Assembly: GCA_963663385.2 (NCBI GenBank)
Contig: CAXXXD010000002.1
Coordinates: 64,001-128,000, forward strand
Direction of reading: 5' to 3'
Length of the DNA: 64,000 nt
Origin: Oceanispirochaeta sp.
GTDB taxonomy: Bacteria > Spirochaetota > Spirochaetia > DSM-2461
The stretch's first letter is position 1; each line of letters starts with the position of its first letter. Below are positions 1 to 64,000 of the stretch, piece after piece. Position numbers and translations under genes: made by a program. The notes beneath the pieces were generated by a model that was not told where the DNA came from, did not search any database, and was given only the letters and a program-made list of their open reading frames with translations.

Positions 1-1839
1 TTTTCCCTGTCTCACAGGAATGTTCATGTTATCCTTGAAGATACCAGAGGGGGGCTCTGGATAGGATCCCTTGGGGGGCTGGATAAATTTAATCCCGAAA
101 CGGAAGACTTTGACCATATTCTGCTGGAAGGGTTTGGATATGATGAAACCAGCGAACCGATCATCTACTGCATGACCGAAGACCTTGACGGCACTTTCTG
201 GATAGGAACCTATAGTTCCGGAGTTCTTCACTGGTCCGAAGAAGACGGGGTTCTGGATACGTTTTCATATGATCCGGATAACCCCGGGTTGTCCAATAAT
301 CTGGTATTTGCCACTTCCCTCGACAGTCGGGGAGATCTCTGGGTCGGCACTAACAGGGGGCTTAACCGCTACAATCGGGAGAAAAACGAGTTTGAATTCT
401 TTTACCATGATCTGGATAAACCGGGAACCCTGAGCAGTAATTATATTACTGCCATTATGGAAGACTCTCAGGGTAATCTGTGGATCTGTACGGATGGGGG
501 AGGTTTGAACCGTTATAACAGAGAACAGGGCGATTTTTCCTTTTATACCAGAGAGGACGGTTTGATATCCAACCATTTACAGTCTATTCAGGAAGACAAA
601 CAGCATCGTTTATGGATCGGGACAATTAATGGATTAAGTATTCTGAATCCTGAAACCGATGAATTCCTGACGGTGGATTCAAGCGATGGTATTATGGCTC
701 CCAAAATGGATTTCGGAGCGGCCAGGGGAAAGGACGGTTCTCTCTATTTCGGATCAAGGGAGGGTATTCTGAGGTTCGAACCGACGATCCTCTATGATAA
801 TAATATACCACCCCCACTGTATTTCAACGAAGTCAAGGTTATGGATCAGTCTGTTCGCATTTCGGATTATATGGGGGAGGGGAAAGTTCTTGAGCTGCCC
901 TGGGACAAAAACTATCTCTCCTTTGAATTTGTCGCTTTGGATTTTACCTCTTCCGAGAGTAATCTCTATCGTTATAAAATGGAGGGATTGGATCAGGACT
1001 GGGTAAACAGTGCTAACAGAAACTTCGCCTCCTATGTAAACCTGAAACCGGGGCGCTATACTTTTATGGTTCAGGGATCCAATAATGACGGTGTCTGGAA
1101 TACGGACAGTCTGAAGCTCTCCATTTGGATAAAGGCACCGCCCTGGCAGCAGAAATGGTTTCTTCTCATTTATATTGCGTTGGGTATTCTCCTCTTTATT
1201 GTTGTATCAAATTTTCAGGCTAATTTTCTTCTCAAAAAGAAACTGCGGGATGCCGAGTCCAGCAGGAACAACCTTCAGGACCTGAATGACAGGCTGGAAG
1301 AGATGGCATGGAAGGATGCTCTCACCGGTCTGGCAAACCGCCGGTTCTTTGATCTCTCCCTTAACAATCTCTGGCATCTTGGGGTAAGGGAGAAGAAGAG
1401 GTTGTCCATTTTTATGATCGATGTAGATTTTTTTAAAGCCTATAATGACTTATACGGGCATCAGATGGGAGATGTCGCTCTTAGAAAGACAGCTGACATT
1501 ATACGGAGCGTTCTCAGACGGGAAACAGATGCTGTCTGCCGTTACGGCGGGGAGGAATTCTCAATTCTTTTGTTTGATATGCCGGATAAGGAAGCAAAGG
1601 CCATTTGTAAAAGCCTTCTTGAAAAAACGAGACAGATGCGTATTCCCCATGAAGCTTCTTCTGTCAGCTCTTACTTAACTATTTCCATCGGGTTAGCCAG
1701 CCTGATTCCGGATTTTGATATGGATGCGGAAGTTCTTGTCAGCAGGGCGGATAAAGCTTTATACCGTGCCAAGGGCAAGGGGAGGAACAGAATGGAATTC
1801 TATAACCCTGATAATAAACATGAGGTCCGGTATGAATAA
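1..1839 (+). CDS. Beta-propeller/Y_Y_Y sensor-linked diguanylate cyclase (5'-partial; frame open from base 1)
   Basis: Repeated D-x-x-G-x-LWIGT propeller blades, Y_Y_Y segment (YRYKMEGLDQDW...YVNLKPGRYTFMV), TM helix after PPWQQKW, GGDEF domain with DALTGLANRR, RETD I-site and RYGGEEF. Confidence 0.92.
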   Translation, partial: FSLSHRNVHVILEDTRGGLWIGSLGGLDKFNPETEDFDHILLEGFGYDETSEPIIYCMTEDLDGTFWIGTYSSGVLHWSEEDGVLDTFSYDPDNPGLSNNLVFATSLDSRGDLWVGTNRGLNRYNREKNEFEFFYHDLDKPGTLSSNYITAIMEDSQGNLWICTDGGGLNRYNREQGDFSFYTREDGLISNHLQSIQEDKQHRLWIGTINGLSILNPETDEFLTVDSSDGIMAPKMDFGAARGKDGSLYFGSREGILRFEPTILYDNNIPPPLYFNEVKVMDQSVRISDYMGEGKVLELPWDKNYLSFEFVALDFTSSESNLYRYKMEGLDQDWVNSANRNFASYVNLKPGRYTFMVQGSNNDGVWNTDSLKLSIWIKAPPWQQKWFLLIYIALGILLFIVVSNFQANFLLKKKLRDAESSRNNLQDLNDRLEEMAWKDALTGLANRRFFDLSLNNLWHLGVREKKRLSIFMIDVDFFKAYNDLYGHQMGDVALRKTADIIRSVLRRETDAVCRYGGEEFSILLFDMPDKEAKAICKSLLEKTRQMRIPHEASSVSSYLTISIGLASLIPDFDMDAEVLVSRADKALYRAKGKGRNRMEFYNPDNKHEVRYE

Positions 1840-4087
1840 AGATAATGTGGAACTGATTTGTAATATAGGTGAGCTGTCTGATCTTTTCAGAGAGAAAAGT
1901 GATATAAGGGGTTTCCTTCACAAGGTTGTGCGAACCGTCTCTCTTCATATGAAAGCGGACGTCTGTTCCATCTATCTGTACGATGAGTTTATTGACCGGC
2001 TTATTCTGGAGGCTACTGAAGGGTTGAATCCTGCTCTGATCGGGAAACTGATCCTGTCTATCGGCGAAGGACTGGTTGGTACTTCCCTGAAAGAACTCCG
2101 GCCCATTCTTGAAAAACAGGGCAGTGATAATCCTCATTTTATGCCGGTTCCCGGGAGTAATGAAGACCGGTATGAAGCTTTTCTGGCTGTTCCGATTGTT
2201 CAGGGGCTGTCCCGTATCGGTGTTCTGGTTCTGCAGCACTCAAGGCCGGGGTTTTTCAACCGGAATGATATGATGGCTTTAAAGGCCATTGCTTCCCAGC
2301 TGGCCACAACCCTGGAAAATGCCAAACTGCTAATGGGGGTAAATAAAAAGCCTGTCGAAGCAAAGGGGCGGATGGAACTGTCTGTTATACGGGGACGGCC
2401 TATTGTGGAAGGTGTCGGTATCGGTTCGGTGTATGTACTGGAAGAGCAGCATACGGCACGACCCTTTTACAGGGACGAGTGCACCCGCCTCGGGTTTGAT
2501 GATTTTCAGGCCGCATTGCAGCAGACCGCCGAGCAGCTTCAGGAGCTGCAGGCTGAAATGGAGGAGCGTCTCTCAGATGTGGCTTCCCTGATTTTCAGTA
2601 CCCATCTCCTGATGCTGCAGGATACCAGTTTTATCGGGTATATTGAGGATGAAATTGAAAAAGGAAAATCTCCCTGTCAGGCCGTAATAGAAAGAGTTGA
2701 GTATTTTGTGAAGCTTTTCTCACAGAGCGGGAATCCCCGTATTATGGAAAAAGTTCAGGATATCCGTGATCTGGGGCATAGAATTCTCCGGAATCTGGCC
2801 AGGGAAAATCAGGTGGCGGGAGACTATTCCGATCAGATCGTTATTGCCCGTGAACTTCTCCCTTCGGAACTTGTAAAAATAACAGCCCAGCATGTGGAAG
2901 GATTCGTTCTCTACAGCCAGGGGGCTTCCGCCCATATATCCATCCTGGCCAAATCGCTGGGTGTTCCCATGATGTTTACAGAGGACAAGAGTCTCTTTTC
3001 TCTGGAAACGGACACCCCCGTAATCCTCGACGGGATTCAGGGGAATCTGCTGATCAGTCCGGGTGAGGATACGGTAAAGGAATTCCTGAGTCTGAAAGAG
3101 GGGGCCTCCCGTCTGGAGGGCGAACTCGACTCGGTTAAAACCGAAACCCGTACCGCAGACGGGGAACGGGTTCATCTATATGCCACTATTAATATCCTCA
3201 GTGATATTTCCACCGCTCTGAAAGTTAAAGCCGAGGGAATCGGTTTATATAGAAGTGAATTCCCTTTTCTGATCCGGAACAGCTTTCCCAGTGAGGAAGA
3301 GCAGTACCTTGTCTATAAAAAGATCTTTGATCGAATGCCCTCCGAGATTATCACCCTGAGGACTCTGGATATAGGGGGGGACAAGATCCTGTCCTATATG
3401 CCGGATCAGGAAGAGGATAACCCTTTTCTGGGGCTGCGGGCGATTCGTTTTCTGCTGAAGAATAAAAAGATCTTTGTGAGCCAGTTAAAGGCCATGCTCC
3501 GGGCAGGACAGGGGCGTTCATTCAGGATAATGTTTCCTCTTATTTCATCGGTGGATGATTTTCTGGAATCCAAACGGATGGTGGAAAAAAGCCGTGAGTT
3601 TCTGATGAGGGACGGTTTCGAGTGCAAAACCATGCCTGAACTGGGGGTTATGGTGGAACTCCCCTCGGCTGTTGCCATGGCGGATGCTCTGGCCGAAGAA
3701 GCGGACTTTATTTCCATCGGTTCCAACGATCTGGTACAATACCTGCTGGGGGTGGACAGGACCAACGAAAAGGTTTCCGGTTTATACGAAGCCAGACACC
3801 CTGCGGTACTCCGTTCCATCAATTCTGTTGCAAAAGCGGCGGAACAGGCAAACTGTCCCTTAAGCCTGTGCGGTAATATGACCAGCGATAAGGGAATGCT
3901 TCACTTTCTGCTCGGAATCGGAATCAGGAATTTTTCTCTTACTCCGACTCTTATTCCGGAAGTTCAGGATTATATTAATACCCTTAGCGCCGAAGCTGCC
4001 GGAAAGAATGCCCGGCATGTGCTCTCTCTGAAAACCCTGAAATGTGTAGATGATTATATGAAAGGATTTCTCGATTCTCAGCCGTAA
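1832..4087 (+). CDS. ptsP: GAF-domain phosphoenolpyruvate-protein phosphotransferase (EI-Ntr-like)
   Basis: N-terminal GAF (ADVCSIYLYD...LEATEGLN), His motif GASAHISILAKSLG, GIGLYRSEF, EDNPFLGLRAIR, SIGSNDLVQY; ATG 1832 follows GAGG and overlaps the upstream stop. Confidence 0.9.
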   Translation: MNKDNVELICNIGELSDLFREKSDIRGFLHKVVRTVSLHMKADVCSIYLYDEFIDRLILEATEGLNPALIGKLILSIGEGLVGTSLKELRPILEKQGSDNPHFMPVPGSNEDRYEAFLAVPIVQGLSRIGVLVLQHSRPGFFNRNDMMALKAIASQLATTLENAKLLMGVNKKPVEAKGRMELSVIRGRPIVEGVGIGSVYVLEEQHTARPFYRDECTRLGFDDFQAALQQTAEQLQELQAEMEERLSDVASLIFSTHLLMLQDTSFIGYIEDEIEKGKSPCQAVIERVEYFVKLFSQSGNPRIMEKVQDIRDLGHRILRNLARENQVAGDYSDQIVIARELLPSELVKITAQHVEGFVLYSQGASAHISILAKSLGVPMMFTEDKSLFSLETDTPVILDGIQGNLLISPGEDTVKEFLSLKEGASRLEGELDSVKTETRTADGERVHLYATINILSDISTALKVKAEGIGLYRSEFPFLIRNSFPSEEEQYLVYKKIFDRMPSEIITLRTLDIGGDKILSYMPDQEEDNPFLGLRAIRFLLKNKKIFVSQLKAMLRAGQGRSFRIMFPLISSVDDFLESKRMVEKSREFLMRDGFECKTMPELGVMVELPSAVAMADALAEEADFISIGSNDLVQYLLGVDRTNEKVSGLYEARHPAVLRSINSVAKAAEQANCPLSLCGNMTSDKGMLHFLLGIGIRNFSLTPTLIPEVQDYINTLSAEAAGKNARHVLSLKTLKCVDDYMKGFLDSQP

Positions 4088-4485
4088 TGGCCCATAATTT
4101 CTTTAATTGTCTGATCAGCCAGATAGTCCCGGATATGGTGTTCCGTAACATCCCAGAAATGAGCCAGGATGCAGTCGTCGGTTCTGCCGCAAATGTGGTC
4201 ATCGTGGGTACAGGGCGCCAGAATAACCCCCTCCTCAACGGCTTCCAGAATATCCAGAACGGTAATATCTTCCACTGATTTGGCCAGGCGGAATCCCCCG
4301 GAAGCACCGCGTACGGATTCCGTAATCCCCGCTTTTTTCAGTTTGGTGAAAATCTGTTCCAGAAATATGGGTGACAGATCTTCGCTGTTGGATATTTTCT
4401 TTATGGAAATGGGTGTGTTGTCATCACTTAAAGCCATATTGACTATAGCTCTTAAAGCATAGCGTCCCTTAGTCGTTATTCTCAT
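4078..4485 (-). CDS. Rrf2-family (IscR-like) transcriptional regulator
   Basis: MRITTKGRYALRA start, SVRGASGGFRLA wing, C-x6-C-x5-C-x3-H cluster-ligand pattern; start trimmed to ATG 4485. Confidence 0.9.
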   Translation of the reverse strand: MRITTKGRYALRAIVNMALSDDNTPISIKKISNSEDLSPIFLEQIFTKLKKAGITESVRGASGGFRLAKSVEDITVLDILEAVEEGVILAPCTHDDHICGRTDDCILAHFWDVTEHHIRDYLADQTIKEIMGHYG

Positions 4486-4654
4486 GGTTTTAATAGTATA
4501 TATATTGATATGACTTATCAAGGCTTCATTCTCTTTGTCTGGACTAATTTTTCAGAAAGGCAAAAAAATACCAAAATTAATAGGACATTTATATATGATA
4601 TATCTTGTAAGGTATTAACATGCTCCTAAAGAGTTAATCATGCGGAGGTCAGAA

Positions 4655-6001
4655 ATGACAGGGAAAGAGTTAATCACTAAACAATTTCAGGGAGAATCAA
4701 CCGAAAGAGCTCCCTGGGTTCCTTATACGGGTGTACAGATAGCCAATCTGAAAGGATATACGGCTGAAGAGGTCTTAAAAGATGCGGACAAATTAACAGA
4801 ATGCCTGCTGGAGGCTCACAAACAGTACTCTCCCGATGGTATGCCCGTTGTTTTTGATCTGCAGATAGAGGCGGAAATTCTGGGATGTGATCTGCTTTGG
4901 GCTGAGGATTCTCCTCCCACGGTTAAAAGCCATCCTCTGGCGGATACAAAAGAGATCCCCCGAACTCTTCCCGCCAGAACAGACGGTCGTATCCCCCTGG
5001 TTCTGGATGTCATGAAAGCCATGAAGGAGAAAGTCGGCGGCACGACTGCCCTGTACGGTCTGGTTTGCGGTCCCTTTACACTGGCTTCCCATCTGAGAAG
5101 TACCAATATCTTTATGGATATGTACGATGACGAAGAGTATGTTAAAAAACTGATGGCCTACTCAACAGATATTGCCATGGCCGTGGCGGACTACTATATC
5201 GAAGCCGGTATGGATATTATTGGATCTGTGGATCCTCTTATCTCCCAGATTTCTCCGGATATGTTTGAACAGTTTATGGCCGTGGATTACAAGCGATTTT
5301 ATGATCACTGCCGGGATAAGGGAGTATTCAGCTCTTTCTTTGTTTGCGGAGATGCCACCAAGAATCTGGATGTTATGGCCCAGTCCGGTCCGGACTGCCT
5401 TTCCATTGATGAAAATATAGATATTGCGGAGGCAAAGAAAGTAACCGAAAAACATGGAATCCTTATTTCCGGAAATATGCAGCTTACTGTTACCATGCTG
5501 CTGGGAAATCAGAAGGATAATCAGAAAGCAGCTATCGAACTGATGGATAAGATGGGAAACAGGGGATTTATCCTGGCTCCCGGATGCGATATGCCCTTTG
5601 GAGTTCCCGTAGAGAATATTGTAGGTATCGGACAGGCTGTTCAGAATATCGAATCCACAAGGAAATTCCTGGAAAGCTATGAGAAAGAGGTCGTCGAAAT
5701 TGATGTGGAAATGCCCGATTATGCCAACCTGGATCATGTGCTGATAGAAGTGCTGACTATCGATTCCAAGACCTGTGCGGCCTGCGGCTATATGAAAGCT
5801 GCTGCAGACGACATGATTGGGATTTTCGGGGACAAGGTAGAGGTTGTGGAGCGATCCATTATGGAAGCGGAGAATATTGCCCGGATTGGTAAACTGGGTG
5901 TTGCCAACCTGCCCTCCATGGCAATCAACGGAGAGGTTAAGCATATATCCCTGATTCCTTCCCGGGCGGAGCTTGAAGCGGAGGTTCGGGAACTGGTTTG
6001 A
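4655..6001 (+). CDS. Uroporphyrinogen decarboxylase/MtaA-CmuA-family protein with C-terminal thioredoxin-like domain
   Basis: DLQIEAEILGC, GPFTLASHLR, GFILAPGCD motifs; C-terminal CAAC and LPSMAING; SD GGAGG before ATG 4655. Confidence 0.8.
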   Translation: MTGKELITKQFQGESTERAPWVPYTGVQIANLKGYTAEEVLKDADKLTECLLEAHKQYSPDGMPVVFDLQIEAEILGCDLLWAEDSPPTVKSHPLADTKEIPRTLPARTDGRIPLVLDVMKAMKEKVGGTTALYGLVCGPFTLASHLRSTNIFMDMYDDEEYVKKLMAYSTDIAMAVADYYIEAGMDIIGSVDPLISQISPDMFEQFMAVDYKRFYDHCRDKGVFSSFFVCGDATKNLDVMAQSGPDCLSIDENIDIAEAKKVTEKHGILISGNMQLTVTMLLGNQKDNQKAAIELMDKMGNRGFILAPGCDMPFGVPVENIVGIGQAVQNIESTRKFLESYEKEVVEIDVEMPDYANLDHVLIEVLTIDSKTCAACGYMKAAADDMIGIFGDKVEVVERSIMEAENIARIGKLGVANLPSMAINGEVKHISLIPSRAELEAEVRELV

Positions 6002-6005
6002 CCTC

Positions 6006-6107
6006 GCCCCCTCGACTTCGCTCGGGGATCTTCGGGGTATTCCTCCCTTCCTCGGGAGTATCCATTACTTGTGGGTAATCGAATGCTCCCAGAGGGAGAG
6101 GGGGAAT
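6006..6107 (+). repeat. Intergenic REP-like hairpin followed by a long imperfect inverted repeat
   Basis: CCCCCTCGACTTCGCTCGGGG hairpin, then 6039-6107 stem ATTCCTCCCTTCCTC-GGGAGTAT..ATTAC/GTAAT..ATGCTCCC-GAGGGAGAGGGGGAAT. Confidence 0.55.
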
Positions 6108-6128
6108 TGTATTAATAGGAGAATTATA

Positions 6129-7100
6129 ATGAGTGGAAAGATTGATATTGTGCTGCTCGCAGGATTTCTGGGGGCGGGAAAGACTACGGTGCTGAATGAG
6201 CTTATCCGCCAGTTTCCGGGTATTAAGCTGGGGATGCTGGTTAATGATTTCGGTGAAGTTCCTGTAGACGGTTCCCTTTTAAAGAGCGAGAATCCGGAAA
6301 TTCTGGAAGAGGGACATAAAATCTATGAAATAGGGAACGGTTCCATTTTCTGCTCCTGTCTGAAAGCGCCGTTTCTGTACGGGCTGCAGTATTTTGAAAA
6401 AGAGAAACCCGAACTCCTCTTCATCGAAGCTTCCGGGCTTTCCGATCCGTCCAGTATGGACAAGATTCTGAAGGAGCACGGGCTGGAGGGGGCTTTCCGG
6501 GTTAAAAGGGTTTTGACCCTGGTGGATCCTGTCCGCTATGTTCAGCTGGTACATGTTCTGGATGTCATAAGCCGGCAGATTATGGCGGCGGACAATCTTC
6601 TGATTAATAAAGCCGATCTGGTTACAGATGAGGAACTGAAAAAGGTCGAAGAGATGGTTCGGGAACTTAACCGGGAGGTGCCGATTCAGAAGGGTTCTTT
6701 CGGGCAGTTTGATTACTCTTTTCTCCGTGAAGAGGACAGGATGCACCGGATGGCGGATCGGGAGAGCTGCAATACCCCCGATACCAGACCGGCCAGCCTG
6801 TTTCTGGAAGGTTCTCTTCTGAATGAAAAGGTGCTGCTGGACTTTTTGAACTCCATAAAAGATGAAGTTTACCGCTTAAAGGGATTCTGGGAACTGGAGG
6901 GCGGGATGCGCTATGTTTCCGATACGGGACGGGGCTTCAGTATCACTCCTGCGGAGAAAAGCGGGATCAGGTCGGGTCTGACAGTGCTCTGTCCTCCCGC
7001 AAACGCGGAAACCGTTCAGGCGGCCTGGCAGAGGTTCCGGGAAGATAAATTCAGGATGGTCGGCGGAGGCGGTATAAGCGGGGGGCTCGGGCTGCGGTGA
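6129..7100 (+). CDS. CobW/COG0523-family P-loop GTPase (metallochaperone)
   Basis: GFLGAGKTT, VNDFGE, GSIFCSC, IEASGL, INKADL, C-terminal YRLKG; SD AGGAG before ATG 6129. Confidence 0.88.
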   Translation: MSGKIDIVLLAGFLGAGKTTVLNELIRQFPGIKLGMLVNDFGEVPVDGSLLKSENPEILEEGHKIYEIGNGSIFCSCLKAPFLYGLQYFEKEKPELLFIEASGLSDPSSMDKILKEHGLEGAFRVKRVLTLVDPVRYVQLVHVLDVISRQIMAADNLLINKADLVTDEELKKVEEMVRELNREVPIQKGSFGQFDYSFLREEDRMHRMADRESCNTPDTRPASLFLEGSLLNEKVLLDFLNSIKDEVYRLKGFWELEGGMRYVSDTGRGFSITPAEKSGIRSGLTVLCPPANAETVQAAWQRFREDKFRMVGGGGISGGLGLR

Positions 7101-7111
7101 GGGTATCTGCT

Positions 7112-7450
7112 CTAAAGGAGCTTTGACCCTAAATCCACATCTTTATCCGGGACTGCTAAAACGACATTATTATCAGAGTTATAAAAACCGGTTACCAGAC
7201 ATTCCGACTGCATGTTGGCTATCTGCTTATCAGGGAAATTGACAACGGCAATGATTGTTTTTCCCAGCAGGTCTTCTGGTGAGTACAGGTCTGTTATCTG
7301 ACTGCTGGTTTTTTTAATTCCTATGTCTCTGCCAAAATCAATCTGCAGCTTATAGGCCGGTTTTCTGGCTTCCCTGAAAACCTCGGCTTTGATGATCTTT
7401 CCTGCCCTTAATTCTACTTTTTCATAATCATCCCATGTGATTGTGTCCAT
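7112..7450 (-). CDS. csaA: tRNA-binding/export chaperone CsaA
   Basis: ITWDDYEKVELRAG, RKPAYKLQIDFG, SSQIT..Y, VVNFPDKQIAN.QSECLVTG. Confidence 0.88.
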   Translation of the reverse strand: MDTITWDDYEKVELRAGKIIKAEVFREARKPAYKLQIDFGRDIGIKKTSSQITDLYSPEDLLGKTIIAVVNFPDKQIANMQSECLVTGFYNSDNNVVLAVPDKDVDLGSKLL

Positions 7451-7716
7451 AGTTGCAACCTCTGTTTTGTTTCCCAAATATTGCTCAATTCCCATGTGGT
7501 GGAAGGGAATTTCTGCTTCCAAACGGTGTATTGCGGTGTGTCGAGTGAACTTTAAATATAAAGTTCTTTAGGATTTCAATCTGCTCTATCAGGTTTTTCA
7601 TTGTATCAAAATTTCTATTGACAATGTATTTAATAATGTAATATTCCTTAAATTTTAGAAGTACCTAAATCGAGATAGTGGGCAATATAAAAATAATGAT
7701 TTTATTATTCTACAAG

Positions 7717-8389
7717 TGAATGTGCTATACTTTGGAATACTCCATCAGGACAACCTGGAGGGTTGCTGATGGACCCCATTTCTGAATGTGCTATACTCCT
7801 TACTTCAATCCGAATTATTTCACCGGTGTTGCGGATGGACCCCATTTCTGAATGTGCTATACTGAGATATGGCAAGATACTACATATTCTGTTGTTGCGG
7901 ATGGACCCCATTTCTGAATGTGCTATACTCTGAATATAGTTCCATATCGATGGGTAATAGTTGCGGATGGACCCCATTTCTGAATGTGCTATACTAGGTT
8001 TCAATTCGAAAAGAACGTTAAGCCTGTTGCGGATGGACCCCATTTCTGAATGTGCTATACTAGTGTCACAGCTTCTACGTCTCAGGTTAAGGTTGCGGAT
8101 GGACCCCATTTCTGAATGTGCTATACTCAGCCAAAAGAAATGGTATAACCAATCAAGTTGCGGATGGACCCCATTTCTGAATGTGCTATACTTCTTTTTC
8201 ATGTGTTACCTCTTTAATTATAGTTGCGGATGGACCCCATTTCTGAATGTGCTATACTATCTTTGATAACCGGGATAACATATAGATTGTTGCGGATGGA
8301 CCCCATTTCTGAATGTGCTATACTTCGGCTGGATTAGTACCTATTAACGTTCTGTTGCGGATGGACCCCATTTCTGAATGTGCTATACT
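7717..8389 (+). CRISPR. Type II-C CRISPR array: 10 full 36-bp repeats plus one 15-bp remnant, 10 spacers of 29-30 bp
   Basis: Repeat GTTGCGGATGGACCCCATTTCTGAATGTGCTATACT at 7762 (one G>T change), 7828, 7894, 7960, 8026, 8092, 8157, 8223, 8289, 8354; remnant TGAATGTGCTATACT at 7717-7731; + orientation inferred from tracrRNA pairing and the TGnTATACT box. Confidence 0.98.
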
Positions 8390-8458
8390 AGTGATTGTGT
8401 AACTCCATAACCGGAAAGGCTTTGGAGTGCATAATTGCAAATAAAAAAGAGGTGGAAA

Positions 8459-8788
8459 TCAGAAAAGCAGGAACTGTGCATTTGTTTTTTTCTGCTTTTG
8501 GAACTCTTTTCCATAGAAAGAAACGATATTTTCATATTGCTTGTCTGTAATTGAAATAATATCAACCTTTCCTCCCTTAGGAAGAGCATCCTCCACCATT
8601 TCAACAATGGTTTTCAATGCATCTTTTCCTGATAACAATCTATAGTATACCGAATATTGACTCATATGGAAACCGTTGTCCAGCAAGAACTTACGAAATT
8701 CTGTTGCTTCTTTTCTCTGCTTCTGTTCAACCACTGGTAAATCAAATAATACTATTGCCCACATCATCCTGTACCCGTTCAAAAACAT
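8459..8788 (-). CDS. cas2: CRISPR-associated endonuclease Cas2
   Basis: YRMMWAIVLFDLPV, FRKFLLDNGFHMSQYSVY, ITDKQY; adjacent to array. Confidence 0.96.
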   Translation of the reverse strand: MFLNGYRMMWAIVLFDLPVVEQKQRKEATEFRKFLLDNGFHMSQYSVYYRLLSGKDALKTIVEMVEDALPKGGKVDIISITDKQYENIVSFYGKEFQKQKKTNAQFLLF

Positions 8789-9705
8789 AATTCCACCAAC
8801 TCGTTTAACTCCCCGTCTCCCGGAAAGGGAGGAATAATCAATTCGTTGCTTTTTTCTTTAAAACTCCTGACAACGGATAGGCATAAATCTTCCAATGCTT
8901 TAATCAGGGGCGTTTTCCCTTTCAGGGAATCCAGATCCAGCCAGCAGAGCTGTATAATTTTCTTTTTGTTTGCCGGTATAAGGCTGAAATCGTCGTATTT
9001 AGAAATTTCCACAGCAGCAATATCAAACAGTGGTCTGTATATCTCCATAAGATCATCTACCAGACACATATTGTTTGACCTGTTTATATGATGGATACCC
9101 AGAGCAGGTTGTAAACCGCAGGAACAGACCGCACGTGCTGTCATTCCTCTCAGTACTCCATATCCGTAATTTAATAAGGAATTAATCCCCGGCTCGTTTA
9201 TATCCCTTTTGAAGGTTCCTTCAAACAGGCTTTTCCAATACACCCGAGCGGCATAGGCTTCGTTATTTTCCTTATCACCGGATTTAACCTGTTCTGCAAT
9301 ATGGAGTAAGGTTTTGTAATCATCTTTCTTATAGAAGCTTAGTATCGCGGCCTGATTCCGGATTTTTGTCTGAACGATTATTTTCCACATCTGCTTTTTT
9401 AAAGGCAGAGACGCATCAATTTGATCCAGTAATCTTCCGGTATATTCAAAGTGGGAGCTGTAAGGCAGGAGAAATGATGCGGGATTGTAGTTTTTGCCGC
9501 ATAGTATGGCCATGCCGCCCCGCTCATTTATACGTGTCAGTATCTCCTTTGAGAAACTAACACCTCTGGCTGTAACAAGAAGAACGGCAATATCGTCCAG
9601 CGGCACTTCGGCCAGTTTTTCCCTGGCTTTGGATATCTTTAAAAATCCTCTGTAAGCGGATAAATATGTCCCTTCTTCCGAGATTTCAACGACTTGTCTG
9701 AGCAT
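8779..9705 (-). CDS. cas1: Type II CRISPR-associated endonuclease Cas1
   Basis: VPLDDI, KIRNQ, SGD..N.EA.AARVYW, INSLLNYGY, LGIHH, LVDDLMEIYRP. Confidence 0.96.
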   Translation of the reverse strand: MLRQVVEISEEGTYLSAYRGFLKISKAREKLAEVPLDDIAVLLVTARGVSFSKEILTRINERGGMAILCGKNYNPASFLLPYSSHFEYTGRLLDQIDASLPLKKQMWKIIVQTKIRNQAAILSFYKKDDYKTLLHIAEQVKSGDKENNEAYAARVYWKSLFEGTFKRDINEPGINSLLNYGYGVLRGMTARAVCSCGLQPALGIHHINRSNNMCLVDDLMEIYRPLFDIAAVEISKYDDFSLIPANKKKIIQLCWLDLDSLKGKTPLIKALEDLCLSVVRSFKEKSNELIIPPFPGDGELNELVELCF

Positions 9706-9712
9706 AGTCTAC

Positions 9713-12700
9713 TCATGTCCTTTCCCTCCCGTCTGCTGTGATATGAACTTTCGAAACCAGATAAGTTTGAAAAACTTGGTTTATCGAATTCCAATTTTGA
9801 CCTTTCTGTGGCTTCCAAATATCATCTTTTATAATAATATTCGTATGTTCATTCCAATCTTTCAAGTTTGTTGCGTTAAAAACAGTTGAAAAATCAATTC
9901 TATTTGTTGTTGCAGCATATCCTTTGATTATAGAGTAATGTGTTTTATTTTCTTCATCGATAATTTTTACAATATCTTCTTTATATAAAGACATTATTTT
10001 CTTTGCTGCCGGATGTGGGCAAGGTGATTTGAATTTCTCATCCTGTGCTTGAACACGGTTTACAAAATACCCTTTATATTCTGTTTTTTTCTTATTCTTA
10101 TGCGGAGGAATGGCCCAGATATCTACATACAGATAATCATTAGGTAAATAGGCTTTATTCTTGTTCACAGAATTAATTCGTACAGCGTTTTCCGTATTAT
10201 CCGGCATTATTCGTACTCGGCGAATTTTGTGTTTTTCTCCAAACAGCTGTAAAGCTTCCTGCAGCATTTTGGCATTCAGTTCAGATACTTGTATTTCGTT
10301 ATAAATTTTCAACTTGATCTCTTCGTCCCAGATTCTGGCAACCTCTGTTGCTTTCAGATCTTTTAAAGCCTTACGTGTAACATAAGTCGGAACCAGACAG
10401 ATTGGACCTTCCGCATCATTATCGGAATGCCATTTTTCAGCCATTATTTTTCTGGCTTTATTTATTCCTAGTTCCCGGACATAATCCTTGAACTCTCTCT
10501 TAAGGGAACGGCTTTCAATCTGATTAATATCATCAATAGTTTTGAATTTATCGAATCCTCTTCTTGTCTGTTTTAACTTCATACCAAGGGCTGTCTCATT
10601 AAAAAGCTTACCCTGTCTACCATGATCCAGCTTATGTGAGACGATGATCTTTTTTACCTGTTCAGTTACATCCCTCACCAGAAAGGGACTTGCAGGTACG
10701 ATTATATCTTCCGGTCTTTGTAGAATTGCCTCATTGGCAAGTCGTTTAATCGTACTCCTGTCTGTTAACGCAATTACAAGGGCATCAATACTGTGATGCC
10801 TATGATCCGTTCTGTTTTTGTGCCAGTTGCTGCGATGATTACTTAATATCGTGTTATATCCCCAGCGAGCCCGCAGCATGGCAGTCTGGCCGCCTTTTAT
10901 TGTCCAGATCTTGTTATAAATACAAATGGCAGAAAGGTATTCTTTTGATTTTCTTGACAGATAGGCATTATCTGTAAGCTGCCGGTCCATAAATCCGGCT
11001 TTTTCTTCCCACTCATGTAAAGCTCCTTTCAAAAAGAATTTGCTTTTGTTATTGGGTAGATGGGAGGAGCGCTCTACTATTTTATCGTAGTTAAAATCAT
11101 CGTGACAGGCTGAAAAAGCTTCATCTGGTGTACGATTTCCCTTAAAAGCATTGCATCGTTTATGGGACACCGTCAGATTATTCATACTGTTCATCAGAGT
11201 CCTTGAGTAGGGTAGTATATGTTCGATTTCAACATCCGGACTGAACAGTTGAGAAGCACTTATAGGTTTGCCGCAGTAAACACATCTGCGAGTAACTCCC
11301 TCAGGGGCCAGTTCTTCCCAGAGTTTGTATTTCTTTATATCCCAGGAACTGGGATGCCCTATTCCTAATGATTTCAGTTGATTATAGATTCGATCATTAT
11401 CAAGTTTATTCTTTTTCTGCCTGTTGAAAGCATCCATTTTATTGTCCCGGCTCATTTTTAATTCCCTGGACAATTCAAGCACTATTTCATCCGGGTTTCC
11501 AAAACGTTCAATCAGGCAATTTACCAGCTTCCGAAGCTGATTAAGGGCTATATGAACCGTTGGATTTCCAATTTTTCCATAGAGAATTTCGGGATCTCTA
11601 CTAAGGGATTCCGGTTTCCCGCCAATAGTACTGCCTTTCAGAATCTCACCATAATAGGGAAGTCGTTTCTTCAACTCTTCTTTGTTTCTGAAATCACTGT
11701 GATGAAGCCCCATCATTTTAACTGCTTCATGATAAGGCAGGCCTTTTTTCTCCATAATGAGGGAGCATTCATTCATAAATTCTTTTGATAAATTTGTTGT
11801 TCCGGAAGAGAATGTCTGGTTCAAAATTTCTTCAACCATATCTGAATCAAGATTGTACTCACTAAGAAAGTTTTTAATCGGTTCATCAGAATTACTTTCA
11901 ATGAGGAGCTCGATTAACTCATCCTGTTTTTCAAGTGCAATATCATCCCAGTATTTACCCATCACTTTTCGCATTGAAAAGGCGGTTGAGTTACCGTTTA
12001 GTTTTTCATCTGCTCTTTTTTCAAGGTTGAAACGGTTATCTACTTTCAGTAAAGACCGAATTTTATTAAAGGCAACTGTTTTGGCCTTATCAAGAGCTTG
12101 AATAAGGATCCTTCTCTGTCCATTAGTTAACCTGGTTTTGCTGCCATCACTATTTATCAGTTCAAGGTTATTCACTTCCTGAAGTATTCTGAATCGATGA
12201 CTGACAGGAAGGGCTTTATGGGCTCTCTCCTTATCAATATAAAACTGACACTTTCCTCTTTCCTGTGGTTTTAATGGTCTTTGAAAGAATATAATATCAT
12301 AGAGCAGATCCCAATCCAGTTGAGGATAGGAAGGTTCCTGAATATTCCGCAGAGAAAGGAATTCCTCTTCATATAATTTACGATCAGGATACTGATTTGA
12401 TATTTCAGGGCGGAATCGTATCCCTTTGCACTTCCCATCAACTCCCAGACTGTGAAACTCTTCTCTTTTCTTATATAAAAACTCGCCAAATGTTCTAGCA
12501 TCTGATTCATCAAGAGCATTCTGGAGATTCGATATCTTCAGGTAGTTCCCTTTGGTTTCAGCATCACCAGACTTTTCTTCTTTCCGGTTGCTTTTGAAAC
12601 CTCTTCTTTTGGCCAAATGAGCAATTGCACGGCATAATTCCTGACCATTCAATACTCTGTCCAGACCCTCTTTCCTGACTAAATAGGGATCTATACGTTT

Positions 12701-12991
12701 TATCTGTGCAGATTCATCTTGATCAATTATTCCAGAGCTAATAAAGAAACCATATACTTTTCTTATTTGTCGGTTTCTTCTGTCTCTTCTCTTTCGCATC
12801 TGACGGGCATTTCGTCTTTGAACGGCTAAGGAATCTCCGACACGTCCCTCTGCAGCCGGTTCTCTTCCATCAGAAAAAATTCTGACTCCCATATCCAATA
12901 TTTCAAGAGGTATACTGTCATCGGTTATTTTTAGAGCACACCATCCGATTGAATTCGTTCCAAGATCCAAGCCCAAGCGCCATTTATCCAT
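9713..12991 (-). CDS. cas9: Type II-C Cas9 (~1092 aa; alternative GTG start at 12997)
   Basis: RuvC-I LGLDLGTNSIGW, Arg-rich bridge helix, RRGFKSNRK, RuvC-II IVLELSRE, HNH CVYCG..EIEHILPYSR..N..KGN, RuvC-III HRHHSIDALVIA; no csn2 or cas4 in the locus. Confidence 0.97.
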   Translation of the reverse strand: MDKWRLGLDLGTNSIGWCALKITDDSIPLEILDMGVRIFSDGREPAAEGRVGDSLAVQRRNARQMRKRRDRRNRQIRKVYGFFISSGIIDQDESAQIKRIDPYLVRKEGLDRVLNGQELCRAIAHLAKRRGFKSNRKEEKSGDAETKGNYLKISNLQNALDESDARTFGEFLYKKREEFHSLGVDGKCKGIRFRPEISNQYPDRKLYEEEFLSLRNIQEPSYPQLDWDLLYDIIFFQRPLKPQERGKCQFYIDKERAHKALPVSHRFRILQEVNNLELINSDGSKTRLTNGQRRILIQALDKAKTVAFNKIRSLLKVDNRFNLEKRADEKLNGNSTAFSMRKVMGKYWDDIALEKQDELIELLIESNSDEPIKNFLSEYNLDSDMVEEILNQTFSSGTTNLSKEFMNECSLIMEKKGLPYHEAVKMMGLHHSDFRNKEELKKRLPYYGEILKGSTIGGKPESLSRDPEILYGKIGNPTVHIALNQLRKLVNCLIERFGNPDEIVLELSRELKMSRDNKMDAFNRQKKNKLDNDRIYNQLKSLGIGHPSSWDIKKYKLWEELAPEGVTRRCVYCGKPISASQLFSPDVEIEHILPYSRTLMNSMNNLTVSHKRCNAFKGNRTPDEAFSACHDDFNYDKIVERSSHLPNNKSKFFLKGALHEWEEKAGFMDRQLTDNAYLSRKSKEYLSAICIYNKIWTIKGGQTAMLRARWGYNTILSNHRSNWHKNRTDHRHHSIDALVIALTDRSTIKRLANEAILQRPEDIIVPASPFLVRDVTEQVKKIIVSHKLDHGRQGKLFNETALGMKLKQTRRGFDKFKTIDDINQIESRSLKREFKDYVRELGINKARKIMAEKWHSDNDAEGPICLVPTYVTRKALKDLKATEVARIWDEEIKLKIYNEIQVSELNAKMLQEALQLFGEKHKIRRVRIMPDNTENAVRINSVNKNKAYLPNDYLYVDIWAIPPHKNKKKTEYKGYFVNRVQAQDEKFKSPCPHPAAKKIMSLYKEDIVKIIDEENKTHYSIIKGYAATTNRIDFSTVFNATNLKDWNEHTNIIIKDDIWKPQKGQNWNSINQVFQTYLVSKVHITADGRERT

Positions 12992-13025
12992 ACTCACCTC
13001 TTGTTTTTATAGTAATCAGTGAGTT

Positions 13026-13054
13026 ATTTTAAACCTGTTTTAATTGACAATCAA
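13026..13054 (-). promoter_or_regulatory. Putative sigma70 promoter of the cas operon
   Basis: Minus strand TTGATT-N17-TAAAAT upstream of the cas9 SD. Confidence 0.6.
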
Positions 13055-13072
13055 ATAGTAAACGAATAAGAT
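13044..13072 (+). promoter_or_regulatory. Putative sigma70 promoter of tracrRNA
   Basis: TTGACA-N17-TAAGAT; predicted +1 near A13079, the start of the anti-repeat. Confidence 0.75.
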
Positions 13073-13078
13073 TAAATC

Positions 13079-13188
13079 AGCACATTTGGAAATGCGGTTC
13101 ATCCGCTAACAAGGCGAACCCGTTAGGGCACCGCCACAAAATGCACAGTTAACTGTGGAAAAGGCCTCCTGCGGGAGGTCTTTTTTTT
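13079..13188 (+). ncRNA. tracrRNA
   Basis: Anti-repeat AGCACATTTGGAAATGCGGTTCATCCGCTAAC (13079-13110) complementary to the repeat with 3 G-U pairs, 1 mismatch and 1 bulge; then AAGGCG..CGCC nexus-like stem, CACAG-TTAA-CTGTG hairpin, terminator. Confidence 0.92.
13159..13188. terminator. Intrinsic terminator, probably bidirectional (tracrRNA and convergent OMP gene)
   Basis: AAAA-GGCCTCC-TGCG-GGAGGTC-T8. Confidence 0.85.
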
Positions 13189-13202
13189 ATTAAAAGGATT
13201 AC

Positions 13203-13697
13203 TTAAAACACATACCTCACCCCAAAGGATGAGGCCAGATAAAAACCGAAATCATTCATAAACTGCAGCCCGGGAGTAGCCTCGATATAGAGGTTCAGGG
13301 GCACTTCATCAAACGTATACTCCCAGCGGACTGTGGCGCCTGCAGCCATACTGAACTCGTCATCAAAATCGCAGTATAGAGCCGGTCCCATAGAGAGGGG
13401 GAAAATTTCATCTCCCATATTTATATTCACAATGGTAAACAGAAGATTGGCACCCATGGCAAAATCACTATTGAAGTGGGTTCCAGCAAAAGCATTGGCT
13501 TCCAGATAGTTGGCCAGCCTGTAGCCGAATGTTAAGCCGAAGGGGTAGCCGATAGCCAATCCGGCTTTTGCCCTGCCTTCCAGATCCTCTGTGCTGAGGC
13601 TGAGTTCCGGTATCTCTTTATCTTCGTAGCGATTGTCGTTGGCAAACAGCCCTGCCGTCAGGATAAAAAGAAAAATCAGTATGAGAATCTTCTTCAT
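13203..13697 (-). CDS. Small exported protein, probable outer-membrane beta-barrel (DUF3996-like)
   Basis: Signal peptide MKKILILIFLFILTAGLFA, GLAIGYPFGLT, amphipathic strands, PLNLYIE..PG, C-terminal GVRYVF. Confidence 0.65.
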   Translation of the reverse strand: MKKILILIFLFILTAGLFANDNRYEDKEIPELSLSTEDLEGRAKAGLAIGYPFGLTFGYRLANYLEANAFAGTHFNSDFAMGANLLFTIVNINMGDEIFPLSMGPALYCDFDDEFSMAAGATVRWEYTFDEVPLNLYIEATPGLQFMNDFGFYLASSFGVRYVF

Positions 13698-13767
13698 TAT
13701 GTGATCTCCCGTTAAATATTCAAAGCATCCGCTTATGCAATGCACCGGTTTATAATATAATAAATTT

Positions 13768-14724
13768 ATGGAAAAAGTCATCCTGATCTTCATAGACGGT
13801 GTCGGAATCGGAGCCGACGACCGCACGCGGAACCCCGTTATAGACCTCTTTAAGGGAATTGATTCCGGGATTCGGCTGTGCGAAGGATCTTTTCCCAGTG
13901 AATTCCCCGGTGGATACGGTTTTCCACTTGATGCCTGCCTGGGGGTGGATGGGATTCCCCAGTCCGCTACAGGCCAATCTTCCCTGTATACGGGAGTAAA
14001 TGCCCAGGCTTATCTGGGCTACCACCTGAATGCCATGCCCAACGATGCGCTAATCCATCTGTTGTGTAGGGAAAGTCTGCCCGTCCATATGAAACGGAAC
14101 GGGATCCGCTCACGGAATGCCAATCTCCACAGTTCGGCCTTTTTCGGGCAAAGGAGGAGCGGGCACAGGAATCGCTTCCCCGTTTCCACAATTATGACTT
14201 TTGCCGGAAAGACATCCTTTGTTTTTGAAAAGGAGTATCGGAAGGGGCAGGGTGTTTATATGGATATTACGGGAAAACTGATGCGGGAGAGAGGCTTTGA
14301 TATCCCTCTGATTACCCCCCTGGACGCGGCGGAGCGTTTATGCCGGATGACAGGGAATGAGGATTTTATCTACTTTGAGTATTTCCTGACCGACCGCTGG
14401 GGGCATAAACGGAACCGGGAAATTCTGGATTCCTGCCTGGACGACCTTATCCCCTTTCTGGGCGAATTAAGTGGTTTGACCCGGGAAAACAATATTCATC
14501 TGCTTGTATGCAGTGATCATGGCAATGCCGAAGATTTTGATACAGGCGATCATACCAGGAACCCCGTGCCATTCCTCTATATCCCGTCTTTCTGTTATCC
14601 TGCAGAAAAACGGGACGCCCTGCTGAAAAATCCCCCTGAAAAGATAACGGATGTCTGCAATATGGTTAAAAACATCTATAATATTAAAATAGATAACAAT
14701 ATAAAAATCCGGGAGAAGAAATAG
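13768..14724 (+). CDS. Alkaline-phosphatase-superfamily metalloenzyme (phosphoglycerate mutase/phosphopentomutase-like)
   Basis: IFIDGVGIG, PQSATGQ, TD..GH, SDHGN, HTRNPVP. Confidence 0.8.
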   Translation: MEKVILIFIDGVGIGADDRTRNPVIDLFKGIDSGIRLCEGSFPSEFPGGYGFPLDACLGVDGIPQSATGQSSLYTGVNAQAYLGYHLNAMPNDALIHLLCRESLPVHMKRNGIRSRNANLHSSAFFGQRRSGHRNRFPVSTIMTFAGKTSFVFEKEYRKGQGVYMDITGKLMRERGFDIPLITPLDAAERLCRMTGNEDFIYFEYFLTDRWGHKRNREILDSCLDDLIPFLGELSGLTRENNIHLLVCSDHGNAEDFDTGDHTRNPVPFLYIPSFCYPAEKRDALLKNPPEKITDVCNMVKNIYNIKIDNNIKIREKK

Positions 14725-15630
14725 ATGCCGCAAAGTATAAGCCGATCTGTCCGAAATGTAACTCTGGTTGGTATGATACTGAATATTCTTCTGGCAGGTG
14801 TGAAATTTGCTGTCGGACTGATCGGGAACAGTCAGGCTGTTCTGGCGGATGCCTTTCACAGTTTATCCGACCTGATTACTGATGTCGCCGTATTGGTCGG
14901 AGTAAAATTCTGGGACCCCCCTGCCGATGACGATCATCCCTACGGGCATAAGAGAATCGAATCTATTGTAACCTTTTTTATCGGGATACTTCTGGCTTAT
15001 GTGGGGTTTGAACTGCTCCTGAATGCCGTTTCTTCCATTTCCGAGCCCCCTGATCCTTCCCGGGCCACACTTCTGGTTGCTCTTATCGGACCGGCCCTCA
15101 GTATTGCAGGGAAGGAAATAGTCTTCCGTTATACAATCAAAGTGGGGAAAAGGGTTCACTCCTCGGCGGTTGTTGCCAATGCCTGGCACCATCGCTCCGA
15201 TGCCATCAGTTCCCTTCCGGTTCTGGTGGCTGTTCTGGTGGCAATTGTATTTCCGGAATGGCAGTTTGTGGATGCTGTAGGTGCAATTATTGTTTCCGGT
15301 TTTATATTCAAGGTTGCTTTTGAAATTATAAAACCGGCCTTCTTTGAGCTGACCGACAGGATGGTGGACCGGGAGCTGCTGAAGGTAATCGAGAAAACAG
15401 CCCTTGAAATCGATGGAGTCTGCTCCATTCATAAAACACGGACCAGGCGGTCCGGAGATGCCACTCTGGTGGATATGCATGTTCAGGTGGACGGGGAATT
15501 AAGTGTACGGGAAGGGCATGATATCTGCGAAACTGTCAAGCATACGATTATACGGCAGTGCAGTGAAGTCGTGGAAGTTCTGATTCATCTGGAACCTGCC
15601 TATACCGGTGTGTGTGAGGAAGGGGAGTGA
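14725..15630 (+). CDS. Cation diffusion facilitator (FieF-like) transporter
   Basis: ADAFHSLSD, HPYGHKRIE, AWHHRSDA, C-terminal HVQVD..H..IHLEP. Confidence 0.92.
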   Translation: MPQSISRSVRNVTLVGMILNILLAGVKFAVGLIGNSQAVLADAFHSLSDLITDVAVLVGVKFWDPPADDDHPYGHKRIESIVTFFIGILLAYVGFELLLNAVSSISEPPDPSRATLLVALIGPALSIAGKEIVFRYTIKVGKRVHSSAVVANAWHHRSDAISSLPVLVAVLVAIVFPEWQFVDAVGAIIVSGFIFKVAFEIIKPAFFELTDRMVDRELLKVIEKTALEIDGVCSIHKTRTRRSGDATLVDMHVQVDGELSVREGHDICETVKHTIIRQCSEVVEVLIHLEPAYTGVCEEGE

Positions 15631-15660
15631 TGAATGAAGAGAATCAGACTGTTGAATTAT

Positions 15661-15689
15661 TTGACTTTCAAGAGGTCTTCTTTTAAGCT
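15661..15689 (+). promoter_or_regulatory. Putative sigma70 promoter for cupin-nfo
   Basis: TTGACT-N17-TAAGCT. Confidence 0.55.
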
Positions 15690-15719
15690 GAGCTCATAGT
15701 AGCAGGACAGGAGGCAATT

Positions 15720-16067
15720 ATGTCGATTCTGAAAAATAAAGATATGAAGGCTGTGGAAATCAATATGGAAGCGGCGAAAAACGTACTCAAACAGACTGCC
15801 ATTTCCCCGAAAGAGGGCTGGGACGGCTGGGTTATGCGTATTTTTACCCTTAAAAAAGACGGGTTCACACCAAAACACACCCATGACTGGCCTCATATAA
15901 ACTATATCATAAGTGGAAAGGGGACCCTCTTTATTGATGGGGAAGAACGACCTGTTGCTCCCGGTGATACCGCTTATGTTAAAGGCGGAGAGCTGCATCA
16001 GTTTAAAAACGGGGGAGAGGATGATTTCTCTTTTATCTGTATTGTTCCGGAAGAAGGGGATAAATAG
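15720..16067 (+). CDS. Cupin-domain protein
   Basis: TPKHTHDWPHINYIISGKG and GGELHQFKN motifs; SD AGGAGG. Confidence 0.88.
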   Translation: MSILKNKDMKAVEINMEAAKNVLKQTAISPKEGWDGWVMRIFTLKKDGFTPKHTHDWPHINYIISGKGTLFIDGEERPVAPGDTAYVKGGELHQFKNGGEDDFSFICIVPEEGDK

Positions 16068-16115
16068 GGGACCCGGGCTCTGTGCTTCCCGTAGGAAGGA
16101 CAGTCAGGAGATAAT

Positions 16116-16958
16116 ATGAAATTCATAGGCCCTCATGTCAGCATAGCGGGAGGCGTTGAAAATGCGCCTCTGAATGCCAGAAAGATCGGAGCCACAGGTT
16201 TCGGAATGTTTACCAAAAACCAGAGGCAATGGAAGGCCAGACCCCTTGAGGAAGAGAGCATCCGGACGTTCCGGGAGAACCTGAAAGCCGGAGGTTATAC
16301 GGCGGACTGTGTTCTGCCCCATGATTCCTATCTGATCAATCCGGGACACCCGGAAGCGGAAAAACTGGAGAAATCCCGGGATGCCTTTCTGGATGAAGTA
16401 CAGAGGGTGGAACAGCTGGGGCTGAAATACCTGAACTTCCACCCCGGCAGCCATCTAAAAACCATTGAGCCTGAAGCCTGTCTGGACAGGATTGCGGAAA
16501 GTCTGAATCTTACCATCGATCAGACGGAATCTGCGGTACTGCTGATTGAAAACACGGCCGGACAGGGGTCCAATATGGGCAGCCGCTTCGAGGAGATCGC
16601 CCGGATTCTAGAGGGAGTAAAGGATAGGTCCCGTGTGGCAGTCTGCCTGGATACCTGTCACCTCTTTGCTGCCGGCTATGATCTGCGTACTCCCGAATCC
16701 ATGGACAGGGTCTGGGAAGAATTTGATCGACTGATAGGATTCGAATTCCTGAAAGGGATGCATCTGAACGATGCCAAATCGGAGTACGGAAGCCATCTGG
16801 ACCGGCATCACAGTCTGGGGCAGGGGACTATCGGCTGGGGGGCGTTTGAACGGATAGCCGCTGACTCACGGTTTGACGGGATTCCTCTGGTGCTGGAGAC
16901 GATTGATGAGGGCCTCTGGCCGGAGGAGGTTGTGAGGCTGCTGAGGCAGTCCGGTTAG
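16116..16958 (+). CDS. nfo: Endonuclease IV (AP endonuclease)
   Basis: IGPHVSIAGG, FTKNQRQW, HDSYLIN, FHPGSH, IENTAGQG, CLDTCH, HLND, DRHH, LET. Confidence 0.95.
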   Translation: MKFIGPHVSIAGGVENAPLNARKIGATGFGMFTKNQRQWKARPLEEESIRTFRENLKAGGYTADCVLPHDSYLINPGHPEAEKLEKSRDAFLDEVQRVEQLGLKYLNFHPGSHLKTIEPEACLDRIAESLNLTIDQTESAVLLIENTAGQGSNMGSRFEEIARILEGVKDRSRVAVCLDTCHLFAAGYDLRTPESMDRVWEEFDRLIGFEFLKGMHLNDAKSEYGSHLDRHHSLGQGTIGWGAFERIAADSRFDGIPLVLETIDEGLWPEEVVRLLRQSG

Positions 16959-16973
16959 GATAAAGGAACATGG

Positions 16974-18083
16974 TCATTGCGGAAGATCCGGATCAATAAT
17001 TTCTATCTTATAGCAGTTTCGTCCGGATTTCTTTGATTCATATAGAGTCTCGTCTGCAATTCTTATAAGGTCCTGTTTGCTTACGGTTCTGATCTTTTTA
17101 ATAAAGGCCGTACCCGCAGATACTGTCACTCTTGAGTAGGGACTTTTTTTATGAGGGATATTCAGTCTTTCAAAATCTTCTATAATACGGGATGAGATTT
17201 CTTCCGCTATGTCCCTGTTGGTGCAAGTCAAAAGCAGTGAAAACTCCTCTCCCCCGTACCGGAAGGCATAGTCCGTGCTCCTCCTGATATTATTCCTCAG
17301 AACCTCTGCAAATTCCTGAATCACAATATCACCGGCCTGATGCCCGTACGTATCGTTGTACTGCTTGAAATAATCCAGGTCTGCCATAATAAAGGCGGCA
17401 GAACACTCTCTGTCGCTCTGGCGATAGTAGAAATCAAATATACTATCCATATAGCGTCTGTTATAAAGCTGTGTGAGGCTGTCGACTAATGTTTCCTGTC
17501 TGAGTTTCTCCATCGTCGTTTCAAGTTCTGCTTTTGTCTGCTGTCTTGAGGATTCGTGTATACAGACGAAAACCGTTACACAAAGGTAACTGAAAAAGAA
17601 ACGGAACAGAAATCCATCGGGGTAGGGTGAATAATGGGGGATGTAATTTCCAAAAACTGCTATCAGGACAGATATAAATGCAACAAGTAATGATAGAGTC
17701 AATCCGCCTTTAATCCCGAAGTAAAAGATTGAAACAACCGGGATGCAGTAATACCAGAGAAAAGACTGGTTTCTGCCCAATCCAAGAGTAAAAAAGATCA
17801 GGAAAAATAGTATGGTTATTGAAACAAAGCTTATGATGACTTTTCTAAGGAAAATATTCAAACGGGCAAGGATAAACAGGGTTGTCATTATTAAGAGAAG
17901 AGCCGAATCCAGTATGGCAAGCAGCATTTCCTTTTCATAGAAGGCAAAGGAACTCAAGATGAATAAAAATAGAATCCCGGGTGTTATGACAAAATAAAAC
18001 ATCACTTTATAACGGATATAATCATCCGTCATAGAGATGTTTTCATGGTCGTCAAAAAAAAGTTTCTTGAGCCGGTTCTTCAA
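16974..18083 (-). CDS. Membrane-anchored diguanylate cyclase
   Basis: Several N-terminal TM helices, DSLTQLYNRR, DLDYFKQYND, RSTD I-site, RYGGEEF; TTG start after GGGAG. Confidence 0.9.
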   Translation of the reverse strand: MKNRLKKLFFDDHENISMTDDYIRYKVMFYFVITPGILFLFILSSFAFYEKEMLLAILDSALLLIMTTLFILARLNIFLRKVIISFVSITILFFLIFFTLGLGRNQSFLWYYCIPVVSIFYFGIKGGLTLSLLVAFISVLIAVFGNYIPHYSPYPDGFLFRFFFSYLCVTVFVCIHESSRQQTKAELETTMEKLRQETLVDSLTQLYNRRYMDSIFDFYYRQSDRECSAAFIMADLDYFKQYNDTYGHQAGDIVIQEFAEVLRNNIRRSTDYAFRYGGEEFSLLLTCTNRDIAEEISSRIIEDFERLNIPHKKSPYSRVTVSAGTAFIKKIRTVSKQDLIRIADETLYESKKSGRNCYKIEIIDPDLPQ

Positions 18084-18100
18084 ATACTACTCCCGAATAA

Positions 18101-18129
18101 ATTATAGGATATACGTTTCAGACAGTCAA
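18101..18129 (-). promoter_or_regulatory. Putative sigma70 promoter of the DGC gene
   Basis: Minus strand TTGACT-N17-TATAAT. Confidence 0.7.
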
Positions 18130-18261
18130 AAATGGCATCTTCCTCCGGTATTGCTCCAGAGGATATCAGATAGATTAACATCATTATTACAGGTTTGCCA
18201 CCAGGAAATTTTCCGGGGAACCGCGGGGCGAAATCCATGGTTCCGGGACCAATACGGAACA

Positions 18262-21200
18262 CTAAAAAGTATTAACCCCTCCGCTTAGAATAAATACTTT
18301 ATAATTGTCCCGGAATCCCGCCTGTTTCAGGACCTCCCTGTAAGAGCTTTCCGAGACAGGTTTGCCATTGACTGTTTCGACCCGTATCGATTTGAGAGGG
18401 CTGAACTCACGGCTGAGCAGCACTTTAAAAAAGCCCAGGGCTTCCAGGGAATCCGGATCTTTTTCATCAGTGAAAAAATCCAGCTCCTTTCCGTTTCTTT
18501 TGGAGAAAAGGATGGGATTTTCTCCCCGGAAAACCATATGGCTGCCTGCAAGCCGGTTGGGATAATTTCCCTTCAGGGCATCCACCTTAATGCCCGAAAG
18601 GGAGGCCGGATCGCTGCAGTTCATCCAGTACAGGGCTTCTTCATCCAGCGGCCGTGACAGTTCCCGCAGGGCTTCCCAGCTGGCAAACTGCAGCCCCCGG
18701 ATATCCTCGAAAAAATGCCCTGAGACGCACTCCCCGGACAGCTCCATCAGCCGCAGGGTGGGGAATACGGCATTCCAGTTCAGCTGATCCGTTTCCCGTT
18801 CCAGCAGCTGCCGGAAGAGGACCCCGTAACGGAGGAACAGCTGCCGGATAACATCCCTGAGGCGTTCGTCCTTCTCAAGCAGGTCTTCCTCTGCCGGGAT
18901 TGTTTCGGTCCGGAACCAGCGGCCCTCCACCGGTCTGGTATGCATCCAGCGGTTGAATCCTCCCCGGCTGATCCTCCGTCCCCCGTTTTTTCTTTCTATA
19001 TCCTTAAAGGATTCGGCCGAGTATTTATTCTGAATTCCCGATCGGACTGTCCCGTAATGGTCGTTGCTGATCAGCCCTTTCCAGCACTGCTGCCAGAGAA
19101 ATTCAACCAGTTCGGTGCTGCTCATCCGGCTGTGTTCCTTTATGTCCCAGAATGTAAAACTTCCCCGTTTATCCGGAAGCAGCCGGTCCAGTTCTCCGCT
19201 CTCTCTTCCCTTCGGGATAAAAAGGGATTGTTCCTCCTCAAAGCAGAAAGCGATCTTCTCGTTTCCGCTGCCGTACCAGAGGAGGGAACTCTCCTGAAAG
19301 AGTGTATCCAGCCAGGATTTGTAATAGGGATTGATCCGGGCCGGTAAAATATCACTTTCCCACAGGGATGGTTTGGCGCCGTAGGCTATCATCTGCTCCA
19401 GGACATCCTGCAATTCCTCTTTTCCCGATCCGGCTTTTGTCAGCAATTGATGCTGGGCCATAAAGAGCTGCATTTTTTTTACAGGCAGAGCTTTGAAGGT
19501 GCTGCGGCCTTTCCGTCTTTTCAGGCGGAAGAGAATCTCCAGGTTTTCTGCCGTGCAGAACTGATCATCCCGGGCATCTTCCGTCAGTCTGTCTATAATC
19601 AGATCTCCCGCTTCCCTCAGGCTTTTCAGGAGATTCCGGATATCCTCTTCAACGGCCGGGTAGATCTCAAACAGGTATTCCAGGGATCGGGGGCCGAAAT
19701 AGCCGATCCACCGGGGAAGAATAAAATCGATCTCTGAAGCAAATCCCCCTTCCCTGTATTTCTTTCTGTAACGGGAGGAGAGAACAAGAACTTCACTGCT
19801 CAGGTCCGTATCCCAGAAGGTCAGTTTCTTTTCCGTTTCAGCTATAACGAGAGGAGCCTCATCCGGCAGATCCCGGGCCAGGGCGGTTTTCATATCCTCC
19901 CACTGGCTGAACGGGAGGAATATCCGCTCCTCCACCCAGTCGAAAAGGTCATCCGCCGTCCGGGGACTGTAATCAGGCCAGATCCTCTGCAGCTTGCTGT
20001 TAAACTCATACGCCAGCTCCGCAGGGAGCATGGGACGCAGGCCCGATTCGTGAACAATCCCCTTTATCAGGTCTTCCCTTAGATTGGATATTCCTCCCAG
20101 GGGCGTATCGTCCTCATACATACGCTGATTGGTGTGATCGTAGATAATGCCGGAGGCAAAGGGAGAAGGCGTTTTTGTCACCACTTCGCTGATTTTTATC
20201 TGCCCTTCCCGGACTTCATCCAAAACCCGGCAGAGGGATTTCAAATCAAAATCATCATGGAGGCAGGAGCGCCAGGTCTCTGTCAGAATGGGGAAATCCT
20301 CATACCGGCTGACTGCCTGAAGGAGCTTTTTCGACCTTAGCCTGGTAAGCCAGAGAGGAGTCCTCTGGTTAAAGGATTTTCGGGGGAGGAGCAGGGCCCG
20401 GGAACAGTTGTGCCGGAAACGGGCTCCGAAGAACATGGTGGATTCCAGTCTCTGCCGGAGAAGTTTCTCCAGGTTATCGCTGTTTGCAAGAGAGAGGATG
20501 TCAGATGTCCCGAACTGATGAGGCAGGTCCAGAATAATCGCGTCGTCGTCGCAGTATACCTGCAGGGGGTAACCGTGTTTATTCTCCCAGGCCTGGGAAA
20601 GGGCCTCGCTGTAGGGAAAGTTCAGTTTCCCGCCCCACAGGGTGTGAAGGATAATCTGATGGCAGTCTGTACGGCTCATGGGGTCGTTGAAGTGTTCAAT
20701 CAGCAGGTGATACCGGTGGGGGAGGGCGCTGTTTGAATGATCCCTCTGGCGGTTCAAAAAGGCGATAAGAGCTTCCGCAGCTTTATCATCCATGTAATAG
20801 TTTCTTATAAGGGTATCCCTTACGGGGGCTCCTCCCGGTTTTAACAGTGCCTCCTCGCAGAACCGGAGGAGTTCAAGGATCTTTTCCGAATAGAAAAAGT
20901 CTCTTCCATTGGGATCCGCCTTCCAGAAGGGGCTCATGGCTCCTCCCGTATCGGACGGACTTACCTCTACGGCGCGGTCGCTTATAGAATCAATACGCCA
21001 GGTCTGGGTACCGAGAGTAAAGAAGTCTCCGTGGGAGCGCTCCCAGACAAATTCTTCATCCAGCTCTCCAATCTTTGCGCCCTCCCCATGGATCCTCAAT
21101 TCATAGTATCCCCTGTCGGGGATGGTCCCGCCCGAGAGGTAGATAACCCGTTCTGCCCCGTCTCTGGCCCGGGCGGTATTACTCACCTTATCAATATTCA

Positions 21201-22617
21201 GCCGGGGTTTCAGTTCCCCTATGCGTGTATCGCTGTAGCGGCCGTTCAGCATTTCCATCACCAGATCGAAATGCCGGCGGGGCAGGGTCCGCCACATAAA
21301 GACGGATGTTATAAACAGGTATAAATCGTCCAGGTTCCACTCCCGGGTGCAGCACATGGACAGCAGAACCTGAGCCAGTACATCCAGGGGATTAACGGGG
21401 ACTTCCAGTTCCTCGATTTCTCCGTCTTTTACCGCTTTCGCCGTAACGGCGCTTCGCAGCATATCATTTCCAAACAGGGGGAAGAGGGTGGAATGGCTTG
21501 TCTCTCCCACGTTATGTCCGCCCCGGCCGATTCTCTGTACCGCGGAAGAGACCGAAAAGGGGGCTGAAATAAGGATGACCTCATCAATACTGCCAATATC
21601 GATTCCCATCTCCAGTGAGCTTGTAGCCACAATGGCTTTCAGATCTCCCTTTTTCATTTTCTGCTCCACAAAATACCTGATCTCCCGGGACAGGGAGCCA
21701 TGGTGGGCAAAAGCAATGGTTTCATCCGCCTGTTCGTTGATCATGCGGGTGACTTTTTCTGTCTGCCTTCTGGCATTGCAGAATATCAGGGTGGACCTGT
21801 TTGCCCTGATCCTCTCTACCAGTTTATCGATAACAGAGGGCCAGTGGGACTTCTCCCCTTCGGAATCTCCGGGAAAGCTGACCCGGATTTCGTACTCTTT
21901 TCTGATATCCGAACGGATCGTTTTTACAGGACGTGCCCTGAAGGCTTCCCCGGGATGTGTCCGGGGATAGAAACCTCCCAGGAGGGAGGCTGCCAGGGTC
22001 ATAGGGTGAACCGTGGCAGAAAGCCCTATCCTCTGAAACTCCCCATTAATCAGGGTCAGCCTTTCTACGGCAGAAACAAGATGGACCCCCCTCTTACTGG
22101 CCGCCACAGCATGGATTTCGTCCAGAATCACCACGCACAGGCCGGACAGTATCTTATCAGCTGCTCCGGAGGTCAGCAGGAGATTCAGGCTTTCAGGGGT
22201 GGTAATAAGAATCTCCGGAGGACGCCTCATCATCTTCTGTCTGTCCGAACTGCTGGTATCTCCGCTTCTTATACCGATACGGATATCCGGAAAGGGAACA
22301 TCCCTCTGTTCAAAGAAGGCTTTCAGTTCCTTCAAGGGTTCTGTCAGGTTCTTTTTTACATCGTTGTTGAGGGCTTTAAGGGGGGATATATAGAGCACCC
22401 GGACTGTTCCTGAAGGCCACTCCCCCGTAATGAGCTGATTCAGGGACCACAAAAAGGCCGCCAGGGTTTTTCCGCTCCCGGTGGGGGCGGTCATCAGGGT
22501 ATGGGATGAGGAGGCGATTTCCTTCCAGCCCCTTTCCTGAATATCTGTCGGATTTTTGTATTTCCGGATGAACCATTCCCGTATAAGCGGATGAAACTGC
22601 TGCATCGGAGTCGTCAT
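18262..22617 (-). CDS. lhr: Large Lhr-family DEAH-like helicase with C-terminal extension
   Basis: APTGSGKT, YISPLKAL, ITTPESL, DEIH, GLSAT, HHGSLS, ATSSLEMGIDIG, QRIGRGGH, GGTIPDRG, C-terminal RYGVLFR. Confidence 0.93.
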   Translation of the reverse strand: MTTPMQQFHPLIREWFIRKYKNPTDIQERGWKEIASSSHTLMTAPTGSGKTLAAFLWSLNQLITGEWPSGTVRVLYISPLKALNNDVKKNLTEPLKELKAFFEQRDVPFPDIRIGIRSGDTSSSDRQKMMRRPPEILITTPESLNLLLTSGAADKILSGLCVVILDEIHAVAASKRGVHLVSAVERLTLINGEFQRIGLSATVHPMTLAASLLGGFYPRTHPGEAFRARPVKTIRSDIRKEYEIRVSFPGDSEGEKSHWPSVIDKLVERIRANRSTLIFCNARRQTEKVTRMINEQADETIAFAHHGSLSREIRYFVEQKMKKGDLKAIVATSSLEMGIDIGSIDEVILISAPFSVSSAVQRIGRGGHNVGETSHSTLFPLFGNDMLRSAVTAKAVKDGEIEELEVPVNPLDVLAQVLLSMCCTREWNLDDLYLFITSVFMWRTLPRRHFDLVMEMLNGRYSDTRIGELKPRLNIDKVSNTARARDGAERVIYLSGGTIPDRGYYELRIHGEGAKIGELDEEFVWERSHGDFFTLGTQTWRIDSISDRAVEVSPSDTGGAMSPFWKADPNGRDFFYSEKILELLRFCEEALLKPGGAPVRDTLIRNYYMDDKAAEALIAFLNRQRDHSNSALPHRYHLLIEHFNDPMSRTDCHQIILHTLWGGKLNFPYSEALSQAWENKHGYPLQVYCDDDAIILDLPHQFGTSDILSLANSDNLEKLLRQRLESTMFFGARFRHNCSRALLLPRKSFNQRTPLWLTRLRSKKLLQAVSRYEDFPILTETWRSCLHDDFDLKSLCRVLDEVREGQIKISEVVTKTPSPFASGIIYDHTNQRMYEDDTPLGGISNLREDLIKGIVHESGLRPMLPAELAYEFNSKLQRIWPDYSPRTADDLFDWVEERIFLPFSQWEDMKTALARDLPDEAPLVIAETEKKLTFWDTDLSSEVLVLSSRYRKKYREGGFASEIDFILPRWIGYFGPRSLEYLFEIYPAVEEDIRNLLKSLREAGDLIIDRLTEDARDDQFCTAENLEILFRLKRRKGRSTFKALPVKKMQLFMAQHQLLTKAGSGKEELQDVLEQMIAYGAKPSLWESDILPARINPYYKSWLDTLFQESSLLWYGSGNEKIAFCFEEEQSLFIPKGRESGELDRLLPDKRGSFTFWDIKEHSRMSSTELVEFLWQQCWKGLISNDHYGTVRSGIQNKYSAESFKDIERKNGGRRISRGGFNRWMHTRPVEGRWFRTETIPAEEDLLEKDERLRDVIRQLFLRYGVLFRQLLERETDQLNWNAVFPTLRLMELSGECVSGHFFEDIRGLQFASWEALRELSRPLDEEALYWMNCSDPASLSGIKVDALKGNYPNRLAGSHMVFRGENPILFSKRNGKELDFFTDEKDPDSLEALGFFKVLLSREFSPLKSIRVETVNGKPVSESSYREVLKQAGFRDNYKVFILSGGVNTF

Positions 22618-22699
22618 TCTACCTATTATACAGCATTCATCGTGGATTTAAATTCGGATAGCCGTTATATTATTCATTACCTAAAGCAAGGATCGAACT

Positions 22700-23260
22700 A
22701 TGAAAATATCAGAAATCAAAATAACGGGAACCTGGCGGGACGTCGCCGATTCAGCCCGAACCACCATAAATATGAAACCGGGAGAGGGAGAGCCGTCCTC
22801 CTCCTGGAAAAGAAGGATGCTCCGCTGCGAGCATGCACCTATCCGGCAGGTTTTTATCCGGGCCAAGTGGACAGATCTGCCCTACTGGGTTTCGGTGCAT
22901 TTTGTCCGTCATAAGGTGGGTATTGAGCATTTTGTCCGAACCCAGAGGTCGGATCGTACCGGAGAAGACCGGAACAGCAAATCCCAGGACTCTCCCGTTG
23001 AACATGAAATCCTGGCTTCCTATCAGGCTATTCTTTCGATTTCCCGCAAACGCCTGTGCGCCTGTGCGTCAAAAGAGACGCAGCAGGCCTGGCGGATCCT
23101 TCTGGAAGCCATTAAAGAGGTTGATCCGGAACTGTATGAAGCCTGTGTGCCCGACTGTGTCTACAGGGGCTGGTGTATGGAGTACAAGAGCTGCGGTTAT
23201 CATAAAACGGAAGGGTTTCGAAAAGCCCTGGAGGATTATAGACGGGATATAAATCCCTGA
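22700..23260 (+). CDS. Short ThyX/Thy1-like flavin-dependent thymidylate synthase homolog
   Basis: EHAPIR, WVSVHFVRH, TQRSDR, SRKRLC..ASKET, VP.CVYRG.C.E..SCG resemble the ThyX motif order. Confidence 0.65.
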   Translation: MKISEIKITGTWRDVADSARTTINMKPGEGEPSSSWKRRMLRCEHAPIRQVFIRAKWTDLPYWVSVHFVRHKVGIEHFVRTQRSDRTGEDRNSKSQDSPVEHEILASYQAILSISRKRLCACASKETQQAWRILLEAIKEVDPELYEACVPDCVYRGWCMEYKSCGYHKTEGFRKALEDYRRDINP

Positions 23261-23362
23261 TCCTTTCCATGATGAGAAACCGGCAGAAGATAAGAACTGA
23301 ATAGTCAGGGAACCTGGCCGGCATGAAACCGGCTTTGACAGAGGGACGCAGGGCGCTGGTTA

Positions 23363-24430
23363 TTATATGATTCCTGTAATACAAGTCGGGGTCCCGATTT
23401 TAAAATCACCGGGATGAGTATCCAGCGGAAGCCCGGATCTGCTATCGAACTCTAAAACCTGTATGCTGTCGGAATCCTGATTGGCAATAAGAAGCCAGCG
23501 TCCAGAGTCGTTGAATTCAATATCCCTGGGCGTTTTTCCTCCGCTGCCTATAATGTCAGACTGAATCAGGCTTATCATGGAGTTTTTCCTGTCCCGGATT
23601 ATACGGAATACGGTTACTGTATCTTCAAATCGATTGGATACCACGAGACTCCTCCCGGAAGGATGAATCTTAATAGCGGCCGGCGCAGCCGTGTCCGTTC
23701 CGGTCGTATCATATTCCTGAAGTATCATCATATCTCCTGTCCGGCGGTCTCTGACGGCAACAAGGAGTTTCGGCTTCAGTTCGCAGAGTATGTACAGGGC
23801 ATTCGTTTCAGGATCCCCTGCTATATGCCGGGGGCCGTAACCGGAAGGTACCTTCAAAGCTATTCCAGCATCTGCTCCTTCCAGGGGTAATGGGTGTTTC
23901 CATATAGTATCCGAACCCAGGTCGCACACGTAGATAAATTTATTTGGCTCTGTCATCAGGATATGATGGGCGTGCGAGGATTCCTGTCTCAGCTTATCGG
24001 GGCCGTTTCCTGAATACTGATATCTATAGTCAGACGGGCTCAGCTCTCCCTTCTGAAGAGGGTAGGCCGCCAGGCTGCCGTCCAGGTAGGATACGGCAAA
24101 AAGGCTGGATCCCGATGAATCTGTCGTCAGAAAGCAGCCGGCCTTCCCCGGGCCCCTTTGCTGCCCTGTAACAGAAAGAGAGTCATTTTTCATAGCTAAT
24201 TCAAAAACGGCTCCTTCACTGTTTTCATCCTCCGATACAGCAAACAGTCTCTCTGATTCTCTGTTCCAGTGCAGATAGGAGGGATTCGGAAGGGGGAGGG
24301 GGTGATTTATCCTATTCAGTTGACCCGTTTCCCCATCCAGAGTTAATAAGGATACGCCCTCTCCGGAGGCATGGGGAACATGGGGCAGGTCTTGTGTATA
24401 GGAACCTATTGCAAAAATGTTTTTTTTCAT
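23363..24430 (-). CDS. Lactonase family (6-phosphogluconolactonase-like beta-propeller)
   Basis: IGSYT, NPSYL, RQESSHAH, DLGSD, GPRH, SNR, PRDI, ANQDSD. Confidence 0.88.
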   Translation of the reverse strand: MKKNIFAIGSYTQDLPHVPHASGEGVSLLTLDGETGQLNRINHPLPLPNPSYLHWNRESERLFAVSEDENSEGAVFELAMKNDSLSVTGQQRGPGKAGCFLTTDSSGSSLFAVSYLDGSLAAYPLQKGELSPSDYRYQYSGNGPDKLRQESSHAHHILMTEPNKFIYVCDLGSDTIWKHPLPLEGADAGIALKVPSGYGPRHIAGDPETNALYILCELKPKLLVAVRDRRTGDMMILQEYDTTGTDTAAPAAIKIHPSGRSLVVSNRFEDTVTVFRIIRDRKNSMISLIQSDIIGSGGKTPRDIEFNDSGRWLLIANQDSDSIQVLEFDSRSGLPLDTHPGDFKIGTPTCITGII

Positions 24431-24618
24431 CCCGATAAGGTTATTATATCGTTCTAATCAATAATTTCCAATTCTGTAATAAATGCTTCTAACTGATATC
24501 GCCCCGGCGGATTATTAATTCATGAATTCCTTACGATGATGAGCAACGGCCGGCTCCGGGAATTTACGGGACCGGGCAGGACTGCATACCGGTATACAGA
24601 CAGGATCCTGATTCTGGA

Positions 24619-26568
24619 TTAAGGGTCCTGATATATAGGGGCAGGCCGGATCCAGGACGAACGGTCTTCTTTCAGGATCTTCATGACAATCAGTTTTTCT
24701 TCTATCGATCCATTAGGGTTATATTCAAAAGAGAGAAGGGCATTCTGCAGCTCTTCCCGTACAGTAGAGATGTACCTGCTCCGGGCGGATACACCGTCCA
24801 CCCATGCGACCCATCCTGTTTCTGATGGAGAAGGAATCCGGAAAAGCCTGTAATGGTTCACCGATTTTCGAACCCTCCGGACCAGCCGGGTTTTGAGTCT
24901 GTATATCCCAATGCCTGACAGGAGCGTCAGGAATAGAGCCGGGATAAGTATCTGGAGAACAATCCCGACACCTGTTCCCGTAGTCCGGCTGTCCGGCACT
25001 CTTGTATCAGCCGGGACAGGGACTCCCTGTTCGGCAAGAAGAGAACGGGTCTGTTCATCGTCCGTGTCCATTATTTTTTCATTTTCATCTGTGAAGGGTG
25101 GAGTCACTTCCACGATTACCCAGCCCCTGTCCGGCAGATATACTTCCGGCCAGCGGTGGGATGCATAACCGGTTATATTTACAAGTCTCTCAGCCTTTTT
25201 CCGCCGTACTTCCCGGCTTTCTTCGGGTATCCGGATTCTGTACCCTCCGGCCAGGCGGACGGGAATCCCGTTTAATCTGGCCAGAACCGCAAAGGCTGAT
25301 GAGAAATGGACACAGTAGCCTTTACGGCTTTGATTCAGAAAATGGCTCAGGGGAAACTCAGTTGCCTCCGTTTCGAGGGAGTAGGTATACTCTCTGATGA
25401 GATAGTTCCGGATCAGTCGGACAGTCTCTATGGGATCATCTGTGTAAAATGTTTCTGCAAGGAACCGGAACTCCGACCGGGTTATCTCCGGAAGGGCTGT
25501 AAAATCTTCTTCAGAGGGCGGTTCCGGGAAGCTGTTCCCGCTTTCATGCAAATTAATAACCGTACCCTCTTTCAGCGGGAGGCTGAGGGGCAGCTCAAGG
25601 GGGGTCTCCCAGGGATGTCCGATTGAGTATTGTTCACCTGCAATGGTTAAGCCACCTGTTTTTTCTGTATAGGGGATACGACGGGAATATTCGGTTAAAA
25701 CAGTAAGTGTTCGGTTACGGATTTTCTTTTGTACCTCATCCCGGGGGATTTTAATCACCTGTTCGGCCGGATCACTGATCCAAATCTTTCCGGAAAAGAC
25801 CTGAAAAGTCTCGGTTTTAAGATAGATCGATTCTCCGGGATATCCCTCTATCCGGAAGAGTGCCGCCGGGGTAAGGACGGGACGGCCTCCTCTGTTTGTC
25901 TCCCTGTACCCTGTTCCGTATCCGGGGAGATTGAAAAACAGGGGATAATCCGGAAAAACGGTCAGAACCTTCTCTCTCAGAGTGTTGGATACGCTGCTGA
26001 TAACTTCAGATCCCTTTATCTCCTCCCGGGAGGGGCTAAGCAGTGAAAACAGTGCGGATACCGCAAAGAACAGGGGGATCCATCCGCTGAGCCATATCCC
26101 CCGTTCCCCCGGCGGGATGTTCTGATGGAAAAGAAGAGACGTTAACAGGATCAGAAGCATGAAAGACCGGAAACCCGGGTAGATCAGTACCAGAATCATA
26201 CTCTGTGAAAGGAACAGGTAGAGGAGTCCCTTCCCGCGGGGTTTTTCCAGTATCTTCAGATACCCCGGAAAACTCAGTATCCCCGCAGTCATGGCAAAAA
26301 CGGACGAGACCGTTCCTTCGGGCTGCCCGATTGACAGAAGCTGATACCAGGCCTGGTAGACAGATCCTGGTATCAGAAGGATACGCCCTCCTCCTGCCAG
26401 TAGGGATATAACCAGAAAGAGGAACAGGGCCGTCCTGTTTTTGCGGAATTTAAAGAGATAGAGGGCTCCTCCGCATAACAGGATAGCTGTAAGAGGAGAC
26501 AACGGGCCTTTCAGGATCAGAAGAAAAAGCAGATAAAGACAGACCGGTATCAGAGTAAACACAAACAT
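24619..26568 (-). CDS. Membrane transglutaminase-like domain protein
   Basis: N-terminal TMs; GYCVHFSSA, GIPVRLAGGY, HRWPEVY, GWVIVEVTP. Confidence 0.85.
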   Translation of the reverse strand: MFVFTLIPVCLYLLFLLILKGPLSPLTAILLCGGALYLFKFRKNRTALFLFLVISLLAGGGRILLIPGSVYQAWYQLLSIGQPEGTVSSVFAMTAGILSFPGYLKILEKPRGKGLLYLFLSQSMILVLIYPGFRSFMLLILLTSLLFHQNIPPGERGIWLSGWIPLFFAVSALFSLLSPSREEIKGSEVISSVSNTLREKVLTVFPDYPLFFNLPGYGTGYRETNRGGRPVLTPAALFRIEGYPGESIYLKTETFQVFSGKIWISDPAEQVIKIPRDEVQKKIRNRTLTVLTEYSRRIPYTEKTGGLTIAGEQYSIGHPWETPLELPLSLPLKEGTVINLHESGNSFPEPPSEEDFTALPEITRSEFRFLAETFYTDDPIETVRLIRNYLIREYTYSLETEATEFPLSHFLNQSRKGYCVHFSSAFAVLARLNGIPVRLAGGYRIRIPEESREVRRKKAERLVNITGYASHRWPEVYLPDRGWVIVEVTPPFTDENEKIMDTDDEQTRSLLAEQGVPVPADTRVPDSRTTGTGVGIVLQILIPALFLTLLSGIGIYRLKTRLVRRVRKSVNHYRLFRIPSPSETGWVAWVDGVSARSRYISTVREELQNALLSFEYNPNGSIEEKLIVMKILKEDRSSWIRPAPIYQDP

Positions 26569-27734
26569 GCCAGATCTTCCTTGATTGTATGAGCGCTGCG
26601 TACCTCTGTGACGGGAACATTCAGGTCCTTCAGTTCTCTGAGAAGTTTTGATTTGACTTTTAACTCATCCTCTTCCATCTCCTCCAGTACAGGTATCAGA
26701 TGCCAATCCGGTCTCTCCTGCCAGTATCGATAGTTCAAAAGAGAATAATCGCTCAGGGCGGTAAAGAGGAATACCCCTGTCCGGTTCTCCTGCTTCAGGC
26801 AGACAGGTGTTTCTGAATCGAACCTGAGTCTGATAGACAGCCTGTTCAGTGTTTCCAGATCAGACCTGTTACTCAGACAGGCGGGATACCCGTCAGGAAA
26901 ACCGTACAGGACAACTTCATCCCCGCCCCGTATTACTGCATCTGCCACAGCCATAAGGGATTCCAGAAGGGTGTCTTCGCAAATGGGTGACCGGCATATG
27001 GGGCTGCGGTCCAGTATAAGGTGAACCCGGGAGTAACCGATAGAGGAAAACTCCCTCAGGCAGATCTGGCCGGTCTGACGGAATCGCTTCCAGCTTACTG
27101 TGCGGAGGCTTTCCCCCGGGCGGTACTCCTTCAGTCCCATCATGACATCCGGGGTTTCCCTGTGCTGGGTTCCAAGCTGTCCGTCCCTGTCCGAGCCGGC
27201 TTTCCTTATCCCTCTCCCGGGGAGGCTGACCATTCTGGGGTAAACATAGAAGGTCCGCGACCAGATGGGGAAATCCCAGGAGATTAACCCGGAATAACTG
27301 TGTACCCTCATCCTGGCAAGACCTATTCTGTATACACCCCGGAGTCTGGTGTGAATCGTCATGCGGCTGTTTCGCGTTTCTCCGGGCGGGATGGCCAGTT
27401 TGCCGTTCCTGTGGGGTTTCTTCTCTCCCAGGGCGTTAACGTTGTGGAATTCCAGGGAGAGGCCGGGCACAGGGAGTTCAAACACGGACTCCAGGTGAAG
27501 TGTGTAGGTCAGGGTATCCCCTTTTGATATATGATCCCTGTTGAAATCCTGATAATAGCGTATCCCCCAGGCATTGAGCACAAAGAGCAGGGTATCCAGA
27601 AAAAAGACCATTTTCCAGAAACGGAAAAGAAAAACAAAAGAGCCTCCCAGAAACCGGGCTGACAGAAAAAAGAGAAGAAAAGAGCCGGTAAAAAGAACAA
27701 AACCGACCGGGTTTATTTTCAGGGGAAATCTCAC
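26550..27734 (-). CDS. DUF58 domain protein
   Basis: RGVYRIG, VYPR, LKEYRPGE..R.VSWK, REF motifs; lies between MoxR and transglutaminase genes. Confidence 0.82.
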   Translation of the reverse strand: MRFPLKINPVGFVLFTGSFLLFFLSARFLGGSFVFLFRFWKMVFFLDTLLFVLNAWGIRYYQDFNRDHISKGDTLTYTLHLESVFELPVPGLSLEFHNVNALGEKKPHRNGKLAIPPGETRNSRMTIHTRLRGVYRIGLARMRVHSYSGLISWDFPIWSRTFYVYPRMVSLPGRGIRKAGSDRDGQLGTQHRETPDVMMGLKEYRPGESLRTVSWKRFRQTGQICLREFSSIGYSRVHLILDRSPICRSPICEDTLLESLMAVADAVIRGGDEVVLYGFPDGYPACLSNRSDLETLNRLSIRLRFDSETPVCLKQENRTGVFLFTALSDYSLLNYRYWQERPDWHLIPVLEEMEEDELKVKSKLLRELKDLNVPVTEVRSAHTIKEDLACLCLL

Positions 27735-28684
27735 AGGCTGAGACGGGAAGGGATTTTCACACTCCGGATCAGAGTTTCAATCGCCTCGTCCATGCCGATC
27801 CCGCTGCCTCTTGATTCTGTTGAGAGCACCAGTTTATGCCTCATTACAGCAGGAGCGGACAATATAATATCTTCGGGAATAATGAACTCTCTGGCTTCCC
27901 TGGCAGCCGAGCACTGAGCCGCCTGCATCAGGTGTCTGGCTCCGCGGGTGCTTAATCCGGATTGAAAGACGGATGAGTCCCGGCTCTGCTCGGCAAGATC
28001 TACAAGGTATTGGATAACTTCCGGACTTCCCTTTATGCCAAGTATATGCTGACGTATCGCCAGTATCTCCCCGGGGCCGCTTATCTCCCCTACCCGGTTC
28101 AGAGGGTCCTCTATCCTGTACTCCGTCAGTATTTTTGCTTCAGTATCCCTTTCCGGGTACCCCGGAGAAAAACTCAGGCCGAAACGGTCCAGCTGGGATT
28201 CGGGGAGCGTAAAGGTTCCCGTATAACGGAAAGGGTTCTGGGTGGCCGCAACAAAAAAGGGCTGGGGAAGGGGGCGGCTGATCCCGTCAACCGTAACCGT
28301 GTCTTCCTGCATGGCTTCCAGGAGGGCCGCCTGAGTCCGGGCCGAGGCCCTGTTCAGCTCATCTGCCAGAATAAATGAGTGGTTAAGGGGGCCTTTATTG
28401 AAACGGAACTCTTTAATCTGATGGTCCCATATCATCATCCCCGTAATATCGCCGGGAAGGAGATCGGGGGTAAACTGAATTCTGCCGAAGTCCAGACCGC
28501 TGGCCCTGGCCAGGCATTTGACCAGGGTCGTTTTCCCGATCCCGGAGACATCTTCAATCAGGACATGCATACCGCTCAGCAGACCGGAAACCAGAATCCC
28601 GACCGCATCCTCCTTTCCAAGGAATCCTTTATTTGTTTCTGCCGTCAGGGATTGAATCAGATCTGAAGTATCCTTCATGTTCAT
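27731..28684 (-). CDS. MoxR-family AAA+ ATPase
   Basis: HVLIEDVSGIGKT, RIQFTPDLLPGDITG, DELNRA, ALLEAMQE, ATQNP, LPESQLDRF. Confidence 0.93.
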   Translation of the reverse strand: MNMKDTSDLIQSLTAETNKGFLGKEDAVGILVSGLLSGMHVLIEDVSGIGKTTLVKCLARASGLDFGRIQFTPDLLPGDITGMMIWDHQIKEFRFNKGPLNHSFILADELNRASARTQAALLEAMQEDTVTVDGISRPLPQPFFVAATQNPFRYTGTFTLPESQLDRFGLSFSPGYPERDTEAKILTEYRIEDPLNRVGEISGPGEILAIRQHILGIKGSPEVIQYLVDLAEQSRDSSVFQSGLSTRGARHLMQAAQCSAAREAREFIIPEDIILSAPAVMRHKLVLSTESRGSGIGMDEAIETLIRSVKIPSRLSL

Positions 28685-28751
28685 AAAAGGAATTATAAAC
28701 CCTGTCCCCGGAAAATGAAAATACTTTACAAATCCCCTGTTTCCCTGGCGT

Positions 28752-29009
28752 TTATGCTTCCAGTTTTCTGTTCCGGCAATACAGGGCTATATCAATGGAG
28801 ACCATCAGAAAGTTCAGGATGTAGAGGTAAATCACGAAATCAAAGGAGTAGAGAATCTTGTGCAGCATCCCGCTTACATACCCCAGCCAGATTATTATCA
28901 GAAAGGACAGGCTCTTACCTTTTGTGCTTCTGGAACGGATGGATTTATAGATGGATGTGGGCCAGGCAAAGCCGAAGGCCATTAACATCAGGGCTTCAAA
29001 TAGACTCAT
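28752..29009 (-). CDS. Small 3-TM membrane protein (PQ-loop/SemiSWEET-like)
   Basis: FEALML..FGFAWP.SIYKS.RSRSTKGKS then hydrophobic helices; SD AAGGA. Confidence 0.7.
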   Translation of the reverse strand: MSLFEALMLMAFGFAWPTSIYKSIRSRSTKGKSLSFLIIIWLGYVSGMLHKILYSFDFVIYLYILNFLMVSIDIALYCRNRKLEA

Positions 29010-29081
29010 ATTTTTTCCTTATATTACAGTAATAACCAGGAAAACATATCAAATTCCGCCTTTATAAACTAGAATACCCCT

Positions 29082-29540
29082 ATGGAAAAACAATTGGCGC
29101 AAAAAGGTTCTGTTTCTGCTCTATTTATCAGCCGGGAGAAAGGGCAGTCCCGGGAACGCATTGAATCCGGCTTCTTCCGGCAGGATCACGGTCTGGAGGG
29201 AGACTCCTGGTCGGCTCCGGGAGAAAGGCAGGTTGTTCTGCTTTCAAAGGAGAGACGGGATGCGGTTACGGAGGATTCCCGGGTAGGACTCTGCTATAAT
29301 CGTTTTCATGAAACCCTTCAGTTTACCGGCCTGCCGCTGGAAGAGGCGGAAACGGGAACACGCTTCCGGGCGGGAGAGGCTCTTCTGGAAATTACCCGTA
29401 CGGGTAAACGCTGCTTCCCCGAATGTAAAATCGTCCGGTCCGGTGCTGTCTGCCCCCTGAAAAAAGGGGCGGTCTTTGCCCGTGTTCTCGAGTCCGGAAG
29501 AATCGCTGCGGGTGATCCGGTGGCCCTGGAAGAAGAGTGA
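29082..29540 (+). CDS. MOSC-domain protein
   Basis: HGLEGD, RQVVLL, F.E.L, LEIT..GKRC...C, GAVFARVLESGRI..GD. Confidence 0.82.
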   Translation: MEKQLAQKGSVSALFISREKGQSRERIESGFFRQDHGLEGDSWSAPGERQVVLLSKERRDAVTEDSRVGLCYNRFHETLQFTGLPLEEAETGTRFRAGEALLEITRTGKRCFPECKIVRSGAVCPLKKGAVFARVLESGRIAAGDPVALEEE

Positions 29541-29562
29541 AGGGTGCCTGTTCGGATTTCTC

Positions 29563-29591
29563 TTGACAATTTGTAAAAATGGTTTTAAGTT
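29563..29591 (+). promoter_or_regulatory. Putative sigma70 promoter of leader-ABC operon
   Basis: TTGACA-N17-TAAGTT. Confidence 0.7.
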
Positions 29592-29622
29592 TATTAAAAA
29601 TTATCTGAAGGAGACGTATTTG

Positions 29623-29706
29623 ATGTTTAATTTTATGGCAGTGCTTATCGCTGAAATATCCATACGGGATAGCTATGTACCAAATGCGTCTGCGTTTCCA
29701 GTCTGA
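29623..29706 (+). CDS. Putative 27-aa leader peptide MFNFMAVLIAEISIRDSYVPNASAFPV
   Basis: SD AAGGAG at 29608-29613; lies between the promoter and an intrinsic terminator. Confidence 0.65.
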   Translation: MFNFMAVLIAEISIRDSYVPNASAFPV

Positions 29707-29728
29707 TCTGAATCAATACTGAATATAC

Positions 29729-29763
29729 ACCGCAGACCATTCAGGGTCCTGCGGTTTTTTTTT
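29729..29763 (+). terminator. Attenuator terminator upstream of ABC exporter genes
   Basis: ACCGCAG-ACC-loop-GGT-C-CTGCGGT followed by a T run. Confidence 0.82.
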
Positions 29764-29836
29764 GCCCCGCCTTTTCTGCCGTGGCTCCGTCCGCCGGACT
29801 TCATTCCATGTCCCCGCCCTCAGGAGGGGCGGCATT

Positions 29837-31642
29837 ATGAGTATTCAAAAAAACAAGCCGAAAAAATCGGGATGGAATTCCTTACGGGGATTGTTTTCTC
29901 TGATAGGGGCCTCGAAGACCCTGTATATACTCTCTATTCTGGCGCTGGCCGTTACTGTAGCGCTTGAAATGAGCGGTTTTCTGGTTATCCGCCACGTGGT
30001 GGATAAAGTGATTATAATAAAAAAGGGAATAAAGCCGCTGGCTTTCTGGGCCGGGATTTTTCTTCTTGCTTCTCTGGGGAGGGGATTCTTCAGCTATCTT
30101 CACGGCAAGGGGAAAGCCCGCTGTGCCGAAACAGTTACCCGTCAGATCAGAAACGGGCTTTATGATCATATGCAGAGGCTTTCCTTCTCCTATCATGATC
30201 GTTCCCAGACGGGAGAACTGGTTCAGAGAGCCACCAGTGATGTGGATGAAATCCGCCGGTTTTTTGCGGAACAGATTCCGGCTGTCTGCCAGATCCTTTT
30301 TCAGTTCTCTATCAATCTGGCAATTCTCCTTTTTCTGGAGTGGCGGCTGGCTTTGCTCTCTATCATTATTGTTCCTGTTGTAGGGGGGATCTCAAGCTGG
30401 TTTTTCTTCCGGATCTTTGAAGCCTATGACAGCTTTCAGGATCAGGAAGGGCATATGACTGCCCGTATTCAGGAAAATCTCTCCGGAATCCGTGTGGTCC
30501 GGGCATTCGCCCGTCAGAAATGGGAGATTGAGCAATTTCGCGAGATAAACAGAGAACAGCTGAAAAGGGGGTTGAAACTGACCTGGTGGAATAGTTTCTA
30601 CTGGCCCTTCGGTCATATCCTCTGCGGTCTGCAGTTCTGTCTGACCCTTCTGATCGGCGGGTATATGGCTATTGATGGAGCCATTTCCCCGGGAACCTTT
30701 ATTGCCTTCTCCAGTCTTGTCAACTCTCTTATCTGGCCCATGCAGGAGCTGGGCCGGACTATGGCGGAGCTTTCAAAAAGTCATGTCTCCTACCAGAGAA
30801 TACGGGTGATTCTGGACGAAGAACAGGAGGATCTGATTTCCGGGAACTCTTCGGATGAAATCCATCTCAAAGGCGATCTGGAGTTTAAAAAAGTGAAGTT
30901 CGGCTATACTGAGAATCTGCCGGTTCTGCAGGATATCAGTTTCAGTTGTCCCCGTGGAAGTAAAATCGCCCTTCTGGGAACCACCGGATCAGGGAAGACG
31001 ACCCTGGTCAATCTGCTGCCCCGTTTCTACGATTATACGGGGGGCGAAATCCTGCTGGACGGGGAACCTCTGAAAAATTACAGCCGGCATATGCTGAGGC
31101 GGCAGATCGGCATCGTCGAACAGGAACCTTTTCTTTTCTCCATGACAGTCAGGGAGAATCTGACCTATTCAGTGGATAGAAAAGTCTCGCAGGAAGAGGT
31201 GGAAGCTGCCGCGAAGGCCGCATCGATTCATCATTCCATTCTATCATTCCCGGAAGGGTATGACACCATGGTGGGAGAGAAAGGTGTCAGTCTTTCGGGA
31301 GGGCAGAAGCAGAGAATCGCCATTGCCAGGACTCTTCTGAAGGATCCCCGCATCCTGATTCTGGATGATTCCACTTCTGCGGTTGATGCGGATACGGAAG
31401 CCAGGATTAAAAAGGCCATGAATGGACTGATGAAAAACAGGACAACCTTCCTGATAGCCCATAGAATCCAGACCCTTAAGCAGGCGGATACCATACTGGT
31501 TCTGGATAAGGGCCGGATTGTTCAGCAGGGGAGCCATGAAGAGCTTATCCGCAGGGACGGTTTCTATAAGGACGTGTTCAGACTGCAGACCCGTATGGAA
31601 GAGGAACTGCAGGAAGAACTGCAAGCGGCAGGAGCCGTATAG
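29837..31642 (+). CDS. Heterodimeric ABC exporter subunit (degenerate Walker B)
   Basis: 6-TM domain, GTTGSGKT, LSGGQKQR, ILDDSTS (D in place of catalytic E); SD AGGAGG. Confidence 0.92.
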   Translation: MSIQKNKPKKSGWNSLRGLFSLIGASKTLYILSILALAVTVALEMSGFLVIRHVVDKVIIIKKGIKPLAFWAGIFLLASLGRGFFSYLHGKGKARCAETVTRQIRNGLYDHMQRLSFSYHDRSQTGELVQRATSDVDEIRRFFAEQIPAVCQILFQFSINLAILLFLEWRLALLSIIIVPVVGGISSWFFFRIFEAYDSFQDQEGHMTARIQENLSGIRVVRAFARQKWEIEQFREINREQLKRGLKLTWWNSFYWPFGHILCGLQFCLTLLIGGYMAIDGAISPGTFIAFSSLVNSLIWPMQELGRTMAELSKSHVSYQRIRVILDEEQEDLISGNSSDEIHLKGDLEFKKVKFGYTENLPVLQDISFSCPRGSKIALLGTTGSGKTTLVNLLPRFYDYTGGEILLDGEPLKNYSRHMLRRQIGIVEQEPFLFSMTVRENLTYSVDRKVSQEEVEAAAKAASIHHSILSFPEGYDTMVGEKGVSLSGGQKQRIAIARTLLKDPRILILDDSTSAVDADTEARIKKAMNGLMKNRTTFLIAHRIQTLKQADTILVLDKGRIVQQGSHEELIRRDGFYKDVFRLQTRMEEELQEELQAAGAV

Positions 31643-31652
31643 AGGAAAAAAC

Positions 31653-33458
31653 ATGAGTACTGCATATATAAACGACAATCTGGAAAAAAGGGCCTATAAG
31701 GGAAATCTGGACAGTAAAACCCTTATACGTATTCTGGCCCAGACTAAACCCCATTTTATTCTTATGGCGGGTTTTCTTTTTTTTATCTTTGTTACGGCTT
31801 TTGTTGATGCCCTTGGAACCTATCTGACACGCTATATTATCGATGATGGTATCCTGGCCGGGGATACGGAAGCTCTCTGGCGCTATACGATGTACCAGGT
31901 GCTGTGTTTTTCTGTGAACAGCGTCAGCATATTCGGTTTCATTTATTGCGCCGATAAGCTGGGGCAGCAGTTACAGTTTGATCTGAGGGAGAAGCTGTTC
32001 AACCATTTACAGGGGCTCTCCTTCTCCTTCTTTGACAGGGTTTCCAGCGGTTGGCTGCTGTCCCGGATGACAAGTGATACAAGGCGGATTTCCGAACTGG
32101 CCAGCTGGATGCTGGTGGACTCTATCTGGGGCGTTACAAATATACTGGTCTCTCTTGTTTTCATGGCTATTATAAACTGGAAACTGGCTATCCTGATGCT
32201 TGTTATCCTGCCCCTGCTGGCTGTGGCTGCCGTCAAATTCAAGGGACGGATAATCAGGGAATACCGAAAGGTCCGTTCCATAAATTCCAGAATCACCACC
32301 GCCTACAATGAAAGTATTAATGGGGTGCGGGTTGTAAAAGCGCTGACCCGGGAGAAAAGGAATCTGAATCAGTTCGGCGGTCTGTCGGGTGAAATGTTCA
32401 GAGCCTCTTTCAGAGCAGGCTGGCTGTCTTCCCTTTTTCTCCCTATTGTTCAGCTTATAACGTCCTTCGCTTTGGGGGGGATCATCCTTTACGGCGGATG
32501 GGAAATCAATCTGGGAAGAATGACGATCGGCGGTCTCAGGGCTTTTGTCGGTTATATAACCTTTATGCTCTGGCCCATACAGGAGATGGCCCGGGTTTTC
32601 AGCGAGATGCAGCAGGCTATCGCCAGTGCCGAGAGGGTCTTTTCCCTGCTTGATCTGGAAGCGGATATCCAGGATAGGGAGGGCGCTCTTAAAAAGGCTT
32701 CCTTCCGGGGTGATGTGGAAATACGGGATGTATCCTTCCATTACAGGGAGAATGCGCCGGTGCTGAAGAACTTCTCTCTGAATGTAAAAGCCGGTGAGAC
32801 TGTTGCGATTGTCGGCCCTACAGGCGGGGGGAAAACAACCCTTGTCAGTCTGATCTCACGCTACTATGAACCGGTAAAGGGACAGATCCTCCTTGACGGC
32901 AGAGATTACCGGGAGTTCTCTCAGAGCGCTCTGCAGTCCCGTATCGGAGTTGTTCTGCAAAAACCCCATCTCTTTTCCGGAACGGTCAGGGATAATCTTC
33001 TCTACGGCCGCCCCGATGCGGAAGAGGCCGATCTTCTGGAAGCGGCCCGTATCGCCTGTGCAGACGAGATGATCCGGCAGCTGCCGAACGGCTATGACGA
33101 AACCGTAGGGGAAGAGGGGACCCTTCTGTCTGTGGGACAGAAGCAGCTGATTTCCCTGGCAAGAACCATCCTGGCCGATCCGGATATTATAATTATGGAT
33201 GAAGCTACCAGCTCCATCGATACCAGAACAGAGCAGAATATACAGACGGGACTGGAACACCTCCTTACAGGACGAACCAGTTTTATCATTGCCCACAGGC
33301 TGTCCACTATCCGTAACGCCGATCGGATTCTGGTTGTGGAGAATGGCAGGATCCGGGAAGAAGGGAATCACTCATCGCTTCTCCGTCAGAAAGGGCATTA
33401 TTACAGCCTTTACACCAGTCAGTTCCGCAAGGACCATACTTCACTTTTGCTGAGCTGA
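31653..33458 (+). CDS. Heterodimeric ABC exporter subunit (consensus Walker B, degenerate signature)
   Basis: 6-TM domain, GPTGGGKT, LSVGQKQ, IMDEATS, IAHRLST. Confidence 0.92.
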   Translation: MSTAYINDNLEKRAYKGNLDSKTLIRILAQTKPHFILMAGFLFFIFVTAFVDALGTYLTRYIIDDGILAGDTEALWRYTMYQVLCFSVNSVSIFGFIYCADKLGQQLQFDLREKLFNHLQGLSFSFFDRVSSGWLLSRMTSDTRRISELASWMLVDSIWGVTNILVSLVFMAIINWKLAILMLVILPLLAVAAVKFKGRIIREYRKVRSINSRITTAYNESINGVRVVKALTREKRNLNQFGGLSGEMFRASFRAGWLSSLFLPIVQLITSFALGGIILYGGWEINLGRMTIGGLRAFVGYITFMLWPIQEMARVFSEMQQAIASAERVFSLLDLEADIQDREGALKKASFRGDVEIRDVSFHYRENAPVLKNFSLNVKAGETVAIVGPTGGGKTTLVSLISRYYEPVKGQILLDGRDYREFSQSALQSRIGVVLQKPHLFSGTVRDNLLYGRPDAEEADLLEAARIACADEMIRQLPNGYDETVGEEGTLLSVGQKQLISLARTILADPDIIIMDEATSSIDTRTEQNIQTGLEHLLTGRTSFIIAHRLSTIRNADRILVVENGRIREEGNHSSLLRQKGHYYSLYTSQFRKDHTSLLLS

Positions 33459-33474
33459 TCCGGATTGAGCCCAT

Positions 33475-33519
33475 AAGGGATGGTAAAAAAAATTGCTGTT
33501 TTTTTATCATCCCTTTTTT
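33475..33519 (+). terminator. Intrinsic terminator of ABC operon; target hairpin of the IIC intron
   Basis: AAGGGATGGTAAAAAAA / TTTTTTTATCATCCCTT stem followed by Ts. Confidence 0.8.
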
Positions 33520-33524
33520 ATTTG

Positions 33525-35513
33525 GTACGCCCGACATGGCTGTACGCTAATGAGGTGAAAGTCCTCTACAGGTGCCCACGTATAGTGAACATGCTATACC
33601 AACTGTTAGCTGAAGGCAAGGGCATTTCCGCGAGGGAATGTCTGGAGGAAGCCGGAATGCAAAACCGGGAGCCCATGTACAAGAATGTGATAGAAGGCTC
33701 AGTTCCAGAGGCGAGTCAGCCAATGATGACGATGCCCCGTGGGTATGGAATAGGGTAAATCACAGGGTTGTCCGGGGACAGTGTACAGTCTTATTCGGGG
33801 AGATCTGTCTGCGGGGCGGTAATGTGTTCTTTTAAACTGAGAATCCGGTAGGGAACCGGAAAACCAATCCCCGGCTTTTCAGAGGGTGACACTCTGGAAA
33901 TGAGCAAGATTATCTTGAGTACAAATAAGTCGTCACAGGTTTAAAAGCACGGTATAGCATCAACGGGAGCAATCTCGTTGATTAGCAGGCAGAAGTCAGC
34001 AGAAGGCATAGTAACCAACGCCCGGAGTAATGTCCGGTTCACGGTGAAGGCCTGAACATTTCACAAGGAGGAGCCTTATGGTTCTCAAAGGAACAATTTT
34101 AGCACTGGCCGAAATAACTTTTGGCGAATTATGGAGAAACCAGCCTTGAACGATTCTATGATGGATTTGATTTTATCATCTGAAAACATGCGTAAGGCCT
34201 GGAAACAGGTCAAACGCAATGGCGGCAGTCCGGGAGTCAATGGCATGACTATTGAGAAATTTCCGGAATATCTACGCAGAAGATGGAGTAAAATCAAGCA
34301 AGCTTTGCTTTTGGGGTACTATGTACCCTCTCCGGTGCTCAGGGTGGAAATCCCCAAGAGATCCGGAGGTATGCGAATGCTGGGTATTCCCACTATTTTA
34401 GACAGGGTTATCCAACAGGCTATTTCACAGGTTTTGAATCCTCTATTCGATTCGGATTTTTCGGAAAGCAGTTTTGGATTCAGGCCGGGAAGATCGGCTC
34501 ACGGAGCAGTACGACAGGTAAATACCTATGTTAAATCGGGATACAAGTATGCAGTTGATCTGGACTTGGAAAAGTTCTTTGATACGGTAAATCACGATAT
34601 TCTGATGCATTGTGTGGCTAAGAAAGTCCGGGACAAATCAGTCCTGAAATTGATTGGCCGCTACCTGAGAGCCGGTATTATGGACAAGGAGGGGATTAAA
34701 ATCCCTACTGAAATCGGGACTCCTCAAGGAGGCCCGTTATCACCTCTACTTTCCAATATCCTTCTTGATAATTTCGATAAGGAGTTGGAACGGAGAAACC
34801 TGTGCTTTGCACGTTACGCAGATGATGCATTAATTGTATCAAAACGCCTGTGTGATGGAAAAGCTATATTGACTGAAATAAGTGATTATCTCAGTCGCAG
34901 GTTAAAATTGGTTGTAAACCAGAAGAAAAGCAAGGTGTGTAAAATCTCCGAATGCAGTTTTCTGGGATTCACTTTCAAGGGTAAGAAAATCCGATGGACT
35001 GAATCATCCTTTCGGGAGTTTCAATATCAGTTAAAGCATTTGACAAGACGGTCTTGGGGGGTATCAATGGAATATCGATTCCGGAAACTTAACGAGTATA
35101 TCCGGGGGTGGATGAACTATTATGGTATTTCCCAATATTACAGACCTCTACAATCAATTGATGAATGGCTGAGAAGAAGAATCCGTATGTGCTACTGGAA
35201 ACAGTGGCGTTACCCCAGAACAAAAGTCAGGAAACTGATGGAGCTGGGTATTCCGAAAGATTTTGCCATTATGACAGGAGCAAGTAGTAAGTCCTACTGG
35301 CATCTGTCAAAAGGCTATGCAACCAATGCCGCTATGTCCAATAAATGGTTGGAAGAGCAAGGATTGATCAATATTAAGGCCCTCTGGTGTAAAATCCAGG
35401 GCTACACATGATCAAATTATAGTTTCGTTTGCTCCATGGAGTGAACCGCCCTGTGCGGACCCGCATGCAGGGTGGTGTGGGGGCTGGAGGTTAAAAGCCT
35501 CCGGCTACCCGAT
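33525..35513 (+). mobile_element. Group II intron, class IIC
   Basis: 5' end GTACGCCCGACATGG just after a terminator; domain V ACCGCCCTGTGCGGACCCGCATGCAGGGTGGT (CGC triad, 35445-35476); domain VI GGAGG..CCTCC..CTACCCGAT 3' end; internal RT ORF. Confidence 0.92.
34131..35411 (+). CDS. ltrA: Group II intron reverse transcriptase/maturase without endonuclease domain (start uncertain)
   Basis: IPKRSGGMRMLGIPT, SFGFRPGRS, DLEKFFD, GTPQGGPLSPLL, RYADD, FLGF, IRGWMNYY. Confidence 0.93.
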   Translation: MEKPALNDSMMDLILSSENMRKAWKQVKRNGGSPGVNGMTIEKFPEYLRRRWSKIKQALLLGYYVPSPVLRVEIPKRSGGMRMLGIPTILDRVIQQAISQVLNPLFDSDFSESSFGFRPGRSAHGAVRQVNTYVKSGYKYAVDLDLEKFFDTVNHDILMHCVAKKVRDKSVLKLIGRYLRAGIMDKEGIKIPTEIGTPQGGPLSPLLSNILLDNFDKELERRNLCFARYADDALIVSKRLCDGKAILTEISDYLSRRLKLVVNQKKSKVCKISECSFLGFTFKGKKIRWTESSFREFQYQLKHLTRRSWGVSMEYRFRKLNEYIRGWMNYYGISQYYRPLQSIDEWLRRRIRMCYWKQWRYPRTKVRKLMELGIPKDFAIMTGASSKSYWHLSKGYATNAAMSNKWLEEQGLINIKALWCKIQGYT

Positions 35514-35590
35514 TACATTAATCATCCTGACCTTATAATTTACGTTACTGTTATTAGGGAAAACCGCATATATAGGGAGATCTCCTGTTG

Positions 35591-37162
35591 ATGGAACCGG
35601 ATAAAAAACGGAAAAGTGTCCAGCACAAAATACTGGTCCGTTCACTTCTCTATTTTATTTTTATGCTTACCCTGTCTCTGATCATCGTCTGCGGATTCTC
35701 TCTGTTAGCCCGTTCAAGAACTCTCAGGGAATATAAAATAAAGGCCATGTCTCAGCTGGAGTATCAAAGCGGTCTTATTCAGAATCATTTTCAGTCTGTC
35801 CGTTCCGATATCCTTTTTCTCCCCCGGTTGAATGAAATGATAAGGTACAGGGATGTGAACAATGACGTTGACAGGCGGTATATTGAGCAGGAATTTCTGG
35901 AGTTCACCAGAAGCAAAATGGTGTATGACCAGATCCGTTTTTTAGACCGGTCAGGTATGGAACAGGTTCGGATCAATTTTAACAATGGTTCTCCCTCTAT
36001 TGTCGAAGAAGAGGATCTGCAGGATAAAAGTGACCGATACTATTTTAGAGATTCCATTAAACAGGCCGAAGGGGATGTCTACATTTCTCCTTTTGACCTG
36101 AATAAAGAGTATGGAAAAATAGAACTGCCCTATAACCCTATGATACGTTTCGGAACGCCCCTGTTTGACAGTCAGGGGGAGATTGCCGGTGTTATCATCC
36201 TGTACTACCTGGGGGATACCATGCTGGAAGATCTTCGAACAGCCAACAGGAATTATCCGGGAAGTTTCTTTTTACTGAATATGAATGGGTATTGGCTTTT
36301 CAGTGATAAGAGGGAGGATGAATGGGGGTTTATGTTTCCGGATCGTCAAAATCTGACCCTCTCCGAAAGAGATCCAGTGGTATGGGAAAAAGTCTCCGGT
36401 TCAACAAAAACACAGTTTGTACAGGATGACGTACTGGTTTCATCCCTGATTCTGACTCCCTTTCCGGATATCTGCTGCCATACCCAGGAAAGAAGCTGGA
36501 TACTGATGAATACCATTATCCTGGATGAGATGGGAATAAGCGGCCATTTTATGGACTCCAATTTGAGTTATATAGTCCTTATCATTGTCTTTCTCTGTGC
36601 TGTTTTCTCCCTCCTTCTAGGAAAAACAATCATACATAAAAATCTGTACCGGGAAGCACTGATCACCTCTGCCCTGTATGATAACCTGACCGGACTCCCG
36701 AACCGGAAGCTATTGAATGAACGGGCTCAGACGGCTCTTGAAAGCTCCAGACGCTACAGGCGGCATATGGCTCTAATCTTTATAGATCTGGACGGTTTTA
36801 AAGCCGTCAATGACTCCCTGGGACATGAAGCGGGGGACGAACTCCTCAAACAGGTGGGTGAGCGTATGATCAAGTCCGTACGGTCTGCCGATACGGTAGC
36901 CCGTTTTGGGGGAGATGAATTTATTATTCTTCTGTCGGAAGTGGGGGGAGCGGAAAGTTGTGAACCCATAGCCCGTAAAATTCTGGAGAACCTCTCAAGA
37001 GAATTTTCTCTGACTTTGGGACCGGTTACGATTGGGGGGAGTCTGGGTATTGTTGTTTCCGATCCGGAAAGTACTGACTCCCTGAAAACTCTTATACAGA
37101 AAGCTGATGCAGCTATGTATGATGTGAAAAACTCGGGAAAGAATAATTATATAATTGTCTGA
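35591..37162 (+). CDS. Cache-domain sensor diguanylate cyclase
   Basis: Two TMs flanking YDQIRFLD..G.E.VR and LQDKSDRYYF..YISPFDLN; DNLTGLPNR, RSAD, RFGGDEF. Confidence 0.9.
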   Translation: MEPDKKRKSVQHKILVRSLLYFIFMLTLSLIIVCGFSLLARSRTLREYKIKAMSQLEYQSGLIQNHFQSVRSDILFLPRLNEMIRYRDVNNDVDRRYIEQEFLEFTRSKMVYDQIRFLDRSGMEQVRINFNNGSPSIVEEEDLQDKSDRYYFRDSIKQAEGDVYISPFDLNKEYGKIELPYNPMIRFGTPLFDSQGEIAGVIILYYLGDTMLEDLRTANRNYPGSFFLLNMNGYWLFSDKREDEWGFMFPDRQNLTLSERDPVVWEKVSGSTKTQFVQDDVLVSSLILTPFPDICCHTQERSWILMNTIILDEMGISGHFMDSNLSYIVLIIVFLCAVFSLLLGKTIIHKNLYREALITSALYDNLTGLPNRKLLNERAQTALESSRRYRRHMALIFIDLDGFKAVNDSLGHEAGDELLKQVGERMIKSVRSADTVARFGGDEFIILLSEVGGAESCEPIARKILENLSREFSLTLGPVTIGGSLGIVVSDPESTDSLKTLIQKADAAMYDVKNSGKNNYIIV

Positions 37163-37165
37163 AGG

Positions 37166-38164
37166 TCAATCAACGATACGCATTTTTGTAGGTAAACGCA
37201 GTATTCTGGGCTTATCTTTAAGCCCCTTTATCCTCTGCATTAGGATATCCGCCGCCTTCTGCCCGATCTCTTCCATCGGCTGGGCTACGATAATGCTGGA
37301 ATAGGGGAAAAAAGCGGCCAGCGGCAGATCGTCAAAGGAGAGAATATGCAGGCCCTTTGCATCGATTCCGCTTTCCAGCAGATACCGGGCGGCTCCCAGG
37401 TGCATAAAATAGTTGGAAATAAATATATGCTGAGGGGGATTGGCATGCTCCATAAGGGTCCGCATCAGGACATACCCGCTTCGGCTGTGATAGTCTCCGA
37501 AAAGGACAATTGACTCATCCGGAGTAAGGCTGTTATCCTCCAGCGCTTTCATGTATCCCTTATAGCGTTCTTTGGCTGATGTCAGATTCATATCTCCGCC
37601 CAGAAATCCGATCCTGTCGGCCCCCTTGCTGATTGAGTACTGTACTGCCTCGTAGGTTCCCTTGTAGTTATCTGACAGGACCGCATCTGTATCAAAATCA
37701 TCAACAACCCGGTCCACCAGGACAATCGGTTTCCCTTCAAAAACTGAAAAATGCTCCCCCCGGCTGCTTCCGGGGATAATAATGGCGCCATCTACATTTT
37801 TCTCGTTGAGGAGCTCTATCTGCTCTTTCTCCTTTGATGTATCTTCACTAGAACTGCAGAGAATAACCGAGTATCCGTGCTTCTTCAGCTCTCTTTCAAT
37901 TCCGGTTACAATATTCATAAAAAAATCATTGCTGAACTCGGGAGCAATTATCCCTATGGTATGAGTCTTGTTTGTCTTTAAACTGCGGGCCACCTGATTC
38001 ATTCTGTATCCCAGTTTTCTGATGGAATCCCTTACGCTTTCGGCCGTATCCGCTTTTACCTTGGGATCCCCATTGAGTACCCTTGATACGGTAGCCGTGG
38101 AAACCCCCGCATGAAGGGCAACATCCTTTACTGTAACTGTATGACTTTTTCTATTCGTTTTCAA
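37166..38164 (-). CDS. LacI-family transcriptional regulator
   Basis: [31 protein letters not shown], sugar-binding domain; TTG start. Confidence 0.93.
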
Positions 38165-38270
38165 ATCGGACCTGCTTTTCTTTGAGAAGAATACGCATCA
38201 AACCCCGCCTTGGCAATCCTGTAAAAAATAATCTAAAGAAAAACCTTGCATCTTATCGGAAGCTATGTAA

Positions 38271-38290
38271 AAATGTAATCGATTACATTT
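38271..38290. promoter_or_regulatory. LacI-type operator (perfect 20-bp palindrome)
   Basis: AAATGTAATCGATTACATTT with central CG, between lacI and fucI. Confidence 0.8.
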
Positions 38291-38325
38291 ATTTTGTAAA
38301 GATTTTTTTTCAGGAGAGTGAAAAG

Positions 38326-40128
38326 ATGAAAATAGAAACAGTAAAACCTGTAAACAGATTAAAGGGACAGATGCCCAAAGTGGGAATCCGTCCTGTCATT
38401 GACGGTAGAGAAAAAGGCGTAAGGGAATCTCTGGAAGTTCAGACCATGAACATGGCCAGGTCGGCTGCCAGGCTGATTGAGGAAAACCTGCGCCACTCCA
38501 ATGGACTCCCCGTAGAGTGCGTGATTGCAGACAGTACTATCGGCGGCGTGGCAGAAGCAGCTGAGTGTGCTGACAAATTTTCCCGGGAGGGAGTCGGGGT
38601 ATCCCTGACCGTTACTCCCTGCTGGTGTTACGGAACAGAAGTAATGGATACGGATCCCCTGCTTCCCAAAGCTGTATGGGGCTTCAACGGTACGGAAAGA
38701 CCCGGTGCTGTTTACCTGGCTGCCGCTCTGGCAGGGTATACCCAGAGAGGGCTTCCCGCGTTCGGGATTTACGGGCGGGATGTTCAGGATTCGGACGATA
38801 CGAGTATCCCCGAGGATGTAAAGGAGAAAATCCTCCGTTTTGTTAACGCGGCTCTTGCTGTATCAACCATGAAGGGGAAGTCCTACCTTTCCCTTGGAGG
38901 AATGTCCATGGGAATCGCCGGATCTCTGGTAAACCAGGACTTTCTGCTGGACTACCTGGGAATGCGGACGGAAGTTGTGGATATGAGCGAGGTCGCCCGT
39001 CGTGTGGAAGAGAACATCTTTGATCCGGAAGAGTATGAAAAGGCTTTAAAATGGGTTAAGGAGAACTGTACGGAACAGGAAGACACGGTCAATGCGCCCG
39101 AATACCGCAGATCAGCGGAGCAGAGAGAGGCAGACTGGGAGTATGTGGTTAAGATGGTTCTGATCGGTAAGGACCTTATGATTGGAAATCCCAAATTGAA
39201 AGAGATGGGATTCGGAGAAGAATCTCTGGGACGTAATGCTATCGCCGGCGGATTCCAGGGACAGAGATCCTGGACTGATCACTATCCCAACGGCGACTTT
39301 ATGGAAACCATGCTTAACACATCCTTTGACTGGAACGGTATCCGGGAAGCCTTTGTTTTCGCTACCGAAAATGACCATCTGAACGGAATCACCATGCTTT
39401 TCGGTCATCTTCTGAGCAATACGGCTCAGATTTTCAGTGATGTAAGAACCTACTGGAGCCCTGACGCCATCGAGAGGGTAACCGGCTGGAAACCCGACGG
39501 GTTGGCCAAAGAGGGATTTATCCATCTGATTAACTCCGGTTCCACCACTCTGGACGGCGCCGGTCAGATGTCCGATGCCGAAGGAAATCCTGTAATGAAA
39601 CCCTTCTGGGATATAACCCCCGAGGATGTTGAAAAGACCATGAAGGCAACCGAGTTTTGTGTGGGTGACGGCGGATACTTCCGGGGCGGCGGATATTCTT
39701 CCGATTTCCTTACAAAAGGCGGAATGCCCTGTACCATGGCAAGGCTGAATATGGTTAAAGGTCTGGGACCTGTTCTGCAGATTGCGGAAGGATGGACAGT
39801 GGATGTTCCTCAGAATGTTCATGACATTCTGGATACCAGAACCAACCCCACCTGGCCCACAACCTGGTTTGTTCCCCGGACTACCGGCGAAGGTTCCTTC
39901 AAAGATGTTTATACGGTAATGGCTAAATGGGGAGCCAATCATGGCGCCATCAGTTACGGCCATATCGGAGCGGATCTGATAACCCTCTGTTCCATGCTGC
40001 GGATTCCTGTCTGTATGCACAATGTAGAGGGTGAGCTCTTCCGGCCCAGTGCCTGGGCTTCATTCGGAATGGATGACGAAGGGGCTGACTACCGGGCCTG
40101 CAAGAACTTCGGACCAGTATACGGTTAA
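38326..40128 (+). CDS. fucI: L-fucose isomerase
   Basis: [60 protein letters not shown]. Confidence 0.96.
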
Positions 40129-40162
40129 TATTATAGCAGACTCCAGGCGGTGATATACAGCA

Positions 40163-40200
40163 GGGCGGGCATCCGGATCAGGATAGCCCGCCTTTCCTTT
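40163..40200 (+). terminator. Intrinsic terminator after fucI
   Basis: GGCGGGC-ATCC..GGAT-A-GCCCGCC then TTTCCTTT. Confidence 0.65.
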
Positions 40201-40244
40201 CTCTCCTTATTGACAGAAGCTTCCCGGCCGATCATATTTTAAGA

Positions 40245-42356
40245 ATGGACGAATCAAACCTGTCCGAAATAGACAGGCTCTGTGAACAATCTCTACTGAT
40301 GACCTATCAGAATCTCACAAAAGCATACTCTCTGGCGGAAGAGTGTCTGGATAAGGCGGAGCAGGCCGATTATTCCAAAGGGATTATGAACTCCCGTATT
40401 ATACTGTCCATCCTGGAAATATATAAGGGGAACCTTGATCTGGTCAGGGATAAGCTGAGCCATATAGAACAGGAACTTGTGTCCCAGGCTTATCCCGATG
40501 AATGTCTGATGTATCTCAGTTTTGTCCGGGGACTCTACTTTCTGTGGGATGGTAACTACAGGGACTCCTTTGATGCCTTCATCCGCTGCAGTGTACTGTC
40601 TGCCCGCCTGGGGAACCAGCTTTTTCAGGGACTCAGCGATAACGCCAAGGGCTGTGTGAAACTGGATCAGCAGGAATGTCGTGAAGCATACGATTACTTC
40701 AAAAGCGCCAGTTCCAGATTCCGGTCAGATGAAAATCGGGTCTTAAAGGAAATAATCTCATTGAATATGGGCTGTGCCCTTCATGAAATGGGAGAGAGTA
40801 TCCAGGCTGAAACCATACTTAAAAATACCCTCAAAACAACAATTGATCAGGGGTGGGAAATCCTGGAGTGCTCCGTACTGGATGAGCTGGGCAGGATGAT
40901 GCAGGAGCAGGGCCGGTTTGATCAGGCTGAAGAGTACCTTGAAGAGGGCATCTCCAAAAGCCGTAAACTGGATCTCATAGATGTCTATATGAGTCTGATC
41001 AGTATAAAGGCCCGTATCCTGATTCAGAAGGGACAGGTTGGAGAGGCCAGAAAGCTTCTGACCGAGGAAGTTACAGAGAAACAGAAGGACCTGCATCGAT
41101 TTGTCTATTATCAGCTATTGGCAGATATTCACGAACTGCAGGGCGACTATCGGGAAGCCCTGAAGAATTATAAAAAATACAACGAATTGCAGCAGAAACT
41201 TCTGGGAGAAGATGTGACCCTGTCCATATTAAGGCAGGAAAATAAAATCCTGAAGGAATCCAATCATCAGCTCAGGCTTATCAGTACGATTGGTCAGGAA
41301 CTTGTGGCAAATCTGGATATCGGCCGGATATTGAATCTGATCTATGCCCAGATGAATGTTCTGATGCCGGTGGATCTTCTTCTTGTCGCTCTGGTGGAGA
41401 ATGAAGAGATTAATGTGAAATTCGCTCTTGAAAACGGATCCCGTCTGAAACCCGCCAGAATACGGGTGGATAATCCCGACAGTCTTCTGGCCTGGACAGT
41501 AAGGAATCAAAAAGAAATCTTTATGCGTGACAGCTGCAGGGAGTATTGGAGTTTTTCCAATTCCATAACCAAACATCCCGATGGAACCGATGATCTGTTC
41601 AAATCAATTATCTGTATTCCCCTCTGGTTTATAAATGAGATAGTCGGGGTTATTTCTGTTCAAAGCCGGCAGATCAGTGCCTATTCCGACAGGGATCTTG
41701 AGAATCTCAGGGCGCTGGGGACTTATGCGGGAATTGCCATCCGTAATGCCCTGCAGACCGAAAAAATGAATGAAATGAATCAGGTTCTGAAACATCAGTC
41801 CGCTACGGACAGTTTAACCGGTCTGGTAAACCGCCGAGAGATGGTTCAGCAGGCCAGGAGCATCTGGCGTGTCTGTCGCAGGAATAAATTCTGGTTTTCC
41901 GTTGTTATGATCGATCTGGATCATTTTAAAAAGGTTAACGATGCCCATGGCCATACTGTGGGTGATATTGTATTGAAAAAGGTCGGAACCATTCTGAGGC
42001 AGTCTTTTCAGAGGGCTCTGGACTGTGCCTGCCGATACGGTGGGGAAGAGCTTATGGTTGTGGCAGGTGAAATGACTCCCCGGGAAGCGGCCGCCCGCAT
42101 GGAACTGATCCGCAAAGAACTGGGGAATATCGAGTTTAAGGGGAAGAATGGCGAGATCTTCAAAGTCTGTTTCAGCTGTGGTGTCTACGGGGAAATCCCT
42201 GCTGATGATATCAGAATCAGATTAACAAAGCTTACCAGTATTGTCGACAATTATCTCTATATGGCAAAAAACAATGGTCGTAACTGCACCTATCTATCGG
42301 ATAAGTCTGACAAGCCGGCTATACGATTCGTCCCTGATTCTTCTGTCTCCGATTGA
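40245..42356 (+). CDS. TPR-GAF-GGDEF diguanylate cyclase
   Basis: Helical TPR-like N-terminus, GAF (SIICIPL..IVGVISVQS..AY), DSLTGLVNRR, RYGGEEL. Confidence 0.88.
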   Translation: MDESNLSEIDRLCEQSLLMTYQNLTKAYSLAEECLDKAEQADYSKGIMNSRIILSILEIYKGNLDLVRDKLSHIEQELVSQAYPDECLMYLSFVRGLYFLWDGNYRDSFDAFIRCSVLSARLGNQLFQGLSDNAKGCVKLDQQECREAYDYFKSASSRFRSDENRVLKEIISLNMGCALHEMGESIQAETILKNTLKTTIDQGWEILECSVLDELGRMMQEQGRFDQAEEYLEEGISKSRKLDLIDVYMSLISIKARILIQKGQVGEARKLLTEEVTEKQKDLHRFVYYQLLADIHELQGDYREALKNYKKYNELQQKLLGEDVTLSILRQENKILKESNHQLRLISTIGQELVANLDIGRILNLIYAQMNVLMPVDLLLVALVENEEINVKFALENGSRLKPARIRVDNPDSLLAWTVRNQKEIFMRDSCREYWSFSNSITKHPDGTDDLFKSIICIPLWFINEIVGVISVQSRQISAYSDRDLENLRALGTYAGIAIRNALQTEKMNEMNQVLKHQSATDSLTGLVNRREMVQQARSIWRVCRRNKFWFSVVMIDLDHFKKVNDAHGHTVGDIVLKKVGTILRQSFQRALDCACRYGGEELMVVAGEMTPREAAARMELIRKELGNIEFKGKNGEIFKVCFSCGVYGEIPADDIRIRLTKLTSIVDNYLYMAKNNGRNCTYLSDKSDKPAIRFVPDSSVSD

Positions 42357-43244
42357 ACTCTCAATTCTGCTTCTCAATATTGTTCCGGTTTCTTTTCTGC
42401 CGTAGGGAATCCCTGTCAGATAATTCAAAGATTCGGGAGTTTTAGTTATTACGGCTTTTTTTACTTCGATCTCCATAAGCTGTTCTTCCCCTGGAAACAG
42501 GGCTGACAGGTCCTGGATGAAGGGCGGTGTTTTTTCATACACCCACTCTTCGGATTTGAGACTGACAATTTCTCTCTGTACTGTTTCTGTATTCTGAAGG
42601 GTTTTCCAATCTGCGGGAAACAACTGAAAGGATTCCCGGAAAAAAGAGATAACAGAGTCTACCGTCAGATCCTGTACAACCTTTGAGAGAGATATAACTT
42701 TTGAACGTTTTGAGGCTGTTCCGCCCGTTTTTAAAAAATGACGGTCCCTGTCGGGGGTAATGGCTTTTTTCAGCTTTTCCCTATCCGATGTAATCAGAAG
42801 AGTTCCATGATGAAATACCTTATCCTTTTTCAGACGGAAAGCACTCCCGCTTACCTTATATACATCGTCCTGAAAACGGACAGTCAGATCATGGCGTTCG
42901 TTTATGGAGAGGTTTACGCCGGCTTTTTTCATTATACAGCAGATAATCTCAAGGTTCGCCGTTTTGTCGTACTCCTCCTGGGAGCTTATAAATGAAAAAT
43001 TCACATTCCCGGGGTCGTGATACACCGTTCCCCCTCCGCTCTGTCTGCGGACCAGGTGGATAGGTCCCAGAGCGTAAGGCCGGCTTTCAATCCAGGGATT
43101 CTGAAATCGGCCTATTATGACAGAAGGTTCATTTACATAAAGAAACAGCAGGGGCTGCCTGGAATCGAGGGTTTCGAAGAAGTAGTTCTCCAGAGCCAGA
43201 TTCAGATAGGGATTATGAAAAGGTGAGATAAGAACTTTGTGCAT
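42294..43244 (-). CDS. lplA: Lipoate-protein ligase A
   Basis: NPYLNLALE, IIGRFQNPW.E, RRQSGGGTVYHD.GN, KVSGSA, HHGTLL. Confidence 0.92.
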   Translation of the reverse strand: MHKVLISPFHNPYLNLALENYFFETLDSRQPLLFLYVNEPSVIIGRFQNPWIESRPYALGPIHLVRRQSGGGTVYHDPGNVNFSFISSQEEYDKTANLEIICCIMKKAGVNLSINERHDLTVRFQDDVYKVSGSAFRLKKDKVFHHGTLLITSDREKLKKAITPDRDRHFLKTGGTASKRSKVISLSKVVQDLTVDSVISFFRESFQLFPADWKTLQNTETVQREIVSLKSEEWVYEKTPPFIQDLSALFPGEEQLMEIEVKKAVITKTPESLNYLTGIPYGRKETGTILRSRIESSIGDRRIRDESYSRLVRLIR

Positions 43245-43999
43245 TAAACCTGCAGAACCTCAATACCTGCTTCGATGATCTCTTCAACTATGGATTTTTT
43301 CATGTTTGTATCTGTAATAATCATATCCACGCTGTCTAAAGGGAGAATTTTGACAAACCCTGATTTTCCGTACTTGGATGAATCCGCCATCAGGATCGTT
43401 TTATCCGCCTGCCTCGCCATGTATTTAATAATTTCAGCAGATTCTTCAATGTGAGTTGTCATCCCGTTTTTCAGGGAAAAACCACCGGTTCCCACAAAGG
43501 CATAGTTTACATGGTAGCGTTCCAGATGTGTAAGGGATACGGGGCCGACCAGCGATTCCGATCCGGGTTTAAACTCTCCTCCCACCATTGTGAGATGGAC
43601 AGTGGGATTAACCCGGGCATAGGTAAGGGCCAGGGTTGAATTGGTTACCACATGGATGTTCCGTTTGCCCATCAGATATTTCATAAGCAGGGAGGTCGTG
43701 GTTCCATCGTCAATCATGATGGCGTCGCTTTCTTTAACCATATCCGCTGCGGCTTTGGCAATACGGTTTTTCTCTTCCGGGTGGTTTTTCTGGCTGGCAA
43801 GGATATCCGGGTGAAAAGCCGGAAGGGCGCCTCCTCTCGTTCTGAGTATGAACCCCTTTTCTTCCATGCTGGATAGATCGCTTCGGACGGTTACGGTCGA
43901 GACTTCCAGCAGTTCGCTTATTCTGGTTACAGACAGATTGTAATCGTCAATAAGCATATTGAGAATCTTGTTTTCCCTTTCAGAAAGAAATGGATTCAT
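43244..43999 (-). CDS. DeoR/GlpR-family transcriptional regulator
   Basis: VSTVTVRSDL..RTRGGA, EKNRIAKAA, DDGTT, VVTNS, DSSK; SD GAGG before ATG 43999. Confidence 0.92.
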   Translation of the reverse strand: MNPFLSERENKILNMLIDDYNLSVTRISELLEVSTVTVRSDLSSMEEKGFILRTRGGALPAFHPDILASQKNHPEEKNRIAKAAADMVKESDAIMIDDGTTTSLLMKYLMGKRNIHVVTNSTLALTYARVNPTVHLTMVGGEFKPGSESLVGPVSLTHLERYHVNYAFVGTGGFSLKNGMTTHIEESAEIIKYMARQADKTILMADSSKYGKSGFVKILPLDSVDMIITDTNMKKSIVEEIIEAGIEVLQV

Positions 44000-44212
44000 A
44001 GGAGTACCTCTTTGACTGGACACAGCAGGATTTCCAGCGCTTGCCATTAGTCCAAAAATAACATAATTTCAGAAGAAGAAAAGAAATCCAATATTATTCT
44101 ACTATATTTTTTCATTTAGTCAACCAAATGCTTTCAAAATGCTTGTCAATATCCTTCGGTAATTAAATCGATATAATTTGATTCATTTAGATTAGTAGTG
44201 TATTCTAGTACA

Positions 44213-44638
44213 ATGACTTTTGATTACCAGGTTTCCGGAGAGGACTACTCTCTGGCCGGCAGAGCTTCAAGCAGTATTAAAAAGAAACTGAAGCAATTGG
44301 GACTGCCTTCGGACTTAATTAAACGCACCGCTATTTCAATGTATGAAGCGGAAATTAATATGGTTATACACGCCAATGGCGGAGATATTAATGTAAAACT
44401 TGATTCGGATGCCATAACTATTACCCTGGTTGATACGGGACCAGGAATCCCTGACTTGGATCTGGCCATGCAGGAAGGGTATTCTACTGCTTCCGAAGCC
44501 GCAAGAGAGCTGGGATTTGGCGCCGGTATGGGATTAATGAATATTAAAAAGAATTCAGATGTCATGCATGTTCACAGCGAGGTGGGTAAAGGCACTACGG
44601 TTACAATTGTCCTTCATATATCGGAGCAGGGAGAATAG
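44213..44638 (+). CDS. Anti-sigma-factor-like Ser/Thr kinase (RsbT/RsbW-type HATPase)
   Basis: YEAEINMVIHA, DTGPGI, GYSTA, GFGAGMGL, GTTV; ATG 44213 chosen because TTGATT-N17-TATTCT ends 6 nt before it. Confidence 0.85.
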   Translation: MTFDYQVSGEDYSLAGRASSSIKKKLKQLGLPSDLIKRTAISMYEAEINMVIHANGGDINVKLDSDAITITLVDTGPGIPDLDLAMQEGYSTASEAARELGFGAGMGLMNIKKNSDVMHVHSEVGKGTTVTIVLHISEQGE

Positions 44639-44643
44639 CTGCT

Positions 44644-45936
44644 ATGTATTATCATTCTGTAACTCTTGACGAAGACAGCTGCAAGGGATGCACTGTCTGT
44701 ATAAAAGGCTGTCCCACCGAGGCTATCCGGGTGCAAAAAGGGCATGCCCTGATTATACCCGAACGCTGTATTGACTGCGGGGAGTGTATCAGGACCTGTC
44801 CCCACAATGCCAAGAAGGCTATTTCAGATCCTTTCAGTATGCTGAAGGACTATGACTATACTGTCGCCATTCCGGCGCCTACCTTGTATGGGCAGTTCAA
44901 GGACAGCTTTTCCTGTAACAGGATTCTGACAGGTTTAAAAGCCCTGGGGTTTGATGATGTATATGAAGTTGCTGCCGCTGCTGAAATTATTACCGGGAAG
45001 ACTAATGAACTATTAAAGCAGAAGAAACCTGGAGTCCCTGTTATTTCTTCCTCCTGTCCCGTTGTTGTCCGATTGATTCAGTCCCGGTTCCCATCCCTTG
45101 TAGATCAGCTGACTCCTATAGTTTCGCCTATGGAACTGAGTGCCAGGATTGTAAAGCATAGAGAAAAGGACCGACCGGGTAAAACGGGAGTCTTTTTTAT
45201 TTCTCCCTGTGCTGCCAAGGTTACGGCGGTAAAGAATCCTCGCGGGTTTCATGAGTCAGCTGTTGACGGAGTCATTGGAATCAAGGATATTTACAAACAG
45301 CTGAATCTGGCTATCAACGAAGTAGTTGAGGAAGAACCTTTAAGCCAGGCGGGTTTTGTCGGGATAAGCTGGGCTCGAACAGATGGGGAAGGATCGGCGG
45401 TATATGCCGAGAATCACATATCTGTAGACGGAATCAATCATGTTATTGAAGTTCTGGAAAACATTGAAAATGGTCATATTCAGGATATTGATTTTGTCGA
45501 GATGATGAGCTGCCCCGGTGGATGTGTCGGCGGCCCCATGACAGTGGAAAACCCGTATATAGCCAAAACACGGATCTATAACAGGGAGCGTCGGAGCAGG
45601 GAGAAAAACCCCGAACCCGTAACAAACCGGATTATGGATGAAGAGGTGAACTACCTATGGGATGAGGAACTGGAACCGCGTTCCATCTTCCAGCTGGATC
45701 AGGATTACAGAAAGGCCATCCTGATGATGGAGGAGATGGAAGGGATTCAACAGGGACTTCCCGGTCTGGATTGCGGTTCATGCGGAGCACCGTCCTGCAG
45801 GGCCCTGGCAGAAGATATCGTTCGGGGAAGGGCTTCCGAAACGGATTGTGTTTTTAAACTGAGAGAGAAAATACGGGTTCTGACCCGGGAGATGATAGAG
45901 CTGGAAAGCCATATGCCTCCGGGATTGGACCGCTGA
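44644..45936 (+). CDS. [FeFe]-hydrogenase-like Fe-S protein (putative sensory type)
   Basis: Two ferredoxin motifs (CKGCTVCIKGCP, CIDCGECIRTCP), H-cluster-like SSSCP, SPCAAK, EMMSCPGGCVGG, C-terminal PGLDCGSCGAPSC. Confidence 0.82.
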   Translation: MYYHSVTLDEDSCKGCTVCIKGCPTEAIRVQKGHALIIPERCIDCGECIRTCPHNAKKAISDPFSMLKDYDYTVAIPAPTLYGQFKDSFSCNRILTGLKALGFDDVYEVAAAAEIITGKTNELLKQKKPGVPVISSSCPVVVRLIQSRFPSLVDQLTPIVSPMELSARIVKHREKDRPGKTGVFFISPCAAKVTAVKNPRGFHESAVDGVIGIKDIYKQLNLAINEVVEEEPLSQAGFVGISWARTDGEGSAVYAENHISVDGINHVIEVLENIENGHIQDIDFVEMMSCPGGCVGGPMTVENPYIAKTRIYNRERRSREKNPEPVTNRIMDEEVNYLWDEELEPRSIFQLDQDYRKAILMMEEMEGIQQGLPGLDCGSCGAPSCRALAEDIVRGRASETDCVFKLREKIRVLTREMIELESHMPPGLDR

Positions 45937-45955
45937 AACAGGATATAATTATAAG

Positions 45956-46237
45956 ATGTTAACAGTTGTTACTATTATGAGCCTGGGTATGCTGACTGGT
46001 TTCCTTTTACGGCATAAAGCTCATGTATTTAAAAAAGTGGACCAATGGGTAACTTTGACTATTTATCTTCTGCTCTTCCTGCTGGGACTCTCGGTAGGTA
46101 AAAATGAAATTGTACTGAAGAATATACATTATATAGGGGTCCAGGCTCTCATTATTACACTGGCAGCAGTCATGGGCAGTGTCTTCCTGTGCCGGGTTGT
46201 CTATCATTTCTTTTTTAAAAAGAAGGCGGAATCGTGA
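45956..46237 (+). CDS. LysO/DUF340-family exporter, N-terminal part
   Basis: TIYLLLFLLGLSVG.N motif; stop overlaps the next GTG start. Confidence 0.75.
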   Translation: MLTVVTIMSLGMLTGFLLRHKAHVFKKVDQWVTLTIYLLLFLLGLSVGKNEIVLKNIHYIGVQALIITLAAVMGSVFLCRVVYHFFFKKKAES

Positions 46238-46836
46238 AAAACAGTCTTATTATCCTGGGCTTTTTTATCTGCGGAACGCTGCTCGGTATCTCGGGTGTCA
46301 TACCTGACTTTTCTCAGAGCAATGATATGAGTATGTATGTTCTCTATCTGCTTATGTTTCTGGTGGGAGTTGGCATAGGGGGCGATTCTCATGCATGGGA
46401 TGTACTGAAAAATGCCAATCTGAAAATACTGCTGGTTCCGGTGGCGATTGTTGCAGGATCTCTGGGCGGGGCCGCTCTTATTGCCGGTTTTATGAAAGAT
46501 CTGAATCTGAAAGATGTTCTGGCAGTCAGCTCGGGGTTCGGGTATTACAGTCTTTCCAGCCTGTATATAACCAGTGTCCGGGGAGAGATGATGGGAACGT
46601 TAGCTCTGCTGTCCAATATTATGCGCGAGATCTTAACTCTGCTTTTGACCCCTTTTCTGGTTCGCTTCTCCGGGCCTCTTTCTCCCATAGCCTCCGGTGG
46701 CGCTACCAGTATGGATACAACTCTTCCCATAATATCTCTTTATTCGGGGAGGGATTTTGCCGTTATCTCTCTTTTCAGCGGGATTGTACTGACAGTCCTT
46801 GTCCCCTTTCTTGTTCCCTTTATTCTAAGTCTTTAA
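46234..46836 (+). CDS. LysO-family lysine exporter
   Basis: SGFGYYSLS, SNIMRE, GGATSMDTTLP. Confidence 0.88.
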   Translation: MKNSLIILGFFICGTLLGISGVIPDFSQSNDMSMYVLYLLMFLVGVGIGGDSHAWDVLKNANLKILLVPVAIVAGSLGGAALIAGFMKDLNLKDVLAVSSGFGYYSLSSLYITSVRGEMMGTLALLSNIMREILTLLLTPFLVRFSGPLSPIASGGATSMDTTLPIISLYSGRDFAVISLFSGIVLTVLVPFLVPFILSL

Positions 46837-46923
46837 CTGTGGGTGAACCCTCTGTTCTATTGTTAATTTTCTGTTCAGCATAGTATAATTACTGGTCTGT
46901 TTAATTTTAGGAGATGTGAAAGT

Positions 46924-47298
46924 ATGAATACAAGGCATTTGTCCGGAGCAATGATTCTATCTCTTGCTACAATGATTATTGTTATTCTGGTATTGGTTCT
47001 GACTGATGTTCTCCTGATGCCTGAAACGACTCTCGGGTTCTTTCGTATTTTTTTTATAGCTATTGTTTCTGGTGTGCTGCTCTTTCCTTTCTTCTATTGG
47101 ATCCGGTCCCGTATCGGCGAAGATCCGATCCCGGCAACCCGCCTTTCCGATCTGGAATTGAATGACAGGGATGTCAGGGAGGCTGTGAACCAATGGGTCT
47201 ATGTGCACTACGGGAAGAGAGCTGAAGGTGTAATGGATTTTGAACTGGATGACAGCGGTTCTCTTGTCTGTAAAATTACTGTAAGAGATGAACAATAG
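46924..47298 (+). CDS. Hypothetical protein with two N-terminal TM helices
   Basis: SD AGGAG, upstream TTGTTA-N18-TATAAT, 2 hydrophobic helices then an acidic domain. Confidence 0.7.
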   Translation: MNTRHLSGAMILSLATMIIVILVLVLTDVLLMPETTLGFFRIFFIAIVSGVLLFPFFYWIRSRIGEDPIPATRLSDLELNDRDVREAVNQWVYVHYGKRAEGVMDFELDDSGSLVCKITVRDEQ

Positions 47299-47413
47299 AG
47301 TTTAAAAAAGAATAGAGACAGGTTCCTTATAAAGTAATTTAAGGTAATGTCGATACTTATAGAGTCTTGTATAGATCGGGGAAAGAAAATATGTAAAAAA
47401 ATCCTGAAAAGGG

Positions 47414-47593
47414 TTTACATAAAAGATGATATCGAATAGTATCATCCTCACGCCCGTCAAACAGGCGTGAATGACTAAATAACGGCATAGAAAAGAATTA
47501 AAATATTTTTTAAAATGCTGTTGACAAGAAACAGCATATACTGCTATAACTTGTATCACATTGGCACGGAAGTTGCTAATGGCTCTTTTAAAG
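47414..47593 (+). promoter_or_regulatory. Tandem rrn promoters and boxA-like element
   Basis: TTTACA-N17-TAGTAT (47414-47442); TTGACA-N18-TATAAC with TGn (47521-47550); GCTCTTTTAAA at about 47582. Confidence 0.65.
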
Positions 47594-47855
47594 ATGAATT
47601 AGAGAAGGGAAATTGAAGTATTTGACGAGAGTCAAGACTGCTGCGTACCGGAAACCCGCAGGGTTGAGGAGCGCAGCAACTGGTAGAAATGTTCAAATCC
47701 TGAAACTTTACGGTTGAGGGGTTTGTCCTAGACGTTAGTTTTCTTTAGAGATAAAGGGACTGACTTTCGCTTTCAGCTGTTCAGGATGATTACATCCGCT
47801 TTGCAATGGCTGAGGGTTTTGGTAGAAAGTTATCCACCTTGTGTGGATAAATTAT

Positions 47856-49397
<1,542 letters not shown>

Positions 49398-49637
49398 AGC
49401 GTGAAAGGTATAAGTCTTGAGGTTTGTACGCCTTGAGCAGTGAGTCACTATTTATAGTGCCTATCAGTAGTTACGTTCCTCGGTCTTTGACCTGTGGTAC
49501 GTAACTTGCTTGATTCTCGTTAAATACTTCCAGTTTCCCTTATTTAAATAGAAATCCGTCAATGGACGGTCGGTTTGAACAGCTTGCTGGTTAAATTGTT
49601 TTTACATAGGTAATAGCGAAGGGATAAATAATAATAT

Positions 49638-52561
<2,924 letters not shown>

Positions 52562-52672
52562 ATATTATTATTTATCTCTTCAGTTTTATATAAATTGCAA
52601 TCGCTTTGGAAGCTAGGAATACTTCTGGAGAGTGAATGCTTCTTGTCAGGGTAAGACTTGATAAGATTATTA

Positions 52673-52780
<108 letters not shown>

Positions 52781-52786
52781 TTATTT

Positions 52787-52820
52787 GCCCCTTGTCTTAG
52801 GATGAGGGGCTTTTTCTTTT
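52787..52820 (+). terminator. rrn intrinsic terminator
   Basis: GCCCCTTGTC-loop-GATGAGGGGC then TTTTTCTTTT. Confidence 0.85.
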
Positions 52821-52873
52821 ATAATCGTAAGCGGTAATTCTTCCCACATTGACAGCATTTTAGGACTGATGGA

Positions 52874-54436
52874 TCAGATTGCAATATCTTCAGCAGTTAA
52901 GTTATAGGGAAGTAATTTTTCATAATCACTCTGTTTTTCACAGCAGGGCAATTCCCGGAAGATAAAGTACAAGTAAGCATAAACTGGAAGATTGTTCATC
53001 TTCGCAGATTCAACGAGACTGTACAGAATTGCCGATGATTCAGCACCTTTCGGGCTTCCGGCAAAAAGCCAGTTTTTTCTCCCGATTACGAAGGGTCTGA
53101 TTGCATTTTCAGCGCTATTGTTCGAAGGAGTCAAAACAGGATTTTTCAGATATAGAACCAACTGCTCCCAGTTGCTCAATGTATACTTCATCGCCTTACC
53201 GAACTCTAAAGAAGGAGGTACTTGAGGATAAAGCTTCGTCAGTTTTTTCTGTAACTTATCTAGTATCGGTTCTGCTCTATTTTGTCGCTGTTTATGAAAC
53301 CCTTTTAGCGAATAATTATCCCGTAATGATTCCAGTTCAAACAGATCCTTTATCAGGTCGAGAATTTGCTTTGCTTCTGCATCTTTTTTCTTGGTTGATT
53401 CCCAATATTGGAAGAACTTTCTTCTGGCATGGGCCCAGCATAAGACATGCTTTATATCTCCATCAACTTTTTTTCGGGCAGTATGGTAGGCCTCAAAATC
53501 ATCAGTTTGAACCCAGCCAGAGTAATTTTCCAAGAAATCCAACGGAATTGCATGGGATCGGCCTTGCTCATACTGAAATATGACACATTTTTTATCGGGA
53601 TCTCCTCTGAGAAAGACCCACATCCATGATTTATCTGAAGCTTTTCGTTTCGGTTCCTTTAGAACCTGAACTCTCGTCTCATCGGCATTAATAATGGAAC
53701 CGGATTTAATGTTTTCTTTCAGCAAATCATATAGAGGCTTACATGCCGTTGCCGATTTTATCGTAAGATTGCTCAATGTCGCCCGGGGGATCGGTATGCC
53801 TATCTGGTTTAACCGTTTTGATTGCCTGTAGAAAGGAAGAGCGAACTCAAACTTTTCGCTTATACTCCAAGCGAGCAGGCTTTCATCGGCAATACTGCCC
53901 GCGACCAGATGCTTTGCTCCTTCTGCGGTCTGTACAGCAGCTTCATCAAGAGTCGTCCCTTCACAATTCTTGCAGGAGTACTTTTTTCTACGTTCCTGAA
54001 TAACAACGACTTTTGACGGAATAATTTTTGCTCTCTCGGAAACATCTTCACCGATACAGGTCTTTTCTGTTCCGCAGGCACAGATCTTATCTTTATCCGG
54101 AATATCATATTCCACGATCTCTCTCGGCAGATCTGCCGGCAGAGGTTTCCGGCCGGATTTTTTAATATTTTTCTTGTAGGAACCGACCTCAACCGTTTCA
54201 ATAACATTTTTCTCCTGCTCTTCATCATTCTGAGCAAAAGCACTATCTTCCGCTTCATTGAAGAGAGAAGCTTGTTTCTTATCTTCGGCAGTTATCTTCT
54301 CTGATTTTGTTCCAAAGTGCAGGAGGTTCAGTTTTGCTACTTGCTCCTGGAGAATGGCATTAAGTCTTTTCAGTTCAGCAATTTCTATTTTTTGTGCATC
54401 AAGTTGTTCTCTTAAATGCTGTTCTTCATTCTCCAT
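52874..54436 (-). CDS. tnpC: IS66 transposase TnpC
   Basis: FGTKSEK, GRKPLPADLPR, LPFYRQ, ADET, CWAHARRKF, NNSAENAIRP..GRKNWLF. Confidence 0.95.
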   Translation of the reverse strand: MENEEQHLREQLDAQKIEIAELKRLNAILQEQVAKLNLLHFGTKSEKITAEDKKQASLFNEAEDSAFAQNDEEQEKNVIETVEVGSYKKNIKKSGRKPLPADLPREIVEYDIPDKDKICACGTEKTCIGEDVSERAKIIPSKVVVIQERRKKYSCKNCEGTTLDEAAVQTAEGAKHLVAGSIADESLLAWSISEKFEFALPFYRQSKRLNQIGIPIPRATLSNLTIKSATACKPLYDLLKENIKSGSIINADETRVQVLKEPKRKASDKSWMWVFLRGDPDKKCVIFQYEQGRSHAIPLDFLENYSGWVQTDDFEAYHTARKKVDGDIKHVLCWAHARRKFFQYWESTKKKDAEAKQILDLIKDLFELESLRDNYSLKGFHKQRQNRAEPILDKLQKKLTKLYPQVPPSLEFGKAMKYTLSNWEQLVLYLKNPVLTPSNNSAENAIRPFVIGRKNWLFAGSPKGAESSAILYSLVESAKMNNLPVYAYLYFIFRELPCCEKQSDYEKLLPYNLTAEDIAI

Positions 54437-54475
54437 ACGGGGAATTCTATCAAAGTTTCTATAATTATAAAATCT

Positions 54476-54820
54476 CTAAATACGGGAATATGATAATTTT
54501 TTATGCGCTTTGAAAAAGTCTATTCCCGTCAGGAGCATTTTCAATTCATCCATGCTGATCTCTTTAGCATCTTCATCTGTTTCCGGCCAGGGATATCTGT
54601 TCTCTTCCAGTCTCTTCTGCCAGAGACAAAAACCGGTATTATCCCAGTAGACAATTTTCAGAAGTTTTCTCTGCCGGTTACAAAAGAGGAATAGCGATTT
54701 GGCGAATAAATCATGATTCATTTCATTCTGGATAAACAGAGATAATCCGTTGATCGCTTTTCTTAAGTCTGTCGTGCCGGGTCTCAGAAAGATCCGGTAT
54801 TCGTTCAGGTCAACAAACAT
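54476..54820 (-). CDS. tnpB: IS66 accessory protein TnpB (IS66 Orf2; unrelated to IS200/605 TnpB)
   Basis: TDLRKAINGL, LFLFCNR, KIVYWD..GFCLWQKRLE. Confidence 0.93.
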   Translation of the reverse strand: MFVDLNEYRIFLRPGTTDLRKAINGLSLFIQNEMNHDLFAKSLFLFCNRQRKLLKIVYWDNTGFCLWQKRLEENRYPWPETDEDAKEISMDELKMLLTGIDFFKAHKKLSYSRI

Positions 54821-55044
54821 TACAACTCTCTCAGAATCTTCAGAAGATCTATCAGGGATTGCCTGTTATAACCTGATGCCAGATCCAATGAGAAATCCTT
54901 GTATCTGAGTATCATTGTGGGGTTTTGTGGCTGTAATACCGGGGCTTTCTGTTTGATTTCAATAAAACTGCTTTTCTTTAATTTTTTTCGATTCTTGTAG
55001 AAAGATGTATAGTGAACTCCTTTATCTGCGCAGAACTCAGAAAT
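54820..55044 (-). pseudogene. tnpA: IS66 tnpA, 3' fragment
   Basis: Joins in frame with the 5' fragment after removing IS21 and one TSD copy: MTNWNWPELIEEQKQSGKTISEFCADKG..., 93 aa. Confidence 0.85.
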
Positions 55045-55168
55045 TGTGAGCAACGGTGCTAGAGTTCCTACATTCAGCGGCGAAAAAGTTCCGCTTTTAC
55101 TGACATAAAAAGGGGCAAATATCCTAAAGTAGAGATTACCACACCTACTACAAAAGGAACCTGCCCCT

Positions 55169-56452
55169 ATGTGTCAAAAGGAAGATCGCATGCATGTAGC
55201 ACGCATCATGGCCAACGAAGGCCATACTCAAAAGTATATCGCTGAGTATCTTGGTGTCAGCGACCGGATGGTAAGGAAATACCTGAATCCGGACTTCAGA
55301 ACCCGTCCCAGGAAATCCCGGGAAAGCATCCTTAAACCATTCTACCCCATAATAGAAGATACCTTGGAAAATGATCCATACTTCAACCTCGTTTATCTTC
55401 ATGAGAGACTACAAAACTCCGGTTATTCTGGAAAAATGACAATCCTACGTGACTATGCCCGGAAGTACAGGAAGAAACTGATTGAGAAAGCAGTAATCCG
55501 CTTTGAAACAGAGCCGGGAAGACAGGCCCAAGTTGACTGGAAAGAATGCGGAAAAATGGAGATTGATGGCAAACTTCAGAAAGTATATGCATTTGTCATG
55601 CTGCTGGGATATAGTAGGATCCCGTTTGTCCTTTTCTCCTTGGATATGACCTCGCCGACATTGCTCCAAGCCCATCTGATGGCATTCCGGTTCTTCGGTG
55701 CTGTTCCGAAGGAAATTCTTTACGACAACATGAGAACAGCCTGGTACAACAACGGCGGTGTCTGGCACGTGAACTCAAAGCTCCTGGCCTTTGCTTCAGC
55801 CTGTGGTTTCACTCCTCTTCGCTGCCAAGTTCGTAGACCGCAAACTAAGGGAAAGGTAGAGCGTTTTATCGGTTACCTGGGCCACAACTTCTTGATCCGT
55901 GAAGAAGCAATGAAGAGCCGCTCAATAAACGATTTAAACCTGACTGTCTCCAAATGGATCAAAACAGTAGTGGAACAGCAGATGAGCCAATTTAAACAGA
56001 CTCGAAAAGAGAGATTTGAGTACGAAAGGCAGTTTATGAACCCTTGGAACCCTGAGGCAGCTCCAGATGTAAGGCTGGTTAAAGAACTGCTTGTCTCCAG
56101 AGAAGGGTTTATTCGTTTTGAATCAAACAAGTACAGCATTCCCGCGGACTTCATAGGACAAGTTGCGACACTGAAAGTAGATACGCTGGCAAGAACTGCC
56201 GCTATCTTCATTGATGGGGCCCCTGTTAGAACCTTCAAGCTTCTGACAAAAGGTGCGAAATTAGAATCTATCCGAAAGATTGATACCGACTCACTGGTTA
56301 AACGCTGGAAGAAAGAGAATCGCATGACAAAAAGGAATGTCGTTGCCAGTGTCCCGGAAATAAAGAATACTCCCAGGTCATCATTGATGCATACAGAGGT
56401 TGATACACGCCATCCTGAAAGCTACGACAAGCTTATGGGGGTAACAGCATGA
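55169..56452 (+). CDS. istA: IS21 transposase IstA
   Basis: N-terminal HTH, RFETEPGRQAQVDW, LGYSR, YDNM, PQTKGKVER. Confidence 0.95.
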   Translation: MCQKEDRMHVARIMANEGHTQKYIAEYLGVSDRMVRKYLNPDFRTRPRKSRESILKPFYPIIEDTLENDPYFNLVYLHERLQNSGYSGKMTILRDYARKYRKKLIEKAVIRFETEPGRQAQVDWKECGKMEIDGKLQKVYAFVMLLGYSRIPFVLFSLDMTSPTLLQAHLMAFRFFGAVPKEILYDNMRTAWYNNGGVWHVNSKLLAFASACGFTPLRCQVRRPQTKGKVERFIGYLGHNFLIREEAMKSRSINDLNLTVSKWIKTVVEQQMSQFKQTRKERFEYERQFMNPWNPEAAPDVRLVKELLVSREGFIRFESNKYSIPADFIGQVATLKVDTLARTAAIFIDGAPVRTFKLLTKGAKLESIRKIDTDSLVKRWKKENRMTKRNVVASVPEIKNTPRSSLMHTEVDTRHPESYDKLMGVTA

Positions 56453-57213
56453 ATGTACTGCAGGAGACCATAGAGATCAGGATGAACGACTTAGGGCTGG
56501 AGTTTATGGCGGCGGGGTTGGAGAGCTTCCTTGAAGCTCAATCTCACACAGAAAACACTCTCTCTCAGTCAATTGCAGACCTATTGGAACTGGAGTACGT
56601 TCCCCGTAAGGAGAGAGCTGCAAAAAGCCGTCTGAAGCTCTCTGGAATGCCATCGATCAAGCTATTAGAGGACTTCGACCTATCCTGGTTGAAGGGAGGA
56701 TTGACCGCTGCTCAACTGGCAGAGTTTTCTAGTCTGGCTTTCATTGAAAGAAAGGAAAATCTAGTACTGATGGGGCCAAGTGGATTGGGTAAAACCCATT
56801 TGATGCTAGCTCTGGCTCATAAAGCCTGTCAGAATGGTTATACTGTATGGTATACAAGCTGCATCGATCTGATGGAGAATCTGACCCATGCCCGGGAGCA
56901 GGGGCGGTTGAAGCGACGGCTTACCTGGCTTAGAAAGCCTCATCTCATCCTTATCGATGAAGTTGGCTACGAGAACCTGACGAAAGAACAGGCCAACTTG
57001 TTTTTTCAGATTGTAAACACCCGCTATGAACAAGGCAGTATGATCATCACCACAAACAAGTCTTTCGGTCGTTGGGCTGAGATTCTGGATGATGAAGCCA
57101 TTGCGACAGCGACTATAGACAGGCTCCTTCACCATGCACATGTCCTGAGTCTTAAAGGGGATTCATACCGGATGAAAGACCGGTTGAAAATAGGGATCGT
57201 TGATCCTGTTTAA
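56449..57213 (+). CDS. istB: IS21 helper ATPase IstB
   Basis: GPSGLGKTH, LILIDEVGY, TTNK.F..W, DRLLHH, GDSYR; ATGA overlap with istA. Confidence 0.96.
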   Translation: MNVLQETIEIRMNDLGLEFMAAGLESFLEAQSHTENTLSQSIADLLELEYVPRKERAAKSRLKLSGMPSIKLLEDFDLSWLKGGLTAAQLAEFSSLAFIERKENLVLMGPSGLGKTHLMLALAHKACQNGYTVWYTSCIDLMENLTHAREQGRLKRRLTWLRKPHLILIDEVGYENLTKEQANLFFQIVNTRYEQGSMIITTNKSFGRWAEILDDEAIATATIDRLLHHAHVLSLKGDSYRMKDRLKIGIVDPV

Positions 57214-57275
57214 TTTTACCCAGAAGCGGAACTTTTAAACCGTTGAAATGAGGAACTTTTTCACCGCTGTTGACA

Positions 57276-57337
57276 GAAATTGTTTTCCCGCTCTGTTTTT
57301 GTTCTTCGATTAATTCAGGCCAATTCCAGTTGGTCAT
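57276..57337 (-). pseudogene. tnpA: IS66 tnpA, 5' fragment
   Basis: SD GGAGG then ATG 57337, MTNWNWPELIEEQKQSGKTI, cut at the IS21 end. Confidence 0.82.
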
Positions 57338-57589
57338 ATTAGGTTCCTCCATGATTTTTCATGGAGTATATAATCATTTCGAAATCACGCAAGATGGAGA
57401 GAATTACCGCTTACTTATAATCAATCGCGACATATTATTTAAAGTAGTGTTCGGGATGCGAAATAAAAATTCTAAAAGTAAAGGATATTGTTTCTGACTT
57501 AATCTGACGAAAGAACAGATCGCGGAGTTTTGAATCGGTTGTAAAGGGTGAGGGGATACGACTCGGGAAGTATCTTGTCTCGGGTGTTT

Positions 57590-58096
57590 CTAGTTGGTAT
57601 TTTCTGAAATCTCTTCACAAATCTCGTCGAGGGATTTTTCTACGGATCTCATGAAAACCATCATCATATCCAACAGACCCTTATCGTACTGGTCTGCAAA
57701 ATGGAAGAGTTTTTTTAACAGATGATCATACATGAAATTCTTGTAATCGAGGAATACAGCTTCACCTTTTTTGGTTAACATTACAAATATTTCTTTCCTG
57801 TTTGAAACTTTTCTATAGCGTTGAAGCAGCTCCCGGTTTTCAAGCTTTTTTATGGTTTTTGTAATAGCCGCTTTTGTTACTCCCAGTTTACTCGCCAAAC
57901 TGGTCATGTTATGATCCCTGTCTTTAACGATCTGACTCATAACAATTGCTTCGGAAAATGAAATAGAACTGTTTTCAACAAAACTTATCTGTATGTTTTG
58001 AAGGATAGAATATTTATTTAATAGTTTTACTGTAAGGTCAATAAAATCATGATATTCCACTAAATCTTCCATTTCGGTATTATCGTCATTTTTCAA
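57590..58096 (-). CDS. MarR-family transcriptional regulator
   Basis: LASKLGVTKAAITKTIKKLE, NRKEIFVMLTKKG; start uncertain (TTG). Confidence 0.85.
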   Translation of the reverse strand: MKNDDNTEMEDLVEYHDFIDLTVKLLNKYSILQNIQISFVENSSISFSEAIVMSQIVKDRDHNMTSLASKLGVTKAAITKTIKKLENRELLQRYRKVSNRKEIFVMLTKKGEAVFLDYKNFMYDHLLKKLFHFADQYDKGLLDMMMVFMRSVEKSLDEICEEISENTN

Positions 58097-58226
58097 TTAA
58101 ATGTATACAGGATATCCAATTGATTTTGACTATATAGAATGCGCTTTGAATCGTTATTTTAACTTTCAAGACTGGAACAAATCTCAACGTAATTTGCGAA
58201 GAGAACCGGACTTATCGTATTTTCTG

Positions 58227-58254
58227 AAAAGGGTCCCGAAGTTTCAGGACCCTT
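58227..58254 (-). terminator. Intrinsic terminator after the solute-binding protein gene
   Basis: Minus strand AAGGGTCCTGAA-ACT-TCGGGACCC-TTTT. Confidence 0.7.
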
Positions 58255-58269
58255 ATGGTTATCCTTAAA

Positions 58270-60009
58270 CTATTTCCACTGTTTAATCAGCTCTTCATAA
58301 GCAATTGTCCTGGGTTCTTCATCCGGTCGTTCCGGTTTGGGAGATCCCGGTTGATCAAGCCAGTACTGAGGATCTCTCTCCGGATTCAATTCAGGAGAAA
58401 ACTGAACAAGGTTCATCTTTCCCATCAGATCATCCATATCCCGAGCCAGGTTGTCCATTGATTCCTGGGGTGTCGTTTCACCGGTAACTGCAGTTGCAAT
58501 ATTTTTCCACCACTGTTCGGCAAGAAGGGGATAATGCGGGACATTGGGTCCTGAATCAGTCCACATATACTCAACTGGTGATTTGTAGAATGTTACGATA
58601 CCGCCGTATGTTCCTTTTTCCTCTTCCTTAGCCAGATAATCCGAGAAAACGGTAGATTTACGGACAGGGGTTCTTCCTTCGATGAATTTTCTCAAACTGA
58701 CAGTTTTTGAGCTGGCAAACTGTGCCCAGAGCCATGCTGCTGCACGCTGATCACCGGTTACGCTGTCCTTAAGAATAGTCCAGCTGCCAGCGTCCTGATA
58801 ACCGACCTTCATTCCTTCGTCCCAGTATTTTCCATGTGGAGTAGGGGCAACGCGCCATAGGGGTTTACCGTTCTCATCTGTTACAGGACTGTCAGGATCG
58901 TTGAACGCAGGATCAGCCAGCCAGGTGATATACTGGAAGGGCCGCTGTGCAATATTTCCTCTGGAAGGAGTAGGTCCCGCTTCTGACCATGTCATGGAAG
59001 CGGCATAGTCGGGAGCATAGTTTTTCATCCAGTCTACATATTTTGTCAGGGCATAAACTGCTGCAGGGCTGTTTACAGCACCACCACGTGAAACACTGGC
59101 ACCGCGGGGAATCTTGTTTTCAACACGAATACCCCATTCATCAACCGGCAGACCATTGGGGATCCCAACATCTCCACAACCAGCAATGGAAAGCCATGCA
59201 TCGGTAAAACGCCATCCCAGTGAGGGTGATTTTTTACCATAGTCCATATGGCCGTAAACTTTTACACCATCGATAGTACCGTTGCCATTCACTTCATTGG
59301 TGAAGAAGTTGGCAATATCTTCGTAGGCTGCCCAGTTAATGGGAACACCGAGGTCGTAACCGTAAATCTTTTTGAACTGAGCCATAATTTCAGGATCCGT
59401 AAACCAGTCATACCTGAACCAGTACAGGTTTGCAAATGCCTGATCAGGAAGCTGCAGCTGGTTCCCGTCATAGTCCTGTCCGAACTCCAGGTTAAGGTAA
59501 TCGTTAAGGTCCAGCATCGGGTTGGTTACAGAGGCGCCTTCTCCAACCATATAGTTATTGAGGTTTAATGCGCTGTTTGCCCTGAGGTGTGTTCCTATCA
59601 TGTCTGCATCATTTACATAAATATCGTATAACTTTCTACCAGTTTGGATCTGACGCTGAACACGGTCGACTACTTCACCTTCACCGATTATGTCATGCTG
59701 AACTTTAATGCCTGTAATCTCCTCAAATGCTTTTGTCAGCACTTCAGATTCCCATTTATGGGTTGCAATCCCTTCCGCACAGGACACAACTACTATTCCT
59801 CTGTATGGTTCGGCTGCCTTGGCAAACCATTCCAGTTCTTGCCGCTGTTCCTCTGGCGTCAGAGCTGACGGAGTAAATACGTCAATCCATTTTTCGATTA
59901 CCTCATCGCTCAATTCAGAGGATCCCGTATCTTTCTGGCCCTCTGCCGTCAATAGGGTTGGTACCATCAATAAAGAGAGTACACAAAGAAACAATAGGGT
60001 TTTTTTCAT
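58270..60009 (-). CDS. ABC substrate-binding protein, glycerol GlpV-like
   Basis: Signal peptide; ELEWFAKAAEPYRG, LPDQ.FANLYWFRYDWF, HMDYGKK, WRFTDAWLS, KVGYQDAGSWT. Confidence 0.85.
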   Translation of the reverse strand: MKKTLLFLCVLSLLMVPTLLTAEGQKDTGSSELSDEVIEKWIDVFTPSALTPEEQRQELEWFAKAAEPYRGIVVVSCAEGIATHKWESEVLTKAFEEITGIKVQHDIIGEGEVVDRVQRQIQTGRKLYDIYVNDADMIGTHLRANSALNLNNYMVGEGASVTNPMLDLNDYLNLEFGQDYDGNQLQLPDQAFANLYWFRYDWFTDPEIMAQFKKIYGYDLGVPINWAAYEDIANFFTNEVNGNGTIDGVKVYGHMDYGKKSPSLGWRFTDAWLSIAGCGDVGIPNGLPVDEWGIRVENKIPRGASVSRGGAVNSPAAVYALTKYVDWMKNYAPDYAASMTWSEAGPTPSRGNIAQRPFQYITWLADPAFNDPDSPVTDENGKPLWRVAPTPHGKYWDEGMKVGYQDAGSWTILKDSVTGDQRAAAWLWAQFASSKTVSLRKFIEGRTPVRKSTVFSDYLAKEEEKGTYGGIVTFYKSPVEYMWTDSGPNVPHYPLLAEQWWKNIATAVTGETTPQESMDNLARDMDDLMGKMNLVQFSPELNPERDPQYWLDQPGSPKPERPDEEPRTIAYEELIKQWK

Positions 60010-60085
60010 AAACCTCTCCTTTATATTTTTTGATTCTCTGTTTTAGTGAAATTGCAGTAAAATAATCCAAAACCTATAATTACTG

Positions 60086-60385
60086 TCAACCCCACATAAA
60101 AACACAGAAGAACCAAATTGCAATGATAAGAGCCGGAATCAGGAGAAATACATTCCCTATAATCCCCAGCCATAGAAGAAAAAATATTATGGATGAATAG
60201 ACGGCTATAAACAGTCTGTCTCCCCTGCCGGTTTCTATCGGAAGAAAGCCCTTTCTATCAATATTGGGTTTGAAAACACCCAGAACACTCAGGAAAATAA
60301 TCGCTCCGAATATTCCGACAATAAAAATTGCGCTTGGAAGAGTCCAATACATCCACTTGAAAGTCTGATAAAACCAATCTGTCAT
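60086..60385 (-). CDS. DUF2160-family small membrane protein (GlpU-like)
   Basis: WMYWTLPSAIF, RKGFLPIET.RGDRLFI. Confidence 0.85.
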   Translation of the reverse strand: MTDWFYQTFKWMYWTLPSAIFIVGIFGAIIFLSVLGVFKPNIDRKGFLPIETGRGDRLFIAVYSSIIFFLLWLGIIGNVFLLIPALIIAIWFFCVFMWG

Positions 60386-60388
60386 CTG

Positions 60389-61213
60389 TTATACCCGTCC
60401 TAAGGCAAAACCTTTTGCCATGTTGTTTCTTACAAAATACACTACAAGAGCTCCGGGGATGATCGTCAGAACGCCAGCCGCTGCCAGCAGTCCCCATTTG
60501 ACTCCTTCTGCTCCAATACCAACCGTCAAGGTTACTACTACCGGTTTGGCATTAACAATTGTTGCTGCTTTTGCAATAATCAGTTCCACCCATGAAAAAG
60601 TGAAACTGAAAAATGCGGTTACACCAATTCCGGGAGCAATCAGTGGCAGGAAGATTTTTCTGAAAAAATGTACAAAACTATATCCGTCTACAAATGCTGT
60701 TTCATCAATCTCCTTTGGTATTCCGGACATAAATCCTTCCAGGATCCATATTGCCAGAGGAACATTGAATAAACAGTGTCCCAGGGCAACGGCCATATGG
60801 GTGTCGTGAATATGCAGTGTATAAAACAGTTCTGTAAAAGGGACAATAAATACGGCGGCAGGTGCCATTCGGTTGGTAAGTAGCCAGAAAAATAGGTGTT
60901 TGTCACCTATAAACTGATACCGGGAAAAGGCATATGCTGCAGGAATGGATACCAGAAGTACCATAACGACATTAATACCAACATAGAAGAAAGAGTTTGC
61001 AAAACTGCTTACCCAGACGCTTGAAGTGAATATTTCCTTATAGTTTTCCAGGGAGATATCTTTGGGAAAGTAGGATAATCCGCTCAGTATCTCCGTATCT
61101 GTTTTAAAGGAAGTGATCAGCATCCAGTAAATGGGGATGCTTAACAGGATAAAATAGATAATCAGGAAAATATACCTTTTCTTCAGTTTACTGTTATTGC
61201 TGCTATTACTCAT
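60389..61213 (-). CDS. Carbohydrate ABC permease (glycerol type)
   Basis: GDKHLFFWLLTNRMAP, PKEIDETAFVDG. Confidence 0.9.
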   Translation of the reverse strand: MSNSSNNSKLKKRYIFLIIYFILLSIPIYWMLITSFKTDTEILSGLSYFPKDISLENYKEIFTSSVWVSSFANSFFYVGINVVMVLLVSIPAAYAFSRYQFIGDKHLFFWLLTNRMAPAAVFIVPFTELFYTLHIHDTHMAVALGHCLFNVPLAIWILEGFMSGIPKEIDETAFVDGYSFVHFFRKIFLPLIAPGIGVTAFFSFTFSWVELIIAKAATIVNAKPVVVTLTVGIGAEGVKWGLLAAAGVLTIIPGALVVYFVRNNMAKGFALGRV

Positions 61214-62079
61214 GATTCCTGCCCCTTACTCTGTCCTACTCGATTTAATACCTGAAAAAACAACCAACTGACAACCAGAACAATAACCAGATAGATGATG
61301 GAAACGGCGCCTGCATAACCCAGTTCATAGGATTCAGCTTTTCTTGCTACAAACATGCTCATATATGTGGTTGTGTCGCCAGGGCCGCCGCCTGTCAGAA
61401 GCAATGGTTCCGCATATATCTTGAATGAATCCATAAACCGTAAAAGGAATCCCAGAACCAGAACAGGTCTTAACTTGGGTAAAGTAACATACCGGAATGT
61501 ATTCCAGGTGGAAGCCCCGTCAATCTCCGCTGCTCTGAAAAATGCGTTTGGAATGGCAAGGTATCCGGAGTATGCCAGAAGGACTACCAATGGGGTCCAG
61601 TGCCATACATCAAGGATGAAAATTGTAAGTGTGGCATCCAGTGCATTAAGCGAAACATTGTAGGAGTAATTGATCCAGCTCAGTATTTCAGGAATCAAAC
61701 CTATATCGGACTGGGTAAACAGCCGCCATACGATGCCTACTACATTATAGGGAATCAAAAGGGGAATCCCTAAAAGGACGAGTGATATCCCGACGCCAAT
61801 CCCTTTTTTCGGAAGAGAGAGAGCTATCATTATTCCCAGGGGAATTTCCACGGCCAGGATGGCAATGCTGAAAAGGAGCTGCCGCCATAATGCCTGATGA
61901 AATTTCGGATCCGTTAAGACATCAACGTAATTGTTAAATCCCACAAACTCCGGGATCGATCCGGAAAAAATATAGTGCAGGGAATAGTTCAATACTGTCA
62001 TTAACGGAACAAAAGCTGTTATTGCCATTATGGCAAGTGCCGGAATTATAAGCAGCCATGCTTTGTTATCATAATTCAT
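61210..62079 (-). CDS. Carbohydrate ABC permease (glycerol type)
   Basis: DVWHWTPLV, AAEIDGAS, LLRFMDSF.IY.EP..LTGGGPG. Confidence 0.9.
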   Translation of the reverse strand: MNYDNKAWLLIIPALAIMAITAFVPLMTVLNYSLHYIFSGSIPEFVGFNNYVDVLTDPKFHQALWRQLLFSIAILAVEIPLGIMIALSLPKKGIGVGISLVLLGIPLLIPYNVVGIVWRLFTQSDIGLIPEILSWINYSYNVSLNALDATLTIFILDVWHWTPLVVLLAYSGYLAIPNAFFRAAEIDGASTWNTFRYVTLPKLRPVLVLGFLLRFMDSFKIYAEPLLLTGGGPGDTTTYMSMFVARKAESYELGYAGAVSIIYLVIVLVVSWLFFQVLNRVGQSKGQES

Positions 62080-62121
62080 TAGTATTCCTCCAATCAGATA
62101 CTTTATTTAATCTAATCTTTT

Positions 62122-63225
62122 TTAATTGAAATCGATTCTTCTGCCTTCGTTGAAAAATTTCAATTTATCCTGCTGAAGCTGAAGCCAGGAAGTATCACCT
62201 TCTTTTATCTTCAAGGACTCTTCTGCACGGCTTTTAATATTAATGTCTCCAAATACTGTCGTTACAATCTGATAGGCACCATTATCCTCTACCAGTTTTA
62301 CTTTTCCTGAAATACAGTCTTTTTCTTCTGAGGAAAATGTCTTTATATACTCAGGTCGTATCCCCAAGGTCAGCTTTCCCTTTGCGGATAACAGCTTTTC
62401 TGTAATATCCTGAGGGACAGAAATGGAGGTTCCGTCAAAACGGACAGTCTTCCCATCGGATACATCAATATCAAACAGATTCATCCCGGGGCTTCCGATA
62501 AAGAATCCTACAAAGGTATTTTCCGGTTCTTCATGAAGTACCTTGGGGGTTGCGACCTGGCAGATATTACCTACATCCATTACGGTTACCTCTTCGGCAA
62601 ATGTAAGGGCTTCATGCTGGTCATGAGTTACATAGATCATTGTGAAATTCAGTTCCTTCTGAACCTGTTTAAGTTTACGCCTCAAACCCCACTGAGCTTT
62701 AGGATCAATGACTGTAAGAGGTTCATCAAGGAGTACAGCAGCGGTATCGGGTCTTACAATTCCACGACCCAACGAGACTTTTTGTTTATCCGCAGGTGTC
62801 AGTCTGCCTACTGACAGATTCAGCAGATTGGTGATCTCAAGAATCTCTGCAACCTCATGAACACGCTTGCTTATCTGCGATCTTTCCATCCCGTCATTCT
62901 GAAGAGGAAAGGCGATATTGCCGTAGACGCTCATTGATTCATACACAACCGGAAACTGAAAAACCTGAGCGATATGTCTCTTTCTTGCTGTCAGTTGAGT
63001 AACATCTTCACCGTCAAAGAGAACCTGTCCTCTGGTGGGAACACGTAAACCGGAAATTATTTCCAGAAGTGTAGTCTTTCCGCAGCCGGACGGTCCGAGG
63101 AGCGCTATTGCCGATCCGTTTTCATAGGTAATATTAATATCCTGAACAGCGTATTTGGGGTTTTCAGTTTTACCGGCCGCCAAATCATAACTATGCCATA
63201 TATCTCTTAATTCTATCGTAGCCAT
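62122..63225 (-). CDS. ABC ATP-binding subunit with degenerate signature (glycerol type)
   Basis: GPSGCGKT, IAQVFQFPVVY, LTPADKQKVSLGRG, DEPLTVIDP, VTHDQ. Confidence 0.9.
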   Translation of the reverse strand: MATIELRDIWHSYDLAAGKTENPKYAVQDINITYENGSAIALLGPSGCGKTTLLEIISGLRVPTRGQVLFDGEDVTQLTARKRHIAQVFQFPVVYESMSVYGNIAFPLQNDGMERSQISKRVHEVAEILEITNLLNLSVGRLTPADKQKVSLGRGIVRPDTAAVLLDEPLTVIDPKAQWGLRRKLKQVQKELNFTMIYVTHDQHEALTFAEEVTVMDVGNICQVATPKVLHEEPENTFVGFFIGSPGMNLFDIDVSDGKTVRFDGTSISVPQDITEKLLSAKGKLTLGIRPEYIKTFSSEEKDCISGKVKLVEDNGAYQIVTTVFGDINIKSRAEESLKIKEGDTSWLQLQQDKLKFFNEGRRIDFN

Positions 63226-63238
63226 ATTCTATCTATCC

Positions 63239-64000
63239 TTATTTGTCTGACCAGGTTTTGGCGTGTAATTCATGAGTGTATTTATCAAAAATATAAAACC
63301 GCTCAGGATTTAAATAAATTTTTATAGCTTCCCCAATATCAAATGTAATGATGTCCTGAACCAGTGCTATGATATTTTTCCCGCCATGTTCAATATGAAT
63401 CTCGGTATCCGAACCTACCGCTTCTGTCAGCTGTATAAAGCCGTCAATTTCTATATCGGATTTACTTTTTCTGGTCAGTGAGACTTCATGGGCATGTATT
63501 CCCAGGTAATAGGAGTTGTTTTCCAGTTTATTATGAAGCTTTGAGACATCAACTTTAAATTCCTCCGTTACCTTTATGTACAGGCGTCCGTCGTCTTCAA
63601 CTTTTTTTCCTTCAAGAATATTCATGGTGGGGTTGCTGAAATACTCTCCGACTTCAAGATATTTCGGGTTTTTGTACACCTCTTTTACCGGACCATACTG
63701 AAGGATTTTTCCTTCCTGCATAAAACCGACATGGGATGCCATACCCATGGCATCTATCGGTTCGGGGGTGGCATAGATAATAGCTCCGCCCTTTCTGCTG
63801 AAGATCAATTTCAGTTCACCCCGAAGTTCCTCCCTGAGTTTGTAATCAAGGTTTGCCAGGGGTTCATCCAGAAAAACATACTTTGTTCCCTTGGCAAGGG
63901 CTCTTGCAATGGCTGTACGCTGCTGCTGACCGCCGCTCACTTCTTCCGGTAAATGATCCAGAACATGACTGATACCGAGGAGTTCTGCATTGGATCTGAC
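63239..64000 (-). CDS. ABC ATP-binding subunit (5'-partial, runs off the window)
   Basis: Frame open to 64000 (VRSNAELLGISHVLDHLPEEVSGGQQQRTAIARAL), DEPLANLDYKLREELR. Confidence 0.9.
   Translation of the reverse strand, partial: VRSNAELLGISHVLDHLPEEVSGGQQQRTAIARALAKGTKYVFLDEPLANLDYKLREELRGELKLIFSRKGGAIIYATPEPIDAMGMASHVGFMQEGKILQYGPVKEVYKNPKYLEVGEYFSNPTMNILEGKKVEDDGRLYIKVTEEFKVDVSKLHNKLENNSYYLGIHAHEVSLTRKSKSDIEIDGFIQLTEAVGSDTEIHIEHGGKNIIALVQDIITFDIGEAIKIYLNPERFYIFDKYTHELHAKTWSDK

Follow-up and report, generated by a model that had tools for sequence, protein, structure and literature searches.

The window, the whole stretch of 64,000 nucleotides that was analysed, carries a complete, ordinary type II-C CRISPR-Cas9 system, probably that of a spirochaete. 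Judging from its genes, its array and one matched phage, we put at roughly 85% the probability that this intact system is likely functional and likely horizontally acquired, with a predicted role in defence against phages like the one matched by the spacer at 8062-8091. RNA-guided, PAM-dependent DNA cleavage by its Cas9 is the likely activity predicted for the locus. With thousands of comparable loci already recorded, the system itself is unsurprising. All of its parts can be read, however, and its natural phage target supplies a PAM lead, so that a PAM and activity screen could be set up with little guesswork; the 1,092-residue Cas9 has the status of an untested candidate editing enzyme. The features of the locus are as follows, in window coordinates.

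7717-7731, (+) strand: repeat remnant at the oldest end of the array, the 15-nt 3' end of a repeat with its extended -10 motif preserved
7732-7761, (+) strand: oldest spacer; a hairpin between it and the next, mutated repeat is predicted
7762-8389, (+) strand: ten 36-nt repeats and nine further spacers, with a -35/extended -10 promoter-like match in each repeat
8062-8091, (+) strand: spacer with a phage match (contig L126 of IMG/VR, 29 of 30 nt; target 3' flank ATATACAA)
8390-8458, no strand: leader-side region from the last repeat to cas2; presumed acquisition end, oriented by the II-C rule (accessible text of PMC12080349)
8459-8788, (-) strand: cas2 (TIGR01573, PF09827)
8779-9705, (-) strand: cas1, type II (TIGR03639, E 1.1e-68, 231.6 bits against a cut-off of 120)
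9713-12991, (-) strand: cas9, 1092 aa, open frame (TIGR01865, E 1.9e-166, 556 bits against a cut-off of 100)
13054-13026, (-) strand: divergent cas9 promoter-like site, from a promoter-motif scan
13044-13072, (+) strand: tracrRNA promoter-like site, TTGACA-17-TAAGAT, overlapping the divergent cas9 promoter-like site
13078-13190, (+) strand: tracrRNA, with anti-repeat, nexus, stem, small extra hairpin and a terminator hairpin with a U tract

Cas genes, array and tracrRNA

The genes cas9, cas1 and cas2 lie contiguously on the (-) strand, with the array directly beyond cas2 and no space for an extra gene. By gene content and family models, neither csn2 (II-A) nor cas4 (II-B) is present in the locus, which places it in type II-C. 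The remaining features of the class are likewise present: family models and alignment reveal a split RuvC domain with an inserted HNH domain in cas9, cas1 and cas2 are the only accompanying cas genes, the tracrRNA is complementary to the repeat and, as a sequence pattern only, promoters lie inside the repeats with the oldest repeat first in the transcript. Cas9 does not pass the Cas9d and IscB models (NF049971, 106.9 bits against 375; NF040563, 19.7 against 175), and a single-protein locus scan found nothing. None of the three genes contains a stop or a frameshift. Residues D9, E506, H733 and D736, together with E590, H591, N605 and N614, are invariant in all 14 aligned homologues; from general knowledge of Cas9 proteins, we take the former four to be the RuvC residues and the latter four those of HNH. 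The initial annotation had described a compact Cas9 of about 1092 aa with intact catalytic motifs, accompanied by cas1, cas2, a 10-spacer array and a tracrRNA in a type II-C system. Each of these elements was found: the protein is 1092 aa long with no stop and all RuvC and HNH catalytic residues, the cas genes pass curated cut-offs, and family models and gene content bear out the class. Its further description of the system as "probably active" gained support, as far as sequence can speak to it.

Solved structures of Cas9 are distant. Nme1Cas9, GeoCas9 and ThermoCas9, which share the domain order and are the best matches both by sequence (E 1e-62 to 1e-50) and by fold, are only about 20% identical by Foldseek alignment, with nothing closer by fold among solved structures. 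The best sequence match (E 1.2e-62) covers residues 3-757. Sequence matches stop at about residue 757, so that no solved structure matches the WED and PAM-interacting parts at E 0.001. The AlphaFold model of Cas9 was not used to interpret domain packing or PAM contacts, given its pTM of 0.33 and TM-scores of about 0.17. Around residues 800-860, in the WED region, lies a helical stretch that is longer in the spirochaete group and resembles the motif right after it; identity over region 791-945 is 44-54% in the four nearest relatives against 11-20% in proteobacterial ones.

The array holds 10 spacers of 29-30 nt and is degenerate at one end only. Nine 36-nt repeats (7828 to 8354) are exact, and that at 7762 carries a single G>T change at position 6; elsewhere in the 5.3-Mb genome, the only repeat-like site with up to 12 mismatches is the anti-repeat at 13074. 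A sigma-70 promoter-like match with a TG-extended -10 is found on the (+) strand in all 10 repeats, and the region contains 32 promoter-like sites against 16 in shuffles. The accessible text of PMC12080349 describes, for II-C systems, a promoter in each repeat, addition of spacers at the last repeat and a degenerate end upstream; the degenerate end of this array lies upstream in the (+) direction, matching that description. On the leader side, the segment 8390-8510 has a strong (+) strand fold (z -3.9), and an inverted repeat directly behind the last repeat also occurs in several treponemal and family relatives. As to arrays elsewhere, those of loci L074 and L078 are inverted relative to cas9, unlike those of all other related loci, while the old end of the L010 array is rearranged and the L011 array contains duplicated spacer blocks.

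The tracrRNA gene, about 110-115 nt long, lies upstream of cas9 with its own promoter-like site and terminator. Its region folds at -41.9 kcal/mol (z -3.86; none of 200 shuffles as good), and 32 nt of the repeat pair with the anti-repeat in a duplex of -46.2 kcal/mol. Most related loci with an array share this layout, their anti-repeats tracking their own changing repeat, and a TTGAC motif occupies the corresponding promoter place in most related loci. In 13 hand-picked tracrRNAs, compensatory change is seen in 13 of the 14 predicted pairs. Rfam has no family for this RNA, its only two matches having E values of 0.8-1. The sgRNA proposed at the outset, a fusion of the 5' part of the repeat to the anti-repeat, holds insofar as those 14 nt do form a duplex with the anti-repeat that includes one bulge and G-U pairs; the accessible parts of the Sdo and EHCas9 reports, however, give published guides that keep 18 nt of the repeat, not 14 (PMC7606464, PMC10281378).

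Taken together, these parts suggest how the system may work. Given the promoter in each repeat, guides would be transcribed in the (+) direction, the cas genes running the other way. The tracrRNA, expressed upstream of cas9 from a promoter of its own, would pair with the repeat part of each guide. Cas9 would then cut DNA matching the spacer where a 3' PAM, most likely of the NNRNAY kind, is present, and Cas1-Cas2 would insert 29-30-nt spacers at the cas2-proximal end.

A phage target and the PAM

The spacer at 8062-8091 matches contig L126 over 29 of 30 nt, with the mismatch distant from the PAM end; assuming 1e11 bases, about 8e-6 such matches are expected by chance. L126 (positions 1-12613) is a 12.6-kb phage fragment carrying terminase, portal, protease, decoration and capsid genes. 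Of its 14 proteins, 7 match named phage families (head/packaging or nuclease), one matches an unnamed family and 6 match nothing. Searched for in 38 genomes, the phage portal had a single relative, at 31%, and the host had none.

The same genome encodes a type I-C system (G000:C1:331000-344938; L151 and beyond) with 70 spacers and open frames for cas3 (765 codons), cas5c, cas8c, cas7 and cas1c. By eye, a 337-codon frame upstream of its cas3 looks like an HTH-WYL regulator. Ten of the 70 type I-C spacers match L126 with 0-5 mismatches, mostly behind TTC, while the next-best spacer has 12 mismatches, as does the best of a reversed control. These ten matches imply that this phage or a near relative infects the host, and so validate the match of the Cas9 spacer independently. 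The presumptive host of L126 can be assigned, via 11 spacer matches from two systems, as this organism or a close relative. One host would have aimed two systems, of types I-C and II-C, at the same phage, with spacers of 33-37 and 29-30 nt, respectively.

This was the only credible target, for one spacer of 10, in the spacer search for a PAM. For 8 of the 10 spacers, all except 7732-7761 and 8193-8222, exact cores of 20-21 nt were scanned in IMG/VR; six had no match and two had one match each. A second contig, L122, was rejected as a protospacer with 8 mismatches in 29. With the array as blastn query, 50,697 phage and 72,556 plasmid records yielded no match better than E 8-9. In array searches of 38 and 401 genomes, an AT-rich intergenic match with 5 mismatches (G005) was rejected as a protospacer, and the matches were otherwise to other arrays. 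No spacer matched the host genome with fewer than 7 mismatches, and no protospacers were seen in contigs of other sequencing runs, which break in the array.

The 3' flank of the target starts with ATATAC, which fits NNRNAY, the PAM measured for DfCas9 according to the accessible text of PMC7708072. The repeat start behind the array spacers does not fit NNRNAY, as self-protection requires. From this one site, a 3' PAM of the NNRNAY kind appears most likely; as NNRNAY occurs at 6.7% of positions in L126, and as the motif was chosen after the fact, it should be read as a lead rather than a result.

Origin of the block and state of the array

The block has a GC content of 39.0%, compared with 46.5 +/- 3.5% for the genome and 0.48 and 0.50 for its flanks, which puts it in the lowest 3.2% of 1856 genome windows; the GC3 of cas9 is 0.34 against 0.49-0.60 in four flanking genes. 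At E 1e-50, no Cas9 match was found in any of 10 same-genus genomes, 9 of which are at least 90% complete. In 7 of these 10, matches to the two flanks lie no more than about 2 kb apart. In five sites read in detail, the flanks are 25 bp apart in one (G003), and the other four have a second cobW-like gene between them. The low GC, the absence from all 10 relatives and the empty site together make horizontal gain probable, in agreement with the initial annotation, which had read the AT-rich block as horizontally acquired. It is improbable that the system is instead ancestral in the genus and was lost from the other species. Such a history would fit the nearest named Cas9 relatives, which are spirochaetal, and the related Cas9 proteins found in 6 of 37 family genomes; yet all six belong to one other genus, share only 36-49% identity with this Cas9 and, for the two included in the tree, branch apart from it. 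The low GC of 0.39, the contrast in GC3 between cas9 and its flanks, and a site that in five genomes is empty or occupied by a second cobW-like gene, also speak against loss, so that gain at this site is the simpler reading. No donor was identified in the tree of 30 sequences, one of which (L037, 15% identity) is in the wrong reading frame and is to be disregarded.

Adjoining the array is a csaA-like tRNA-binding/chaperone gene (7112-7522, (-) strand, 41.7% GC); none of the same-genus loci that were read shows it here, and it may therefore be part of what was gained. Contigs from two samples, each of a separate study, also carry the cas genes with the tracrRNA, differing at 0 positions in one and 1 in the other; one of these samples may be where the window itself came from. 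A T>C change at 9978, in runs X3 and X6, reads as E1005G in the C-terminal domain, and three aligned homologues have G there. In run X3, a 44,903-base contig of the same sample carries another cas9-cas1 locus, which is diverged from the one described here and collinear with it.

The array is short, its 10 spacers comparing with 70 in that of type I-C, and this could reflect recent arrival or slow acquisition. This difference, with the open type I-C cas3, cas5, cas8c, cas7 and cas1 frames, would also suit a locus that is intact in sequence but silent or fading, its array a frozen record while type I-C defends the host, as would the fact that no new spacers were seen in other sequencing runs, whose contigs break inside the array. 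We regard this as very unlikely, given three genes free of stops and frameshifts, nine identical repeats and cas genes retained with 0-1 differences in samples of two studies. Furthermore, a spacer against a phage also recorded by the type I-C array of the host suggests acquisition in this lineage, and a likely functional system remains our preferred reading.

The oldest unit raises a separate question. The spacer at 7732-7761 and the mutated repeat that follows form a predicted hairpin of -19.1 kcal/mol, the strongest of the 10 units (7 of 200 shuffles as good). The G>T change is the one mutation among the repeats of the array; it contributes an extra pair and comes joint 4th among 108 possible changes, and predicted tracrRNA binding is weakened to -22.6 kcal/mol, compared with -29.2 to -32.0 in the other units. 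A selected device that shuts off an unwanted guide through base pairing to its own repeat, comparable to the leader in type II-A, could account for these three observations, but we consider it doubtful: 97 of 3000 spacer shuffles fold as well and, in the accessible text of PMC12080349, 60% of II-C terminal repeats are mutated anyway, with no class-wide hairpin of the upstream repeat found. A clade-wide terminal hairpin was rejected, as the terminal unit ranks first in only 2 of 38 arrays (2.3 expected; mean quantile 0.53), these being the window and 37 of 93 related loci with a 36-nt array, at least 4 repeats, the usual orientation and an upstream flank, of which a few ends may be mis-called. 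No regulatory target of the oldest spacer was found, its last 13 nt occurring in the array only. The hairpin is best treated as a single-locus curiosity, being either an instance of the known first-guide silencing in II-C or chance.

Relation to characterised Cas9 proteins

Among 7998 candidates scored, 3879 were Cas9 homologues, of which the best, 58-51% identical, are unnamed or come from spirochaete MAGs. The initial annotation had left novelty to a search; it turns out to be modest, the closest match being an uncharacterised orthologue at 58% but the family large and known. In the tree, Cas9 groups with P0002 and P0003 (support 1.0), then with P0006 and L033. It lies among spirochaete Cas9s, whose neighbours are alphaproteobacterial; over the C-terminal 147 aa, identity is 56% to the nearest homologue and 37% to L033. 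Neither a characterised spirochaete II-C Cas9 nor a characterised close relative of this protein was found in the open literature; a closer characterised enzyme may be recorded in subscription papers, patents or supplements. The main texts of PMC10278012 and PMC8482600 do not mention spirochaetes, and motif searches in the accessible Gasiunas supplements found nothing. The accessible part of the Gasiunas catalogue lists two Treponema enzymes, which are 1395-aa clade III proteins (PMC7606464).

Within clade IX, the accessible part of Gasiunas et al. 2020 lists Sdo (Sulfitobacter donghicola, 1070 aa, PAM NRRNTT), Ghh1 (1094 aa, N-M-R-N-A-Y) and Ghc1 (PMC7606464, supplementary file 7). All three resemble the present system in size, in a 36-nt repeat with the same 5' start and in a tracrRNA whose shared nexus motif leads into a short stem and then a terminator hairpin. 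The flank of the phage target fits the Ghh1 PAM at positions 3, 5 and 6, but not at position 2, and does not fit that of Sdo. Judged by eye from repeat and tracrRNA likeness and from the alphaproteobacterial neighbours, these similarities would point towards clade IX, as leads only. We take DfCas9, from Defluviimonas sp. 20V17, to be a member of that clade. In the accessible text of PMC7708072, it is likewise a II-C enzyme (1079 aa), with its tracrRNA upstream of the cas genes and a PAM that fits ATATAC, and gave no editing in human cells. As an enzyme of similar size and fitting PAM is inactive there, the delivery value of the present Cas9 is unproven. There is a slim chance that it is the first tractable compact Cas9 from an uncharacterised, structurally unsolved spirochaete sub-branch, with its own A-rich PAM, a 115-nt tracrRNA and human-cell editing, and with its oldest guide turned off by a hairpin, which is not reported as a II-C strategy. 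EHCas9, a metagenomic clade IX enzyme, differs in that its PAM needs G at positions 2 and 3, where the flank here has T and A; in the accessible text of PMC10281378, it shares with this locus a 36-nt repeat, a 29-nt spacer and a tracrRNA of about 100 nt whose gene lies upstream of cas9 and has a promoter and a terminator of its own.
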